This document shows, in pieces, positions 1 to 64,000 of a stretch of DNA of 64,000 nucleotides. Source of the DNA: Elusimicrobiota bacterium. Lineage in GTDB: Bacteria; Elusimicrobiota; Elusimicrobia; UBA1565; UBA9628. A program made the translations under genes and the position numbers. The stretch's first letter is position 1, and every line of letters begins with the position of its first letter. Where the stretch lies: contig PLZD01000009.1 of assembly GCA_003151975.1 (NCBI GenBank), forward strand, positions 65,508 to 129,507, in the 5' to 3' direction. The notes beneath the pieces are model-generated. The model worked only from the letters and a program-made list of their open reading frames with translations. It was not told the origin of the DNA and ran no database searches.

Positions 1-313
1 CATCGCGCAGGGCGCGCGGCCCTTGGTCAACGTCGTCACGACTGTCGTACCCACATCTTCCCGAATCACCGTGCTCTCGGCCTCCTCGGGAGACCAGATC
101 TCCGGCACGATCAACGCTCAGGCCCACGGCATGTTCACCTATTACCTGCTCAAGGGGCTCAAGGGCGCCGCCGATCCCGACGACAGCGGGCATGTCAGCC
201 TCGACGCGCTTTACACTTACGTCAAGAAGTCCGTCCAAAAAGCCGCGCATCGCGACAACAGAGAGCAAACGCCGGAGCTCCATGGCGCTAATCCGGAACT
301 TAGGTTATACTAG
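1..313 (+). CDS. Caspase-domain (peptidase C14) protein, C-terminal fragment; the gene begins upstream of the window
   Basis: The C-terminal ~96 aa are ~80% identical to the C-terminus of the next gene (SGDQISGTI..HGMFTY..LKGLKG..DP.D.GHVSLDALYTYVKKSV..AAHRDNR.QTPELH.ANP). Third codon positions are G/C-rich. Confidence 0.7.
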   Translation, partial: IAQGARPLVNVVTTVVPTSSRITVLSASSGDQISGTINAQAHGMFTYYLLKGLKGAADPDDSGHVSLDALYTYVKKSVQKAAHRDNREQTPELHGANPELRLY

Positions 314-357
314 GGTGTCGCCGCCGCACGCCGACAAATGTCGGGAGGATTAAGCCT

Positions 358-1458
358 ATGAAATTGATCTCCGCCGGACTTGCGGTCGTTTTCGCCGCAG
401 CCTACGCCGGACTCGTCGGGTGCGCGGCCGGCGGCGGCGGCGGCGGCTACTACGCCAACGATTCTTCCGTCCCAATTCAGCGCAGAGGCATGCTGATGGG
501 CGCCGTCGCTCAGAGAGCCGCGCCTCCCGCGCCTCCCGCGCCGGCTTACTCGAACCAGAGCTGGAGCAACAACGCCCGGCAGCAAACACGCGACGAGTCC
601 CAGGATCAGGACGAAACGCAAAACGCGCGCAAGCCCCGGCGGCAAGCCGATGAGGACGCGCCCGCGCCCCGCGTGGCGGCCTCCGACGTCGACAAGATCG
701 GCAAGTTCACCGAGAAGGAACACGTCGACGATTTCGCTTTGGTCGTCGGCATCGAGAAGTACCAGAACGTCCCGAAGGCCGACTACGCCGAGCACGACGC
801 CCAGACGATGAAGAAATACTTCGAGGCGATGGGCGTGCCCGAGGAGAACGTCATTCTTCTGACCGGCGACAAGGCCACGCGCACGGGCCTGGCGAAATAT
901 TTGGAAGAGTGGCTGCCCAAGAACGTGACCGCCGACTCGCGCGTCTATTTCTACTACTCCGGCCACGGCGCGCCCGATCCGGCCGACAGCACGGCCTATC
1001 TCGTGCCGTGGGACGGCGACGCGTCCTACTTGAAGACGAGCGCTTATCCTGTGTCTAGGCTTTATGAAAAATTGGCCGCGCTCAAGGCCAAGCAAGTCAT
1101 CGTCATGCTCGACTCGTGCTTCTCCGGCGCCGGCGGCCGCTCGGTCATCGCCAAGGGGGCGCGTCCGCTGGTCAACGTCGTCAACACGGCCGTGCCCGAG
1201 GATTCGCACCTGACCGTGCTTGCGGCCTCATCCGGCGATCAGATTTCCGGCACGATCGACGAGCAGGGGCACGGCATGTTTACCTATTTCGTGCTCAAGG
1301 GCTTGAAAGGCGAGGCCGATCCCGAGGACACGGGGCACGTCAGCCTCGACGCGCTCTACACCTACGTCAAGAAGTCGGTCTCGCGCGCCGCTCACCGCGA
1401 CAACCGCGACCAGACGCCGGAACTGCATTCGGCCAACCCGGCGCTCAAGCTCTACTAG
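358..1458 (+). CDS. Caspase-domain (peptidase C14, orthocaspase-like) lipoprotein
   Basis: N-terminal lipoprotein signal ending in lipobox LVGC. Catalytic dyad motifs YYSGHGAPD (His) and MLDSCFSGAG (Cys). A GGGAGGA RBS lies 7 nt upstream of the start. Confidence 0.8.
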   Translation: MKLISAGLAVVFAAAYAGLVGCAAGGGGGGYYANDSSVPIQRRGMLMGAVAQRAAPPAPPAPAYSNQSWSNNARQQTRDESQDQDETQNARKPRRQADEDAPAPRVAASDVDKIGKFTEKEHVDDFALVVGIEKYQNVPKADYAEHDAQTMKKYFEAMGVPEENVILLTGDKATRTGLAKYLEEWLPKNVTADSRVYFYYSGHGAPDPADSTAYLVPWDGDASYLKTSAYPVSRLYEKLAALKAKQVIVMLDSCFSGAGGRSVIAKGARPLVNVVNTAVPEDSHLTVLAASSGDQISGTIDEQGHGMFTYFVLKGLKGEADPEDTGHVSLDALYTYVKKSVSRAAHRDNRDQTPELHSANPALKLY

Positions 1459-2666
1459 CCCCAGAGCTCCTTGATCGCGTCCTGGAACAGCAGGCCGTTG
1501 AAGCAGAAGTAGGTGAAGGCCAGGCTCGCCAGCACGAAGTAGGCGATCAAAACGAAGGTCCGGCTGCGCGCGGCCGATTTCTCGCCGACGCCCGTTAGCG
1601 CGAACAGCGGCGTCAGGTACCAGCTGTGCCACATCTGCAGAAACGGGCTGCGCGCCAGCATGACGATCGTCCAGGCCAGGCACGCGATCAGCAGGCGCGC
1701 GCGATTTTGAGCCAGCGCGCCCGCGAGCAGGCCCATCGGCACGAGCAGGTAGCTGAGCCGCGCCCACGACGAAAAATCCGCCGTCGTGAAGAAGAAATTC
1801 GTGGGCTTCAAGGTCATCAGCCACGGATAAACGAGGACGAACGAGTAGGACGAGAGTCCGAGCATGAACAAGGATGAGAGCGTCATCGCGTTCTGACGGC
1901 GATTCTGCTTGCGGTATTCCTTCTGGCTAAAGAAAAGCCAAGCGCCCCAGGCGAGCATCGGCAGGTACCACAGCGCGCGGAAGTGCAGGAACAGCGAGAG
2001 GCAGTACCAGAACACGGTCTCGAGCCCCTTGCGTTTTTTCAGCGCCCGCGCCGCGAGCAGCAGCGGGATCATCGCCGTCGCGTCATAGAAGCCGTGCAAA
2101 GTCCAAAAAATCGTCTCGAGATAGACGAGAGGGATGATGATGAGCGCGGCGAGCTCGAGCGTGTCCTCGCCCTCGGCTTTGGCCGGCAGGACCTGAGACC
2201 AGAAGAACCACAGGAAGACATGGGCGAGCAGGAGCAGCTCGATGAGGCCTATCGTCGCGGCCGTCTTCGGATTCAGGTCGAGCGCTTCCTTTAATATCGC
2301 CTCGGGCAGAAACACCGCGAAGACGCCGGGCGGGTAGGGCCGCGGCAGGTAGCTCCAGTTGACGAGCAAGGGCGGCTTGCCTTGGCGTTCGGGTATGTCG
2401 AGCAGGTCGGTCACGCCCTGCGCGTCCGAGAGCCAGCCGTAGCGCGACGCGAACTCGTCGGCGACTTCTTTAGCGGGCCGAGTCCCCAGCCGCGCCACTG
2501 GTTCGCGGTATAGGCTAAAACCGCGGTACATCAGCAGGATCGTGCTGTCGATGTGGGCGGGCGCGTCGGCCTCGGAGCCCGCGAGGCACAGGTGGTTGGA
2601 TTTAAGGCCGAAGATCACGAAGGCGGTCCAGATCGCGAAGGAGGCCGCGAGAAGCTTAATCTTCAA
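1455..2666 (-). CDS. Polytopic integral membrane protein of unknown function
   Basis: 403-aa ORF with ~10 hydrophobic segments and G/C-rich third positions. Overlaps the purH stop by 4 bp, suggesting co-transcription. I recognise no catalytic motif. Confidence 0.55.
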   Translation of the reverse strand: MKIKLLAASFAIWTAFVIFGLKSNHLCLAGSEADAPAHIDSTILLMYRGFSLYREPVARLGTRPAKEVADEFASRYGWLSDAQGVTDLLDIPERQGKPPLLVNWSYLPRPYPPGVFAVFLPEAILKEALDLNPKTAATIGLIELLLLAHVFLWFFWSQVLPAKAEGEDTLELAALIIIPLVYLETIFWTLHGFYDATAMIPLLLAARALKKRKGLETVFWYCLSLFLHFRALWYLPMLAWGAWLFFSQKEYRKQNRRQNAMTLSSLFMLGLSSYSFVLVYPWLMTLKPTNFFFTTADFSSWARLSYLLVPMGLLAGALAQNRARLLIACLAWTIVMLARSPFLQMWHSWYLTPLFALTGVGEKSAARSRTFVLIAYFVLASLAFTYFCFNGLLFQDAIKELWG

Positions 2667-4222
2667 TGCCGGAAGTGGCGCACTCCCGCGAACAGCATGG
2701 CGACGTTGTGAGCGTCCGCGGCCTCGATGGCGTCGTGGTCGTCGCTTGAGCCGCCAGGCTGCATGATGGCGGAGATTCCGCCGGCCGCGGCCTCTTGAAC
2801 GTGCTCGGCCGACAGCGCGCCATCGCTTGCCAGCACCATCGGCTCGCCCGCGGGCAAAATCGGATGGCGCTCCTGACTTTTGACGAGAGCTAGGCGTAAT
2901 GAGTCCAGCCGCGAGGTCTGACCGCTGCCGATGCCCAAGGTGGCGGAGCCCTTGCAGATGATCGCGGCGTGCGTGCGCGCGTGCTTGGCGACGTGCCAGG
3001 CCAGGCGCAAAGACTTCATCTCCATCTCGTGCGGCGTGCGTTTGGTCACGACTCGTGGTCCGGACGCCGCCATCGGCTGGGTGTCCTTGTCCTGCACGAG
3101 CACGCCGCCGGCCACGGCTTTTAGGTCCAGCTCGTGGGCCGAGATCAAAGTCGAGGGAAGCGTGACCAGGCGAATGTCTTTCTTGGCCTTGAGCGCGAGC
3201 ATGGCCTTATGCGAGAAGGCGGGCGCCGCGACGCAGCCGACGTACTGCTCGGCGAATATGCCCGCGGTGTCCTCGTCGAGCTCGCGGTTGACCGCGGCAG
3301 TGCCTTGAAAGCCGCCGCGCGGGTCGCAGCGGAAGGCCAGGCGCGCCGCGTCGGACAACTTGTTGGACGAGGCCGCGCCGACGGGAACGGCGTGCTTGAC
3401 GACGACGCAGGCGGACTCGGTGATCTCGGTGGCCAGCTCCCAGGCGACCTCGAGGTCGAGATAGTGGTTGTAGGTCAGCGGCTTGCCGTGGATCAATTCC
3501 GCGGCGTTGATGCCCCAAGGCCTGGCGCCGCTCAACGTGTAGAGCGCGCCTTGCTGTTGGGGGTTTTCGCCGTAGCCGAGGTCCACCGTCTTCTTGAGGC
3601 CGATGACGAGCTCGTCGGGGAGTTTCTCCCAGCGCTCGCCGAGATACTGCGCGACCGTCGTGTCGTAGTAGGCCGTGTAATGGAAGGCCTTGGCCGAGAG
3701 ATTCTGGCGCTTCTCGACCGAGAGCTTGCCGAACTGGCGCAAGGACTCGATGGTCGGCTGGTAGTCGTCGGGATCGCAGAGGGGGATGACGTGCCGGAAA
3801 TTGCGCGCGGCCGCGCGCAAGAGCGTTGAGCCCGCGAGATCGATGAACTCGAGAATTTCGGACTGGGACAGCTTGGCGTCGCCGACGATCTCGGCGACCG
3901 GATAAAAAGTGACGGCGACCAGATCGATGGGCACCGCGTGCCGGCGCTCGAGCTCGTGCATCTGGCCGGGCTTGTCGCGGTCGGCCGTGAGCCCGATGAG
4001 TATTCGCGGGTGCATGAAGCCCAGGCGGCCTTCGAGCACGTCGGGGGATTTGACGAGCTCGCGCAGGTCGAGGACTTTGAGCTCGGCTTGCTTGAGCGCG
4101 TCGGCGGTGCTGCCGTAGGAGATCAGCGTGTAGCCGAGGTCCTTGAGCGCGTAGCCGAGTTCGATGATGCCGGTCTTGTCGGTGACGGAAAGCAGGGCGT
4201 AGCGCGGCGTCGTTTCCGCCAT
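2663..4222 (-). CDS. purH: Bifunctional AICAR transformylase / IMP cyclohydrolase
   Basis: Full-length match to the PurH architecture: an MGS-like N-terminal domain followed by the AICARFT domain, with the typical C-terminal ...GVRHFRH. Confidence 0.95.
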   Translation of the reverse strand: MAETTPRYALLSVTDKTGIIELGYALKDLGYTLISYGSTADALKQAELKVLDLRELVKSPDVLEGRLGFMHPRILIGLTADRDKPGQMHELERRHAVPIDLVAVTFYPVAEIVGDAKLSQSEILEFIDLAGSTLLRAAARNFRHVIPLCDPDDYQPTIESLRQFGKLSVEKRQNLSAKAFHYTAYYDTTVAQYLGERWEKLPDELVIGLKKTVDLGYGENPQQQGALYTLSGARPWGINAAELIHGKPLTYNHYLDLEVAWELATEITESACVVVKHAVPVGAASSNKLSDAARLAFRCDPRGGFQGTAAVNRELDEDTAGIFAEQYVGCVAAPAFSHKAMLALKAKKDIRLVTLPSTLISAHELDLKAVAGGVLVQDKDTQPMAASGPRVVTKRTPHEMEMKSLRLAWHVAKHARTHAAIICKGSATLGIGSGQTSRLDSLRLALVKSQERHPILPAGEPMVLASDGALSAEHVQEAAAGGISAIMQPGGSSDDHDAIEAADAHNVAMLFAGVRHFRH

Positions 4223-4265
4223 GATCGGTTAGTATAGCGAAAATTGTTGTGATCGGCGCGGCGCC

Positions 4266-6348
<2,083 letters not shown>

Positions 6349-6350
6349 GA

Positions 6351-6761
6351 TTATTTTCCGCGTTTGTCTTTGAGCTTGTCTAGGACGCCGTTGACGAAGC
6401 GCGTGGAATCTTCCGTGGAAAACTTGCGCGCGATCTCGATGGCTTCGTCGATCACGACGCCGACGGGAGTGTCGGTGGAGCCCAGAAGCTCGAAGGCCGC
6501 CAGGCGCAGGACGTTGCGGTCGACGAGCGGCATGCGCGCCACGACCCAGTTCTCGGCGACCGCGGTGATGGCGGCGTCAAGCTGGTCGCGCTGAGCCAGC
6601 GTGCCCTCGACCAGGGCGCGGGCGAAATCGGAGGTCTTCTCGTCGGCGTCGGAATCTCCGCGCAGGACGCTGGCGATGGCCTCGGCGCAGGGCGTGTGGG
6701 CGGCGTCGGCGATGTAAAGCGCCTGGAGCGCGATCTCTCTCGCCTGGCGTCTTCTACCCAT
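6351..6761 (-). CDS. nusB: Transcription antitermination factor NusB
   Basis: 136 aa beginning MGRRRQAREIALQALY, the typical NusB N-terminus. Its position after ribH is the conserved rib-nusB arrangement. Confidence 0.9.
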   Translation of the reverse strand: MGRRRQAREIALQALYIADAAHTPCAEAIASVLRGDSDADEKTSDFARALVEGTLAQRDQLDAAITAVAENWVVARMPLVDRNVLRLAAFELLGSTDTPVGVVIDEAIEIARKFSTEDSTRFVNGVLDKLKDKRGK

Positions 6762-7188
6762 TGGAGGCCTTGAGCTCCCTGCGCAGCTTGAGCACTTCGA
6801 GCGCCGCGTGCGCGGCTTCCTTGCCGCGGTCGAGCGCGCCCTTGGTGCGCGCGACGGCCTGGGCGTAAGCCGTCGGCGTGATGACGCCGAGGATCACGGG
6901 CACCCGCGTCTTGATGGAAATGTCGTGGAGATGTTGGATGGTGGAGCGGGCGATGTGCTCGTTCTGCGGCGTGGCGCCCTTGAGTATGCAGCCGAGCGCG
7001 ATGATGACGTCGTATTTGTCCGAGAGCGCGAGCTCGTTGCAGAGCCAAGGCAGCTCGTAGCCGCCCGGAACGTGGAAGACCGCGATCTTGTCGCCCGAGA
7101 AGCCGTGGGGAACGAGCGCCGCCTGGCAGTTCTTGAGCAGTTGGGCGGTGACCTCTTCGTTGAAGCGCGAGACGGCGATCGCTATCAC
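6754..7188 (-). CDS. ribH: 6,7-dimethyl-8-ribityllumazine synthase
   Basis: 144 aa with lumazine-synthase motifs (FNEEVT...HVPGGYELP...IALGCILKGAT.). Overlaps nusB and ribBA. Confidence 0.93.
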   Translation of the reverse strand: MIAIAVSRFNEEVTAQLLKNCQAALVPHGFSGDKIAVFHVPGGYELPWLCNELALSDKYDVIIALGCILKGATPQNEHIARSTIQHLHDISIKTRVPVILGVITPTAYAQAVARTKGALDRGKEAAHAALEVLKLRRELKASNG

Positions 7189-8414
7189 GGTAAGACCTCC
7201 TCGCTGATCATGTGGCCCATCTTCGTGCGCTTGGCCTTGAGGTAGCGCGCGTTGTGCTTGTTGGCCTGCATTTGGATCGCCACGCGCTCGACGACCTTGA
7301 GGCCGTAGCCCTCGATGCCGACGATCTTGCGCGGGTTGTTCGTCAAAATCCTCAGGGTGGTCAGGCCGAGGTCGGCGAGAATCTGCGCTCCGATGCCGTA
7401 CTCGCGCAGGTCGGCCTTAAAGCCCAGCGCCCGGTTGGCCTGGACGGTGTCGAGGCCTTTGTCTTGCAGGCCGTACGAGCGGATCTTGTTGAGCAGGCCG
7501 ATGCCGCGGCCTTCTTGCGAAAGATAGAGAAGGACGCCGCGGCCCGCGTCGCTGATGCGGGAGAGCGCGGCCGCGAGCTGTTGGCCGCAGTCGCAGCGCA
7601 TCGAGAAAAGCGTGTCGCCCGTGATGCACGAGCTGTGCACGCGCACCATGACTTTCTTGACGCCGTCGACGAGGCCTTTGACCAGCGCCAGGTGCTGCTT
7701 GCCCGTGATGGTCTCTTCGTAGACGTGGAGCGTGAACTCGCCGTGGCGCGTGGGCAAGCGCGCGGTGGCCACGCGCTTGACCAGGCGCTCGTTGGACCGG
7801 CGGTACTCGATGAGGTCCTTGATCGTCGCGACGCGCAGCTTGTGGCGCTTGGCGAATCTCAGCAGCTGGCTGGTGCGCGCCATCGTGCCGTCGGCGTTGA
7901 GTATCTCGCAGATGACGCCCGCGGGCTGAAGGCCGGCCAGGCGCGCGAGGTCGACGGCGGCCTCGGTGTGGCCCGCGCGGACCAGCACGCCTCCGTCCTT
8001 GGCGCGCAGGGGGAAAACGTGGCCGGGACGGATCAAATCCTCGGGCTTCGTGCGCGAATCGATCAGCGCGCGGACCGTGGCCGCGCGGTCGGCGGCGGAA
8101 ATTCCGGTCGTCGTGCCGCGCTTGGCGTCGACCGAGACGGAAAAAGCTGTGTCGCGACCGGGCGCGGGCCCCGCGGAGTTCGACGCGTCGACCATCGCGT
8201 GGACGCGCAGCTGGTCCAAGCGGGGACCGAGCATCGGCACGCAGATGAGGCCGCGCGCGTGCGAGGCCATGAAATTGATCGCCTTTACGGTGCAGTGCTC
8301 GGCGGCGATGACGACATCCCCTTCATTCTCGCGGTCGGGATCGTCGATGACGATGACCATGCGCCCGCGGCGGATGTCCTTGACGGCCTCCTCGATCGAA
8401 TCGAACTTGCCCAT
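7185..8414 (-). CDS. ribBA: Bifunctional 3,4-dihydroxy-2-butanone-4-phosphate synthase / GTP cyclohydrolase II
   Basis: N-terminal DHBP synthase domain plus C-terminal GTP cyclohydrolase II domain with the Zn site C..C.C. 409 aa. Confidence 0.93.
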   Translation of the reverse strand: MGKFDSIEEAVKDIRRGRMVIVIDDPDRENEGDVVIAAEHCTVKAINFMASHARGLICVPMLGPRLDQLRVHAMVDASNSAGPAPGRDTAFSVSVDAKRGTTTGISAADRAATVRALIDSRTKPEDLIRPGHVFPLRAKDGGVLVRAGHTEAAVDLARLAGLQPAGVICEILNADGTMARTSQLLRFAKRHKLRVATIKDLIEYRRSNERLVKRVATARLPTRHGEFTLHVYEETITGKQHLALVKGLVDGVKKVMVRVHSSCITGDTLFSMRCDCGQQLAAALSRISDAGRGVLLYLSQEGRGIGLLNKIRSYGLQDKGLDTVQANRALGFKADLREYGIGAQILADLGLTTLRILTNNPRKIVGIEGYGLKVVERVAIQMQANKHNARYLKAKRTKMGHMISEEVLP

Positions 8415-8415
8415 G

Positions 8416-8988
<573 letters not shown>

Positions 8989-9032
8989 TTCAGAGAACCC
9001 AGAAATAGAATAGAAAATGCGGAACGGCAATG

Positions 9033-9356
9033 CTACCCGCGATGAGTTCGCGCGATGATCCGTCCGAGTTCCGGGTTCGAGGCCCCGAGCGCCAGCAGCG
9101 AACGAATGAGCAGGTCGATCGACACCGAGCCGTCAGCGGCTTCCATCTTCGCGACGCGGCTTTGGCTTGATTCGATCAGTTTCGCAAGCTCGGTCTGTCC
9201 CAGGCGGCGCTTGAGGCGCTTTTTGCGCAGGCTCTCCGCCAGGCGCATCTTCAATTCGACGTATTTAGATTCCTCATCCGAAAGACCCAGCAATTCCTTG
9301 GCGTCGCCAAAGCGCCAGCCTTTGGCTTTTAACCGTTTGCGCTTCGTGGCATTCAT
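9033..9356 (-). CDS. HigA-like (XRE-family) helix-turn-helix DNA-binding protein, orphan antitoxin-like
   Basis: 107 aa with the pattern GWRFGDAKELLGLSDEE...LRKKRLKRRLGQTELAKLIESSQSRVAKMEA, typical of HigA2/COG5606-type antidote HTH proteins. No toxin ORF lies upstream. Confidence 0.65.
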   Translation of the reverse strand: MNATKRKRLKAKGWRFGDAKELLGLSDEESKYVELKMRLAESLRKKRLKRRLGQTELAKLIESSQSRVAKMEAADGSVSIDLLIRSLLALGASNPELGRIIARTHRG

Positions 9357-9368
9357 CTAAAGACAGTG

Positions 9369-9386
9369 TATGTCGGATTAGACATA
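9369..9386. promoter_or_regulatory. Short palindrome TATGTC-N6-GACATA in the leader of the HigA-like HTH gene
   Basis: Arms are perfect reverse complements. It lies 13-30 bp upstream of the HTH start codon, in a 50-bp intergenic gap. Confidence 0.3.
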
Positions 9387-9406
9387 TTGTCAATGGCACG
9401 CTGCGA

Positions 9407-10426
9407 CTATCGGACTTGGCTGTGGAAAAGGAAGTCGGGGCCGATCTTCTTGATGGCTGGGTTCAGGAGGCGGGGAGCCGCGTTCGGGTCGCGGGCTCCG
9501 GCAAGAAGTTTCGGCGCGAGGAAGACATAGGCTTCGTCGACGAGGCCGGCGGCGAGAAAGCTCGCGTGGACGCACGGGCCGCCCTCGATGAGCAAGCGGG
9601 CGATGCCGCGGCGGCGCAGCTCCTTGAGGACCAAGGCGAGATCGAGGCGTCCTTGGCGCAGAGGAACTTGGATCGTCTGGGCGTTGCGGAAAGTCTTTAA
9701 AGAGGCCGTGACGATCCAGGTCGGCGCGTTGCCGTCGAGCACTTGCGCGTTGCGCGGCGTGCGGCCGCGCGAGTCGAGCACGACTCGCACGGGATTTCTG
9801 CCCGCGCCGTGAGCCGTCAGCGAGGGATCATCGGCCAGCACCGTGCCGACGCCGACCAGGATCGCGTCGACTTTGGCGCGCAGCTTGTGGCCTTCAGCTC
9901 GCGCCCTTGGCGAAGTTATCCACTTCGATTTGCCGTTCTCGGTCTTGGCCTTGCCGTCGAGGGAAAGCGCGGTCTTCAGGATGACGTGGACCTTCTTGGA
10001 CTTCATGCGCGCGAGAAAATCGGCGTTGAGCGCTTTGGCCTCGGCGGCGCAAAGTCCGACGCTTGTTTTTATTCCGCCGCGATTCAATACGCGGAGACCT
10101 CCGCCGGAGACTCCCGGATTAGGATCGCGCACCGCCGCGACGACGCGCGCGATGCCGGCCTTGGCGAGAGTATCCGCGCAGGGCGGCGTCTTCTTGCCTT
10201 TGTGCGCGCAGCAGGGCTCGAGCGTGACGAAAGCCGTCGCGCCGCGCGCCTCCTTACCGGCTTTTTTGAGAGCTTTCGGCTCGGCATGAGGCCCTCCGAA
10301 GCGGTCGTGCCAGCCCTCGCCGACGATCTTGCCGTCCTTGACGAGCACGCAGCCGACCTTCGGATTTGGAAAAGTGTTTTTTCCTCGGCGCGCCAGCGCC
10401 AGCGCGCGGCGCATGAAGCGCGTCAC
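9407..10426 (-). CDS. ribD: Bifunctional diaminohydroxyphosphoribosylaminopyrimidine deaminase / 5-amino-6-(5-phosphoribosylamino)uracil reductase
   Basis: CMP/dCMP deaminase Zn motif HAE...PCxxC, followed by the RibD C-terminal reductase domain. 339 aa. Confidence 0.92.
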   Translation of the reverse strand: MTRFMRRALALARRGKNTFPNPKVGCVLVKDGKIVGEGWHDRFGGPHAEPKALKKAGKEARGATAFVTLEPCCAHKGKKTPPCADTLAKAGIARVVAAVRDPNPGVSGGGLRVLNRGGIKTSVGLCAAEAKALNADFLARMKSKKVHVILKTALSLDGKAKTENGKSKWITSPRARAEGHKLRAKVDAILVGVGTVLADDPSLTAHGAGRNPVRVVLDSRGRTPRNAQVLDGNAPTWIVTASLKTFRNAQTIQVPLRQGRLDLALVLKELRRRGIARLLIEGGPCVHASFLAAGLVDEAYVFLAPKLLAGARDPNAAPRLLNPAIKKIGPDFLFHSQVR

Positions 10427-11442
10427 GGGATCACGGCGAACTTGCGGTTGGACTGCCCGTGGCGCTCGTGGAAGAACGACGGGACCTCGTCGAGCGCGAT
10501 GCGGCCTTCGATGAGCAAACCGGTCTTGACGCGACTAGACGCTAAAAGGTCGACGGCGGCTTTGAAGTATTTCGGCGTGTGGTGAAAGACGCCGTGCAAA
10601 GTGATCTGGCTGTAGTGAATGCGGTGCGTGTCGATGGGGACCATCGTGCCCGACGCGCAGCCGCCGAACAGGCAGACGCGGCCGCCCTTGCGCGTGAGCT
10701 CGACGGCCATTTGCCAGGTCTTGGCGGTGCCGACGGCCTCGAACACGCAGTCGGCGCCGCGGCCGTCGGTCAATCTCTTGATCGCGGCTATCGGCTCCGC
10801 GTTCTCGGTGCTGATGACGGTGTCGGCGCCCGCGGCCGAAGCGATGTCGAGATTGGCCTTGCTGCGGCCGACCACGAGCACGCGCACGCCGCGCGCGCGC
10901 AGGGCCTGGAGCAGAAGCAGGGACATCGAGCCCGCGCCGATGATCGCGGCGGTCTCGCCCTCGTGGGCGCGCACGACGTCGACGGCGTGGATGGCGCAGG
11001 CCAGCGGATCGCCGAGCGCCGCCTCGGAGAAGCCGAGGTTGTCGGGCAGCTTGTAGAGATTGTGCTTGACGATGGGCGCGGGCACGAGGTTGTACTCCGC
11101 GTAGCCGCCGTTGTGGAGCTTGAGGTCGTCGCAAAGCTGGGTCTGGCCGCGCTCGCAGTAGAAGCAGCCCTCGCACGGCGCGGAATTGGCCGCAACGACC
11201 CGGTCGCCGCTCTTAAACTTCGAAACATTCTTGCCGACGGCCGCGATGACGCCGGCGAACTCATGTCCGAACGGCGAGGGGGGAGTTCCCAACATGTGAT
11301 GGCCCTGGCGGTAGGCCTTGAAGTCCGTGCCGCAGGTAAGTGCCGCGGAAATTTTCAGCAAGACCTCGCCGGGTCCGGGCTCGGGCGTGGGAACGTCGAC
11401 GAGCTTGATGACCTTGGGCGCGTAGAACAGGACCGCTTTCAC
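10423..11442 (-). CDS. Zn-dependent alcohol dehydrogenase (MDR superfamily, threonine/sorbitol dehydrogenase-like)
   Basis: The likely start is a GTG at 11442 that overlaps the upstream stop as GTGA. Zn-ADH signatures GHEFAG, CEGC.YC and the GAGSMS Rossmann glycine motif are present. The first ~250 aa of the long track ORF are off-frame junk from the upstream gene. Confidence 0.8.
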   Translation of the reverse strand: MKAVLFYAPKVIKLVDVPTPEPGPGEVLLKISAALTCGTDFKAYRQGHHMLGTPPSPFGHEFAGVIAAVGKNVSKFKSGDRVVAANSAPCEGCFYCERGQTQLCDDLKLHNGGYAEYNLVPAPIVKHNLYKLPDNLGFSEAALGDPLACAIHAVDVVRAHEGETAAIIGAGSMSLLLLQALRARGVRVLVVGRSKANLDIASAAGADTVISTENAEPIAAIKRLTDGRGADCVFEAVGTAKTWQMAVELTRKGGRVCLFGGCASGTMVPIDTHRIHYSQITLHGVFHHTPKYFKAAVDLLASSRVKTGLLIEGRIALDEVPSFFHERHGQSNRKFAVIP

Positions 11443-12443
11443 TTGGGCACCATGACGGCCTTCATCGTCGTGCGCGCGCGGATCTCGGAGACGGCGGCGT
11501 CGAATTCTTGAAGCGCGAAAGTCTTGGGCTTCAACGCGTCGACGGAAAATTTGCCGGAGCCGATGAGCTCCAGGGACTCGGTGAGATCCTCGGGCGCGGG
11601 CGAGTAGCTGCTCATGATGGTCAGCTCGCGGTGGTAGACCGCGTTGAGGTCCACCATAACGCCAGACGGGTGAAAGCTCGCGAAGATATTGAGAGTCCCG
11701 CCATCGCGCAGCCAGCCGGCGCGCTCGGAGACCATCGATGAAGGGCCCGCGGTGAAGATCAGCACGTCCAGGCCGCGGCCTTGCGTCTTGTCGCGCAAGG
11801 TCTGCTCGAACTCGGCCGCGTCCGTGAAGCCCTGGCCGTAGGCGGAGAGGTTTTTGGCGCGCGCGGCGTCGATGTCGAGGCCGAGAACGGCGCAGTTCTT
11901 GAGCTTCAGCAATTGCGCGGTCATCAGGCCCACGGCGCCCAGCCCGATGATGCCGATCGTATCGCCTTCCTCGGCCTTGAGGCGCTTGACGTTGCGCAGA
12001 CAGCACGAGAGCGGCTCGGTCTGAGACGCTTTGATCGCGTCGAGCCCGTTTTCGATCTTGAACATCGCATGCTGAACATGGAGCTCGGAGGCTTTGACAA
12101 GGTCTGCGAATCCGCCGGGATCGACATTGGTCGCCTTGAACTGCCGGCACATCGAGAACGAGCCGCGTTTGCAGTAGTGACAGCGCAGGCACGGCACGTG
12201 GTGCGCGAGCACGACGCGGTCGCCTTCTTTAAATCCTTTGACGCTGCGGCCGAGCTTGGACACGCGGCCGGCGATCTCGTGGCCGAGAATGGCGTGCGCG
12301 GGCTTGGCGGCGAGCTTCATGAGGTCGGTGCCGCACAGGCCGCAGGCGTCGACCGCGATCAGGGCTTCGGTGTCGGAGATCGCGGGAACGGGAAGCTCGG
12401 CCAGTGCGGCGCCGGAGGGGCTTGTGTAGATGATGGCCTTCAT
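11439..12443 (-). CDS. Zn-dependent alcohol dehydrogenase (MDR superfamily), paralog
   Basis: Start taken as MKAIIYTSP. Motifs GHEIAG, CLRCHYC and GLGAVG are present. It lies directly upstream of the second ADH. Confidence 0.8.
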   Translation of the reverse strand: MKAIIYTSPSGAALAELPVPAISDTEALIAVDACGLCGTDLMKLAAKPAHAILGHEIAGRVSKLGRSVKGFKEGDRVVLAHHVPCLRCHYCKRGSFSMCRQFKATNVDPGGFADLVKASELHVQHAMFKIENGLDAIKASQTEPLSCCLRNVKRLKAEEGDTIGIIGLGAVGLMTAQLLKLKNCAVLGLDIDAARAKNLSAYGQGFTDAAEFEQTLRDKTQGRGLDVLIFTAGPSSMVSERAGWLRDGGTLNIFASFHPSGVMVDLNAVYHRELTIMSSYSPAPEDLTESLELIGSGKFSVDALKPKTFALQEFDAAVSEIRARTTMKAVMVPK

Positions 12444-12484
12444 AAGGAGCGACGAGCAATTATAGCAAATCCCTCGACGAGGCA

Positions 12485-12513
12485 TTGACACCGGGAGCTC
12501 TGGTCCCTATACT
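12485..12513 (+). promoter_or_regulatory. Consensus sigma70-type promoter (TTGACA-17-TATACT) driving a leaderless transcript of the 12520 gene
   Basis: TTGACA at 12485-12490, a 17-nt spacer, TATACT at 12508-12513, and the ATG 6 nt downstream at 12520. Confidence 0.5.
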
Positions 12514-12519
12514 ACGGAA

Positions 12520-13788
12520 ATGACCGTCGTTCCTTGTCTCGGATGCGGCCAGTTGCTCGGACAGAAGGAAAGTTCCTGCCGCGCGTGCGGACGGCCTCGT
12601 GATCCATTGCCGGAAGCTCCGGCTCCGGAGCCTTCGCCTCCAGACCGGCGCAGCGCGGCCGGCGTCATCACCGTCGCGATCGCGCTAGCCGCGGCCATCG
12701 GCGGATTCGTCATCGGAAAAAAGCACGCGCCGACCGAGGCGCCGCCTCAACCGGTCGTCGCGGTCCGGCCGGCGGTCGTTTCCTCGCCCACGGTCGCTGT
12801 TTCTGTCGTTGCCGCGGCCCCCGTAAGCAGTTCCACGGCGGCGGCGCACGCCGAGGTCGCCGTCTCCAGCGGGCCCATGCCGGCGGCGTCCGTCGCGGTC
12901 GACGGCCCGGAGGCGCAGTTGAGCCCGGTGCCGACGGATATCGACCACATTCATCACACGATTTACGGACTCGTGTATGACTTGGCGACGAAGAAACCCG
13001 TTCGAGACCTTGAACTGAAATTCGCTCTGAGAAATCCCGGCAATGTGCCGTCGACGTGCCGGACCGATGCGCATGGTTGGTTCCGCATCGGTTTCCCCAG
13101 AGGCTGGCTTGAAGGTCCCACGGAGGTCTCGGCCGTCAATTCTCCGTTCAAGACCGGACCTGTCTTAGAGAAGAATCCTCCGCTGCGCTCGCGGTCCGAC
13201 GCGCGGCGCCGCGCCTTCGCCGAGGCGGATGCGTGCTCGCACAGACCGTTGACGATCCAGATTCCGGCGAACGCGCCGCTGGCCGAACTCAACATCGCGC
13301 TCATACCCGACGTCTGGCCGAAGGGGATGCCGCCGGCCGAACAGGTGGAGGCCGATGATCCTCCCGTCCCAGGCCGTCCCGCTCCATCGTGGTGCCGTTT
13401 CTACGGCATCGCCTACGACTTGGCGACCAGGCGGCCGATTCGAGCGCTGCCGCTTGCTTTGGTCCAGCAAGATTCGCAAGCCGAGCGTCATTTGACGACC
13501 GATTGCCTAGGGCGCTACTCCATCGATATTCCGATCTCGGACTCAGGAGCGACGCTGTTGTCTGCGCCCGACATTCCGGGCTACAAACCGGGGCTCGCCG
13601 CCGAGGAAGATCCGCCGCTGTTCGATTTGAGCGCCAGCGATCGCCATCATGTCGCCGACAGGATGGGAGAAGGCTTCGAGCCCCTTCCTTTGTCGTACGA
13701 CTGTTCTCAACAACTTGTCCGGCTAGACCTCGTGGCCGTTCCGAAGCGTTGGCCCAAGAATCCTCCGAGCTCCGAAAACGCCCCTTGA
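12520..13788 (+). CDS. Membrane-anchored protein: N-terminal Zn-ribbon (CxxC..CxxC), one TM helix, and two carboxypeptidase-regulatory-like beta-sandwich repeats
   Basis: The N-terminus reads CLGCGQ...CRACG, followed by the hydrophobic stretch ITVAIALAAAIGGFVIG. Two repeats follow: YGLVYDLATKKPVRDLEL...TDAHGWFRIGF and YGIAYDLATRRPIRALPL...TDCLGRYSI. Confidence 0.6.
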   Translation: MTVVPCLGCGQLLGQKESSCRACGRPRDPLPEAPAPEPSPPDRRSAAGVITVAIALAAAIGGFVIGKKHAPTEAPPQPVVAVRPAVVSSPTVAVSVVAAAPVSSSTAAAHAEVAVSSGPMPAASVAVDGPEAQLSPVPTDIDHIHHTIYGLVYDLATKKPVRDLELKFALRNPGNVPSTCRTDAHGWFRIGFPRGWLEGPTEVSAVNSPFKTGPVLEKNPPLRSRSDARRRAFAEADACSHRPLTIQIPANAPLAELNIALIPDVWPKGMPPAEQVEADDPPVPGRPAPSWCRFYGIAYDLATRRPIRALPLALVQQDSQAERHLTTDCLGRYSIDIPISDSGATLLSAPDIPGYKPGLAAEEDPPLFDLSASDRHHVADRMGEGFEPLPLSYDCSQQLVRLDLVAVPKRWPKNPPSSENAP

Positions 13789-13841
13789 CTGGCTGACGGA
13801 CCGGGGCTATCCTGGTTTCTAGGGGTCGCGGAGGTGGAATC

Positions 13842-14567
13842 ATGAAGCCATCGAGGGCTTTCATCTCACTAACGGCAATCGTGTTGTTGCTGCCCATCGC
13901 GTCGAGCTCTCAGATAAGCGCTCCCGATCCTGCGGCGACCGATGATAGTCCCTTGCCGGTAGCCACTCCGCAGCCCACGCCGGCGGCGCCGACGACCAAC
14001 GGAGGCGTCGTGATCCAAATCCCGATCGGCGGCGGCTCCGACCAGCAGACGGGGCCGGATCCCCTGAAACCGCTCCCGAAGGATTACCACCGCGATAGAC
14101 GCGCCCACGAGGAAATGCGCGAGGGAGAGCACGACCTCCGCAAGGGCATCCATGAAGAGGAGCGCGGGATGGCCTTGATCGATGAAGGAAAGAAAGAAGG
14201 CGGCCCCCAAGGCCGGGAACTCGAGGGCGAAGGCAAATCCCTTGTTCGGGCGGGCGAACACGAAGTGCGCGACGGCGAGCGCGACATTCATCGCGCTCGC
14301 CGGATCGAGCATGATTCCAACGCATCCTCGCGAAACCCGCTCCGCGAGGTCCACTATCGCGAAGTCCACTATGGAGAAAGGAGCCGCGAACAAGATCGTT
14401 CCGGAGTCGTGCGCGGCGGCATTCGCCAGTCCGGCGTGAGCAGAGTCTCCGGATCTGCGGGAGCGCAGACCGGCTCTACGCGATTCAATTCCGCCGGCAA
14501 CTCATCCGGAACCTACGAGCACCACAACAAGACGGGCGAGAAGAAGCCCAGCCAATTCGGACAGTAG
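13842..14567 (+). CDS. Secreted His/Glu/Arg-rich repeat protein (paralog of the 61025..61870 gene)
   Basis: Signal peptide MKPSRAFISLTAIVLLLPIASS. Core HRDRRAHEEMREGEHDLRKGIHEEERG...GRELEGEGKSLVRAGEHEVRDGERDIHRARRIEHD. A GGAGGTGGAATC RBS precedes the ATG. Confidence 0.6.
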   Translation: MKPSRAFISLTAIVLLLPIASSSQISAPDPAATDDSPLPVATPQPTPAAPTTNGGVVIQIPIGGGSDQQTGPDPLKPLPKDYHRDRRAHEEMREGEHDLRKGIHEEERGMALIDEGKKEGGPQGRELEGEGKSLVRAGEHEVRDGERDIHRARRIEHDSNASSRNPLREVHYREVHYGERSREQDRSGVVRGGIRQSGVSRVSGSAGAQTGSTRFNSAGNSSGTYEHHNKTGEKKPSQFGQ

Positions 14568-14630
14568 CGTGCCTTCCTTCCAAAATTGCGCCTCCGGCGT
14601 GGCAATTTCGTCGCACCCCGACGGTAATCG

Positions 14631-14639
14631 TGGTATAAT
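14631..14639 (+). promoter_or_regulatory. Extended -10 element TGGTATAAT upstream of lpxD
   Basis: TGnTATAAT lies 88 nt upstream of the lpxD ATG, in the only sizeable intergenic gap of the region. Confidence 0.35.
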
Positions 14640-14726
14640 GTATGGGCCAAGAGCGTACGCCGAAGGAATCGGTGGTTGCAGCGCGCATTCTCCCAGGCTC
14701 AGCAGTCGTTGCCGTACGGAGAAGCG

Positions 14727-15767
14727 ATGAATCTAAAGCAACTCGCCGAGCTCTTGAACGCCGAAGCCAAAGGTCCCGCCGATTATCCCATTATGGGAGT
14801 CCGTGACATCGCGGCGCTTTCGAAAGACGAGCCCCTGCTCGAAAACCAGGTCTATTTCATCGAAAACAACGCCGTGCTCAAGCGCCATCCGCTGGCGGGC
14901 AAGACCGGCGCGATTCTGACGACCCCCGAGTTCGCCGACAAGTTCGAGCACGCCATGATCGTCCCGCAGAAGGGCGCGCGGCTTGCGTTCATCGCTTTGC
15001 TCAAGCACTTTGAAAAGGCGCCCAAGTTCGCGCCGGGCGTCGATAACGGACCCCGCATTCACGCGAAGGCCGTCATCGATCCCAGCGCCTCGATCCTGCC
15101 GGGCGCGACCGTCATGGAAGGCGCCGTCATCGGCGCGCGGACCGTTCTTTATCCCGGCGTGGTCGTCGAGCCCTTCGCGACCATCGGCGCGGACACGACG
15201 ATTTTTCCCAACACCGTCATCGGCCACCACTGCGTGATCGGGGCGGACTGCATCCTGCACGGCTGCACGGTGATCGGCGCCGACGGCTTCGGCTTCATCG
15301 ACGAGCCCGGCAAGCGGCACAAAATCCCGCAGATAGGCAACGTAACCGTCGCCGACCATGTCGAGATGGGCTCCGGCTGCACGGTCGACCGCGCGACCAT
15401 CGAAAGCACGTCTATCGGCGAGAATACGAAGATCGACGACCAAGTCCACATCGGGCACAACGTCCGCGTGGGAAAATTCGTCTACATCGCCGGCCACTCG
15501 GGTCTGGCGGGGTCGGTCGTCGTCGAGGACTACGCGATGATCTCGGGCAACTGCGCCATCAAGGACCATGTCCGGGTCGCCAAAGGCTCGATTATCATGG
15601 GCCACTCGGGCGTCGCGCAGGACACGGTGCCCGGCGTCGCCTACTTCGGCACGCCCGCGCGCCCGGCCAAGCAGATGCACAAGATGCACGCCGCGCTCGA
15701 GCGCTTGCCGGAGCTTCTCGCGAAGGTCCGGGAACTCGAGAGCAAGATCAACGGCGTTCCGCTCTGA
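14727..15767 (+). CDS. lpxD: UDP-3-O-(3-hydroxyacyl)glucosamine N-acyltransferase
   Basis: Left-handed beta-helix hexapeptide repeats, the catalytic HHCVIG region, and an LpxD-type N-terminal domain. Start MNLKQ with a GGAG RBS. Confidence 0.9.
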   Translation: MNLKQLAELLNAEAKGPADYPIMGVRDIAALSKDEPLLENQVYFIENNAVLKRHPLAGKTGAILTTPEFADKFEHAMIVPQKGARLAFIALLKHFEKAPKFAPGVDNGPRIHAKAVIDPSASILPGATVMEGAVIGARTVLYPGVVVEPFATIGADTTIFPNTVIGHHCVIGADCILHGCTVIGADGFGFIDEPGKRHKIPQIGNVTVADHVEMGSGCTVDRATIESTSIGENTKIDDQVHIGHNVRVGKFVYIAGHSGLAGSVVVEDYAMISGNCAIKDHVRVAKGSIIMGHSGVAQDTVPGVAYFGTPARPAKQMHKMHAALERLPELLAKVRELESKINGVPL

Positions 15768-15804
15768 GCTTGACTTAGACCGCGCATTTGCGCGAAACTA
15801 GGTC

Positions 15805-16449
15805 GTGCGTTTACTGATAACGTCTTTATTGGCCGCGGGGAGCGTCTTGTTCTCCGCCTGCACGCCGCCGCTCGTCATCAAGGCGCAGAACGGCGATCTC
15901 GACGCGATCCGGGCGCTGCTCGCCAAGAATCCCGAGCAAGCCGTGAAGGACGAGGCGTTCGTCGAAGCGGTCACCGGGCGCCATGACGAGGCTGCTGCCC
16001 TTTTGCTCGACGGCGGCGCGAACGTCGAAGCCGCCAACGAGTTCCACGCGTCGGCGCTCAAGATCGCGGTAAACAAAGCCGACGCCGCGCTCGTCAAGCT
16101 CCTGCTCGACCGCAAGGCGCGCATGAATACGGCCTTCGACGCCCTCAATAACGCGTCGCCGACCATCGCAACGATTTTTCTCGACCACGGACTCGACCCT
16201 AACACGGGCGACGCGACGGGCGCCACTCCGCTGGCGCACGCGGCGTGCAGCGGCCAGACGGACCTCGTGAGGTTCTGGCTCGAGCACGGCGCCGATCCAA
16301 GGCTGGCGGGCAAGGCGTGCAAGATCTCGCATTTCGACGTGGAATCGGTCCAGGTGGTCTGCGACGCGACGGCCACCGCTCTTGAGTGCGCCAAATCCAA
16401 GGGCTACGCGCAGATCACGGCGCTGCTCGAGGCCGCGGCAAAGAAATAG
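15805..16449 (+). CDS. Ankyrin-repeat lipoprotein
   Basis: Lipobox LFSAC. Repeated ankyrin signatures (TPLAHAACSGQTDLVRFWLEHGADP and similar). Confidence 0.75.
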   Translation: MRLLITSLLAAGSVLFSACTPPLVIKAQNGDLDAIRALLAKNPEQAVKDEAFVEAVTGRHDEAAALLLDGGANVEAANEFHASALKIAVNKADAALVKLLLDRKARMNTAFDALNNASPTIATIFLDHGLDPNTGDATGATPLAHAACSGQTDLVRFWLEHGADPRLAGKACKISHFDVESVQVVCDATATALECAKSKGYAQITALLEAAAKK

Positions 16450-16544
16450 TTGCCCTAAGTACGCTTAGCGATACGCTCCCTTGACGCGAACTGGTTTCGG
16501 GGGCAAACTCTGGGGTGTGGAGCGCTCGGACTAGGGATCGTCGC

Positions 16545-17666
16545 ATGAATAGGAACTCCCCCAAGAGAAAAATATTTTTGATCGGAGCGATCCTCTCCTT
16601 GGGATTTGCGGGTCTGGTGCGGGCCCAGGATGATCCTCAGGATCCGCTGTTGAAGCAATTGCAGGATTCCGCATTTGCCAAGTACCAACATTCAGACTTT
16701 CATGGTGCTATGGAAGACTATGAAAAGGGCCTGGCACGGGCTAGAGCGATAAACAACCAAGGTGAGATCGGGAGATTTACCGGCGATATAGGCTTGATCT
16801 ATAGTGATCTCGGCAACAATAACAAGGCCATCGACTACTGCCAGCAGGCGCTCACGATTCATAGAAGCATCGGCGTAAAGAGGCGCGAGGCGACAAACCT
16901 GGACATTCTCTCGAGAGCGTACTTCAACCTCGGCGACTACGCCAAGTCGCTTGATTACGCGAATCAGACGATTAATGTCGCGAGAGAGATCGGCCGCAAG
17001 GATCGGATTCTCGATGCGCTCAGCACTATCGCGGCGATCTATCGCGTCCGCGGCGACAATGCCAAGGCCCTAGACAGTTTTCAGCAGTCGCTGGCTATTC
17101 GCAAGGAGATCAATGACGAGAAGGGTATGGCGGTGGACCTCGCCAATGTCGGCAATATTTTCATCGACTTTAAGCAATTTCCAACAGCTCTCGACTACGC
17201 GCAGCAGTCACTTGCGATGTCTTGGAAAATCGGCGACAGACAGGCGCAAGGAGAAAGTTTCACGACGCTGGGCAGGGCGTATGCGGGGCTTGGCGAAAAT
17301 GCAAAGGCTCTGGACTCTTACGAACAGGCCCTCAAAATTTATCAGGGCCTCGGCTACAAACGCGTTGAGGCGTCTATACTTGGCGACATATTCCTGTGCC
17401 ATTACGCTCTCCGCAAGTTCCCCGAGGCCTTGGATTGCCAGCAGAAGGCGCTGAGCATTCTCAAAAAAATCGGCGACAAGAATGAGACGGCGAGAACGCT
17501 ATGCAATATCGGTACGATTTATGAGGCGATGGGAGACAAGTCGAAATCGTTGGACTACTACGAACAGGCGCTGGAACTTTATCGGAAAATAGGGGGCAAG
17601 AGCGACGTGACTTGGGTACTCGGCAGGATTGATGTGGTCAATGGGACCGCCGAGAGGAAGCGTTAG
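16545..17666 (+). CDS. Tetratricopeptide-repeat protein with N-terminal signal/TM
   Basis: About 8 tandem 40-aa units of the form (A..LG..Y...G.Y.KA.DY..QAL.I), which is a TPR pattern. Hydrophobic N-terminus IFLIGAILSLGFAGLVRA. Confidence 0.75.
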   Translation: MNRNSPKRKIFLIGAILSLGFAGLVRAQDDPQDPLLKQLQDSAFAKYQHSDFHGAMEDYEKGLARARAINNQGEIGRFTGDIGLIYSDLGNNNKAIDYCQQALTIHRSIGVKRREATNLDILSRAYFNLGDYAKSLDYANQTINVAREIGRKDRILDALSTIAAIYRVRGDNAKALDSFQQSLAIRKEINDEKGMAVDLANVGNIFIDFKQFPTALDYAQQSLAMSWKIGDRQAQGESFTTLGRAYAGLGENAKALDSYEQALKIYQGLGYKRVEASILGDIFLCHYALRKFPEALDCQQKALSILKKIGDKNETARTLCNIGTIYEAMGDKSKSLDYYEQALELYRKIGGKSDVTWVLGRIDVVNGTAERKR

Positions 17667-19045
17667 TCGCGCGCAACGAGCTTGATGCGGCCGCCCTGGC
17701 CGTCGTAGACGATCGCGAGCTTCCGGGAAGGCGCCCCAGCCTCAGTCTTGAGTCCGTACACCTCCATCAGCGTCGTCAGCGCTTCGGGCACGACTTGATC
17801 GTGACGGACTTGGATGTCGATGGGGCCCGGCGTGTAGGCCTGCAGCGCGCGCGCGACCTCGATTTGATTTCCGAGCGTCTCGCCGTAGTGCATGCTCCGG
17901 TTGCCGCCGTCGTGGTGGAGCGTCACAATCGTGCCGACGAGGACCGCCGTCAAAGACACTCCGTAAACTCCGGCGAGGGTGTCGGCCCAAGCTCCCCAAC
18001 GCCGCGAAGCTTCGCTCAGCGCCGTCCAGATGAAGTAGAACGAGAACAACCAGCCCGGTCCCAGATAATGCGGATGCTCGTAGGCGCGCATGATTCCAAA
18101 TACTACGCACTGCGTCGCAAGCGAAGCCAGCGCCAGGCCCGCCATGTGAAAATCTCCGTCGCATTTCTTAGAGTCGCCGATTCCCTCGATCAGAGTTCGC
18201 ACGCAGAGAGCCATGCCAGCCCAGGCGAGCGGATAAGCGACGACCGTCACCGCCGCGGCCGCGCCTGATTTCCACTGATCGCCCAGAAAATAATCAAGAC
18301 CCTGCGCCGAGAAGAGCCGGCAGCCGAAGAGCGGGAAAAGGAATCCCTTCCACGCGGAATAGCTCGGCATGTCGATGGAATAACGCGGCGTCGTGATCAA
18401 ATGGAAGGCGTAGGGAGCGATCAGCGCGAGCTTGGCGGCGGCGAGCGCGCACAATAATTTCGGCCGCTCGACGAGCCAGCGCCAATGCAGCCACAAAAAA
18501 TGCGCCGCGATCGGCAAAGTCACGACGAGACCCATGAGATGCGTCAGGACGAGACAAACCCCGGCCAAGGTTGTGATCCAGAGCTTCCAGCCCTCGCGCT
18601 TGACGCAGAACGAGACATAGGACGCGATGCAGAGCGCCGAGAGGGGGAAATAGAACGTGTCCCAAAGAATCCGCGAGTAGAAAAATAGGTAGAAGGAGCA
18701 CAGCGCCAACGGAGCGAAGGCGGGACGCAAGTCCTCGCACGAGCGCGCAAGCCAAAGAAGCGAGACGATCGCCGCCGCGGCGAAAAGCGCCGCGCGGATC
18801 GTCACGATGAGGGGGAGGTCGCGCGTGAGGCCCAGCAAGACGCCGTAGAACCAAACCGCAAACGGCCCCATGTCGAAGCCGCGCGTGCCGGGAAGCCCGA
18901 AAGCCGCGCCGATTCCCTGCAAGGCTTTATGAAAAAATCGCGGCTCGTCGAAAATCCACGGCGCGTCGCCGGGCCAGAGCAGGCTCAAGGCGCCGAGCGC
19001 GACGCAAGCGAGCGCGATCATCGTCGTCGAGCGTTTGGACGCCAT
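17663..19045 (-). CDS. GT-C fold glycosyltransferase (ArnT/PMT family-39/83-like) integral membrane protein
   Basis: More than 10 TM segments. An N-terminal periplasmic-loop IFDEP motif resembles the DE catalytic motif of ArnT/PMT enzymes. Confidence 0.6.
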   Translation of the reverse strand: MASKRSTTMIALACVALGALSLLWPGDAPWIFDEPRFFHKALQGIGAAFGLPGTRGFDMGPFAVWFYGVLLGLTRDLPLIVTIRAALFAAAAIVSLLWLARSCEDLRPAFAPLALCSFYLFFYSRILWDTFYFPLSALCIASYVSFCVKREGWKLWITTLAGVCLVLTHLMGLVVTLPIAAHFLWLHWRWLVERPKLLCALAAAKLALIAPYAFHLITTPRYSIDMPSYSAWKGFLFPLFGCRLFSAQGLDYFLGDQWKSGAAAAVTVVAYPLAWAGMALCVRTLIEGIGDSKKCDGDFHMAGLALASLATQCVVFGIMRAYEHPHYLGPGWLFSFYFIWTALSEASRRWGAWADTLAGVYGVSLTAVLVGTIVTLHHDGGNRSMHYGETLGNQIEVARALQAYTPGPIDIQVRHDQVVPEALTTLMEVYGLKTEAGAPSRKLAIVYDGQGGRIKLVARD

Positions 19046-19064
19046 CGGGATAACTTACTATATT

Positions 19065-20270
19065 ATGCGTGTGCGCCATTTGAAGCTCGCCGCCGCCCTC
19101 ATGTTTGCCGCCATGACGGTCCTCGGCGGCGATCCCTCGCCCTCGATCATGATCAACGATCCCAATGCCATCACGCCGGAGATGGATCATTGGCTCATGA
19201 AGGGCATCGACGACATCTACCGCATGAAGTTCGACGACGCGGAGATCGACTCGCGCAAGGCGATCTCGCTCAACCCCGCGCACCCGCATCCCTACATGGG
19301 CCTGGCGGGCGTGTCCTGGACGCGCTACGTCTATGAGTCGGACCAGTGCGATCCTGGGTTGCTCGTCCCGTTCGAGGCGCGCACCGACGAGGCTCTGGCC
19401 GTCGCCAAGCGCTGGCTCAAGGCGCACCCCAAGGACGCCGAGGCGTGGTTCTGCATGGGCGCCGCCGACGGCGTCTCGAGCCGCCTGCACATCATCCGCC
19501 ATGAATGGGTCAAGGGCTACTTCCAAGGCCGCGACGCGATCAAGAACACCCGCATGGCCGTCAAGCTCGACCCGAAGCTTTGGGACGCTTATCTCGGCCT
19601 CGGCATGTACGACTACTACAGCGACGTCCTGTCCCGTCAGATCGGCGTGCTAGCCAGGATCGTGATTCGCGGAGACCGCCTCAAGGGCATCGAGACGCTC
19701 GAGATGGTCGCGGCGAAGGGCCACTACTCCGCGAACAACGCCAAGATCCTGCTCGTCGAGATTTATACGGAAGATCCGTACGGCGCCCGCAACCCCGCGC
19801 GCGCCGTCGAGCTCATGAAGGACCTGCGCAAGCAATACCCCGACAGCGCGATGATGCATGGGGCCCAGATCGTAGCCTGGCACGAGAACAAGCAGGATCA
19901 GAAGGTCCTCGAGGGCGCCAAGGACTATATCGCTCGCGCCAAATCGGGCAAGTACAATCCCATCGAAGAGTCGATGGGATTGGTGTCGTTGGGCTGCGCA
20001 CAATGGAATCTCGGGCACAAGGACGAAGCCCTGGCCTCTTTCCGCGAGGGCGAGAAAGGGACGTTTCAGGGCAAGATATCCCGCTGGGGCGTGTGGGCCT
20101 ACGTTCATGCCGCCCAGCTCGAGGATGTCCTCGGCCTGCGCAACGAGGCGATTCGCGATTACAAGTTCGTCATGAGCCAGCCCGACACCTGGGGCTTCTA
20201 CGCCATCGCCAAGGTGAACTACAACAAGCCCTACGCCGGTCCCGACTGCGGCCCCATCCCGCCTCCTTAA
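19065..20270 (+). CDS. TPR-like exported protein of unknown function
   Basis: Signal-like N-terminus LKLAAALMFAAMTVLGG, helical repeat-rich sequence, G/C-rich third positions. The antisense ORF on the other strand is Ala/Arg junk. Confidence 0.55.
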   Translation: MRVRHLKLAAALMFAAMTVLGGDPSPSIMINDPNAITPEMDHWLMKGIDDIYRMKFDDAEIDSRKAISLNPAHPHPYMGLAGVSWTRYVYESDQCDPGLLVPFEARTDEALAVAKRWLKAHPKDAEAWFCMGAADGVSSRLHIIRHEWVKGYFQGRDAIKNTRMAVKLDPKLWDAYLGLGMYDYYSDVLSRQIGVLARIVIRGDRLKGIETLEMVAAKGHYSANNAKILLVEIYTEDPYGARNPARAVELMKDLRKQYPDSAMMHGAQIVAWHENKQDQKVLEGAKDYIARAKSGKYNPIEESMGLVSLGCAQWNLGHKDEALASFREGEKGTFQGKISRWGVWAYVHAAQLEDVLGLRNEAIRDYKFVMSQPDTWGFYAIAKVNYNKPYAGPDCGPIPPP

Positions 20271-20348
20271 TAGTCCGGTAATCCCTTCGTAACGGTCCCC
20301 TAGTATAATGGGGCCGACATCATAGAACGCGACAACTATCGGCGCCGA

Positions 20349-22145
20349 ATGAAGCTCGGGCTGTTTCTCGCCCTGTGCGCGGGGGCGTTCGCGTGCGCGC
20401 CGCCCAAAACCTTGGTCGACCTCGCGCCGCCGGCGGCGCAGACCGCGGACCCCATCGAGGCGCGCTTCAATCGCGCGGCGAGTTTTGAATCCGAAGGGCG
20501 CCTGCCGGAAGCCGTCATGGAGCTGCGCGAGATCGAGGCTGAGACCGCCGACAACGATCCGCGCCGCCTGCGCGTCTTCGAGCGCCTCGGCATGATCTAC
20601 CTCGACGAGCGGGAGTGGGAGCCGGCGCACGAGGCGTTCCTCAAGGCGCTCAAGCTCGCCTCCGACCACGGCGTCGCGGGGCCCGAGGTCGCCGACTCGT
20701 ACGCCGGCATCGGCCTTAGCTTGTCGGGACAAGGGAAGTTCTATCGCGCCGCCCAGTATCTGCGGCGCGGGCTGGAGCTGGGCCCGAACCCCGAGGTCAA
20801 GCGGCGGGCCGAGAACGCTCTCGAGCGGAGCGAGAGACGCGTCGGCGAGGACCCGGAGCTCGAGGACTTCGGCCCGGAGTTCGTCGTCACCAGGATCTCG
20901 GTCGACGCAAAGTGGACCGAGGAAAGCATCATCCGCGGCAAGATTCCTTTCCGCGAGGGCGATACGATCAACGGCCGCGACCTGGCCGCGGCGCGCGCGG
21001 CGCTCTACCGGATGAACATGTTCAAGAGCGTCGACGTCTCGACCGCGCCTCTCGATGGCGGCGTCAAGGTCTCGGTGACGGTCAAGGACGGCTGGTACCT
21101 GCTGCCGCTGCCGATGATCGCGGCGGGTGCCGGCTCCGGGCGCGGAGGCATCGCCATCGAGGAGCTCAACGCCTTCAGCCAGGCCGAGTCGATGAGCCTG
21201 CAGATCCTGCGCGGGCAAAGCGGCAGCCGGACCGCGTTTACGGGCTCGCGCGACGATTGGACCGGCACGCTGTCGCGCACTCGGCAGTCCTACGGCGAGA
21301 ATATTTACGCCGACGGCGGCTACAGCGCGTCGAGCGGCCTGGGCACTCCGCTCGACGCGAACAACACCGACCACTTCGGCCCGATTCAGGATAGCTACGG
21401 CAAGAGGCTCGACGACACGATCATCTCGATCAACGGACCGATCTCCCGCGGCTTTCGCGGCGAGTGGGGCTTCGACCAGTCGTCGATCGGCTACTTCAAT
21501 CCGGGTCCGACGGCGCCGCCCGATAATGGCCGGCAAGGCAACATGTTCGGCGCGGTCAGGTACGGGAGCGGAGGCGGCGGCGGCGCGGGCGGTCTTGGAG
21601 GCGTGCTCGGCTACGGCATGGCGGGCTTGGATGACCGGATCAAGCCGCTGCGCCGGCCGCAACTCTCGCCCAGCGGCGAATTCCGGGTCATCGAGGCCGG
21701 CCGCGCGACGAAGTCGAGCTTCGGCTACGGCATGTTCCTCGCTCGCGCGGGGTTGGCTTACTCGTGGGGCCAGCACGAGAGCGTCAGCTTCACGGTCGCC
21801 GGCGGTCACGGAGCGAGCCTGCCCGACGGCAAACTGATCGCCACGGGCCGCGCGACCGCGCTGCAGGGCACTTACGCCCGAGAGTACCGCGGGCCCACCG
21901 CGGCGGGCGCCACCATCGGCTACAGCCGCTGGCTCGTGGCCAACCATTGGGGCGTGCTCCAGGGCGGCCTCTTCGCTGAGGACGGGCGCGCTTGGTTCCA
22001 CGACGTCTCGCGCGATAAGCAGGGCGTCGGCGTTTCGATGTTCTTTCGGTTCTGGCGCTTCCCTCTGCCGTTGGGCGTGTCCTACACCTACAGCATCGAT
22101 GACCGCAACGCGCTGGTCTCGGGCGCCGTCGGCGGGCGCTTTTGA
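20349..22145 (+). CDS. Outer-membrane protein with N-terminal TPR-like segment, POTRA domain and C-terminal beta-barrel (Omp85/ShlB-like)
   Basis: Lipobox-like LALCAGAFAC. POTRA-like segment VVTRISVDAKWTEESIIRGKIPFREGDTINGRDLAAARAALYRMNMFKSVDV...VKDGWYL. Glycine/aromatic-rich C-terminal half ending in F. Confidence 0.55.
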   Translation: MKLGLFLALCAGAFACAPPKTLVDLAPPAAQTADPIEARFNRAASFESEGRLPEAVMELREIEAETADNDPRRLRVFERLGMIYLDEREWEPAHEAFLKALKLASDHGVAGPEVADSYAGIGLSLSGQGKFYRAAQYLRRGLELGPNPEVKRRAENALERSERRVGEDPELEDFGPEFVVTRISVDAKWTEESIIRGKIPFREGDTINGRDLAAARAALYRMNMFKSVDVSTAPLDGGVKVSVTVKDGWYLLPLPMIAAGAGSGRGGIAIEELNAFSQAESMSLQILRGQSGSRTAFTGSRDDWTGTLSRTRQSYGENIYADGGYSASSGLGTPLDANNTDHFGPIQDSYGKRLDDTIISINGPISRGFRGEWGFDQSSIGYFNPGPTAPPDNGRQGNMFGAVRYGSGGGGGAGGLGGVLGYGMAGLDDRIKPLRRPQLSPSGEFRVIEAGRATKSSFGYGMFLARAGLAYSWGQHESVSFTVAGGHGASLPDGKLIATGRATALQGTYAREYRGPTAAGATIGYSRWLVANHWGVLQGGLFAEDGRAWFHDVSRDKQGVGVSMFFRFWRFPLPLGVSYTYSIDDRNALVSGAVGGRF

Positions 22146-22151
22146 GAAATC

Positions 22152-23894
22152 TCAGCGCGCCAGATCGACCCAGGACTTGAGGTCGTCGTAGCTGCGGAAG
22201 ACGCGGCCCAGGGCCTGGTCGTAGGCGGAAAGGTCTTCGGCCGTGACGCCGCGGTCGGCGTAAAGCGTGCGGCAGAAAAGGTCGTTGATGCTCGTGAAAT
22301 CCCGGCCGAGGCCGGGATGCTTCGAGCGCAGCCGCCAGCAATAGTCCGTCGGCGGGATGAAGTCCTCCTTCGGCTCCAACGCCCGCGCCATTCCTTTGAG
22401 GAATATCTTGTATTTCGCGATGATCTGCTCGCGCGGACTCAGGTCGTTCATCGACAGCGAGTCCAGCAAGCTCAGAATGTCCGCCGCGGGCCCGGTATGC
22501 GCCGTCTCTCTCTTTCGGCGCTTGAGCCACAGATACGCACCGGCGATCAACGCCGCCGCGGCCAACGCGATTCCCAGAAATTTGAGAAATTCCTTCGCGG
22601 CTCCTCGATAGTCGCGGGGCGGCTTGGGCTCCTCTTTCTTTACTTGAGGCTGCGACGGGCTTTGCTTGGCCGCCGCGCGGGCTTCGGTCCCGCTGCCGCG
22701 CGAGCCGCCCGCGTTCGAGTCGCCGCGGCTCTGGTCGGCTTGAGGGGCCTGTCCCTTGGAGCCGGAGTTTTGTCCAGTCGCGCCCGGGGCGCCGTCTTGA
22801 ACCTTGGCGCTCGCATTTCCGCCGCCGGATTTCGCGCCGCCGGAATTTCCGCCGCCGTTTTGATTGTCGCCGCCGGAACTCCCGCCGTTGGAGCCGCCGC
22901 CCTCTTGAACCTTTACGCTCGCATTTCCGCCGCCGGAGTTCGCCCCGCCGGAACCTCCGCCGCCGCTTTGATTGTCGCCGCCGGAGCTTCCGTTTCGCGC
23001 GCTTGAATTCTCGTTGGAACTTCGTCCGTCGGCCGCGCCGCCGATCGCGCTTCCTTCGAAAATGTCCCGGATCGCGGCGTCGTTGGCCGACGCTGCCGCG
23101 GTTCGGGAACGCGGCGCGGCATGCGGCGCGGCTTTCTTGAGCCCGTTCCGGGCCCACTCGCTCAGGCGCGAGAGTCCGCCCTGAATATGACCCATGATGA
23201 GCCCGTCGCTCAAGAGGAGGATGAGGGCGAGCAGACCGGCGTTCTTGAGGAGGCTCTCAAGGCAGGTCCCGTCGAGCCGCGGCGGCTCCTGATCGGGCGA
23301 GCCGAACTGCAGGTGGCGGCGCACGATTTGAAATAGGAGCAAGGTCAGTAGGAAAAGCGAGAAGTAGACGATCCACGAGGCGGCGGGCGAATCCGCGCGC
23401 GAGAGATAGCTCGTCACGAGCAGGGCCTGTAAACCCAGGGGCAGCATGAAGTGGCTCAGGCTCGCGGCGGGGACCAGCAGAAGAGCGGCCAGGAGATGCC
23501 ATAACGCCGAGCGCGGCATCGGAGCGCCGCCGGAGAACATTTCTTCCAAGAGCAAAAACGCGGCGACGACGCCGATGAACGCCGCGCCTCTTTTGAACTG
23601 CACGGCGGCGACTTGGCTCAGATAGCGCGATTCGTCGGACGGACCGGGGGCGCTGACGAGCTTGCTGCCGGCGAGCACGGACTCCTCGTTCTCATCCTTG
23701 GCCGCGCTGTGGGTCTCGGCCGGGTGGAAGGGCAGTTCCGCGGCGAGCCAATCCTGCGCGATGAACGCCAGGGCGTAGATCAGGGGATAGATCAAGAAGG
23801 CCGCCGCGCCGGGGTCACGCTCGATGAGCAAAGAGCCGAGGCTCAGGGTCAGGAACAGCGAGAAGCGGAACAAGGCGTACTCGGGGCTCTTCAT
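22152..23894 (-). CDS. DUF4129-domain membrane protein (third gene of the MoxR operon) with an internal Gly/Ser/Asn-rich tandem repeat
   Basis: Start taken at MKSPEY, where the ATGA overlaps the DUF58 stop. N-terminal multi-TM region, then a low-complexity linker, one TM (LGIALAAAALIAGAYLWL), and a C-terminal DUF4129-like segment (IIAKYKIFL...DYCWRLRSKHPG...). Confidence 0.7.
   Translation of the reverse strand: MKSPEYALFRFSLFLTLSLGSLLIERDPGAAAFLIYPLIYALAFIAQDWLAAELPFHPAETHSAAKDENEESVLAGSKLVSAPGPSDESRYLSQVAAVQFKRGAAFIGVVAAFLLLEEMFSGGAPMPRSALWHLLAALLLVPAASLSHFMLPLGLQALLVTSYLSRADSPAASWIVYFSLFLLTLLLFQIVRRHLQFGSPDQEPPRLDGTCLESLLKNAGLLALILLLSDGLIMGHIQGGLSRLSEWARNGLKKAAPHAAPRSRTAAASANDAAIRDIFEGSAIGGAADGRSSNENSSARNGSSGGDNQSGGGGSGGANSGGGNASVKVQEGGGSNGGSSGGDNQNGGGNSGGAKSGGGNASAKVQDGAPGATGQNSGSKGQAPQADQSRGDSNAGGSRGSGTEARAAAKQSPSQPQVKKEEPKPPRDYRGAAKEFLKFLGIALAAAALIAGAYLWLKRRKRETAHTGPAADILSLLDSLSMNDLSPREQIIAKYKIFLKGMARALEPKEDFIPPTDYCWRLRSKHPGLGRDFTSINDLFCRTLYADRGVTAEDLSAYDQALGRVFRSYDDLKSWVDLAR
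22794..23000. repeat. ~111-bp in-frame tandem duplication (2 copies) inside the DUF4129 gene linker
   Basis: The unit cttgaacct(t/a)...cgc(tc)gcatttccgccgccgga(t/g)ttcgc(g/c)ccgccggaa(tt/cc)tccgccgcc...ttgattgtcgccgccgga occurs twice back to back. The protein repeat is SGGDNQ(S/N)GGG(G/N)SGG(A/G)(N/K)SGGGNAS(V/A)KVQ(E/D)G. Confidence 0.6.
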
Positions 23895-25372
23895 CGCGCC
23901 CCTCCGGGCCGCAGAAGCGAGGCGGCCAGCGGGACATCCGGGCTCAGGATGTAGCACGGCACGCCCGCGGCCGTCAGCCGCAAGCGGGTGTTCTCGAGCG
24001 CGCGGCGTTCGGCGCCGGCCTCGGCGGCCATCAGCGCGACCGCGGGATTATTCTCGCGCCAAGCGTCGCTGATGAACGGCTTAAACTCGACGAGCAGGCA
24101 CATCACCTGGACGTTGAGGACGCGCAGGCGCAGGAGCTTGTCGAGGTGGCCCGGGTAGTCGCGGCCGACGGTGGGAGCCACGTAGATCGCCGTCGAGCCG
24201 CGGGGAATGAGCCCCGAGACGCGGTCGAGGAGGCCGCCGTCGGCGATGCCGAAAACCGGCTGGAGGTCGCGCAGAGTCGACAGGAGCAGGGCCTCGTGCC
24301 GCGCGCCCTTGCCGAAGGGCACGCGCGCTCCGTCGGAGATCAGCTGGACCTCGTTGCCGACGCCGATCTGCTGGTCGATGACGCCGACGGCCGCGTGCTT
24401 GGCCAGCTCCCAGGTGGAGCGCTCCTTGGCCCCAGCGTGGAAGCGCGCGTCCATGTTGACGATCAAGGAGACCTCGGCGTTGACGCTGCGCTCGAACTCC
24501 TTGACGAGCAGGTGCTGGTGGCGCGACGAGAGCTTCCAGCAGATGTGGCGCAGGGAGTCCCCGCGCTGATATTCCCTGATGCCGCGCCAGATTTCCGAGG
24601 CCCCGGACAGCGGCGCCTGGTACGGTCCGTAAGCGACTGACCCGTCGGAGGGACGCACCGGCAGCGCCGGCAGAGGCTCCGGCGGCGGGCTCACGACAAC
24701 CTCCCAAGGCTCGTCCTCGACGACCTCGAACTCGAAGAGGCCGAACGGATCGCAGACCAGCGCGCTCAACGGGCCCAGCCGATGCCGGCCCATGCCCCCG
24801 TCGCAGACGATGCGCTGGCTGACGCGCCGGCTCGTCCCGGGCGCGATGGCGCCGTCGATCTCCGCGGTCCGCGCCGCGCGCGCCGCGCCCGTGAAGCGGT
24901 CGATGAGGACGATCCCGTCGGCCCAAATCTTGCCCGCGTTGACGACCTCGAGCTCGACTTCGAGCTCGGCGCCCTCCGCGCAGGAGGCCGGCGCCCGGCG
25001 CTTGAGGCGCAAACCCCGCGCGACGGCGCGCGTCCGCCAATACTGATAGGCGAGGAAGGCGGCCAGCGCCAGCGCCGCCGAGGGCGCGAACAGGCGCTCC
25101 GAGCCGGGAGCGGCCGACGCCGGGCTGATGAAGTAAAACCCCAGCGGCGCGACGATGACGGACAAACCGAGCAGGAAAATGGAGGAGACGATCCTGAGGA
25201 AGGCCGGCAAGAAGCCGGCGCAGCCGACGATGACGAAAAGGAAGACGAGCAGAGGGTGGTTGATCCGTCTTCGCGTGTAGTAGGGGCTGGCGTCGATGGT
25301 GGCAAGAGACCGGCGCGGGCGCGGGCCCGTCGAGAAATACTCGGACCACGGCTTGGAGCGGACCGTTCTCAT
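23891..25372 (-). CDS. DUF58-domain protein (vWA-like), MoxR operon partner
   Basis: N-terminal TM helices followed by a DUF58 core (....GEYQ..REYQRGDSLRHICWKLSSRHQHLLVKEFE...). It sits directly downstream of the MoxR ATPase, separated by a 1-bp gap. Confidence 0.75.
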   Translation of the reverse strand: MRTVRSKPWSEYFSTGPRPRRSLATIDASPYYTRRRINHPLLVFLFVIVGCAGFLPAFLRIVSSIFLLGLSVIVAPLGFYFISPASAAPGSERLFAPSAALALAAFLAYQYWRTRAVARGLRLKRRAPASCAEGAELEVELEVVNAGKIWADGIVLIDRFTGAARAARTAEIDGAIAPGTSRRVSQRIVCDGGMGRHRLGPLSALVCDPFGLFEFEVVEDEPWEVVVSPPPEPLPALPVRPSDGSVAYGPYQAPLSGASEIWRGIREYQRGDSLRHICWKLSSRHQHLLVKEFERSVNAEVSLIVNMDARFHAGAKERSTWELAKHAAVGVIDQQIGVGNEVQLISDGARVPFGKGARHEALLLSTLRDLQPVFGIADGGLLDRVSGLIPRGSTAIYVAPTVGRDYPGHLDKLLRLRVLNVQVMCLLVEFKPFISDAWRENNPAVALMAAEAGAERRALENTRLRLTAAGVPCYILSPDVPLAASLLRPGGAR

Positions 25373-25373
25373 G

Positions 25374-26342
25374 TCATTCCAGCGGCACGCGGCTCTCCTT
25401 GATGATGGACTCGAGCACCGCCGCGGCGGTCTTGCCCGAGATGCGGGCCTCGGGGGTCAGCATCAGGCGGTGCGTGAGTATTGGCCCGAGCAGCTTGTAG
25501 ACGTGGCTGGGCGAGACGAAGTCTTGCCCCTGCATGAGCGCCAGGGTCTGCGCGCCGCGGATCAGCGCGATCGTGGCCCGGGAGCTGGCCCCCAGCTGGA
25601 TGTCGGGATGGCGGCGCGTCGCGCCGACGAGGTCCATGACGTACTCGTAGACCTTGTCGTTGACGGCGACGTTGGAGATGGCCAGCCGCACGCCGCGCAG
25701 GTCCTCCTCGATCTCGACGGCGGCCAGGTCGTTGATCGGGTGGCTCTTGTTCTGATCCTTGACGACCTGAATCTCCTCGTCGGGCTTGGGGTAGCCCATC
25801 GAGATCTTCATCATGAAGCGGTCGAGCTGCGCCTCCGGCAGCGGGAAAGTGCCGTGCTGCTCGATCGGGTTCTGCGTCGCCATCACGAAGAACAAGGGAT
25901 TGAGCGGGAAGCTGTTTCCCTCGACGGTGATCTGCCCCTCGGCCATGCTCTCGAGCAGGGCCGATTGGGTGCGCGGCGTGGCTCGGTTGATCTCGTCGGC
26001 GAGCAGAATGGTCGTGAAGAGGGGGCCCGGGATGAACTGGAACTTGTTTTCCTTCTGGTTGAGGATGTACGAGCCGATGATGTCGGAGGGCAGCAGGTCG
26101 GGCGTGAACTGGACGCGCTTGAACTGCGTCGCGCACGACTTGGCGATGGCGCGCGCCAGGATGGTCTTGCCCGTGCCCGGGCTGTCCTCGATGAGGACGT
26201 GCCCGCCCGAGAGCCAGCAGCACAGGACGAGCTGGATTTGCTCGTCCTTGCCGAGGATGGCCTTCTTGACGTTGCGCGCGATGCTGTCGATGACCTTGAC
26301 GGGTTCGCTCATGACCATAAGCATAGACCGAAAGGCCGCCAA
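25374..26342 (-). CDS. MoxR-family AAA+ ATPase
   Basis: The region GGHVLIEDSPGTGKT (Walker A) and ILLADEINRA, followed by a C-terminal MoxR-specific helical domain. Confidence 0.9.
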   Translation of the reverse strand: MAAFRSMLMVMSEPVKVIDSIARNVKKAILGKDEQIQLVLCCWLSGGHVLIEDSPGTGKTILARAIAKSCATQFKRVQFTPDLLPSDIIGSYILNQKENKFQFIPGPLFTTILLADEINRATPRTQSALLESMAEGQITVEGNSFPLNPLFFVMATQNPIEQHGTFPLPEAQLDRFMMKISMGYPKPDEEIQVVKDQNKSHPINDLAAVEIEEDLRGVRLAISNVAVNDKVYEYVMDLVGATRRHPDIQLGASSRATIALIRGAQTLALMQGQDFVSPSHVYKLLGPILTHRLMLTPEARISGKTAAAVLESIIKESRVPLE

Positions 26343-26363
26343 AGTCCAGGGGGCCGTGCTTGG

Positions 26364-26405
26364 GAAAAAGAAAGGCCCCCGAGCTCAGCGAGCCCGGGGG
26401 CCTTT
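26364..26405 (-). terminator. Rho-independent terminator-like hairpin downstream of the 26418..27167 gene
   Basis: On the minus strand the sequence reads AAAGGCCCCCGGGCTCGCTGAGCTCGGGGGCCTTT, followed by CTTTTTCC. Confidence 0.4.
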
Positions 26406-26417
26406 GGTTTCGAATTC

Positions 26418-27167
26418 TTAGCGGACGATGACTTTGTACGAGCGCGCGGCGCCGTCCTGGTCGACCGAGACGGTCGTTGGGACATGGCCGAAGCGCGGAT
26501 CGTTGGAGTCCTTCTGCTGCTTGCGCAGGACCACGGCCCACTGGATCGGGCGCATGTTGACGGCCTCGAGGAAGACTTCCTTGACGAGCTTGGGCTTGGC
26601 GCCGAGGAGCTCCTTGATGAGCGCGTCGTTGTTGAACGCCGCGAGCGCCGCCTTGGCGCTGCCGAAGTCCTTGTTGTAGAGCGAGCGCACGGCGTCGATC
26701 TTGGCCTCGTTGGCCTTGACCTGGGCCTCGTAGTCGGCCTCGAAGGCGTTAACGCGCGCGACGGAGGCGTCGGCGGCGGAAAAATCTCCGGCCTTGGCCT
26801 TCTTGAGCGAGTCTTTCACGTTATTTTTCTCGAGGTCGTAGGTCTTGGCGATCGTTTCCTTGAGAGACTTGGCCTCGAAGTGGGACGGGAGGAGCTTGGT
26901 GTTGACCCAATCCTCGTAATGGTTGGAGAGCATCTCCTTGCGCAGGGTCTCGGAGGCGTCGCTGACCTTCTCGGAGTAGTTGCGCAGCTCCTTGAGCAGG
27001 TCGAGGGCCTGATTGGATTTTCTCTCGACGATCTTGTAGCGTCCGTCGGACAAGGTTCCGGCGATAACTTGCGAGGGCTCAACGGCCCAATCGGAGTCGG
27101 CGGCGGCGAAGGCGGCGGGGGCGAGCAGGGAAACGACGGCGGCGAGGGTGATGACTCGGCTATGCAT
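26418..27167 (-). CDS. Exported coiled-coil protein of unknown function
   Basis: Signal peptide MHSRVITLAAVVSLLAPAAFAAAD. Lys/Glu-rich helical sequence. Followed by an intrinsic-terminator-like hairpin. Confidence 0.55.
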   Translation of the reverse strand: MHSRVITLAAVVSLLAPAAFAAADSDWAVEPSQVIAGTLSDGRYKIVERKSNQALDLLKELRNYSEKVSDASETLRKEMLSNHYEDWVNTKLLPSHFEAKSLKETIAKTYDLEKNNVKDSLKKAKAGDFSAADASVARVNAFEADYEAQVKANEAKIDAVRSLYNKDFGSAKAALAAFNNDALIKELLGAKPKLVKEVFLEAVNMRPIQWAVVLRKQQKDSNDPRFGHVPTTVSVDQDGAARSYKVIVR

Positions 27168-27249
27168 TATGAACGACCTCCATCCCAGGATTGAGAGGAG
27201 ATTCTAGCAAAATTTCCCCTTAGGCCGAAAGACCCACGACGGGCCTAAG

Positions 27250-29328
27250 TCAATCGGCCAGATGCTCGAGCAGGTAAGTGAACTGAAGCGAGCGCATTTT
27301 GACGCGCTCCTCGAGGTCGGCCGCCGCGCCGTGGCCGCCTTCGATGTTTTCCCAGTACAAGGCGGGATGGCCTTGCGACTCGAGCAGGGCCTCCATCTTG
27401 CGCGCGTGCACGGGACCCACGCGGTCGTCCTTGGTCGAGGTCAGGAAGAACGCCTCGGGATACTTCACGTCGCGCTTGACGTTCTGGTAAGGCGAGTAGC
27501 GTCGGATGGCGGCCGCCATCTTGGGGTCCTCGGGATCGCCGTACTCGCCGATCCAGCTGGGGCCGGCCGCGATTTTCGTGTAGCGCAGCATGTCGAGCAG
27601 GGGGACTTGGCAGACGACCGCGTTGAAAAGCTCGGGGCGCTGGACTAGCGTCGCGCCGACGAGAAGTCCGCCGTTGCTGCCGCCCATGATGCCGAGGCGC
27701 CGCGGAGAAGTGACTTTTCTTTTTATGAGGTCCTCGGCCACCGCGATGAAGTCGTCGTAAGCGCGCTGGCGGTTTTCCGTCAGCGCGGCTTCGTGCCATT
27801 TCGGCCCGAACTCGCCGCCGCCGCGGATGTTGGCCAGCGCGTAGGCCATGCCCTTTTCGATCCAGACCTTGCCCGTGTCGTTGAGGTAGTTCGGGACCAT
27901 CGAGACCTCAAAACCGCCGTAGCCGTACAGAAACGCGGGATTGGTGCCGTCGAGCTTCATATCCGACTTGTGCACGAGGAAGTAGGGGACCTTCGTGCCG
28001 TCTTTGCTGACCGCTTCGAACTGCTCGGCCACGGTCCCCTTCGCGTCGAAGCGCGCGGGAATGCTCTTGATGGGCTTGGGCTCGTCGCTCGCGGCGTCGT
28101 AGGCGTAAAGCGTCGTGGGGATCAGGAAGCTCTCGAAGGACAAGTAGACGGAGTCCTCGAAGTCGTCGGTCGCGCGCACGGAGGCCGTTCCGAGACCCGG
28201 CAAGGAGACGCTCTCCACGAGCCAGCCCGCGGGAGCGCGCGAGGCGCGCAGGATCTTGCCTTGGACGTTCTGCAGAGTGTCGAGATAGATGAAGCTCTTC
28301 GAGCTCGCCACCGAGCTGATGGAGGAGCGCTCGTCGGGCGCGTAGATGAGCTCGACCTTGTCCTCCGGCGACGCGTCCCAGACGCTCGCGGTCGGCAGCG
28401 CGACCAGCGCGCCCGCGGGAAACGTTCGCGCGCCGATCTTCCAATCGGACCGAAGCTGCGCCAGCAGGTAGCCCTGGAAGACGCCCTGGAAGTTGGCGTC
28501 ATCTGGGAATGGCAAGGCTTTTAGGCTTGCATCAGGTTCGACGATCCAATGCTTGGCCGTCCAAAAGGTCATGCCGCGGTCGACGAACGAGACGGACCCC
28601 TCGGGACGGAAGTCGGTGTAGGCGGAGACGGAGACGTCGTCGGGTTGGCCCTCGAAGAGCGTCTTGGCATCGGCCAGCGCCTGCCCGCGCGTCCACAGCT
28701 TGACGATCCGCGGGTAGCCGGATTTCGTCATCGAGCCGGGGCCGAAGTCGGTGCCGACGAACACGCGGCCGGAATCGAGCCAAGCGACGTCGGTCTTGGC
28801 TTCCGGTAAATAAAATCCGTCGGCGACGAAAGTGTCCTTCGCCACGTCGAACTCGCGTACGACGACGGCGTCCTTGCCGCCGTGCGAAAGCCGCAAGAGG
28901 CAGTCCTGGTGGGCGGGGGGAAGACAGGCCGCGCCTTCCCAAACCCAGTCTTGGCCTTCGTCCTTGTTCAACCGGTCGATGTCGAGTAGGATCTCCCATT
29001 TCGGCTCGGCTTTCGCGTATTCCTCGGGCCGGGTCCGCCGCCATAGCCCGCGCACGTGGTCGGCGTCCTGCCAGAAGTTGTAGACCCAGCCGTTGGCCAG
29101 CGTGGGGAACGGCAAGCGGTCCTTGGCCATCTGAATCTTGCGGACTTCCTTCTCGATCGCCGCGTAGCGCGGGTCCTTCGTCAGCCGGCCGAGGGACTTG
29201 TCGTTGTGGGCCTTGACCCAGTCCATGGCCTTGGGCGACTCGACGTCCTCGAGCCAGAGGAAGGGATCGGTCCCGGCGGCGCGCAGCGGCAAAATGAGCA
29301 AGGCGAGAAAACAGGATAGGATCGTCAT
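27250..29328 (-). CDS. Prolyl oligopeptidase (peptidase S9A), exported
   Basis: Signal peptide. N-terminal beta-propeller region. Catalytic-serine motif GGSNGGLLVGA in the C-terminal alpha/beta hydrolase domain. Confidence 0.88.
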   Translation of the reverse strand: MTILSCFLALLILPLRAAGTDPFLWLEDVESPKAMDWVKAHNDKSLGRLTKDPRYAAIEKEVRKIQMAKDRLPFPTLANGWVYNFWQDADHVRGLWRRTRPEEYAKAEPKWEILLDIDRLNKDEGQDWVWEGAACLPPAHQDCLLRLSHGGKDAVVVREFDVAKDTFVADGFYLPEAKTDVAWLDSGRVFVGTDFGPGSMTKSGYPRIVKLWTRGQALADAKTLFEGQPDDVSVSAYTDFRPEGSVSFVDRGMTFWTAKHWIVEPDASLKALPFPDDANFQGVFQGYLLAQLRSDWKIGARTFPAGALVALPTASVWDASPEDKVELIYAPDERSSISSVASSKSFIYLDTLQNVQGKILRASRAPAGWLVESVSLPGLGTASVRATDDFEDSVYLSFESFLIPTTLYAYDAASDEPKPIKSIPARFDAKGTVAEQFEAVSKDGTKVPYFLVHKSDMKLDGTNPAFLYGYGGFEVSMVPNYLNDTGKVWIEKGMAYALANIRGGGEFGPKWHEAALTENRQRAYDDFIAVAEDLIKRKVTSPRRLGIMGGSNGGLLVGATLVQRPELFNAVVCQVPLLDMLRYTKIAAGPSWIGEYGDPEDPKMAAAIRRYSPYQNVKRDVKYPEAFFLTSTKDDRVGPVHARKMEALLESQGHPALYWENIEGGHGAAADLEERVKMRSLQFTYLLEHLAD

Positions 29329-29359
29329 GTGGCCAATATAACTTAGTGGCCCGGGCGAG

Positions 29360-31645
29360 TCAATCGGCGGCGGAAAGCCGGGCGCAGAGCGCCGTCGCGG
29401 CGGCGTAGAGCGCGACGCCGAGCCAAAGCGTGCCGCTGATGCCGATGGACAGAGAGCAAACCATCGCCAGCACGGAGCCCACGACGGAGGCCGCGCCGTT
29501 GATCGCCCAATGCCACGCCGTGCGCTGATCGTCGAAGGCGCGGATGAGGCGCATGCCCGCGGGGAACGCCGTGCCCATGAGCAGCGCGGGCGGCGCGATC
29601 ATCAGCACGGACAAAACGATCCGCAGAGGCGTGGGCCATCCCATCCCTGAGGCCGCCAACAAACGGCTCGCCGGCACGGCCGCGGCGAGAACGAGCGTCA
29701 GCGCGGCGAGTGATCGCGGTCCGTTCGCGAAGCGCTCGGACAGGAAGCTCCCCGCGCCGCCGCAGAGCAGGAGGCTGAAGAGCGCGACGGTAAATCCCAA
29801 AGTCGGGTGGCCGAGAAAGAGGCTCAGGCGCTGCATGAGCCCGATTTCGACGAACATGAAGGCCAGGCCGATCAAAGCGAAGTAGAGCGGCAGGCCCGCG
29901 GGGCTCTTGCCCGCGGCCGCGCGCCAGCGGCCCTGTCGCGCCAGCGCCGCCGCGGGCAGCACCGTCAGACCGAGAGCCAACGCGAGCGTCCAGAAGATCA
30001 AAGTGCGAAGCGCTCCGATGATCGGCGCCGGCCCGCCGCGCAGAAGTTCGCCCGACTTGACGTTATAAAAGAAGAACGGCCGGTCGTCGGTCGGGGCCGA
30101 GGCGTCGAAAGGCAGCAACGCCAGTTCTTCCGGAGAAGCGCCGGCGGCGAGCGCCGAGAGCCCGGTGTCGGCGGAGACGGGCTCGGCCTGGCACCTGAGC
30201 TCGAGGCAGACCTTCTTGGCATTCGCCAGGTCCGCTTCCGACAAGACATCGGGAGAGACGAGGATCGTCTCGACGATCGAGCCGGGTACGCGCGCGAGCA
30301 GAATGTGCCTTGAAGGGTCGGCGACGCCGAGCCCCCGTAGGGCGGCCCCCGCCAGGACCGCGGCGCGCGGCATCTCGGAGCCGGCGCGCGCGACGGCGAG
30401 CAGGCCGCCGGGTTTCAGCCGCCGCAAGAAGAGTTCCCACGCCTCGACGGTGTAAAGCCCGTTCTCGACGAGCGCGTAAGCGCCCGAGGCCGTGGCCGCG
30501 GCCGTGTCGACCAAGGAGAGCTGGATGATGTCGTAGCGCCGCGGGTCGCGCTCGAGGAATTGGCGGCCCTCGGCTTGGATGACGCGGACTTGCGGCAGGC
30601 GGTCGAGGTGCCCGGAGAAATCGCCGAAGGCGCGGTGGACGGCGTCGAGGACGGCGGGGTTGACCTCAACGGCGGTGACCGAGGGCGAGCCGAAGGAGAG
30701 CGCCGTCAGGATGTCGCGGCCGCCGCCGGCGCCGATGACGAGCGTGTCGGCGGGATGCCTGAGCCAATGGGCGAAAGAGGTCAAGTCGTAGCGCAAGTGA
30801 CGCAAGGATCTGAGGTCTCCGTCGTAGCGCGTGATCGGTGTCGCCGCCCCGGAATCGATCGCGAGCATGCGCTGCTCGACGGGCGCCTGCCGGCGCAGCA
30901 GGCCCGGCTCCATCGCCCAGGAAAACGGCGGACCGAGCGGCACGGGCAGCACCACAACGCGCGAGAACGCGTTCCAGCGCTCGTAGAGCGGCGCGGGAGC
31001 CGAGCCCCCGCCGGACCAGCGCACGCGCAGCCAGTTCCCTCTCGCGTTGGCCATGGAGAACGCCGCGAGGAGCAAGGCGCAGATCAGCGCCGCCGGGCGT
31101 CTTCGGGAGAGCAGCCAGCCGCCCAGGCAGCCCGTAGCACCCGCCGCCACCGCGGCGCCGGGACCCCCGAGCGCGCCGAGCAAAAGCGGCAGAGCCAGGC
31201 TCGCGCAGGCCGCGCCGGCGAGATCGCAGGCGTAGACTTTTGATGCCGGCGAGATCCTCGCCAGCGCCAAAGTGATGAAGGCGCCCGCCGGGATCAGCGG
31301 CAGGGCGCAAAGAGCGTAAGTCGCGACGAGGTAGCCGCTCGGGACCTCGGGCAGGACGAAGCGGATGGGCAGCGCCAGCTGAAGCGCGATGGCCGCGGCC
31401 ATCAGCAGGCCCGAGCTCAGCGCCAGGCGCGAGAGCCTTGCCGCGAGCTCTTCGCGCCCGTCTTCGGCCACCAGCGCCCAAACCGCGCCGACGGTGAGCC
31501 CAAACATCGCCAACGACACCGCCATGAAGGCGAAATGATAGTGGAGGATGACGCTGAAGATGCGCGTGAGCAAGGTCTCCCAGAGCAAGGCGCTCATCGA
31601 AACCAGAAACAGCGCGCCGTAAAAGCCTCGCGGCGCCGAGGGCAC
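29360..31645 (-). CDS. Fused polytopic membrane / spermidine-synthase-like (polyamine aminopropyltransferase family) protein
   Basis: About 8 N-terminal TM helices, a central class-I methyltransferase/spermidine synthase-like fold (TLVIGAGGGRDILTAL), and C-terminal TM helices. Confidence 0.55.
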   Translation of the reverse strand: MPSAPRGFYGALFLVSMSALLWETLLTRIFSVILHYHFAFMAVSLAMFGLTVGAVWALVAEDGREELAARLSRLALSSGLLMAAAIALQLALPIRFVLPEVPSGYLVATYALCALPLIPAGAFITLALARISPASKVYACDLAGAACASLALPLLLGALGGPGAAVAAGATGCLGGWLLSRRRPAALICALLLAAFSMANARGNWLRVRWSGGGSAPAPLYERWNAFSRVVVLPVPLGPPFSWAMEPGLLRRQAPVEQRMLAIDSGAATPITRYDGDLRSLRHLRYDLTSFAHWLRHPADTLVIGAGGGRDILTALSFGSPSVTAVEVNPAVLDAVHRAFGDFSGHLDRLPQVRVIQAEGRQFLERDPRRYDIIQLSLVDTAAATASGAYALVENGLYTVEAWELFLRRLKPGGLLAVARAGSEMPRAAVLAGAALRGLGVADPSRHILLARVPGSIVETILVSPDVLSEADLANAKKVCLELRCQAEPVSADTGLSALAAGASPEELALLPFDASAPTDDRPFFFYNVKSGELLRGGPAPIIGALRTLIFWTLALALGLTVLPAAALARQGRWRAAAGKSPAGLPLYFALIGLAFMFVEIGLMQRLSLFLGHPTLGFTVALFSLLLCGGAGSFLSERFANGPRSLAALTLVLAAAVPASRLLAASGMGWPTPLRIVLSVLMIAPPALLMGTAFPAGMRLIRAFDDQRTAWHWAINGAASVVGSVLAMVCSLSIGISGTLWLGVALYAAATALCARLSAAD

Positions 31646-31732
31646 GCTATTTTCTCCCGGACGGAGCCGCAGTTAGAGGATGTTGCGCCATGTTGTCGCG
31701 CGAGCGCTGACGAAGTACGGCTTGCTCATGGC

Positions 31733-33535
31733 CTACGGCTGCATCTGCAGGAGCTTGAGAGTGAAGAGGATCGGCAGGATGACGGCCACGAGCGCCTCGC
31801 CCGCGACAAATCCCGAGGCCAGCGGGATCAGATGCTGGTCGTAGGACTTTTTGTGGACCTTGCCCCAGACGACTTCCAGCACCGAGCCCACGAACATCGC
31901 GACGATCGCCGAGCCCGGCACGAGCGCGCCGATGCCCAAGCCCGTGGGAGAGGGAGTCCAATGCTTGAAGCGGGTCGACTCGAGGTAAGTGAAAAGCACT
32001 CCGAGTACCACGGCGATGAGCAGCGCGGCGACGGCTCCGGGCGGAAGCGCCGAGAGGCCCTTCGATAGAAGCTGAGCGAACCCCGCCCACTTCTGGGAGA
32101 TCGGCGACTGGAGGCCGTTCTCGCCGCCGATGCCGTAGGTGTCGCGCAGAAGAGGATAGACGATCGAGACCGCCGCGGCGCCCACCGGCACCGCCATCAG
32201 CTGCGTGTAGGTCAGGTAGCGCGGCGTGCTGCCGATCATGTCGCCGGTTTTGTAATCCTGCATGAGCCCCTCGGACTGCGAGGCCACCGAGCCGGTCACG
32301 CCGCTGGCCACCATGTTGGCCGCGACTTGGCCGGGGCACATGATCCCGAAGATCGCCTGCATCATGTTCGAGAGCGCGCTGATCGGCCCCCAATTCGTCT
32401 CGCCCATGACGCGCAGGCCCACGAGCATCAAGGGCACGGAGAACAGGATCGCCATCAAAGTCATCCAGATCGGCATGCCGAGGCTGACTTTCTGAACGAT
32501 CGCCAAGGCGATGGAGCTTGCGACCGAGCCCCAGATCACCCAGGACATCGGAAAATCGTTCGACTCGATGTTGGCGTGGGCGAGGTTCTTGAAGGTCCGG
32601 ACCAAGATGGTCCAGCGCATGAACAGAGCCGTGAGGCCGCCGGAGATCAGCATGCCCGTGGCCGGCCACATGACCCACATGAGGACCTGTTTGCGAACGA
32701 GCGCTTGGACGATGCCGTGCTCGAGCAGAAGGGGAGGCATCAGATACCAGGAGAACAGCGTGCCGGCCAGCATGCTCGCGTTGATGCGCATGCCGACGAG
32801 CATTCCGGAGCCGACGGAGAGCAGGCTCCAGCTGACGCCGAACGCCATGCTCTGGCCGCTGGCGCCGAAGGCCATCATCTCTGGGATGCGGTACCAGACG
32901 TCGGCGAGAACGCGCGCGTCCTCCCGGAAAATCATGAGGATGCCGGAGACGATCGTGCCGGCGCTCAGGGACATGGTGGCGCCGCGCGCCTCGGCGCCGC
33001 GCGAATCGAGCACGATGAGCGTCTCGCCGGCGGCGATGCCGTCGGCGAAGGTCAATTTTTCATCGATGACGAAATGCTGCCGCATGGGGACCGCCAGCAG
33101 AACGCCGAGCACGCCCGCAGTGGTGAGCCAAGCGAAGGACTGCCAGCGCGAGAGCACGAGGTCGAAGTGAAGGCCCGGAACCTGGTGCAGCATGTCGAAG
33201 GCCGCCATGATCACGCAGAGAAACGCGGTCTGCCCGGCGGATGTGCCCGCTGTCTGCACGATGTTGTTCTCCCAGCGATTATATTGCCGCGGGTTGAAGC
33301 CGAGAAGGCGCACGAACCACAAGACGCTGGCGAAGATCATGAAGCCGAAGAAGGCCGAGACGACCGAGATGTTCGGTCCGAAGCCCAGCTTCATGACGAC
33401 GTAAGGGTAGGAACCGCCGATGACCGCCGCGACGAACATCGCGCAGACGACCGCGCGGAGGGTGAACTCGCCGCCTTTAGGCGGGCGCGCCCGCGAATGA
33501 TCGACGTGCGGCTCTCCGACGGAGTTCGTGGTCAT
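31733..33535 (-). CDS. OPT-family oligopeptide transporter
   Basis: N-terminal EFTLRAVVCAMFVAAVIGGSYPYVVMKLGFGPNISVVSA matches the OPT superfamily signature. About 16 TM segments. Confidence 0.8.
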   Translation of the reverse strand: MTTNSVGEPHVDHSRARPPKGGEFTLRAVVCAMFVAAVIGGSYPYVVMKLGFGPNISVVSAFFGFMIFASVLWFVRLLGFNPRQYNRWENNIVQTAGTSAGQTAFLCVIMAAFDMLHQVPGLHFDLVLSRWQSFAWLTTAGVLGVLLAVPMRQHFVIDEKLTFADGIAAGETLIVLDSRGAEARGATMSLSAGTIVSGILMIFREDARVLADVWYRIPEMMAFGASGQSMAFGVSWSLLSVGSGMLVGMRINASMLAGTLFSWYLMPPLLLEHGIVQALVRKQVLMWVMWPATGMLISGGLTALFMRWTILVRTFKNLAHANIESNDFPMSWVIWGSVASSIALAIVQKVSLGMPIWMTLMAILFSVPLMLVGLRVMGETNWGPISALSNMMQAIFGIMCPGQVAANMVASGVTGSVASQSEGLMQDYKTGDMIGSTPRYLTYTQLMAVPVGAAAVSIVYPLLRDTYGIGGENGLQSPISQKWAGFAQLLSKGLSALPPGAVAALLIAVVLGVLFTYLESTRFKHWTPSPTGLGIGALVPGSAIVAMFVGSVLEVVWGKVHKKSYDQHLIPLASGFVAGEALVAVILPILFTLKLLQMQP

Positions 33536-33600
33536 GGCGGGTAGAATACCGCCTATGGCCGGGGCTTGTCAATCTCGGGGGTATCGCAAAATGCGATACC

Positions 33601-34317
33601 TCAGACCCGCGAGAGGATCTCGCCGCTCTCTCCTTTAATAGAAAGATCGGCGACGCCGGTAAGAGCGGAAGCTTCCGGATTGATCTCGACGACGACGGCG
33701 CCGTTCTTTTTGGCCTCGCGCGCAAGAGACGCCGCGGGCTCGACGGCGCCGGAGGTTCCGATGACGAGGAACAGGTCCGCGGTTTGGGCCAGCTCCCAGG
33801 ATTTCGCGAACGTGCCCTCCGGCAGCGCCTCGCCAAACCAAACGACGGCGGGGCGCATGACCGCGCCGCAGGCGCCGCACTTCGGCGGAAGGGTCGCGAG
33901 CGGGACGCGCAGGTCCTCGACGTATTTCGGGCACGCCGTGCAGCGCAGGCGCCAGATGTTGCCGTGCAGTTCGAGCACGCGGCGGCTGCCGGCGTCTTGA
34001 TGCAGGCCGTCGACGTTCTGGGTGATGAGCCAGAAATCCGGCTTTTCATTTTCTAATAACGCCAAGAAAGTGTGTCCCGCGTTCGGCTTGGCTTGGGCGA
34101 TGATTTCGCGGCGGAAGGAATACCACTCCCACACGAGCTTCGGGTCGCGTGCGAAGGCCTCGGGCGTGGCGAGATCCTGGGGTCTAAAATTTCTCCAGAG
34201 CCCGCCGGGCCCGCGAAAAGTCGGGATGCCGCTCTCGGCCGAGACGCCAGCACCCGTCAGCGCGCGAGGCCGCTTGGACTTTTTCAATAAACGCTGGAGC
34301 TCGTCGACGCCTTTCAT
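33601..34317 (-). CDS. cobB: NAD-dependent protein deacylase (Sir2 family)
   Basis: Motifs GAGVSAESGIPTFRG and NVDGLH, plus the Zn ribbon C..C...C..C. Confidence 0.9.
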   Translation of the reverse strand: MKGVDELQRLLKKSKRPRALTGAGVSAESGIPTFRGPGGLWRNFRPQDLATPEAFARDPKLVWEWYSFRREIIAQAKPNAGHTFLALLENEKPDFWLITQNVDGLHQDAGSRRVLELHGNIWRLRCTACPKYVEDLRVPLATLPPKCGACGAVMRPAVVWFGEALPEGTFAKSWELAQTADLFLVIGTSGAVEPAASLAREAKKNGAVVVEINPEASALTGVADLSIKGESGEILSRV

Positions 34318-34340
34318 GTCGTGATCGTATCAAAATGCCC

Positions 34341-34346
34341 TATAAT
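34341..34346 (+). promoter_or_regulatory. TATAAT -10 hexamer ending 6 nt before the speA ATG (leaderless geometry)
   Basis: The sequence reads cccTATAATatctgaATG. Confidence 0.35.
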
Positions 34347-34352
34347 ATCTGA

Positions 34353-36323
34353 ATGCCAAAAGAGTGGACCGTCGACGACTCAGCCAAACTTTACAACCTC
34401 CGGGGCTGGGGCCTGAAGTACTTCGGGATCAACAAAAAGGGAAATCTCGCCGTCCATCCGGACCGCGAACCCGAGTCCTCGATCGACATCAAGACCGTCG
34501 TTGACGATGTTTTAGCTCGCGGCATCAAGCTTCCCGTTTTGTTCCGCTTTCAAGATGTCCTGCGCCATCGCGTGCGCTACCTCAACGAGACTTTTCGCCG
34601 CGTTATCGCCGAGCACAAATACCAGGGCGGCTATTACGGCGTCTATCCGATCAAGGTCAACCAGCTCCGGGAAGTCGTGGAAGAAATCGTCGACGCCGGC
34701 CAGGACTACCAGTTCGGCCTCGAGGCCGGCAGCAAAGGCGAGCTCATGGCTGTGCTCGCGATGAACCAGCCCGGCGCGCTCGTGATCGTCAACGGCTACA
34801 AGGACGAGCGCATGATGCGCCTGGCGCTCATCGGCGTCAAGCTCGGCCGCAAGGTCATCGTCGTCATCGAGAAGCTCAGCGAGCTCCAGCTTTTGCTCAA
34901 GGCCTCCAAGGACCTCGGCGTGCGGCCGTTCATCGGACTGCGCTCCAAGCTCCAGACTCAGGGCTCCGGAAAATGGAAGTATTCGTCCGGGCACGCCGCC
35001 AAGTTCGGCCTCACGACGCCCGAGGTGCTCTCCGCGGTCGCGGACCTTGAGGCCGTCGGCATGGCCGATTGCGTCAAGCTCCTGCACTTTCACGTCGGCT
35101 CGCAGGTCACCGACATCCAGACGATCAAGGACGCCGTGCGCGAAGCCACGCGCACCTACGCCAAGCTCCGCAAGCGCGGCTTGGGGATCGAGTACCTCGA
35201 CTGCGGCGGGGGCTTGGGCGTCGACTACGACGGCACCAACACTGCCGTCGACAGTTCGACAAATTACAATTTGAAGGAATACGTCGGCGGCGTCGTCTAC
35301 ACGATCCAGGAAGTCTGCGCGCAGGAGAAGGTGCCCGAGCCGCACATCACCACCGAATCGGGCCGCTCGGTGGTCGCGCACCACTCCATGCTTGTGGTCA
35401 ACGTGTTCGGCACGATCGAGGCCGGCACGACGCCCATCGAGCTCGCGGAATCCCCCGCGGAGGCCGACGTCGTCAAGAAAATGCGCGAGGTCATCAAGGA
35501 GCTCCAGCCGCGCGCGCTGGCCGAGGCTTATCACGACGGCCAGGAGCGCCGCGAGGAAGCCTTCACGCTCTTTAAGCTCGGTTTTCTTTCGCTCGAGGAT
35601 AAGGCCAAGGTGGAAAATCTCTATTGGCGCCTCTGCCTCGAGATCGACAAGCTCATGCCGAAGGCCAAGTACGTGCCCGACGATTTGGTCGAGATGTCGA
35701 AGACGGTCAAAGACCAGTACCTCTGCAATTTCTCGGTGTTCCAGTCGGTGCCGGATTCTTGGGCCATCGGCCAGCTCTTTCCTATCATGCCCCTGCACCG
35801 CTTAGGCGAAGAGCCTATGCGCCGCGCGGCGCTCGTCGACATCACCTGCGACTCGGACGGCAAGATCTCGCAGTTCGCCTGCCACCGCAAGGCCGGCGGC
35901 TCTCTCCCGCTGCACCCGCTCCAGAACGGCGATCCTTATTATTTGGGCGTTTTCCTGATGGGCGCCTACCAGGCGACCATGGGCGACATCCACAATCTCT
36001 TCGGCCGCGTCAACGAAGTCCACGTCTTCGCCGACGCCGACGAGCCCGGCGGCTACTACCTCGAGGAGATCATCGCGGGCCAAACCGTGCGCGAGGTGCT
36101 GGCGTCCATTCAGTACAACGACTACGAGCTGGTCAAGCGCGTGAAGACCGAGATCGACTCGTGCGTGAAGGCCGGCGCGCTCAAGCCGCGCGAGGGCGTG
36201 GAGCTGCTCAACGAGTACGAAGGCGTCATGAACGAGTACACCTACATCGATCACGACTCGCGGCGCCAGGCCACGCTCTCGGCCGGTCCCGCGGTCGAGC
36301 CGCTCGTCAAGCAGGGCGTTTAA
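34353..36323 (+). CDS. speA: Biosynthetic arginine decarboxylase
   Basis: 656-aa PLP-dependent (fold III) decarboxylase with the SpeA-specific N-terminus (WTVDDSAKLYNLRGWG..YF.IN..G.L.V.P) and C-terminal domain. Confidence 0.93.
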   Translation: MPKEWTVDDSAKLYNLRGWGLKYFGINKKGNLAVHPDREPESSIDIKTVVDDVLARGIKLPVLFRFQDVLRHRVRYLNETFRRVIAEHKYQGGYYGVYPIKVNQLREVVEEIVDAGQDYQFGLEAGSKGELMAVLAMNQPGALVIVNGYKDERMMRLALIGVKLGRKVIVVIEKLSELQLLLKASKDLGVRPFIGLRSKLQTQGSGKWKYSSGHAAKFGLTTPEVLSAVADLEAVGMADCVKLLHFHVGSQVTDIQTIKDAVREATRTYAKLRKRGLGIEYLDCGGGLGVDYDGTNTAVDSSTNYNLKEYVGGVVYTIQEVCAQEKVPEPHITTESGRSVVAHHSMLVVNVFGTIEAGTTPIELAESPAEADVVKKMREVIKELQPRALAEAYHDGQERREEAFTLFKLGFLSLEDKAKVENLYWRLCLEIDKLMPKAKYVPDDLVEMSKTVKDQYLCNFSVFQSVPDSWAIGQLFPIMPLHRLGEEPMRRAALVDITCDSDGKISQFACHRKAGGSLPLHPLQNGDPYYLGVFLMGAYQATMGDIHNLFGRVNEVHVFADADEPGGYYLEEIIAGQTVREVLASIQYNDYELVKRVKTEIDSCVKAGALKPREGVELLNEYEGVMNEYTYIDHDSRRQATLSAGPAVEPLVKQGV

Positions 36324-36381
36324 GACCCGCCGCGGCAAGAATCGGGTGTCGCCGCCGCGGTCCCGCGGCTATCATATCCGC

Positions 36382-37206
36382 ATGACAACCTACGAACGCA
36401 TCGAGAAGGTCATCAACTACATCGAAAGCCGCCGGCTCGAGCAGCCGCGGCTCTCGGCATTGGCCAAGGTCGCGGGCCTGAGCCCTTCGCGCTTCCACCG
36501 CTTGTTCGCGCGCTGGGCCGGCGCGACTCCGAAGGACTTCCTCAAGTTCCTCACGAGCGAGCACGCCAAGGCCCTGCTGCGCAAGAAACGCGACCTGCTA
36601 AGTGTCTCGCTTGAGACCGGACTCTCGGGCCCGGGCCGGCTGCACGACCTGATGGTGACCGTCGAGGGCGTCTCTCCGGGCGAATTCAAGCTCAAGGGGG
36701 CCGGTCTCGAAATCCTGTACGGCTTTCACCAGACGCCGTTTGGTGAGGCGCTGATGGCTCAGACCAAACGAGGCATCTGCCACGTGTCCTTCATCGAGAA
36801 GCCCTCCGGAAGACGGGCCGCGTTCAAGGAGCTCACGGCTAAATGGCCCAAGGCGGCTCTGCGCGAGGACCGCGCCAAGACGGCCGCCACGACCTCAAGA
36901 ATCTTCGGCCCGCCTTCCCGCGAGAAAATCAGAGTCTTCGCCGCCGGCACTCCGTTTCAGCTGAAGGTGTGGGAAGCTCTGCTTCGAATTCCCTCGGGCG
37001 AGGCCTCGACGTACGGCCGCATCGCGGCCGCCGTCGGGTCGCCGAAGGCCGCTAGGGCCGTGGGTTCCGCGATCGGCGATAATCCGGTCGCCTTCCTGAT
37101 TCCCTGCCATCGCGTCATTCGGGAGGCGGGAGCGCTCGGCGGCTACCGCTGGGGGACCGCGCGCAAGCGGGCCCTGCTCGCCTGGGAAGGCGCGCGGGCG
37201 GCCTGA
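36382..37206 (+). CDS. AraC-type HTH fused to methylated-DNA-protein-cysteine S-methyltransferase (Ada/AdaA-Ogt-like)
   Basis: N-terminal AraC-like HTH (LSALAKVAGLSPSRFHRLFARWAGATPKDFL). C-terminal MGMT active site PCHRVI with the neighbouring GYRWG. Confidence 0.75.
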   Translation: MTTYERIEKVINYIESRRLEQPRLSALAKVAGLSPSRFHRLFARWAGATPKDFLKFLTSEHAKALLRKKRDLLSVSLETGLSGPGRLHDLMVTVEGVSPGEFKLKGAGLEILYGFHQTPFGEALMAQTKRGICHVSFIEKPSGRRAAFKELTAKWPKAALREDRAKTAATTSRIFGPPSREKIRVFAAGTPFQLKVWEALLRIPSGEASTYGRIAAAVGSPKAARAVGSAIGDNPVAFLIPCHRVIREAGALGGYRWGTARKRALLAWEGARAA

Positions 37207-38117
37207 TGACGGCCAAACGCGTCGACTATCTCCTGTTCTTCCTGCTTGCCGCCATGTGGGGCGGGTCGTTTGTCGCGATCAAGTTTGTCGTCACGGATTT
37301 TCCGCCGGTCTTCGGCGCGATGCTGCGCGTGGCCGTGGCGCTATTGGTGCTGGGCGCGGTCTTTTCGGCCCAGCGCCGGAGCTTGAGCGTGCCGGCGGCT
37401 CTGCGCCGCCGCATGTGGCTGGCCGGATTCTTCTCGCAGGGCCTGCCGTTCTGCCTGCTGTTCTGGGGCGAGCGCAAGATCTCGCCGGGACTGGCCGGCA
37501 TCATCAACGGCACCGTGCCGATCTGGGCGTTTATTTTGGGGCGCTTCACGCCGCAGCGCGAGTCGCTCAGCACGCGCAAGCTGCTCGGCCTCGGCCTAGG
37601 CTTGGCGGGAATCGCGGTCATCTTCTATCCCTTGATCGCGTTTTCAGGAACGCGCGACGAGGCGCTGGGCGCTTCCGCCGTGGTCTTGATGGCGGTCTCC
37701 TACGCCGTGGGCTCGCTTCTGAGCCGGACGCTGCTCGCCGGGCACAAGGCGGATTTTCGGGCCAACGTCTTCCACCAGCATTGCGCGAGCCTGGCGGTAC
37801 TGGTCGCGACGTCCGCCTCGCTTGAGTCGTGGCCTTCCGCCTCCACGATGCTCGCATCGCCGCCCGCGATCGTCTCGGTCCTGTATTTGGGAATCTTCTC
37901 GACGGCCGCGGCCTTCATGATTTACTTCCATCTGATCCGCGAGTGGGGCGCCGTGCGCGCCAGCGCCGTGACTTACGTGGCGCCCGTCGTGGCGCTGTTC
38001 TGGGATTTCGTCTTCTTCCGAAACCTGCCGGGGCCGTCGGTATGGCTCGGGGTCGGCGCGATCTTGTCGGGCGTCGTCCTGCTCCACGAGCCCGCGACGA
38101 AAGTCGCGAAAAACTAG
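37206..38117 (+). CDS. EamA-family (DMT superfamily) transporter
   Basis: Ten TM helices arranged as two EamA repeats. The start overlaps the upstream stop. Confidence 0.75.
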   Translation: MTAKRVDYLLFFLLAAMWGGSFVAIKFVVTDFPPVFGAMLRVAVALLVLGAVFSAQRRSLSVPAALRRRMWLAGFFSQGLPFCLLFWGERKISPGLAGIINGTVPIWAFILGRFTPQRESLSTRKLLGLGLGLAGIAVIFYPLIAFSGTRDEALGASAVVLMAVSYAVGSLLSRTLLAGHKADFRANVFHQHCASLAVLVATSASLESWPSASTMLASPPAIVSVLYLGIFSTAAAFMIYFHLIREWGAVRASAVTYVAPVVALFWDFVFFRNLPGPSVWLGVGAILSGVVLLHEPATKVAKN

Positions 38118-38605
38118 AGCGCGTCGCTGCGGGTGCTGGGCGGTTCGTATAGGAGCGTGATGGAGTTGTCCGTCGAGGTCCCGTCGCATGCGCCGCCGCA
38201 GGAAAGCGTGATTTGGACCATCTCCGTTCGGAAGACGCTTCTCGACTGGTAATCGGGCGCCGCGCTGATGCGGTAGGACTCGGCCTTGGCGACGTAGTCG
38301 GCCGCTTCCAATTCGGGCGCGCGGTACTTGTCGGTCAATAGCGCCTTGATCTGATGGAAGTAGTCGACGTATTTATCCTTCTCGACGACGACCGGATCGA
38401 AGACGACGGTCACTTTCTCCAGGCCCCTGCGGGTGTATCCGTATTTGACGGTGGCCTTGAGCCCGTTGATCATCGTGTGCTCGTAATCGGTGCCGCGGGC
38501 CGACTTGACGGCCTTCTCGGACATCCCCCACGTCGTGTTCTGGTAAGTGAAATCCTTGGCGCAGGCCGCCAGGACGATGAGGCAGAGGGGAAGAATCTTC
38601 TTCAT
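38114..38605 (-). CDS. Lipoprotein of unknown function
   Basis: Lipobox LAACA. 163 aa. G/C-rich third positions. Confidence 0.5.
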   Translation of the reverse strand: MKKILPLCLIVLAACAKDFTYQNTTWGMSEKAVKSARGTDYEHTMINGLKATVKYGYTRRGLEKVTVVFDPVVVEKDKYVDYFHQIKALLTDKYRAPELEAADYVAKAESYRISAAPDYQSRSVFRTEMVQITLSCGGACDGTSTDNSITLLYEPPSTRSDAL

Positions 38606-38606
38606 T

Positions 38607-39428
38607 CTAGAACCGGAAGTCCAGGCCGCCGGCTTTTTCTTGCGCTTGGGCCGTCTTGAGCGCGTCGATGCCGATGTTGATGTGCAGGCCGGTGTATTTC
38701 TCGAACAATTTCTTCGACGATTCGGCCGTCTTGATGCCGCCGGGCTTGAGCGGAACGTCCGAGATCAGCATGAGCGCGCCGATCGGCACGCGGCGCGCGT
38801 AGCCGACGATGAAGAGCGTCGCGCATTCCATGTCGATGGCCTGGGCGCGCTGCGCGGCCAGCGTCGCTTTGAACTCCTCGTTGAACTCCCAGAAGCGGAC
38901 GTTGGTCGTGTGGATGACGCCCGTGTGGTACTTGAGCTTCTTTTTCTCGAGTTCTTCGCAGGCCAGCCTCTGCAGGACGAACGAGCTCAAGGCCGGGCAT
39001 TGGGGCGGCATGTAGCTGTCCGAGGTCCCCTCGTTGCGGATGGCCGCGACGGGATTAAAGAAATCCCCGACCTGGTATTCGTCGCGCAGGCCGCCGCAGA
39101 GACCGAGCATGATGACCGCCTTGGGCTTTATAAAGGAAAGCAGATCGACGACCAGGGCCGCGGTCGGCGAGCCGACGCTGAAATCGATGATCGAAATGCC
39201 GTCCTTGGCCGAGTGGCTGGCCCGCATGACGGAGCCCTGTTGAACCGGCGTCTTCTCGATCTCCGCGAAAGACCGGACGTAGAGGCTGAAGTTGGTCAGC
39301 AGGACGTAGGGCTGAAACTCGGCGGCCGAACTCCCCGTGTAGCGCTCGAGCGTGGAAAGCCCGATGCGGTCGCGGGTGTGCTGGTCGATGTCGGCGTAAT
39401 TTTCCCGCGTGAGCTTGGGCGCTTTCAT
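38607..39428 (-). CDS. Nucleoside phosphorylase-fold protein, short AMP-nucleosidase-like (PNP/UDP family 1)
   Basis: Sequence AVIMLGLCGGL...IDMECATLFIVG, similar to the catalytic domain of AMP nucleosidase/MTA nucleosidase. No signal peptide. Confidence 0.6.
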   Translation of the reverse strand: MKAPKLTRENYADIDQHTRDRIGLSTLERYTGSSAAEFQPYVLLTNFSLYVRSFAEIEKTPVQQGSVMRASHSAKDGISIIDFSVGSPTAALVVDLLSFIKPKAVIMLGLCGGLRDEYQVGDFFNPVAAIRNEGTSDSYMPPQCPALSSFVLQRLACEELEKKKLKYHTGVIHTTNVRFWEFNEEFKATLAAQRAQAIDMECATLFIVGYARRVPIGALMLISDVPLKPGGIKTAESSKKLFEKYTGLHINIGIDALKTAQAQEKAGGLDFRF

Positions 39429-39552
39429 CCGCGCTGAGTATAACAGTAGAGGCGGCTTTGCGCAAGCGTCGGATTAGCGTGGTGTTATGCGGCGAATCGG
39501 AATTGACGCTGCTGGCATCAACATGTCAACATCTGATTTCCAAGATCATGCG

Positions 39553-40554
39553 ATGAAGATCAAAGCGTTCCTTGCTGCCGCGGTTCTGGCCTTTCTCGCG
39601 ATCTCTCCGACGCGAGCCGCCGGACCCTCGTGCTATTCGGGCTCCGCGCCCGGGACGCCGCGCGCGCTCGGCGCCAACCGCGACCGGCTGATTGCCGATC
39701 TCGCGCGCCGTAAGTCGACGGACGCCTGCGAACTATGGTCGGCGCTCAACAAGGCCGAGCGCTACGTCTTTCTCATGGACACGGCCTATCTCGCCGACAA
39801 GTCCAGCCGCCTTTACCCGCCGGGCGTTAATAAGGAAACCGCGCTCGACCACGCGACCGCGCTCTACAGCATCAACGGCCCCAAGGCCGGCCAGGGCATC
39901 GACAAGAGCGGACGCGGAGGCGAGGACTACAACCGCATTTATCTCGGCTTCGACGCCTTGGCCTCATGCGTGATGCGCGACGCCGCGGAGGCAAATCCTC
40001 ACCGCGATCCGGACTACAATTCGTGGCGCAAGTCCGACGACGGCAAAGGGCCGCACAAGCCTTTCAACGCCCGCGAGATGATCGTCTGGAGCTCTTGGAC
40101 CGACGACGACATGCGCAACTCCCTCGGGCCGCAGTTTCATCACTGGAGCCGTGACGCGGACCTCGACCGCGGCGGCATCGACAAGCGGCTGGGAGTTTGC
40201 GGCGTGTCGGACCCATCGTTGACCGAGGCGACCGTCGCCTTCGATTTCTATCACAACTCCGACCCGCTCGGCGATTACGCCGGGCGCGGCGGCTACGGGT
40301 GGGAAATCGTCGACAAGCATGTGGCCGGCGGCGGCGCTTGGGGCTACACGCCGGCGGGCTGCGCGCCGACTCTTCCGGTCAACGAGGACATGACGGGCGG
40401 GGGAACTTTCAACGGCTTGGGCACGGTCATGGAGGGCGGGGCCTGCGCCGCGGCGCCCATCGCGATCCCTCCCGCGCCTGCGCGCTTGACGGCGGAGGGT
40501 GCCGCGCGCGTCGAGCGTTCGTTGGAGAGTTTGACGAGAGACGCCGGCCTCTAG
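39553..40554 (+). CDS. Exported protein of unknown function (Gly/Asp/Trp-rich)
   Basis: Signal peptide MKIKAFLAAAVLAFLAISPTRAAG. G/C-rich third positions. Confidence 0.5.
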   Translation: MKIKAFLAAAVLAFLAISPTRAAGPSCYSGSAPGTPRALGANRDRLIADLARRKSTDACELWSALNKAERYVFLMDTAYLADKSSRLYPPGVNKETALDHATALYSINGPKAGQGIDKSGRGGEDYNRIYLGFDALASCVMRDAAEANPHRDPDYNSWRKSDDGKGPHKPFNAREMIVWSSWTDDDMRNSLGPQFHHWSRDADLDRGGIDKRLGVCGVSDPSLTEATVAFDFYHNSDPLGDYAGRGGYGWEIVDKHVAGGGAWGYTPAGCAPTLPVNEDMTGGGTFNGLGTVMEGGACAAAPIAIPPAPARLTAEGAARVERSLESLTRDAGL

Positions 40555-40555
40555 A

Positions 40556-41356
40556 TCACTGTCCGGCGGTGATCAGAAACGACGCCGGGCAGCTCCCGCC
40601 GACGTCTCCCGGAACCAGCGAGCCTGACAGGCTCTGGGCCGAAGGCGAGACGGTGATGCGGATCTCGGAGAGCGCGCCCTTTACGCAGACGAAATGCACG
40701 GCGGAATCCGCGGCGGAACCCCAATCCGCCCGGGCCTGATTCATCGCGTCGGCGGCGCTCACCGTCTGGCCGGAGTTGGCGGCGATGAAGCGGCCGAGCG
40801 CGCCGTCGTTGGCTTGGGTCACGAGGGAATCCGCGAGCGCGAAATAGGTCTCGGCGTCAAGGCCTGAGCACGTGCCGTGGCGGTACCACTCGTGGCGCTC
40901 GAGGCAGTTATCCGTTCCCGGCATCTTCGAGGCCAGCGCGTCGCGCGTCTGCTGCGAGAGCGGCACCGGCGGCATCTGGCAGCGCGTTCGCGCCGTGTCC
41001 TGGTTCTTGATCGAGGAGTCGACGCCGCAGTAGCCCAAGGAATTCGACGGATCGTTGCGCAGGCTCGGCCAAAGGCCGTGCATCACGAGCGCCTGGTCGT
41101 ATTGCCCGGTCTGGGGCGGGCGGCACTCCGGCAGGGAGCGTCCCACTCCCCCGGCGCAGAAGGTCGGATGCCACTCCAGCGACAGAGTGTAATAGTCGAA
41201 ATTCTCGAGCGCGCGCACGGGCTTCGCGGACGGAGCGGCGCCGTCGCGAGAAGCGACGAGCTGGGACGTGATCGATGCCAGCGGGTCGGCGTTCCAGTCG
41301 ACGGCGGGGGCGGCGTGCGCGGAGGCGAGGATCAACGCAAGCAAGAAATTGGTCAT
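40556..41356 (-). CDS. Ribonuclease T2 family (RNase I-like), exported
   Basis: Signal peptide. CAS I motif FDYYTLSLEWHPTFC..HGLWP and CAS II motif HEWYRHGTC. Confidence 0.8.
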   Translation of the reverse strand: MTNFLLALILASAHAAPAVDWNADPLASITSQLVASRDGAAPSAKPVRALENFDYYTLSLEWHPTFCAGGVGRSLPECRPPQTGQYDQALVMHGLWPSLRNDPSNSLGYCGVDSSIKNQDTARTRCQMPPVPLSQQTRDALASKMPGTDNCLERHEWYRHGTCSGLDAETYFALADSLVTQANDGALGRFIAANSGQTVSAADAMNQARADWGSAADSAVHFVCVKGALSEIRITVSPSAQSLSGSLVPGDVGGSCPASFLITAGQ

Positions 41357-41482
41357 GGCCTGATTATAGGCAAACCGACCCCCAGGCGCATGGGTCTAAA
41401 GTCCTATCCGCGGCCACGAAGGGCTTGCCGCTCGAGTCGGTGTGCGTTGAGGGCCCCTTCTTTCGTTGTGTATACTTTGCCG

Positions 41483-42676
41483 ATGTCGGCTCGCGCTTCA
41501 TTGACGGCGTCGTTGCTGCTCGCGATTGCGTCGGTCTCTCGAGCCGACGAGTTCTGCGTGGACAAGCAGGTCGGCAACCATAGGGAGATCGACTGCAGCG
41601 ACCCGGATTTGGGGGGGGACTCGCCTTCCAACTTCACCTTGACCACCCCCGATGCCCTGCCGGCGGAGCAGGAGCCTGGCGGCGCTTTCTCGGGCACGCG
41701 CCCAAGACTGAGCAGCCCCCCGCGGGACCCCTTGATGCCGGCCGATTCGCCGGATCTTGAGTCGATGTCCGATCTCGATTCTGGGCCCGCGAGCATTGAG
41801 CAGGCGAGAGAGAACTTTGAGTCGCTTTTTGAGGCATGGCTGCAAGCCAACCGCAGCGCCGGCGGCATCGTGACGTTGACCGATCTGGATTCGGGCCGGG
41901 CCGAGGAACTCCTGTTTCGCAAACTGGAATCGAAGAGCGTTCGCGCGGAGGGCGGCGGCATTTTTTCCTGCGAGGTCGTCTTCGAGAAGAAAGACGGGAA
42001 GAGGGCGACCGCGGTGGCTCTAGAAAACCTCAGCGGCGCGAACTGGTTCATATCGACCGTCGAGCTCCGACGGAAGAAGAGGCCGATGGCGATTCCGCCG
42101 CTTGGCGGGGATGGCCTTCAGCGCATGGTCGAGACTTGGATCGACAGCCGCCGCGATGCCGATGGACTTCTGCACGTCAAGAGCGGGAAGACCGGCGGCG
42201 TCGCGGCGATGAGATTCGTCGCCGTCGATAGCGCGACCGTTCGCTTCGGCGGCAACGGCGCCCTCGCGGAGGAAGTCCGGCTGCGGGACCTTTCGGGCGG
42301 CGAGGCGCGCGCGCGGATCTTCGCCGCCAAGCGCCGCAAGGGCGCAGTCTCGATCAACTTCGAGCTGCTGCGGCCCTTGGCGCTTCCCCCTAAGGACGCG
42401 GGCCGAGCCGTCGGACAGGCCGTCATGCGCTACGTGAAGTCGGGCTCTCAGAACGGCGGCGAATTTTCCGTGGCGGATGATCCGTCGCCGCGCAAAAGAA
42501 AGCTGCGGCTGAAGGAGCTGCCGGCCGACGCCGAGGCGCTCGACGGGAATCATTTTCGGCTGCGCGCCTTCTTCAAGGATGTCGATGACGGGTCGAACGT
42601 GGGCGTCGACTTCCTCGTGCGTCTGGCGGGCGACGAGAAGCGGGTCTACAAGGCCTCTTTCGCGGCCGCGCCCTGA
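41483..42676 (+). CDS. Exported protein of unknown function
   Basis: Start MSARASLTASLLLAIASVSRA (signal). A TTGAGG-18-TATACT promoter-like sequence lies upstream. Confidence 0.5.
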   Translation: MSARASLTASLLLAIASVSRADEFCVDKQVGNHREIDCSDPDLGGDSPSNFTLTTPDALPAEQEPGGAFSGTRPRLSSPPRDPLMPADSPDLESMSDLDSGPASIEQARENFESLFEAWLQANRSAGGIVTLTDLDSGRAEELLFRKLESKSVRAEGGGIFSCEVVFEKKDGKRATAVALENLSGANWFISTVELRRKKRPMAIPPLGGDGLQRMVETWIDSRRDADGLLHVKSGKTGGVAAMRFVAVDSATVRFGGNGALAEEVRLRDLSGGEARARIFAAKRRKGAVSINFELLRPLALPPKDAGRAVGQAVMRYVKSGSQNGGEFSVADDPSPRKRKLRLKELPADAEALDGNHFRLRAFFKDVDDGSNVGVDFLVRLAGDEKRVYKASFAAAP

Positions 42677-42774
42677 CCGGACCTAAAGTCCCGGCTGGCC
42701 CCTGGGCCAAATGCCGAGCGGCCGCGCCGAAATCTCCGCGCACCGAGCCGCCTGCAATTCGGTACCATCACGGC

Positions 42775-43956
42775 GTGCAGCGGCTTTGCGCCGTCGTACT
42801 CGTCGCATCTCTCTCACTTCCCGCCGCGGGCGGAACCTTCGCTATTCGCCCGGCTCCCGTCGAGCTGGCCCCGCTCGCGGCGCCCTTGGCCTCTCCTCCG
42901 TCCCTCGCGTTGGAGGGTGTGAAGCCCTTGCAGGAGATTCCGAAGCTGGACGCGCTTCCACTGTCTCAGATCGAGGCGGTCCAGGAACCGCTCGCGGTTG
43001 AGGTCCGTCCGGAGGAGGCGCGCGCGTGGGTCCCTCTGGCTTCCGCGCAGGCGGCCGACGCGGCGCGCACGCCCGAGCTCGCGGCGGCCGGCTTCGACGG
43101 AGATAATCTTCCCGGCGAGCCCGCGGCCTCGGAACCCGCGCTGCCTTCGTATCTCGCCTCGCCCGACGCGGCGCACTCGGCGTGGATCGCGGGCGTCGTC
43201 GAGGCCGCCTCGCGGTCGAAGACGGGGCGCGCCGTGCTGGGCCGCGTGGCGCGTCTTGCCGAAGACCAGGGCCGGCCGCTCATGGTGGTCGTCGCCCCGA
43301 TCGGGAACTCGGGCGAGTACGCCTTCGACCACGAGATCGTCACTTTGGACTCGAAGCACGCCAAAAGCGCGCCCGAGGACGCGGCCCCCGTCTTCATTCA
43401 CGAGCTCACGCACGTCCTGCAGTTGGCCCAGGAACTGCCGGCCGACGCCTTCGAGATGGAGCTCGAGGCGTGGCTCACGCAATTTCGCGTCTCCGAGGAG
43501 CTCGGCTTTAAACCCCCGCGCGGCAGCTTCCACGCCAGCGCCTTTCGGCGCTTCAAGAACGACCTCGACCGCTTCATCGTCTGGCTGAAGAAGGAGTACT
43601 CGACCAACATCGCGGTCGTCGGCTCGGACGTTTCTGAATACGAGACGGAGCTCGAGGAGCGTCAGCTCAAGCATCATGGCGAGCTCGAGCGGCTCGAGAA
43701 GCGCCTCGAGAAGAAGCGGAAGATCGAGGAGCGCATGCGCCAGACCCGCCAGCCCGAGGGGCTGATCGCGGAATTCCACCTCGACGAGGTCGCGCCGCTC
43801 GAGGAGAAAGTCCGCCAGAAGATCCGCGACATCGGCTGGGTCGAGCGAGACCTGGCGCTCCTGCGCGATCCCGAGAGCCGCAGGCGCTATCAGGTCTACG
43901 CCGCGCGCGTGCTCAAGCGCGCCCGCCTCTACCGCGAGCGCCTGACGGCGTCTTAG
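42775..43956 (+). CDS. Exported DUF4157-like HExxH putative zinc metallopeptidase with C-terminal coiled coil
   Basis: Signal peptide. The motif EYAFDHEIVTLD...APVFIHELTHVLQ fits the DUF4157 signature HExxHxxQ. The Glu/Arg/Leu-rich C-terminus predicts a coiled coil. Confidence 0.5.
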   Translation: MQRLCAVVLVASLSLPAAGGTFAIRPAPVELAPLAAPLASPPSLALEGVKPLQEIPKLDALPLSQIEAVQEPLAVEVRPEEARAWVPLASAQAADAARTPELAAAGFDGDNLPGEPAASEPALPSYLASPDAAHSAWIAGVVEAASRSKTGRAVLGRVARLAEDQGRPLMVVVAPIGNSGEYAFDHEIVTLDSKHAKSAPEDAAPVFIHELTHVLQLAQELPADAFEMELEAWLTQFRVSEELGFKPPRGSFHASAFRRFKNDLDRFIVWLKKEYSTNIAVVGSDVSEYETELEERQLKHHGELERLEKRLEKKRKIEERMRQTRQPEGLIAEFHLDEVAPLEEKVRQKIRDIGWVERDLALLRDPESRRRYQVYAARVLKRARLYRERLTAS

Positions 43957-43966
43957 CGCTCGGCGA

Positions 43967-45337
43967 TCATTCGCCCTGGCGCCACTGCGGCATCTGGTCC
44001 GTGTTGTAGTCGCGCCGCGCCGTGCGCGAGACCTCGGGCCGCAGATAATCGAATACGGCCTTCATGTCGGGTCCTTTCTCGCGCAGGCCCTTGAGGAAAT
44101 AGTAGGTGAAGAGGCCGTGGCCCTTCGTCTCGAAGCTGTTTGAGATTTGATCTCCGGCGGAGGCTGAGAGGACGGTCATGTGAGCGGGAAGCTCCTCGGT
44201 CTTGATCGTCACGAGCGGCCGGGCTCCCTTGGCGATCACGGAGCGCCCGCCGGCGCCCGAGAAGCACGAGTCCATCGCGACCGTGACGCTCTTGGCCGGA
44301 AGCTTGGCGAGCTGGGCGTAGAGCTTCTTGAGCGAATAGCCCATCTGATCGATGTAGGTCGGGTCGGCGTCGAAGGGCACCATGTACGCGTCTCCGGTCC
44401 TAGGGTTGGGCGCGCCGTGGCCCGAGAAGAACACGAAGACCTCGTCGCCTTTCTCGACGCGGTTGGGCAGCCAGCTCTCGAAATATTTCTCGAAGTCTCC
44501 GCGCGTGGCGCGATCGTCGACCAGCAGGGCGACGTTCTCCTCGGGGTAGCCCAAGACGTTCTTGACGTACTCGGCCACGATGCGCGCGTCGCCGGCGGCG
44601 AAATCCGCGTTAGGCAGATGCTCTCGGTAGTGCTCAATGCCGATGATCACGGCATGGCCGGCGCGGCGCGCGCGCGGCGCCGGAGCGTCGTCGACGTCTG
44701 AATGGGCGACGGGCCGGGGCGCCGGAGCGGCGGCGACGTTCCGGCGCACGGGAGCTTCCCCGGCGGGCTCGGGACGCTTGAGGACTTCCGCGCTCACCGC
44801 GGCGGCGGCCTGGCCCAGCGCATCGGCCAGCATCCCGCCGACCTTGGCCAAAGACTCGTTGTTGCTGCTGGTCTCTACGTGCGCTTCGAAGGAACGCTCC
44901 CAAAGCAGCTCCCGCCCGGCGGCGAGGCGGACGATCACCGCCAGCGACGCGTCGGTTTGACTGAAGCCCATCTTGTAGTGCGTCCGCGTCGGATCGAACC
45001 TGAGCTGGATTTCGTAATCGGCCGAGTCGTCGGGCCGGTCGAGGAGCAGCGCCGTCTGGAAGACCTGCCGAAACGCGCTCTCGGCGGCGGCGGGCAGGTT
45101 CTTGCCCCACTGTGCGTCCCACGCGCCCATCGGGATCGGCGCGTAATCCTTGTAGGCCCGGACTTCCTGCGGCACGACGACGACCGCGCGCGCGTCGATC
45201 GGCCGGCCGCCGAGGAAGGGGGAAGCGGTCTGGATCGGGACATTGAACCTCGTCCCGCCCGTCGGTCCAGTGGTCGCGCAACCCGTGAGTCCGAGGATAA
45301 CGGCGGCGGCGGCGAGGACCGAGATTCTGGAGTTCAT
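43967..45337 (-). CDS. Caspase-domain (peptidase C14) lipoprotein with ~200-aa N-terminal extension
   Basis: Lipobox LGLTGC. Motifs HAVIIGIEHY, FFSGHGAPN and AMDSCFSGAG. Paralog of the 358..1458 gene (~45% identity in the caspase domain). Confidence 0.8.
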   Translation of the reverse strand: MNSRISVLAAAAVILGLTGCATTGPTGGTRFNVPIQTASPFLGGRPIDARAVVVVPQEVRAYKDYAPIPMGAWDAQWGKNLPAAAESAFRQVFQTALLLDRPDDSADYEIQLRFDPTRTHYKMGFSQTDASLAVIVRLAAGRELLWERSFEAHVETSSNNESLAKVGGMLADALGQAAAAVSAEVLKRPEPAGEAPVRRNVAAAPAPRPVAHSDVDDAPAPRARRAGHAVIIGIEHYREHLPNADFAAGDARIVAEYVKNVLGYPEENVALLVDDRATRGDFEKYFESWLPNRVEKGDEVFVFFSGHGAPNPRTGDAYMVPFDADPTYIDQMGYSLKKLYAQLAKLPAKSVTVAMDSCFSGAGGRSVIAKGARPLVTIKTEELPAHMTVLSASAGDQISNSFETKGHGLFTYYFLKGLREKGPDMKAVFDYLRPEVSRTARRDYNTDQMPQWRQGE

Positions 45338-45366
45338 GGATCGATTATACCTCTAATCCGGGGAAA

Positions 45367-46419
45367 TCAGATCTTGATCGCGATCCGGCGGCGCTTGAGC
45401 AGCGTGAAGGCGCCGGTCCACAGCGCCGCGTAGGCGAACGCGAAGGCCGCCGAGGCGTTGGCGGGCGAGAGCCAAGTCTCGAATAATTTCGCGCAGAGCC
45501 AAAGTCGCGGCTGCGTGCCGTCGATCCGCGTGTAGACCATGAGCTTCAAGAGGAGTATCGGCAGGACATAGGCCGCGATGGCGTTGACGCCGAGCGCCTC
45601 GAACGGCCGGCCCCAGGCCGTCGTGCCGTCGATATCGCAAAGCCAATAAATGTCGGCCAGCGCGAAGGCCGCCAGGCCTCCCGTATAAAGAACAAACGAG
45701 CTCGTCCACAGCGCCTTGTTGATCGGAAACGCCAGCCCCCAAAGCCGGCCGAGACCCGCGCAAGCCAACCCGATGACGGCGAGCACGGCGGCTTTTTGCT
45801 CGGGACGACCGGGAGTCCTCAGGCCGCGCCCGCAAATCAGCCCGATGAGCGTCGTCGCGACTGCCGGGCCGGTGCTCAAGAAACCTTCTGGATCGTAGGA
45901 TCCTGAACGATACGTGTGCGCGCCCAAGATGAGACGGTCGAGCTTGGCCGGCAGGTTTCCTTCGACGGTCATGTCGCCGCCCTGCGCCAGCAGCAGCCAA
46001 TAGCCCAGCAGGATCGCCGCGGTCAAGCTGATCTGCGCGCGCGGGTTGAGCGCCGACTCGATAGCCGCGCACGCGAGATAGCAGAGCGCGATGCGCTGCA
46101 GGACGCCCATCAAGCGCAAAGTGCCGAGCTGGTAATGCGGGATCGCGTTGAGCATGAGGCCGAGCGCGAACAAGATCGCCGCGCGTTTGAGTATTTGCGT
46201 CGGAGTCTTGGGCGAGGCGAACGCGAGTGCCGCGCCCATGATGAACAGGAAAAATGGAAACACGAGATCGGCCGGCGTGCAGCCGTGCCACGGCGCGTGA
46301 TCGAGCCAGTCATAACCGGAGTTATTTCCCGGCGTGTTGACGACGATCATGCCCGCCACCGTCAGCCCGCGAAAAACGTCGAGCGAAAGCAGGCGCTTAC
46401 CGCGCGTCGGAGAGGTCAT
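45367..46419 (-). CDS. DUF1624/DUF5009 (heparan-alpha-glucosaminide N-acetyltransferase-like) membrane acyltransferase
   Basis: N-terminal RLLSLDVFRGLTVAGMIVVN motif. About 10 TM helices. It sits 29 bp upstream of the caspase lipoprotein on the same strand. Confidence 0.6.
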   Translation of the reverse strand: MTSPTRGKRLLSLDVFRGLTVAGMIVVNTPGNNSGYDWLDHAPWHGCTPADLVFPFFLFIMGAALAFASPKTPTQILKRAAILFALGLMLNAIPHYQLGTLRLMGVLQRIALCYLACAAIESALNPRAQISLTAAILLGYWLLLAQGGDMTVEGNLPAKLDRLILGAHTYRSGSYDPEGFLSTGPAVATTLIGLICGRGLRTPGRPEQKAAVLAVIGLACAGLGRLWGLAFPINKALWTSSFVLYTGGLAAFALADIYWLCDIDGTTAWGRPFEALGVNAIAAYVLPILLLKLMVYTRIDGTQPRLWLCAKLFETWLSPANASAAFAFAYAALWTGAFTLLKRRRIAIKI

Positions 46420-46478
46420 CGCGGTAATATACAGAAAAAGCGGCGCCTCTTGACAAAATCCGCGGCGGGGGCTAGCCT

Positions 46479-46916
46479 TTGGTTATGCGAAAAATAGCTC
46501 TGCTTCTGGCGGCAATCGCGGCGTTCTCGACGCCGGCGCGCGCGGAAACGAATCTCAAGCTCTACGGCGCCCAGCTCGACTACGATCCCAACGGCAACGT
46601 CTGGCACGTGGCCTCCAAAGTCTGCAACAAAGACCAAGTCCCCTCGGGCTCAATGCTCTACGAGCTGCGCCTTTATCAAGGCGACGTGACGCCTGGAGCT
46701 CAGCACCTCACGATCGGCGGCTTCAAGTACTCCAATCCGCTCCAGGCGGGGAAGTGCCGCGACTCGAAGGATGTCTCCGTGAAGGTGCGCACGAAAACAG
46801 TTGCCCCGGGCGAGTACAAAGTCGTGCTCTGGGTCGGCGATTACGACGGCAGCCGGTTCATCGGCCACATCTACTACACCTTCGACCACACCTTCATCCG
46901 CTCGAACGGGCCTTAA
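46479..46916 (+). CDS. Small exported protein of unknown function
   Basis: Signal peptide MVMRKIALLLAAIAAFSTPARA. 145 aa. Confidence 0.5.
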   Translation: MVMRKIALLLAAIAAFSTPARAETNLKLYGAQLDYDPNGNVWHVASKVCNKDQVPSGSMLYELRLYQGDVTPGAQHLTIGGFKYSNPLQAGKCRDSKDVSVKVRTKTVAPGEYKVVLWVGDYDGSRFIGHIYYTFDHTFIRSNGP

Positions 46917-47992
46917 GGCGCGAGGCCGGCGCGCACGCCGTATTTGCGCGTCTTCCAGTAAGGGAGCCCCTCGTCGATCGTGGTCACCTTTGAAAATCCC
47001 GCCTCCAGGAGTTTCTTCGCCAGCGTTCCCGACTCCGCGTGGGGGCAGGCGCAATAAGCGACGAGCCAGGAATCCCGAGGGAGTCCCGATAAATACGGCG
47101 CGGGATCGTAAAAGGGCACGCTTACGGCGCCGGCGATGTGCTCGTTGACGTAATCGGCGGGCGGGCGCGCGTCGATCAAAGTCATTTTCGCGCCGCGGTC
47201 GAGTTGAGTCTTCACGGCGTCCGCCGGAGTCGAGGCCGGATACGCGAAGAAGCCCTCCGCCGCGGGCCCGTTTGGATTGAGCGGGACGTGGCCGAGAGGG
47301 ATCGGCGCGGGGGAGGCCGGCGCAAGCCTCACGGCCGAGCCGGAACTCCAGCCGCGCATCAGCGCCAGCAAGTCGTCGATTCCTTTCGCGCCCAGCGAAT
47401 CCTCGAAGCCGCGCATCGCCGTGCCCTCAAGGCCTTTGCCGATCACGCGCCGTAGAAACCCGTCGCCGGCTCCCAGCAGGAATTGCGCGCTGCCGATCTG
47501 CAGATTCTGGCCGCCGACGCCGTTCTGGCCGTGGCACGAGAGGCAGCGCGCCGAGAATATTTTGGCGCCGCGTTTTGCGGACCCGGCCGCGGGACGCTCG
47601 TCGAGCTGGGCCGGCGGCGACTTTTGCCAGCCTCGGATGAAATTGACGAGCGCGTCGACGTCGCCGGGCGTCAGCGGTCCGCGGCGCGCCCCCGACCACG
47701 CCGACATCGTCGTGCCGGGGCGCCCTTCTTCGACTGCCAGCCGTAAAAAATAATCGCTGGCCGAGGCCAATAGGTCGGAGTTGGCCAGCATGGGCGCGCG
47801 GTCGGCCTTGTAGCCCTCGCCGGCCGCGCCGTGGCAAACGGCGCACATGGTCCCGTAAATTTGCGCGCCGCGCGCGGCAGACGGCGACGTGCTCGTCGCG
47901 ACAGCCGAGGGCGTGCTGGCGGCGACCATCTCGGCCGGCACGGCGGCGCGCGCCGGCGCGGCGGACAGCGCGAGCAGCAAAAGAAAAATCAT
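46913..47992 (-). CDS. Dihaem c-type cytochrome with C-terminal rhodanese-like domain
   Basis: Signal peptide MIFLLLLALSAAPARA. Two haem-binding motifs CAVCH and CLSCH. The C-terminal rhodanese-like fold (..AYCACPH.) lacks the canonical Cys-X5-Arg loop. Confidence 0.6.
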   Translation of the reverse strand: MIFLLLLALSAAPARAAVPAEMVAASTPSAVATSTSPSAARGAQIYGTMCAVCHGAAGEGYKADRAPMLANSDLLASASDYFLRLAVEEGRPGTTMSAWSGARRGPLTPGDVDALVNFIRGWQKSPPAQLDERPAAGSAKRGAKIFSARCLSCHGQNGVGGQNLQIGSAQFLLGAGDGFLRRVIGKGLEGTAMRGFEDSLGAKGIDDLLALMRGWSSGSAVRLAPASPAPIPLGHVPLNPNGPAAEGFFAYPASTPADAVKTQLDRGAKMTLIDARPPADYVNEHIAGAVSVPFYDPAPYLSGLPRDSWLVAYCACPHAESGTLAKKLLEAGFSKVTTIDEGLPYWKTRKYGVRAGLAP

Positions 47993-48102
47993 GATTTGCG
48001 ATTTTCTCAAATGACGGGGTCCGGACACAATGCGAAATCTGCGGTCGCGGCCGGTGACAGAGATCACATTGCATTTTTTGGCTTCCGGCCCCATAATACA
48101 CG

Positions 48103-48633
48103 GTGCCGTCCAAGCGGAAGTTCTTTGGGGTGATTGCCGCCGTTTTCATGGCGAGCGCTCCGGCTTGGTCCGAAACGAGTGAGCTGAAATCGCCGGAGGT
48201 GAAGCCGCCCCGGACGCTGGCCCTGGGTCTCTCGTATCTTGGCGTTCAAGTCCGGTATTTCTTCGTGCCGAAGTGGGCTGGCGAGGTGAAATATCAATTC
48301 GGAACCGTCAATAGCGACGGAGGGAACACGACCTCGCAGGTGATCGGTTTGAGAGGGTATCGATTCTTCGACACGGGGACGGCCTATCGGCTGTATCTGG
48401 GAGGCGAAGCATCCGCGGTGAATTCCCGGGACAAGCAGGACGGAGTATTTTATCGGGCGACAGGGACGGCGCTGGGCGCGTTCGGCGGATTCGAATACAC
48501 GATCTCCAAGCATTGGACTTTGGGTCTGGACATCGGACCGTATCTCTTTTCGCTCAAGAATAACGTCGTAGGAGGCAGCGACGCCTCGCTCGACTTCGTC
48601 GCCAACGGCGCCGTGAGCTATTATTTTCGCTGA
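48103..48633 (+). CDS. Small outer-membrane beta-barrel protein (OmpA/OmpW-like porin family)
   Basis: Signal peptide. Alternating hydrophobic beta-strands. C-terminal ...VSYYFR, an aromatic terminal residue typical of OMPs. Confidence 0.6.
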   Translation: MPSKRKFFGVIAAVFMASAPAWSETSELKSPEVKPPRTLALGLSYLGVQVRYFFVPKWAGEVKYQFGTVNSDGGNTTSQVIGLRGYRFFDTGTAYRLYLGGEASAVNSRDKQDGVFYRATGTALGAFGGFEYTISKHWTLGLDIGPYLFSLKNNVVGGSDASLDFVANGAVSYYFR

Positions 48634-48642
48634 GGTGGATCA

Positions 48643-58246: not shown

Positions 58247-59547
58247 AGACCTTCGTCCTCGACACCAATGTCATCCTTCACGATCCGTACGCGATGTTCG
58301 CCTTCTCCGGCTCCCGGGTCGTCATCCCGCTGACCGTCATCGAGGAGCTTGATACCTTCAAGCGGAACAACGACGAGCGCGGCCGTTCGGCGCGCCTCGT
58401 GGCGCGCAAGCTCGACGAGCTGCGCAAGAAGGGCAAGCTTTCCAATTGGGTCGACCTGGACCACGGCGGCAAGCTGCGCGTTGAAATCCAAGTCTCCGAA
58501 GGCCTTCCCAAATCCTTCTCGGCTCACACCAAGGACAATGAAATCCTCTCCTGCGCGATGTACCTGCGCAAGACGGGAGAGCAGGTCGTGTTCATCTCCA
58601 AGGACATCAACCTGCGCATCAAGGCCGAGGCGCTGGACCTCGAGACGCAAGACTACGAAAAAGAGAAGATCGACATCGCCGAGCTTTACCGCGGCTGGCG
58701 CGAGATCGCGGTTCCTTCGGAGGCGATCGACAAGTTCTACAAGGAAAAGAAGGCCGTCATCGAAGGCCACGAGTTCGTTCCCAACGAGTTCGTAATCCTC
58801 AAGAGCTCGACGGGTGGTTCGCAGAGCGCGCTCTCGCGCTACGACGTCAAGCAGATGTGTTTAGTTCCTTTGTTGAAGGGCGACTCCGCCCCGTGGGGCG
58901 TCAAACCTCTCAACACCGAGCAGCGCTTCGCCATCGAGCTTCTGCTCAACAAGGATATCCAGCTGGTCTCGCTGGTCGGCGTCGCGGGCTCGGGCAAGAC
59001 GATGATGGCCTTGGCCGCCGCCATGCACCAGACGCTCGAAGAGAAGCACTACCGCCGCATCTTGATCGGCCGCCCCGTCGTCGCCGTCGGCCACGACATC
59101 GGATTTTTGCCCGGAACCAAGGAAGAGAAGCTCACCAACTGGATGGGCGCGATCTACGACAACCTCTCCTACTTGCTCGAGCGGCCGAAGGGCTCGCTTG
59201 AGACGAGCGACATGGACATCCAGATGCTGATGGAGGAGGGGACCATCGAGATCGAGGCCGTGACTTACTTGCGCGGCCGCTCGCTGCCCAATCTCTTGAT
59301 CATCATCGACGACGCGCAGAACTTGACCCCTCACGAAATCAAGACGATCATCTCGCGCGCGGGCATGGGCGCCAAGATCGTCCTGACCGGCGATCCTTAC
59401 CAGATCGACAACTACTACTTGGACGCCGCGTCCAACGGCCTCACCAATCTCGTCGAGCGATTCAAGGGCCAGGCGTGTTTTGGCCACGTGACCTTCACCA
59501 AGAGCGAGCGTAGCCCGCTGGCGGCGCTGGCGTCCGATCTGCTTTAG
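58243..59547 (+). CDS. PhoH-like ATPase with N-terminal PIN domain (YlaK family)
   Basis: N-terminal PIN (VLDTNVILHDP...). Walker A motif GVAGSGKT and PhoH C-terminal motifs. Overlaps the hemW stop. Confidence 0.85.
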   Translation: MKTFVLDTNVILHDPYAMFAFSGSRVVIPLTVIEELDTFKRNNDERGRSARLVARKLDELRKKGKLSNWVDLDHGGKLRVEIQVSEGLPKSFSAHTKDNEILSCAMYLRKTGEQVVFISKDINLRIKAEALDLETQDYEKEKIDIAELYRGWREIAVPSEAIDKFYKEKKAVIEGHEFVPNEFVILKSSTGGSQSALSRYDVKQMCLVPLLKGDSAPWGVKPLNTEQRFAIELLLNKDIQLVSLVGVAGSGKTMMALAAAMHQTLEEKHYRRILIGRPVVAVGHDIGFLPGTKEEKLTNWMGAIYDNLSYLLERPKGSLETSDMDIQMLMEEGTIEIEAVTYLRGRSLPNLLIIIDDAQNLTPHEIKTIISRAGMGAKIVLTGDPYQIDNYYLDAASNGLTNLVERFKGQACFGHVTFTKSERSPLAALASDLL

Positions 59548-59576
59548 GCCCGTCGCGCCCGCACGCCGCGCGTGAA

Positions 59577-60020
59577 CTAGAAGGAGCCCGTGAGCACGCG
59601 CGCGCGGCCGGCCATGGGGAGCTCCGACTCCTCGACGCGCAAGCCCGCCGCCTCGGCCAGGCCGCGCAGGACTTTCATCCAGGACTTGTAGGGACTGCCG
59701 TCGTCGGAGCAGCAGGGCACGATCGAGAATGGCCGCCTGTGCTTGGCCGCGTACTCGACTATCAGGCGGGTCGCGCCGTCGGGATGCATGCCGACGACGA
59801 GGTCGCAATCGCAGGGCTCGTCGAGAGAGAATCGGCGCTCGTTGAAAGGGACGGGGAGCCTCTTCACGCGCACGTCGTAGGTCAGGCAGTCGAAGCCGAC
59901 CTTCGAGAGCTCCGCGTTGAGGCGGCCCATGCCGCCGGCGACGTCGTAGACGCGGCGCGCGTCGGGGAAGCGCTCCCTCAGGTACCGCGCGAAGAGTTCA
60001 AAGCGCCGCTTGTCCGCCAT
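59577..60020 (-). CDS. Small class-I SAM-dependent methyltransferase-like protein
   Basis: Motif I-like VYDVAGGMGRL and acidic motif II FDCLTYDV. 147 aa. Confidence 0.45.
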   Translation of the reverse strand: MADKRRFELFARYLRERFPDARRVYDVAGGMGRLNAELSKVGFDCLTYDVRVKRLPVPFNERRFSLDEPCDCDLVVGMHPDGATRLIVEYAAKHRRPFSIVPCCSDDGSPYKSWMKVLRGLAEAAGLRVEESELPMAGRARVLTGSF

Positions 60021-60091
60021 GACGCAGTATAGCCCTAGATAAAGGGAATGGCAAGAATTCAGAATAGCGGCGATTGAATCAGCCAGTCATT

Positions 60092-60976
60092 TCAAGGTAT
60101 ATGCGTGTGGTAGAACCGCACGAGCCGCTCCGTATACTCGGGCCCCGCCGTCGCGGCGCACTGCGCGTGGCCGGCGCCGGGCACGACCCAATGCTCCTTG
60201 TGTCCGCTCAACTTCCCCAGCAGAGCGTCGACCATGTCCGGCGCGGACATCCGGTCGTCGGCGCCCGTGATCGCCAAGAGCGGCGTTTCGAACTTCGCGG
60301 CGACCCTGAGGGGGGCGAACTCCTCCGGATCGCCGCCCATTCTCAACTTCAGCCAGCGCAGGACCAGCGGGATCAACGGGAAATACGGGATGCCGTATTT
60401 GGCGCGCAAATAATGCCTGACGGCCAAATCGTGCGACCGGAATGGGCTTTCGAGGACGGCGGCTCTAAAACCGCCGTGTCGCGTGAGGCCGCAGAAAGAA
60501 ATCATGGCCCCCATCGAAAGCCCGAAGACGCCGTGGCTGTCGTTAGGGCGGCGGGACTTTAGAAAATCGGCGGCAGCGTCGAAGTCCCGGTTCTCGAGAT
60601 AGCCGACGCTCAGTATGGTGCCCTCGCTTTCCCCGCAAGCCCGCGTATCGAAATAGAGGAGGTTGAAGCCGCGCGCGGCCAGGGAATGCGTGAATCTCAG
60701 GATTTCGCCTTTGTTGGTGCTCCAGCCGTGCAAGAGCAGAAGCGTCAGCGAACTCGGCTCCGTCGCCGGGATGAACCAGCCCTTGAGGGCCAATCCGTCG
60801 ATGGTCCGGCAGGTCACGGACTCGTAGGCTAAGCCGTAGTCCTCGGGCCGCACGGTCAGCGGAACACGGCGATTGCCCGTCAGTATCCGATGCGCGATGA
60901 AGAAGCTCAGCCCCGCGAGGACCGAGGTCAATGAGAACACTGCCAGCAAGGCCGGGAACACGCTGCATTGTACCAA
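60092..60976 (-). CDS. Alpha/beta-hydrolase-fold protein with N-terminal TM anchor
   Basis: Motif LLLHGWSTNKGE (HG oxyanion) and nucleophile elbow GLSMGA. Confidence 0.75.
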   Translation of the reverse strand: MVQCSVFPALLAVFSLTSVLAGLSFFIAHRILTGNRRVPLTVRPEDYGLAYESVTCRTIDGLALKGWFIPATEPSSLTLLLLHGWSTNKGEILRFTHSLAARGFNLLYFDTRACGESEGTILSVGYLENRDFDAAADFLKSRRPNDSHGVFGLSMGAMISFCGLTRHGGFRAAVLESPFRSHDLAVRHYLRAKYGIPYFPLIPLVLRWLKLRMGGDPEEFAPLRVAAKFETPLLAITGADDRMSAPDMVDALLGKLSGHKEHWVVPGAGHAQCAATAGPEYTERLVRFYHTHIP

Positions 60977-61024
60977 AAGGGTCTTTCGCCGACTGAAAGA
61001 CAGCGGCCCGTCAAGAATCGCGGC

Positions 61025-61870
61025 TTAGTGCGGCGGCTGCTGAGGCGGACGCTGCGCGCGATTCTGGCGGTTCACCGAGGGCTTGTTCTGCCCCGCGGGC
61101 CGCGCGCCGCCGGTCGCAGCGGTCGTCGCCGTTCCGCCCGTGCGCTGCGGGGACGATGCCTTGCCGCCGCCCGTTGAGCCGCCTTGCGGGGTTCCGCCTC
61201 TGTTGCTTCCGCCCTGAGATTGCTGTCCGTTGTCGCGGCGGTAAGCGTCGCGGCGCTCCGCCTCGCGCCGCTCCCGCTCGCGCCGTTCCCTCTCGCGGCG
61301 CGCCTGGCGAGCGCGTTCCTCGCGGAGGCGCTCTTGCTCCCCTTGATTGTCGCCGTGCCCCTCGATCTTTTGCGCGCTATGAATGTCGCGGACGCCTTGC
61401 CGAACCTCATGCGAGCCCTCGCGCTCCAAGGCCCGGCCTTCCTCCCGCAGCTCGCGGCCTTTTTCTCCGCCGACTTTCTGCCCCTCTTTCATGAGGCGCT
61501 CGCCGGTGATCTCCTCATGCACTCCTTGATTGATATCGCGTTCTCCCTGGCGAAGCTCGGAATGGGCGCGGTGGTCGGCGCTATCGCCGTTGCCGGACTG
61601 CCCGTTGGTCGTCTGTTCGCCGGCCGGCGGCGGAGCCGTCGCCTGGCTGGAGTCGGGAGATGTCGTCACGGGCTGGGACGGCGCCGGCGAGATCGTGCCG
61701 GGCGCCGGGGGAGGCGGCAAAGTCCCAGGCGGCGGCGTTTGAGAGGTATCTGTGTTCGACGGCGGCGCCGCGTCGGGATTTGTCCCATCGGTGTTGTCCT
61801 GGGCCCGGCTTGCGTTGGGCGACAGGAGCAAGGCTCCCGCCACGATAGAGAGGACAAGAAGACGCTTCAT
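61025..61870 (-). CDS. Secreted Pro/Thr-rich plus His/Glu/Arg repeat protein (paralog of the 13842..14567 gene)
   Basis: Start MKRLLVLSIVAGALLLSPNASRA (signal) with a GGAGGAATC RBS. Core ADHRAHSELRQGERDINQGVHEEITGERLMKEGQKVGGEKGRELREEGRALEREGSHEVRQGVRDIHSAQKIE, followed by RERERRERERREAERR. Confidence 0.6.
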   Translation of the reverse strand: MKRLLVLSIVAGALLLSPNASRAQDNTDGTNPDAAPPSNTDTSQTPPPGTLPPPPAPGTISPAPSQPVTTSPDSSQATAPPPAGEQTTNGQSGNGDSADHRAHSELRQGERDINQGVHEEITGERLMKEGQKVGGEKGRELREEGRALEREGSHEVRQGVRDIHSAQKIEGHGDNQGEQERLREERARQARRERERRERERREAERRDAYRRDNGQQSQGGSNRGGTPQGGSTGGGKASSPQRTGGTATTAATGGARPAGQNKPSVNRQNRAQRPPQQPPH

Positions 61871-62035
61871 GATTCCTCCGGAATTTCGGCGCTTTAAAGA
61901 TCTGGTACTTAGGTTAGCCCGGGCCTCAGAATTTGTCAATGTGACTTTACTTCAGCGGATTTTCGAAAGACGAAGCCTACGAACGAAAGCGGGCTTGAAT
62001 TTCTTACGAGGCAAACCGTTTGCCTCGTAATTGAA

Positions 62036-62362
62036 TCAGCCTTTCATTGAGCGGCGGATGTAAAGAAGGAAGAGCGCCGTGGCGGCTACGGTGCCCAACA
62101 GAACTCCGTAGGCGCGGCGCTTGCGCGACTCAAGATCGCCGGAGCCCGATAAATCGACGTCGGCGGCCCGCCGAGCGGCGCGCTCAAGGCGTTCTTTTAT
62201 TGGAGTGGATCGGTCCTCGGCAGAGACCTCGAACCGCCGGCCCGTTTTCTTGTCCACGAGGACGGCGGATTCCCGGGACTGTGCCGTCTGCTTGAGTTCG
62301 TAGGCGCCGAAGGCGAACAAGAGAGCCAAGGCAAAAGACCAAGTGTAGCGGAGGATCTTCAT
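62036..62362 (-). CDS. Small membrane/exported protein (hypothetical)
   Basis: N-terminal signal/TM and a C-terminal TM (LGTVAATALFLLYI). G/C-rich third positions. Confidence 0.4.
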   Translation of the reverse strand: MKILRYTWSFALALLFAFGAYELKQTAQSRESAVLVDKKTGRRFEVSAEDRSTPIKERLERAARRAADVDLSGSGDLESRKRRAYGVLLGTVAATALFLLYIRRSMKG

Positions 62363-62404
62363 GTCCGCCGCATTATCTAAAATTTGCGGCGCCGGGTCCC
62401 ACCC

Positions 62405-63442
62405 CTAGCGAGTCGTTTCGGGGAAGAGCTTTCGATATTCTTCCGGATTGCTCTTCCTGTGGTCTTCGACGAGCTTGAGGCGCAGCGCGCGCCAAGCGGC
62501 GCCTTGCGCGCCCATCTTGCGCTGACGCGAGTCGTAGGCGAGAAATTCCCAAATCCGGCGTCCGTCTCCGGAGACCGGGCAGCCCGGCTTGCTCATCATG
62601 CGCTTCACGTAGCGCTTCCAGATCTTGTCCCCGGGCATGGTCACGCGCGGGTCCTTGAAAATCTCGGTATCTTCCTTGCGGGCCTGCTCGAGCCCCTGGG
62701 GGGATAGTTCGAGATACTGGGCGTTGATGGGCCGGGCGATCGTGTGGCAGGCGGCGCACTTGACCCGGAAAATCTTGTAGGACTGCCGCATCTCCTCGGG
62801 GTAGCCGGAGACGTCGATCCGATCCGGGCCCGCGTCGTTCGGAAATCTCGGAGAAACAAGCGGGTTTGAGCGGTTTTCGGCGTAGGGGAGCCGGGCCGGA
62901 TTCTTCGGCGCCGGGGAGGCGTCGTAGATCATGAAGACGTCGTCGGCGGCCTTCGCGGCAAACTCCGCCAGGCCGCGGTCGATCTCTTGCTGGGTCACCG
63001 CGCCTTCATCGGCGAGCCACAAGCTCAACGGATGCTTGGCGCCGCGGAACTCCAGCCGCTGGTCGTAAAGGGAACGCCCATCAGACGGCTGGACCAGCCG
63101 GGCACGCGCGTGAATCACGAGAGCGGGTTTGCCGTCCGAGGGATCATCCTTAGCCAACGCGACGCGCACGATGCGGACCTCGAGCACCGTGGATCCGACC
63201 TCGTCGTGGTCGGCCGCGATTGAAACCCCGTTGAGCGAGCCGACCGCCATCACCAGCTCGTCGCTCAGACGGACTTGCAGCGCGATGCCGGAAAGAACCT
63301 TCGCCAGGGAAGCGTCGATCTCGGGGACGAAGCTCGAGCGCGAAACCGTGATCAGGCCTTTCTCCTTTGGCGCCGCAACGGCCAAGGACGCCGCCGCCAG
63401 CAATACGACGATTGTCAGTCGTGGGCTAAATGGGATTCCCAT
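62405..63442 (-). CDS. Exported protein with a single CxxCH haem-c-like motif (hypothetical)
   Basis: Signal peptide LTIVVLLAAASLAVAAP. The motif FRVKCAACHTIARP is the only cysteine pair in the protein. Confidence 0.5.
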   Translation of the reverse strand: MGIPFSPRLTIVVLLAAASLAVAAPKEKGLITVSRSSFVPEIDASLAKVLSGIALQVRLSDELVMAVGSLNGVSIAADHDEVGSTVLEVRIVRVALAKDDPSDGKPALVIHARARLVQPSDGRSLYDQRLEFRGAKHPLSLWLADEGAVTQQEIDRGLAEFAAKAADDVFMIYDASPAPKNPARLPYAENRSNPLVSPRFPNDAGPDRIDVSGYPEEMRQSYKIFRVKCAACHTIARPINAQYLELSPQGLEQARKEDTEIFKDPRVTMPGDKIWKRYVKRMMSKPGCPVSGDGRRIWEFLAYDSRQRKMGAQGAAWRALRLKLVEDHRKSNPEEYRKLFPETTR

Positions 63443-63532
63443 GCGGCTAGATTATGCCCGCTTAATCGAGGCTGCGCAATGGTCGGTTGGGCTCCCGTTA
63501 TTTTGTAGAATTATTCCGTCAAGGAGCCGGTT

Positions 63533-63919
63533 ATGAGCGAAAAGAAAAAGAAGGTCCTCGTCATCGACGACGAAGTGTTGATCCGCGAGGTCGTCAAGGC
63601 GACCCTCGTCAATTCTAATTTCGAGGCGGTCACCCTGGAATCGCCGAAAGAGGCCGAAGCCGTCATTCGCAAGACCAAGCCCGACCTGATCCTGATGGAC
63701 CTCTACATGCCCGAGCTTAACGGGCTTGAGATTTTGAAGAGGCTCAAGAAGGATCCCGAGACCGCCAAGATCCCCGTGATCATTTTCTCGGGTTCCCAGG
63801 AGCGCGCCGACATTTTGGGCGGCCAGCAGATCGGCGTCTACGAGTACGTGACCAAGCCCATCGATAACCGCGTCCTCGTGGCGAAAATTCGCTCCGTGCT
63901 CAACCTCCAGGGGAAATAG
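63533..63919 (+). CDS. Single-domain response regulator (CheY-like receiver)
   Basis: Sequence KVLVIDDE...KPDLILMDLYMPELNGLEILKRLK...PVIIFSG, carrying the acceptor Asp and a conserved Lys. Confidence 0.85.
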   Translation: MSEKKKKVLVIDDEVLIREVVKATLVNSNFEAVTLESPKEAEAVIRKTKPDLILMDLYMPELNGLEILKRLKKDPETAKIPVIIFSGSQERADILGGQQIGVYEYVTKPIDNRVLVAKIRSVLNLQGK

Positions 63920-63923
63920 CTCC

Positions 63924-64000
63924 ATGGAGCTAGACAAAGCCTACGCGCCCTCTCCCGTTGAACAGAAATGGGTCGAGGCCTGGGATGCCGCCAAACTTTT
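63924..64000 (+). CDS. Aminoacyl-tRNA ligase N-terminus (valS/ileS-like), truncated by the window end
   Basis: MELDKAYAPSPVEQKWVEAWDAAKL resembles class-I ValRS/IleRS N-termini (..Y.P...E.KW...W). Only 25 codons are visible. Confidence 0.4.
   Translation, partial: MELDKAYAPSPVEQKWVEAWDAAKL

Follow-up and report, generated by a model that had tools for sequence, protein, structure and literature searches.

Three predicted exported caspase-fold (C14) peptidases, two of them encoded in tandem, in an Elusimicrobiota contig

Most discussion of bacterial caspase homologues has treated them as cytoplasmic proteases of cell death or signalling. The metacaspases and orthocaspases (MEROPS C14B), including Yca1, TbMCA2, AtMC4, AtMC9 and Microcystis MaOC1, are cytoplasmic or cytosolic proteins without lipoboxes, the MALT1 paracaspase, which carries death and Ig domains, is a signalling protease of the eukaryotic cytosol, and GSU0716 from Geobacter sulfurreducens (PDB 3BIJ) is a bacterial C14 protein from structural genomics for which we know of no function. 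Exported clan-CD cysteine proteases are found outside the cytoplasm among the Bacteroidota gingipains (C25) and in PmC11 and iotapain (C11), which are Arg/Lys-specific. Within C14 itself, exported homologues were already included in a 2012 census, where 15% of the sequences contained helices, either TM or N-terminal, that are likely signal peptides, and in 46 single-domain sequences the C14 domain lay behind an N-terminal hydrophobic segment; the census found no C14 protein in the Elusimicrobia genomes completed by then, and neither lipoproteins nor the present clade were recognised (PMC3501461). The family described here belongs to the same general class as those N-terminal TM/signal metacaspases. 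It shares only about 15-24% identity with metacaspases and orthocaspases and differs from them in architecture, with exchanged export modules preceding a C-terminal catalytic domain, and in possessing an invariant family-specific CFSGAGGRS...ARPLV loop.

The window, i.e. the whole 64,000-nt stretch of DNA analysed, contains exactly three genes of this family, A, B and C (Table 1), and a tblastn search of it with the copy B and copy C proteins returned no further copies. Copy A is represented in the window by its 3' end, with the frame 2..310 and the stop codon at 311-313 corresponding to the last 103 aa of the protein; the window start is position 9644 of the source contig (L001), from which the sequence is identical onward. 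Proteins identical to copies B and C are present in public assemblies (P0001 and P0121, respectively). The end of the first gene, the gap and the second gene are located where the earlier note had placed them, and so is the third paralogue with its His and Cys dyad. As the promoter/terminator scan detected neither a promoter-like site in 1..2800 nor, between A and B, a terminator-like site on the + strand, it is inferred that A and B are probably co-transcribed.

Table 1 Features of the three C14 genes (window coordinates unless the source contig is named)
Feature	Position	Strand	Details
Copy A, 3' end	1..313	+	C-terminal 103 codons and stop of a 461-aa C14 protein
Copy A, full-length gene	L001 (source contig) 8571-9956		P0003; 461 aa
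A-B spacer	314..357	+	44 nt; ribosome-binding site GGGAGGA at 343-349
Copy B, lipoprotein-type C14 peptidase	358..1458	+	366 aa; ORF and Pfam PF00656, E 2.5e-18
Copy B, signal peptide	358..423	+	Lipobox L-V-G-C; Cys22 at 421-423
Copy B, low-complexity tether	424..690	+	Gly run, PPAPPAP, Q/D/E-rich; predicted disordered
Copy B, caspase-fold catalytic domain	691..1455	+	aa 112-366
Copy C, lipoprotein-type C14 peptidase	43967..45337	-	456 aa; ORF and Pfam PF00656, E 1.9e-18
Copy C, signal peptide	45278..45337	-	Lipobox L-T-G-C; Cys20 codon 45280..45278
Copy C, N-terminal domain	44777..45256	-	aa 28-187; outer-membrane-lipoprotein fold
Copy C, caspase-fold catalytic domain	43970..44659	-	aa 227-456

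The assignment to C14 agreed with the profile search, in which Peptidase_C14 (PF00656) scored 71.7, 67 and 67.4 bits for A, B and C against a gathering cut-off of 21.4 bits, the match in full-length copy A covering residues 221-454 (E 9.7e-20). The AF2 models are confident over the catalytic domain and, together with Foldseek, gave a caspase-like fold of the caspase-hemoglobinase type. For copy B, the pLDDT of ten-residue blocks lies at about 84-98 for residues 111-250 and 281-366 and drops to 42-72 around the 262-271 loop, and the top Foldseek match is MALT1 (E 1.8e-13, TM 0.72 on the target), with GSU0716 and Yca1 also found. A phmmer search of PDB sequences with copy B gave no match, and metacaspases were reached by the family profile alone (Yca1, E 5e-7), with D147 aligned under the Asp of C-I-N-D and H203 under SGHG.

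Copies B and C are 46% identical over 260 aa (E 3e-74). The catalytic motifs are YYSGHGAPD (His203, nt 964-966) and LDSCFSGAGGRS (Cys254, nt 1117-1119) in B and FFSGHGAPN (His307, 44419..44417) and MDSCFSGAGGRS (Cys358, 44266..44264) in C. Asp147, Asp252 and a conserved flexible loop (aa 262-271) are further features of the domain in B, and the corresponding loop of C occupies aa 360-373; an EF-hand-like loop is degenerate in B (at about aa 320-332) and deleted in C. D147, G-H203-G and D252-x-C254-F-S-G do not vary across 77 sequences, nor do the equivalent columns, H307 and C358 of copy C among them, across 64. The dyad is aligned, in line with the earlier note, and its invariance led to rejection of a pseudo-enzyme reading. 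The invariant acidic residues D147 and D252 occupy the two positions that make up the S1 pocket in metacaspases and paracaspase, as expected for metacaspase/orthocaspase-type P1 Arg/Lys specificity; their equivalents are Asp95 and Asp211 in TbMCA2 and Asp365 and Asp462 in MALT1, an Arg-specific enzyme with a corresponding D-x-C Asp in its S1 pocket. Based on this residue equivalence with TbMCA2, Yca1 and MALT1, Arg or Lys at P1 is the most likely specificity. The flexible basic loop following the catalytic Cys may serve in activation or autoprocessing, with the GGRSVIAKGARP loop being the candidate self-cleavage segment.

Lipoprotein signals were searched for with a re-implemented PROSITE PS51257 rule, consisting of K or R within the first seven residues, six uncharged residues and [LIVMFWSTAG]2-[LIVMFYSTAGCQ]-[AGS]-C with the Cys at position 15-35. 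Both complete copies in the window, which had been said to carry such signals, match it: copy B with LVGC at Cys22, K2 and an uncharged h-region, its AF2 model having an N-terminal helix at residues 3-19, and copy C with LTGC at Cys20. Copy A falls outside the rule, having D23 ahead of GGGGGC32, and its export element is a putative signal peptide or anchor. Among 240 sampled relatives, 139 pass the rule, and a hydrophobic N-terminus is present in another 68.

Between the export signal and the catalytic domain lies a variable module. In copy B it is a predicted disordered tether (pLDDT below 50 at residues 26-55 and 61-82) standing where copy A has a folded N-domain, a small alpha/beta domain, and in the A/B alignment homology is absent before the SDVDKIG motif. 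In copy C it is an LptE/PqiC/PelC-like domain, whose structural matches are only envelope lipoproteins (LptE, PelC, PqiC, CsgG); the LTGCATTGPTGGTRF N-terminus of this copy recurs unchanged in P0122 and in closely similar form in P0123 and P0124. In relatives the N-domain is replaced by PDZ+Sel1, Kelch, ankyrin or rhomboid modules.

The earlier note had described A and B as a recent tandem duplication with C-terminal protein and DNA identities of about 80%. The identities agree well, with 81 of 103 aa identical in the window (79%, E 5e-60) and 76% DNA identity over 309 nt, rising to 84.5% and 81%, respectively, over the whole caspase domain when full-length copy A is taken from the source contig. 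The duplication is lineage-specific, since the identity between A and B (84.5%) exceeds that of either one to the only C14 copy at the syntenic locus of the related MAG GCA_016194705.1 (74% and 79%). The word "recent" does not stand: dS is about 0.74, third codon positions are 56% identical, and the metagenomic proteins P0002 and P0004 are nearer to A (87.6%) and to B (91%), respectively, than A is to B. The dN/dS ratio between A and B is about 0.14, and both tandem copies are shown to be under purifying selection. The neighbour-joining bootstrap tree, from a reduced run, was built on distances, includes partial sequences and is indicative only. Recent horizontal transfer is unsupported, as the genes and the window do not differ in G+C content.

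Taken together, the three paralogues are probably exported clan-CD, family-C14 cysteine endopeptidases, likely anchored in the envelope and specific for Arg or Lys at P1. Three segments make up each protein: a predicted export signal at the N-terminus, a module that varies between the copies and, at the C-terminus, a highly conserved catalytic domain of about 250 aa. Acylation is predicted at the lipobox Cys, which would place the protein in the envelope, most likely anchored to the outer membrane and facing the periplasm; as Elusimicrobia may not follow the +2 sorting rule of E. coli, a surface orientation would also be conceivable. The enzymes are predicted to cleave other exported proteins after Arg or Lys, and their positioning or choice of substrate would be determined by the N-terminal module. 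As to the role, we would favour regulated processing of envelope proteins and place nutritional proteolysis at the surface second.

The latter would make them surface-exposed or released digestive proteases feeding a peptide-fermenting organism, as gingipains or the Bacteroides C11 lipoprotein proteases do, which we regard as rather unlikely. The structural matches of the copy C N-domain are periplasm-facing outer-membrane lipoproteins, PDZ fusions are typical of periplasmic proteases, and a very highly conserved catalytic domain paired with exchanged recognition modules suggests specific substrates and not bulk digestion, although no single one of these arguments settles the matter.

The gene surroundings suggested two other roles. 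Copy C lies, as had been claimed, 29 nt from an HGSNAT-like ORF upstream of it (45367..46419, -), and the HExxH ORF (42775..43956, +) is indeed convergent with it, but is not the DUF4157-like protein proposed earlier, its best Pfam match being DUF6782 below the cut-off. Neither neighbour is conserved, as they were found in none of the 79 related loci, and tblastn with BMC, rSAM-cluster, HGSNAT, DUF6782 and ExbBD proteins revealed no recurrent neighbour in these loci, so the C14 genes appear to be self-contained.

Relatives of copy C sit in other gene contexts. Four of them (P0123, P0124, P0131 and P0140), from four different samples, hold one position in operons of the sugar-phosphate-utilising bacterial microcompartment (SPU BMC) with the order TIM-PTAC-BMC-EutN-AldDH-BMC-...-DeoC-BMC; three are flanked by rpiB on one side and by two EutN/CcmL genes on the other, a bPH_4 gene occupying the place of rpiB in the P0123 contig, and the start and stop codons of the embedded C14 genes overlap those of their neighbours. 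This shared position would favour copy C working with such a microcompartment, which is nevertheless very unlikely: no BMC shell or core genes occur within 44 kb to one side of copy C or 19 kb to the other, a tblastn search of the window with the proteins of the BMC operon matched only the C14 domains, the more distant relative P0221 is not at a BMC locus, and the paper on the SPU BMC does not mention a peptidase. The embedded relatives also have lipoboxes, placing them outside the cytoplasm, where BMCs assemble. No paper on C14 genes in BMC loci was found in the open-access literature. The placement of copy-C relatives in BMC operons is left unexplained by the envelope model.

Upstream of copy A, outside the window, the contig encodes a polyprenyl synthase, a PqqD-like protein, three radical-SAM paralogues, a MenA-like (UbiA) prenyltransferase and a 38-aa peptide with an invariant VSExVMAQPYIRFT end. 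The earlier suggestion that the upstream context might hold further components thus found a striking conserved cluster, but one that is free of C14 genes in three more distant genomes. Copy A is on the same strand as the cluster, only 4 nt after rSAM3 in L001, the order of the cluster and the C14 gene is repeated in the related MAG L002, and peptide-derived products usually require a peptidase, all of which could suggest that A and B remove the leader of the modified peptide after export, as NisP does for nisin. Such maturation peptidases are highly improbable here: the cluster, peptide included, is conserved in three genomes where rSAM3 is not followed by a C14 gene (L084, L085 and the betaproteobacterial-like L086), and the idea was rejected on this ground. 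The single C14 gene of L002, moreover, carries an in-frame TAG, and among the 79 other C14 loci the cluster is present only at that of the L002 genome and absent from the remaining 78, i.e. no conserved co-occurrence was observed. No paper on a peptide cluster with PqqD, UbiA and radical-SAM proteins was found in the open-access literature.

There is next to no probability that the three proteins are cytoplasmic death or defence caspases (gasdermin-activating, CHAT/Craspase-like or EACC1-associated conflict-system effectors), since the PADLOC 'caspase' model (E 8e-22 for copy B) and the sole NCBIfam match, NF047832 'caspase, EACC1-associated type', are both limited to the shared catalytic domain, the former covering positions 4-181 of a 453-position profile and the latter scoring 86.6, 85.4 and 67.3 bits, far under its 140-bit cut-off, export signals are predicted, the N-domain of C has an envelope-lipoprotein fold, and no gasdermin, NTPase, CRISPR or EACC1-type partner adjoins the genes, whose neighbours are housekeeping or unrelated.

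The three copies are part of a lineage-expanded family, in accordance with the earlier expectation. It comprises at least 2,624 clusters at 50% identity (E <= 1e-30), most of the clade belonging to Elusimicrobiota and some of it to Nitrospirota and Desulfobacterota-type MAGs, and tandem arrays of two to five genes are frequent. The view of exported C14 proteins as unusual could not be upheld given the size of the clade, the frequency of lipoboxes in it, the annotation of many members as 'caspase family protein' at NCBI and the 2012 report (PMC3501461). The observation is thus real but largely ordinary for the phylum, and the window alone is of modest interest, adding three more members to a large annotated family. 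The more unusual leads are by-products, namely the PqqD/radical-SAM/prenyltransferase/peptide cluster and the copy-C relatives in microcompartment operons.

No paper on Elusimicrobia caspase lipoproteins was found in the open-access literature, and we only tentatively suggest that the clade is an undescribed and very large one of lipid-anchored exported caspase-fold proteases forming a modular system of envelope proteolysis. Such a system would combine one nearly invariant catalytic cassette with interchangeable targeting modules (LptE/PqiC-like lipoprotein domain, PDZ-Sel1, Kelch, ankyrin, rhomboid), would have a canonical EF-hand-type calcium loop inside the caspase domain in many members, and would include the subclade of copy-C relatives as a fixed component of SPU microcompartment operons. 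If true, the family would offer tractable small enzymes for tests of substrate specificity and calcium control, and a phylum-wide expansion of exported, lipid-anchored proteins with intact catalytic residues would hint at a different, envelope-directed role for the caspase fold.

The window contains exactly three C14 (caspase-fold) protease genes according to tblastn, namely copies A, B and C, the first of which is cut by the window start. Their claimed coordinates were borne out by the ORF list and the translations, the His and Cys motifs were both found, and the earlier note's observation as a whole proved correct. Public assemblies hold proteins identical to B (P0001) and to C (P0121), and the contig surrounding P0001, hereafter L001, carries the complete copy A; its position 9644 corresponds to window position 1, and beyond this point contig and window agree base for base. 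The in-window part of A shares 79% protein identity (E 5e-60) and 76% DNA identity with the C-terminus of B, and B and C are 46% identical across 260 aa (E 3e-74). The ORF for a multi-pass membrane protein is convergent with B, the stop codons overlapping by 4 nt; in the related MAG GCA_016194705.1 (locus L002) an unannotated ORF of similar size (400 aa) occupies the same position by purH.

Location of the C14 genes, their loops and neighboring features
Feature	Location	Strand	Details
Copy A, 3′ part	window, frame 2..310, stop 311-313	+	last 103 residues (ORF list and translation)
A-B spacer	44 nt		GGGAGGA eight nt ahead of the ATG of B
Copy B	window 358..1458	+	366 aa
Copy C	window 43967..45337	-	456 aa
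Copy A, complete (P0003)	L001 8571-9956		461 aa
Post-Cys loop	B aa 262-271, window 1141-1170; C aa 360-373, window 44219-44260		contains Arg and Lys
EF-hand-like helix-loop-helix	copy B aa 318-332, window 1309-1353		inside the caspase domain
Membrane-protein ORF	window 1455-2666	-	multi-pass; 403 aa; no Pfam family over cut-off
Putative RNase T2-type ORF	window 40556-41356	-	signal-peptide-like N-terminus; HGLWP and HEWYRHGTC, which we take to be RNase T2-type (motif reading)
393-aa ORF	window 46913-48094	-	two CxxCH haem-binding motifs (CAVCH, CLSCH); C-terminal part, at a guess, rhodanese-like
Upstream cluster	L001 3220-8566		tight, co-directional; just 5′ of the window
Microcompartment operons with C14	L004 1717-11593; L087 2518-10688; two further JGI contigs

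Pfam Peptidase_C14 matches all three copies well over the gathering score, and the Foldseek neighbours of B are MALT1 paracaspase (E 1.8e-13), Geobacter GSU0716, Yca1 and CED-3, with phmmer finding no match to B among PDB sequences. The AF2 models have a mean pLDDT of 80.6 for B, with ten-residue blocks at about 84-98 across most of residues 111-366, and of 86.2 for C. A profile of 77 family sequences reaches the yeast metacaspase Yca1 (E 5e-7), the alignment pairing the family SGHG with the catalytic His motif of Yca1 and the invariant D147 (B numbering throughout) with the Asp of its C-I-N-D. Invariant in the 77 relatives are D147, G-H203-G, D252-S-C254-F-S-G, R269-P-L and H305-G, and the equivalent columns show no variation in another set of 64 sequences. 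The claimed caspase fold and His/Cys dyad hold. D147 and D252 lie at what we take to be the positions forming the S1 pocket in the TbMCA2 and MALT1 structures, from which we infer that the family would cleave after Arg or Lys.

The loop following the catalytic Cys, GGRSVIAKGARP (also written GGRSVIAKGARPLV), is nearly invariant in sequence across the family and is the sole low-confidence segment (pLDDT < 50) of the catalytic domain in the models of both B and C, making it a candidate for a mobile activation or autoprocessing loop. The EF-hand-like element of B sits between helices 307-319 and 330-347. Its loop follows the canonical pattern DxDxDGHVxLxEL in 17 of the 77 family members; A and B have a degenerate form (DPEDTGHVSLDAL), and in the copy-C clade the loop is deleted. 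This distribution hints that some of the proteins may be controlled by calcium.

With the PROSITE PS51257 lipoprotein rule, re-implemented for this analysis, lipoboxes were recognized in B (MKLISAGLAVVFAAAYAGLVG-C22) and C (MNSRISVLAAAAVILGLTG-C20), in agreement with the predicted lipoprotein nature of the two complete copies. Copy A fails the rule: it has hydrophobic residues 6-22 followed by D23 and GGGGG-C32, which suggests a protein that is probably exported or anchored, yet without a canonical lipoprotein signal. Among 240 family members, 139 pass, 68 more have a strongly hydrophobic N-terminus, typical for the Kelch fusions, and the remainder are mostly truncated-looking. The lipobox of B is followed by about 90 low-complexity residues predicted to be disordered; residues 82-185 of A form an N-domain with homologues in relatives that bear a lipobox, P0008 (E 3e-6) among them. 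Other relatives have this module swapped for PDZ and Sel1, Kelch, ankyrin, EF-hand or rhomboid/rhombosortase domains. The last of these is found in P0066 (512 aa, on a 425,626-bp contig of an Elusimicrobia MAG), annotated as 'rhombosortase', in which C14 is fused to the rhomboid/rhombosortase membrane domain and one more hydrophobic segment; the fusion suggests a tie between the C14 domain and the sorting or processing of exported proteins.

The best explanation for A, B and C is that they would be envelope-anchored endopeptidases specific for Arg or Lys at P1, their N-terminal modules setting location or substrate. Anchoring in the outer membrane, facing the periplasm, is favoured because LptE, PelC, PqiC and CsgG are the matches to the N-domain of C, because fusion to PDZ is a typical trait of periplasmic proteases, and because the +2 residue is almost never Asp, although the sorting rule established for E. 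coli may not hold in this case. The main functional alternative is a surface-exposed digestive role; the evidence speaks against a cytoplasmic death or defence caspase.

In the 258-residue catalytic region A and B share 84.5% protein and 81% DNA identity (dS ~0.74, dN ~0.11, dN/dS ~0.14), and only 56% of their third codon positions agree in the in-window part. GCA_016194705.1 (L002/L005) shares the flanking genes, with radical-SAM genes about 85% identical between the two genomes, and has one C14 gene at this locus. In the catalytic domain this gene product reaches 74% identity with A and 79% with B, both values being lower than that between A and B, so the duplication, or a later gene conversion, postdates the split. 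P0002 (87.6% to A) and P0004 (91% to B), both from metagenomes, are each nearer to their copy than A is to B. We conclude from these comparisons that the duplication is tandem, as had been proposed, and lineage-specific, but not recent, the dS and third positions making that word an overstatement; that both copies are under purifying selection; and that the folded N-domain seen in A has been lost from B, which has a canonical lipobox of its own. The single syntenic gene in L002 contains an in-frame TAG (11069-11071) where relatives have Thr, and is therefore called as 356-aa and 80-aa pieces; either the assembly is in error there or the gene is a pseudogene.

The expectation that the upstream context might hold further components was answered in part: a conserved cluster is present, but the C14 genes do not belong to it. 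It comprises genes for a polyprenyl synthase, a PqqD-like protein (146 aa), three paralogous radical-SAM enzymes (best matches to mycofactocin, AhbD, NirJ and PqqE models, all under cut-offs), a MenA-like UbiA prenyltransferase and a 38-aa peptide, MNDQKTVADAKAAKLDWETPCLEEVSERVMAQPYIRFT, ending in VSERVMAQPYIRFT; no NCBIfam model passes its cut-off for the cluster. Peptide and gene order recur in L002, L084 and L085 (Elusimicrobia) and L086 (betaproteobacterial, Casimicrobiaceae-like), with the peptide end VSE[RQ]VMAQPYIRFT invariant. A C14 gene follows the cluster in L001 and L002 only, which means that it adjoins the cluster and argues against a leader peptidase acting on its peptide. The cluster looks like one that makes an undescribed product from a peptide, prenylation being one of the steps, and no paper joining PqqD, UbiA, radical SAM and a precursor peptide was found in the open-access literature.

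Copy C is preceded at 29 nt by an HGSNAT-like gene and is convergent with an HExxH ORF (weak DUF6782 match, under cut-off); both neighbours are absent near all 79 related loci. Its closest relatives, the lipobox-bearing P0123, P0124, P0131 and P0140 from four samples, occupy the same position in a sugar-phosphate-type (SPU-type) microcompartment operon whose stop and start codons overlap and whose order is TIM-PTAC-BMC-EutN-AldDH-BMC-rpiB-C14-EutN-EutN-DeoC-BMC. Three of the four are flanked by rpiB and two EutN genes, and on the P0123 contig a bPH_4 gene precedes C14 in place of rpiB. The L004 operon also includes a PDZ-Sel1-C14 gene. That C itself would be a microcompartment component is made unlikely by the lack of microcompartment genes in the 64-kb window and by the more distant relative P0221, which lies simply in a tandem C14 pair.

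A motif scan of species-representative genomes gave at least 536 relatives, the matches listed being mostly from Elusimicrobiota, with some Nitrospirota, Deltaproteobacteria and Thermodesulfobacteriota MAGs. The named homologues are almost all from Elusimicrobia/Elusimicrobiota MAGs and labelled, where at all, 'caspase family protein'. Exhaustive phmmer with the B catalytic domain against 1.84 billion cluster representatives yielded 2,624 clusters at E <= 1e-30 and 44,771 at E <= 1e-3, C14 being C-terminal in essentially every top match. Tandem arrays are a habit of the family: 17 of 79 loci from species-representative genomes hold 2-5 C14 domains in about 20 kb, and among the best 80 alone, several genomes supply 3-5 separate loci each. 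Arrays of 4-5 same-strand genes were seen in L073 (6442-20497, Nitrospirae MAG), L039 and L040.

In a 2012 census of prokaryotic caspase homologues, a minority had N-terminal helices, likely signal peptides, and no C14 was found in the Elusimicrobia genomes of that time (PMC3501461); the principle of an exported bacterial C14 protein is therefore not new, and calling the present ones unusual, as the earlier note did, was too strong for so large a clade. No paper on this exported clade was found in the open-access literature. The significance of the three genes for this window is modest, and the radical-SAM/peptide cluster and the microcompartment-embedded relatives of C are by-products perhaps worth separate study. 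Copies A, B and C belong to the known bacterial C14 homologues with export signals, in a clade that is large, mostly unstudied and centred on Elusimicrobiota.
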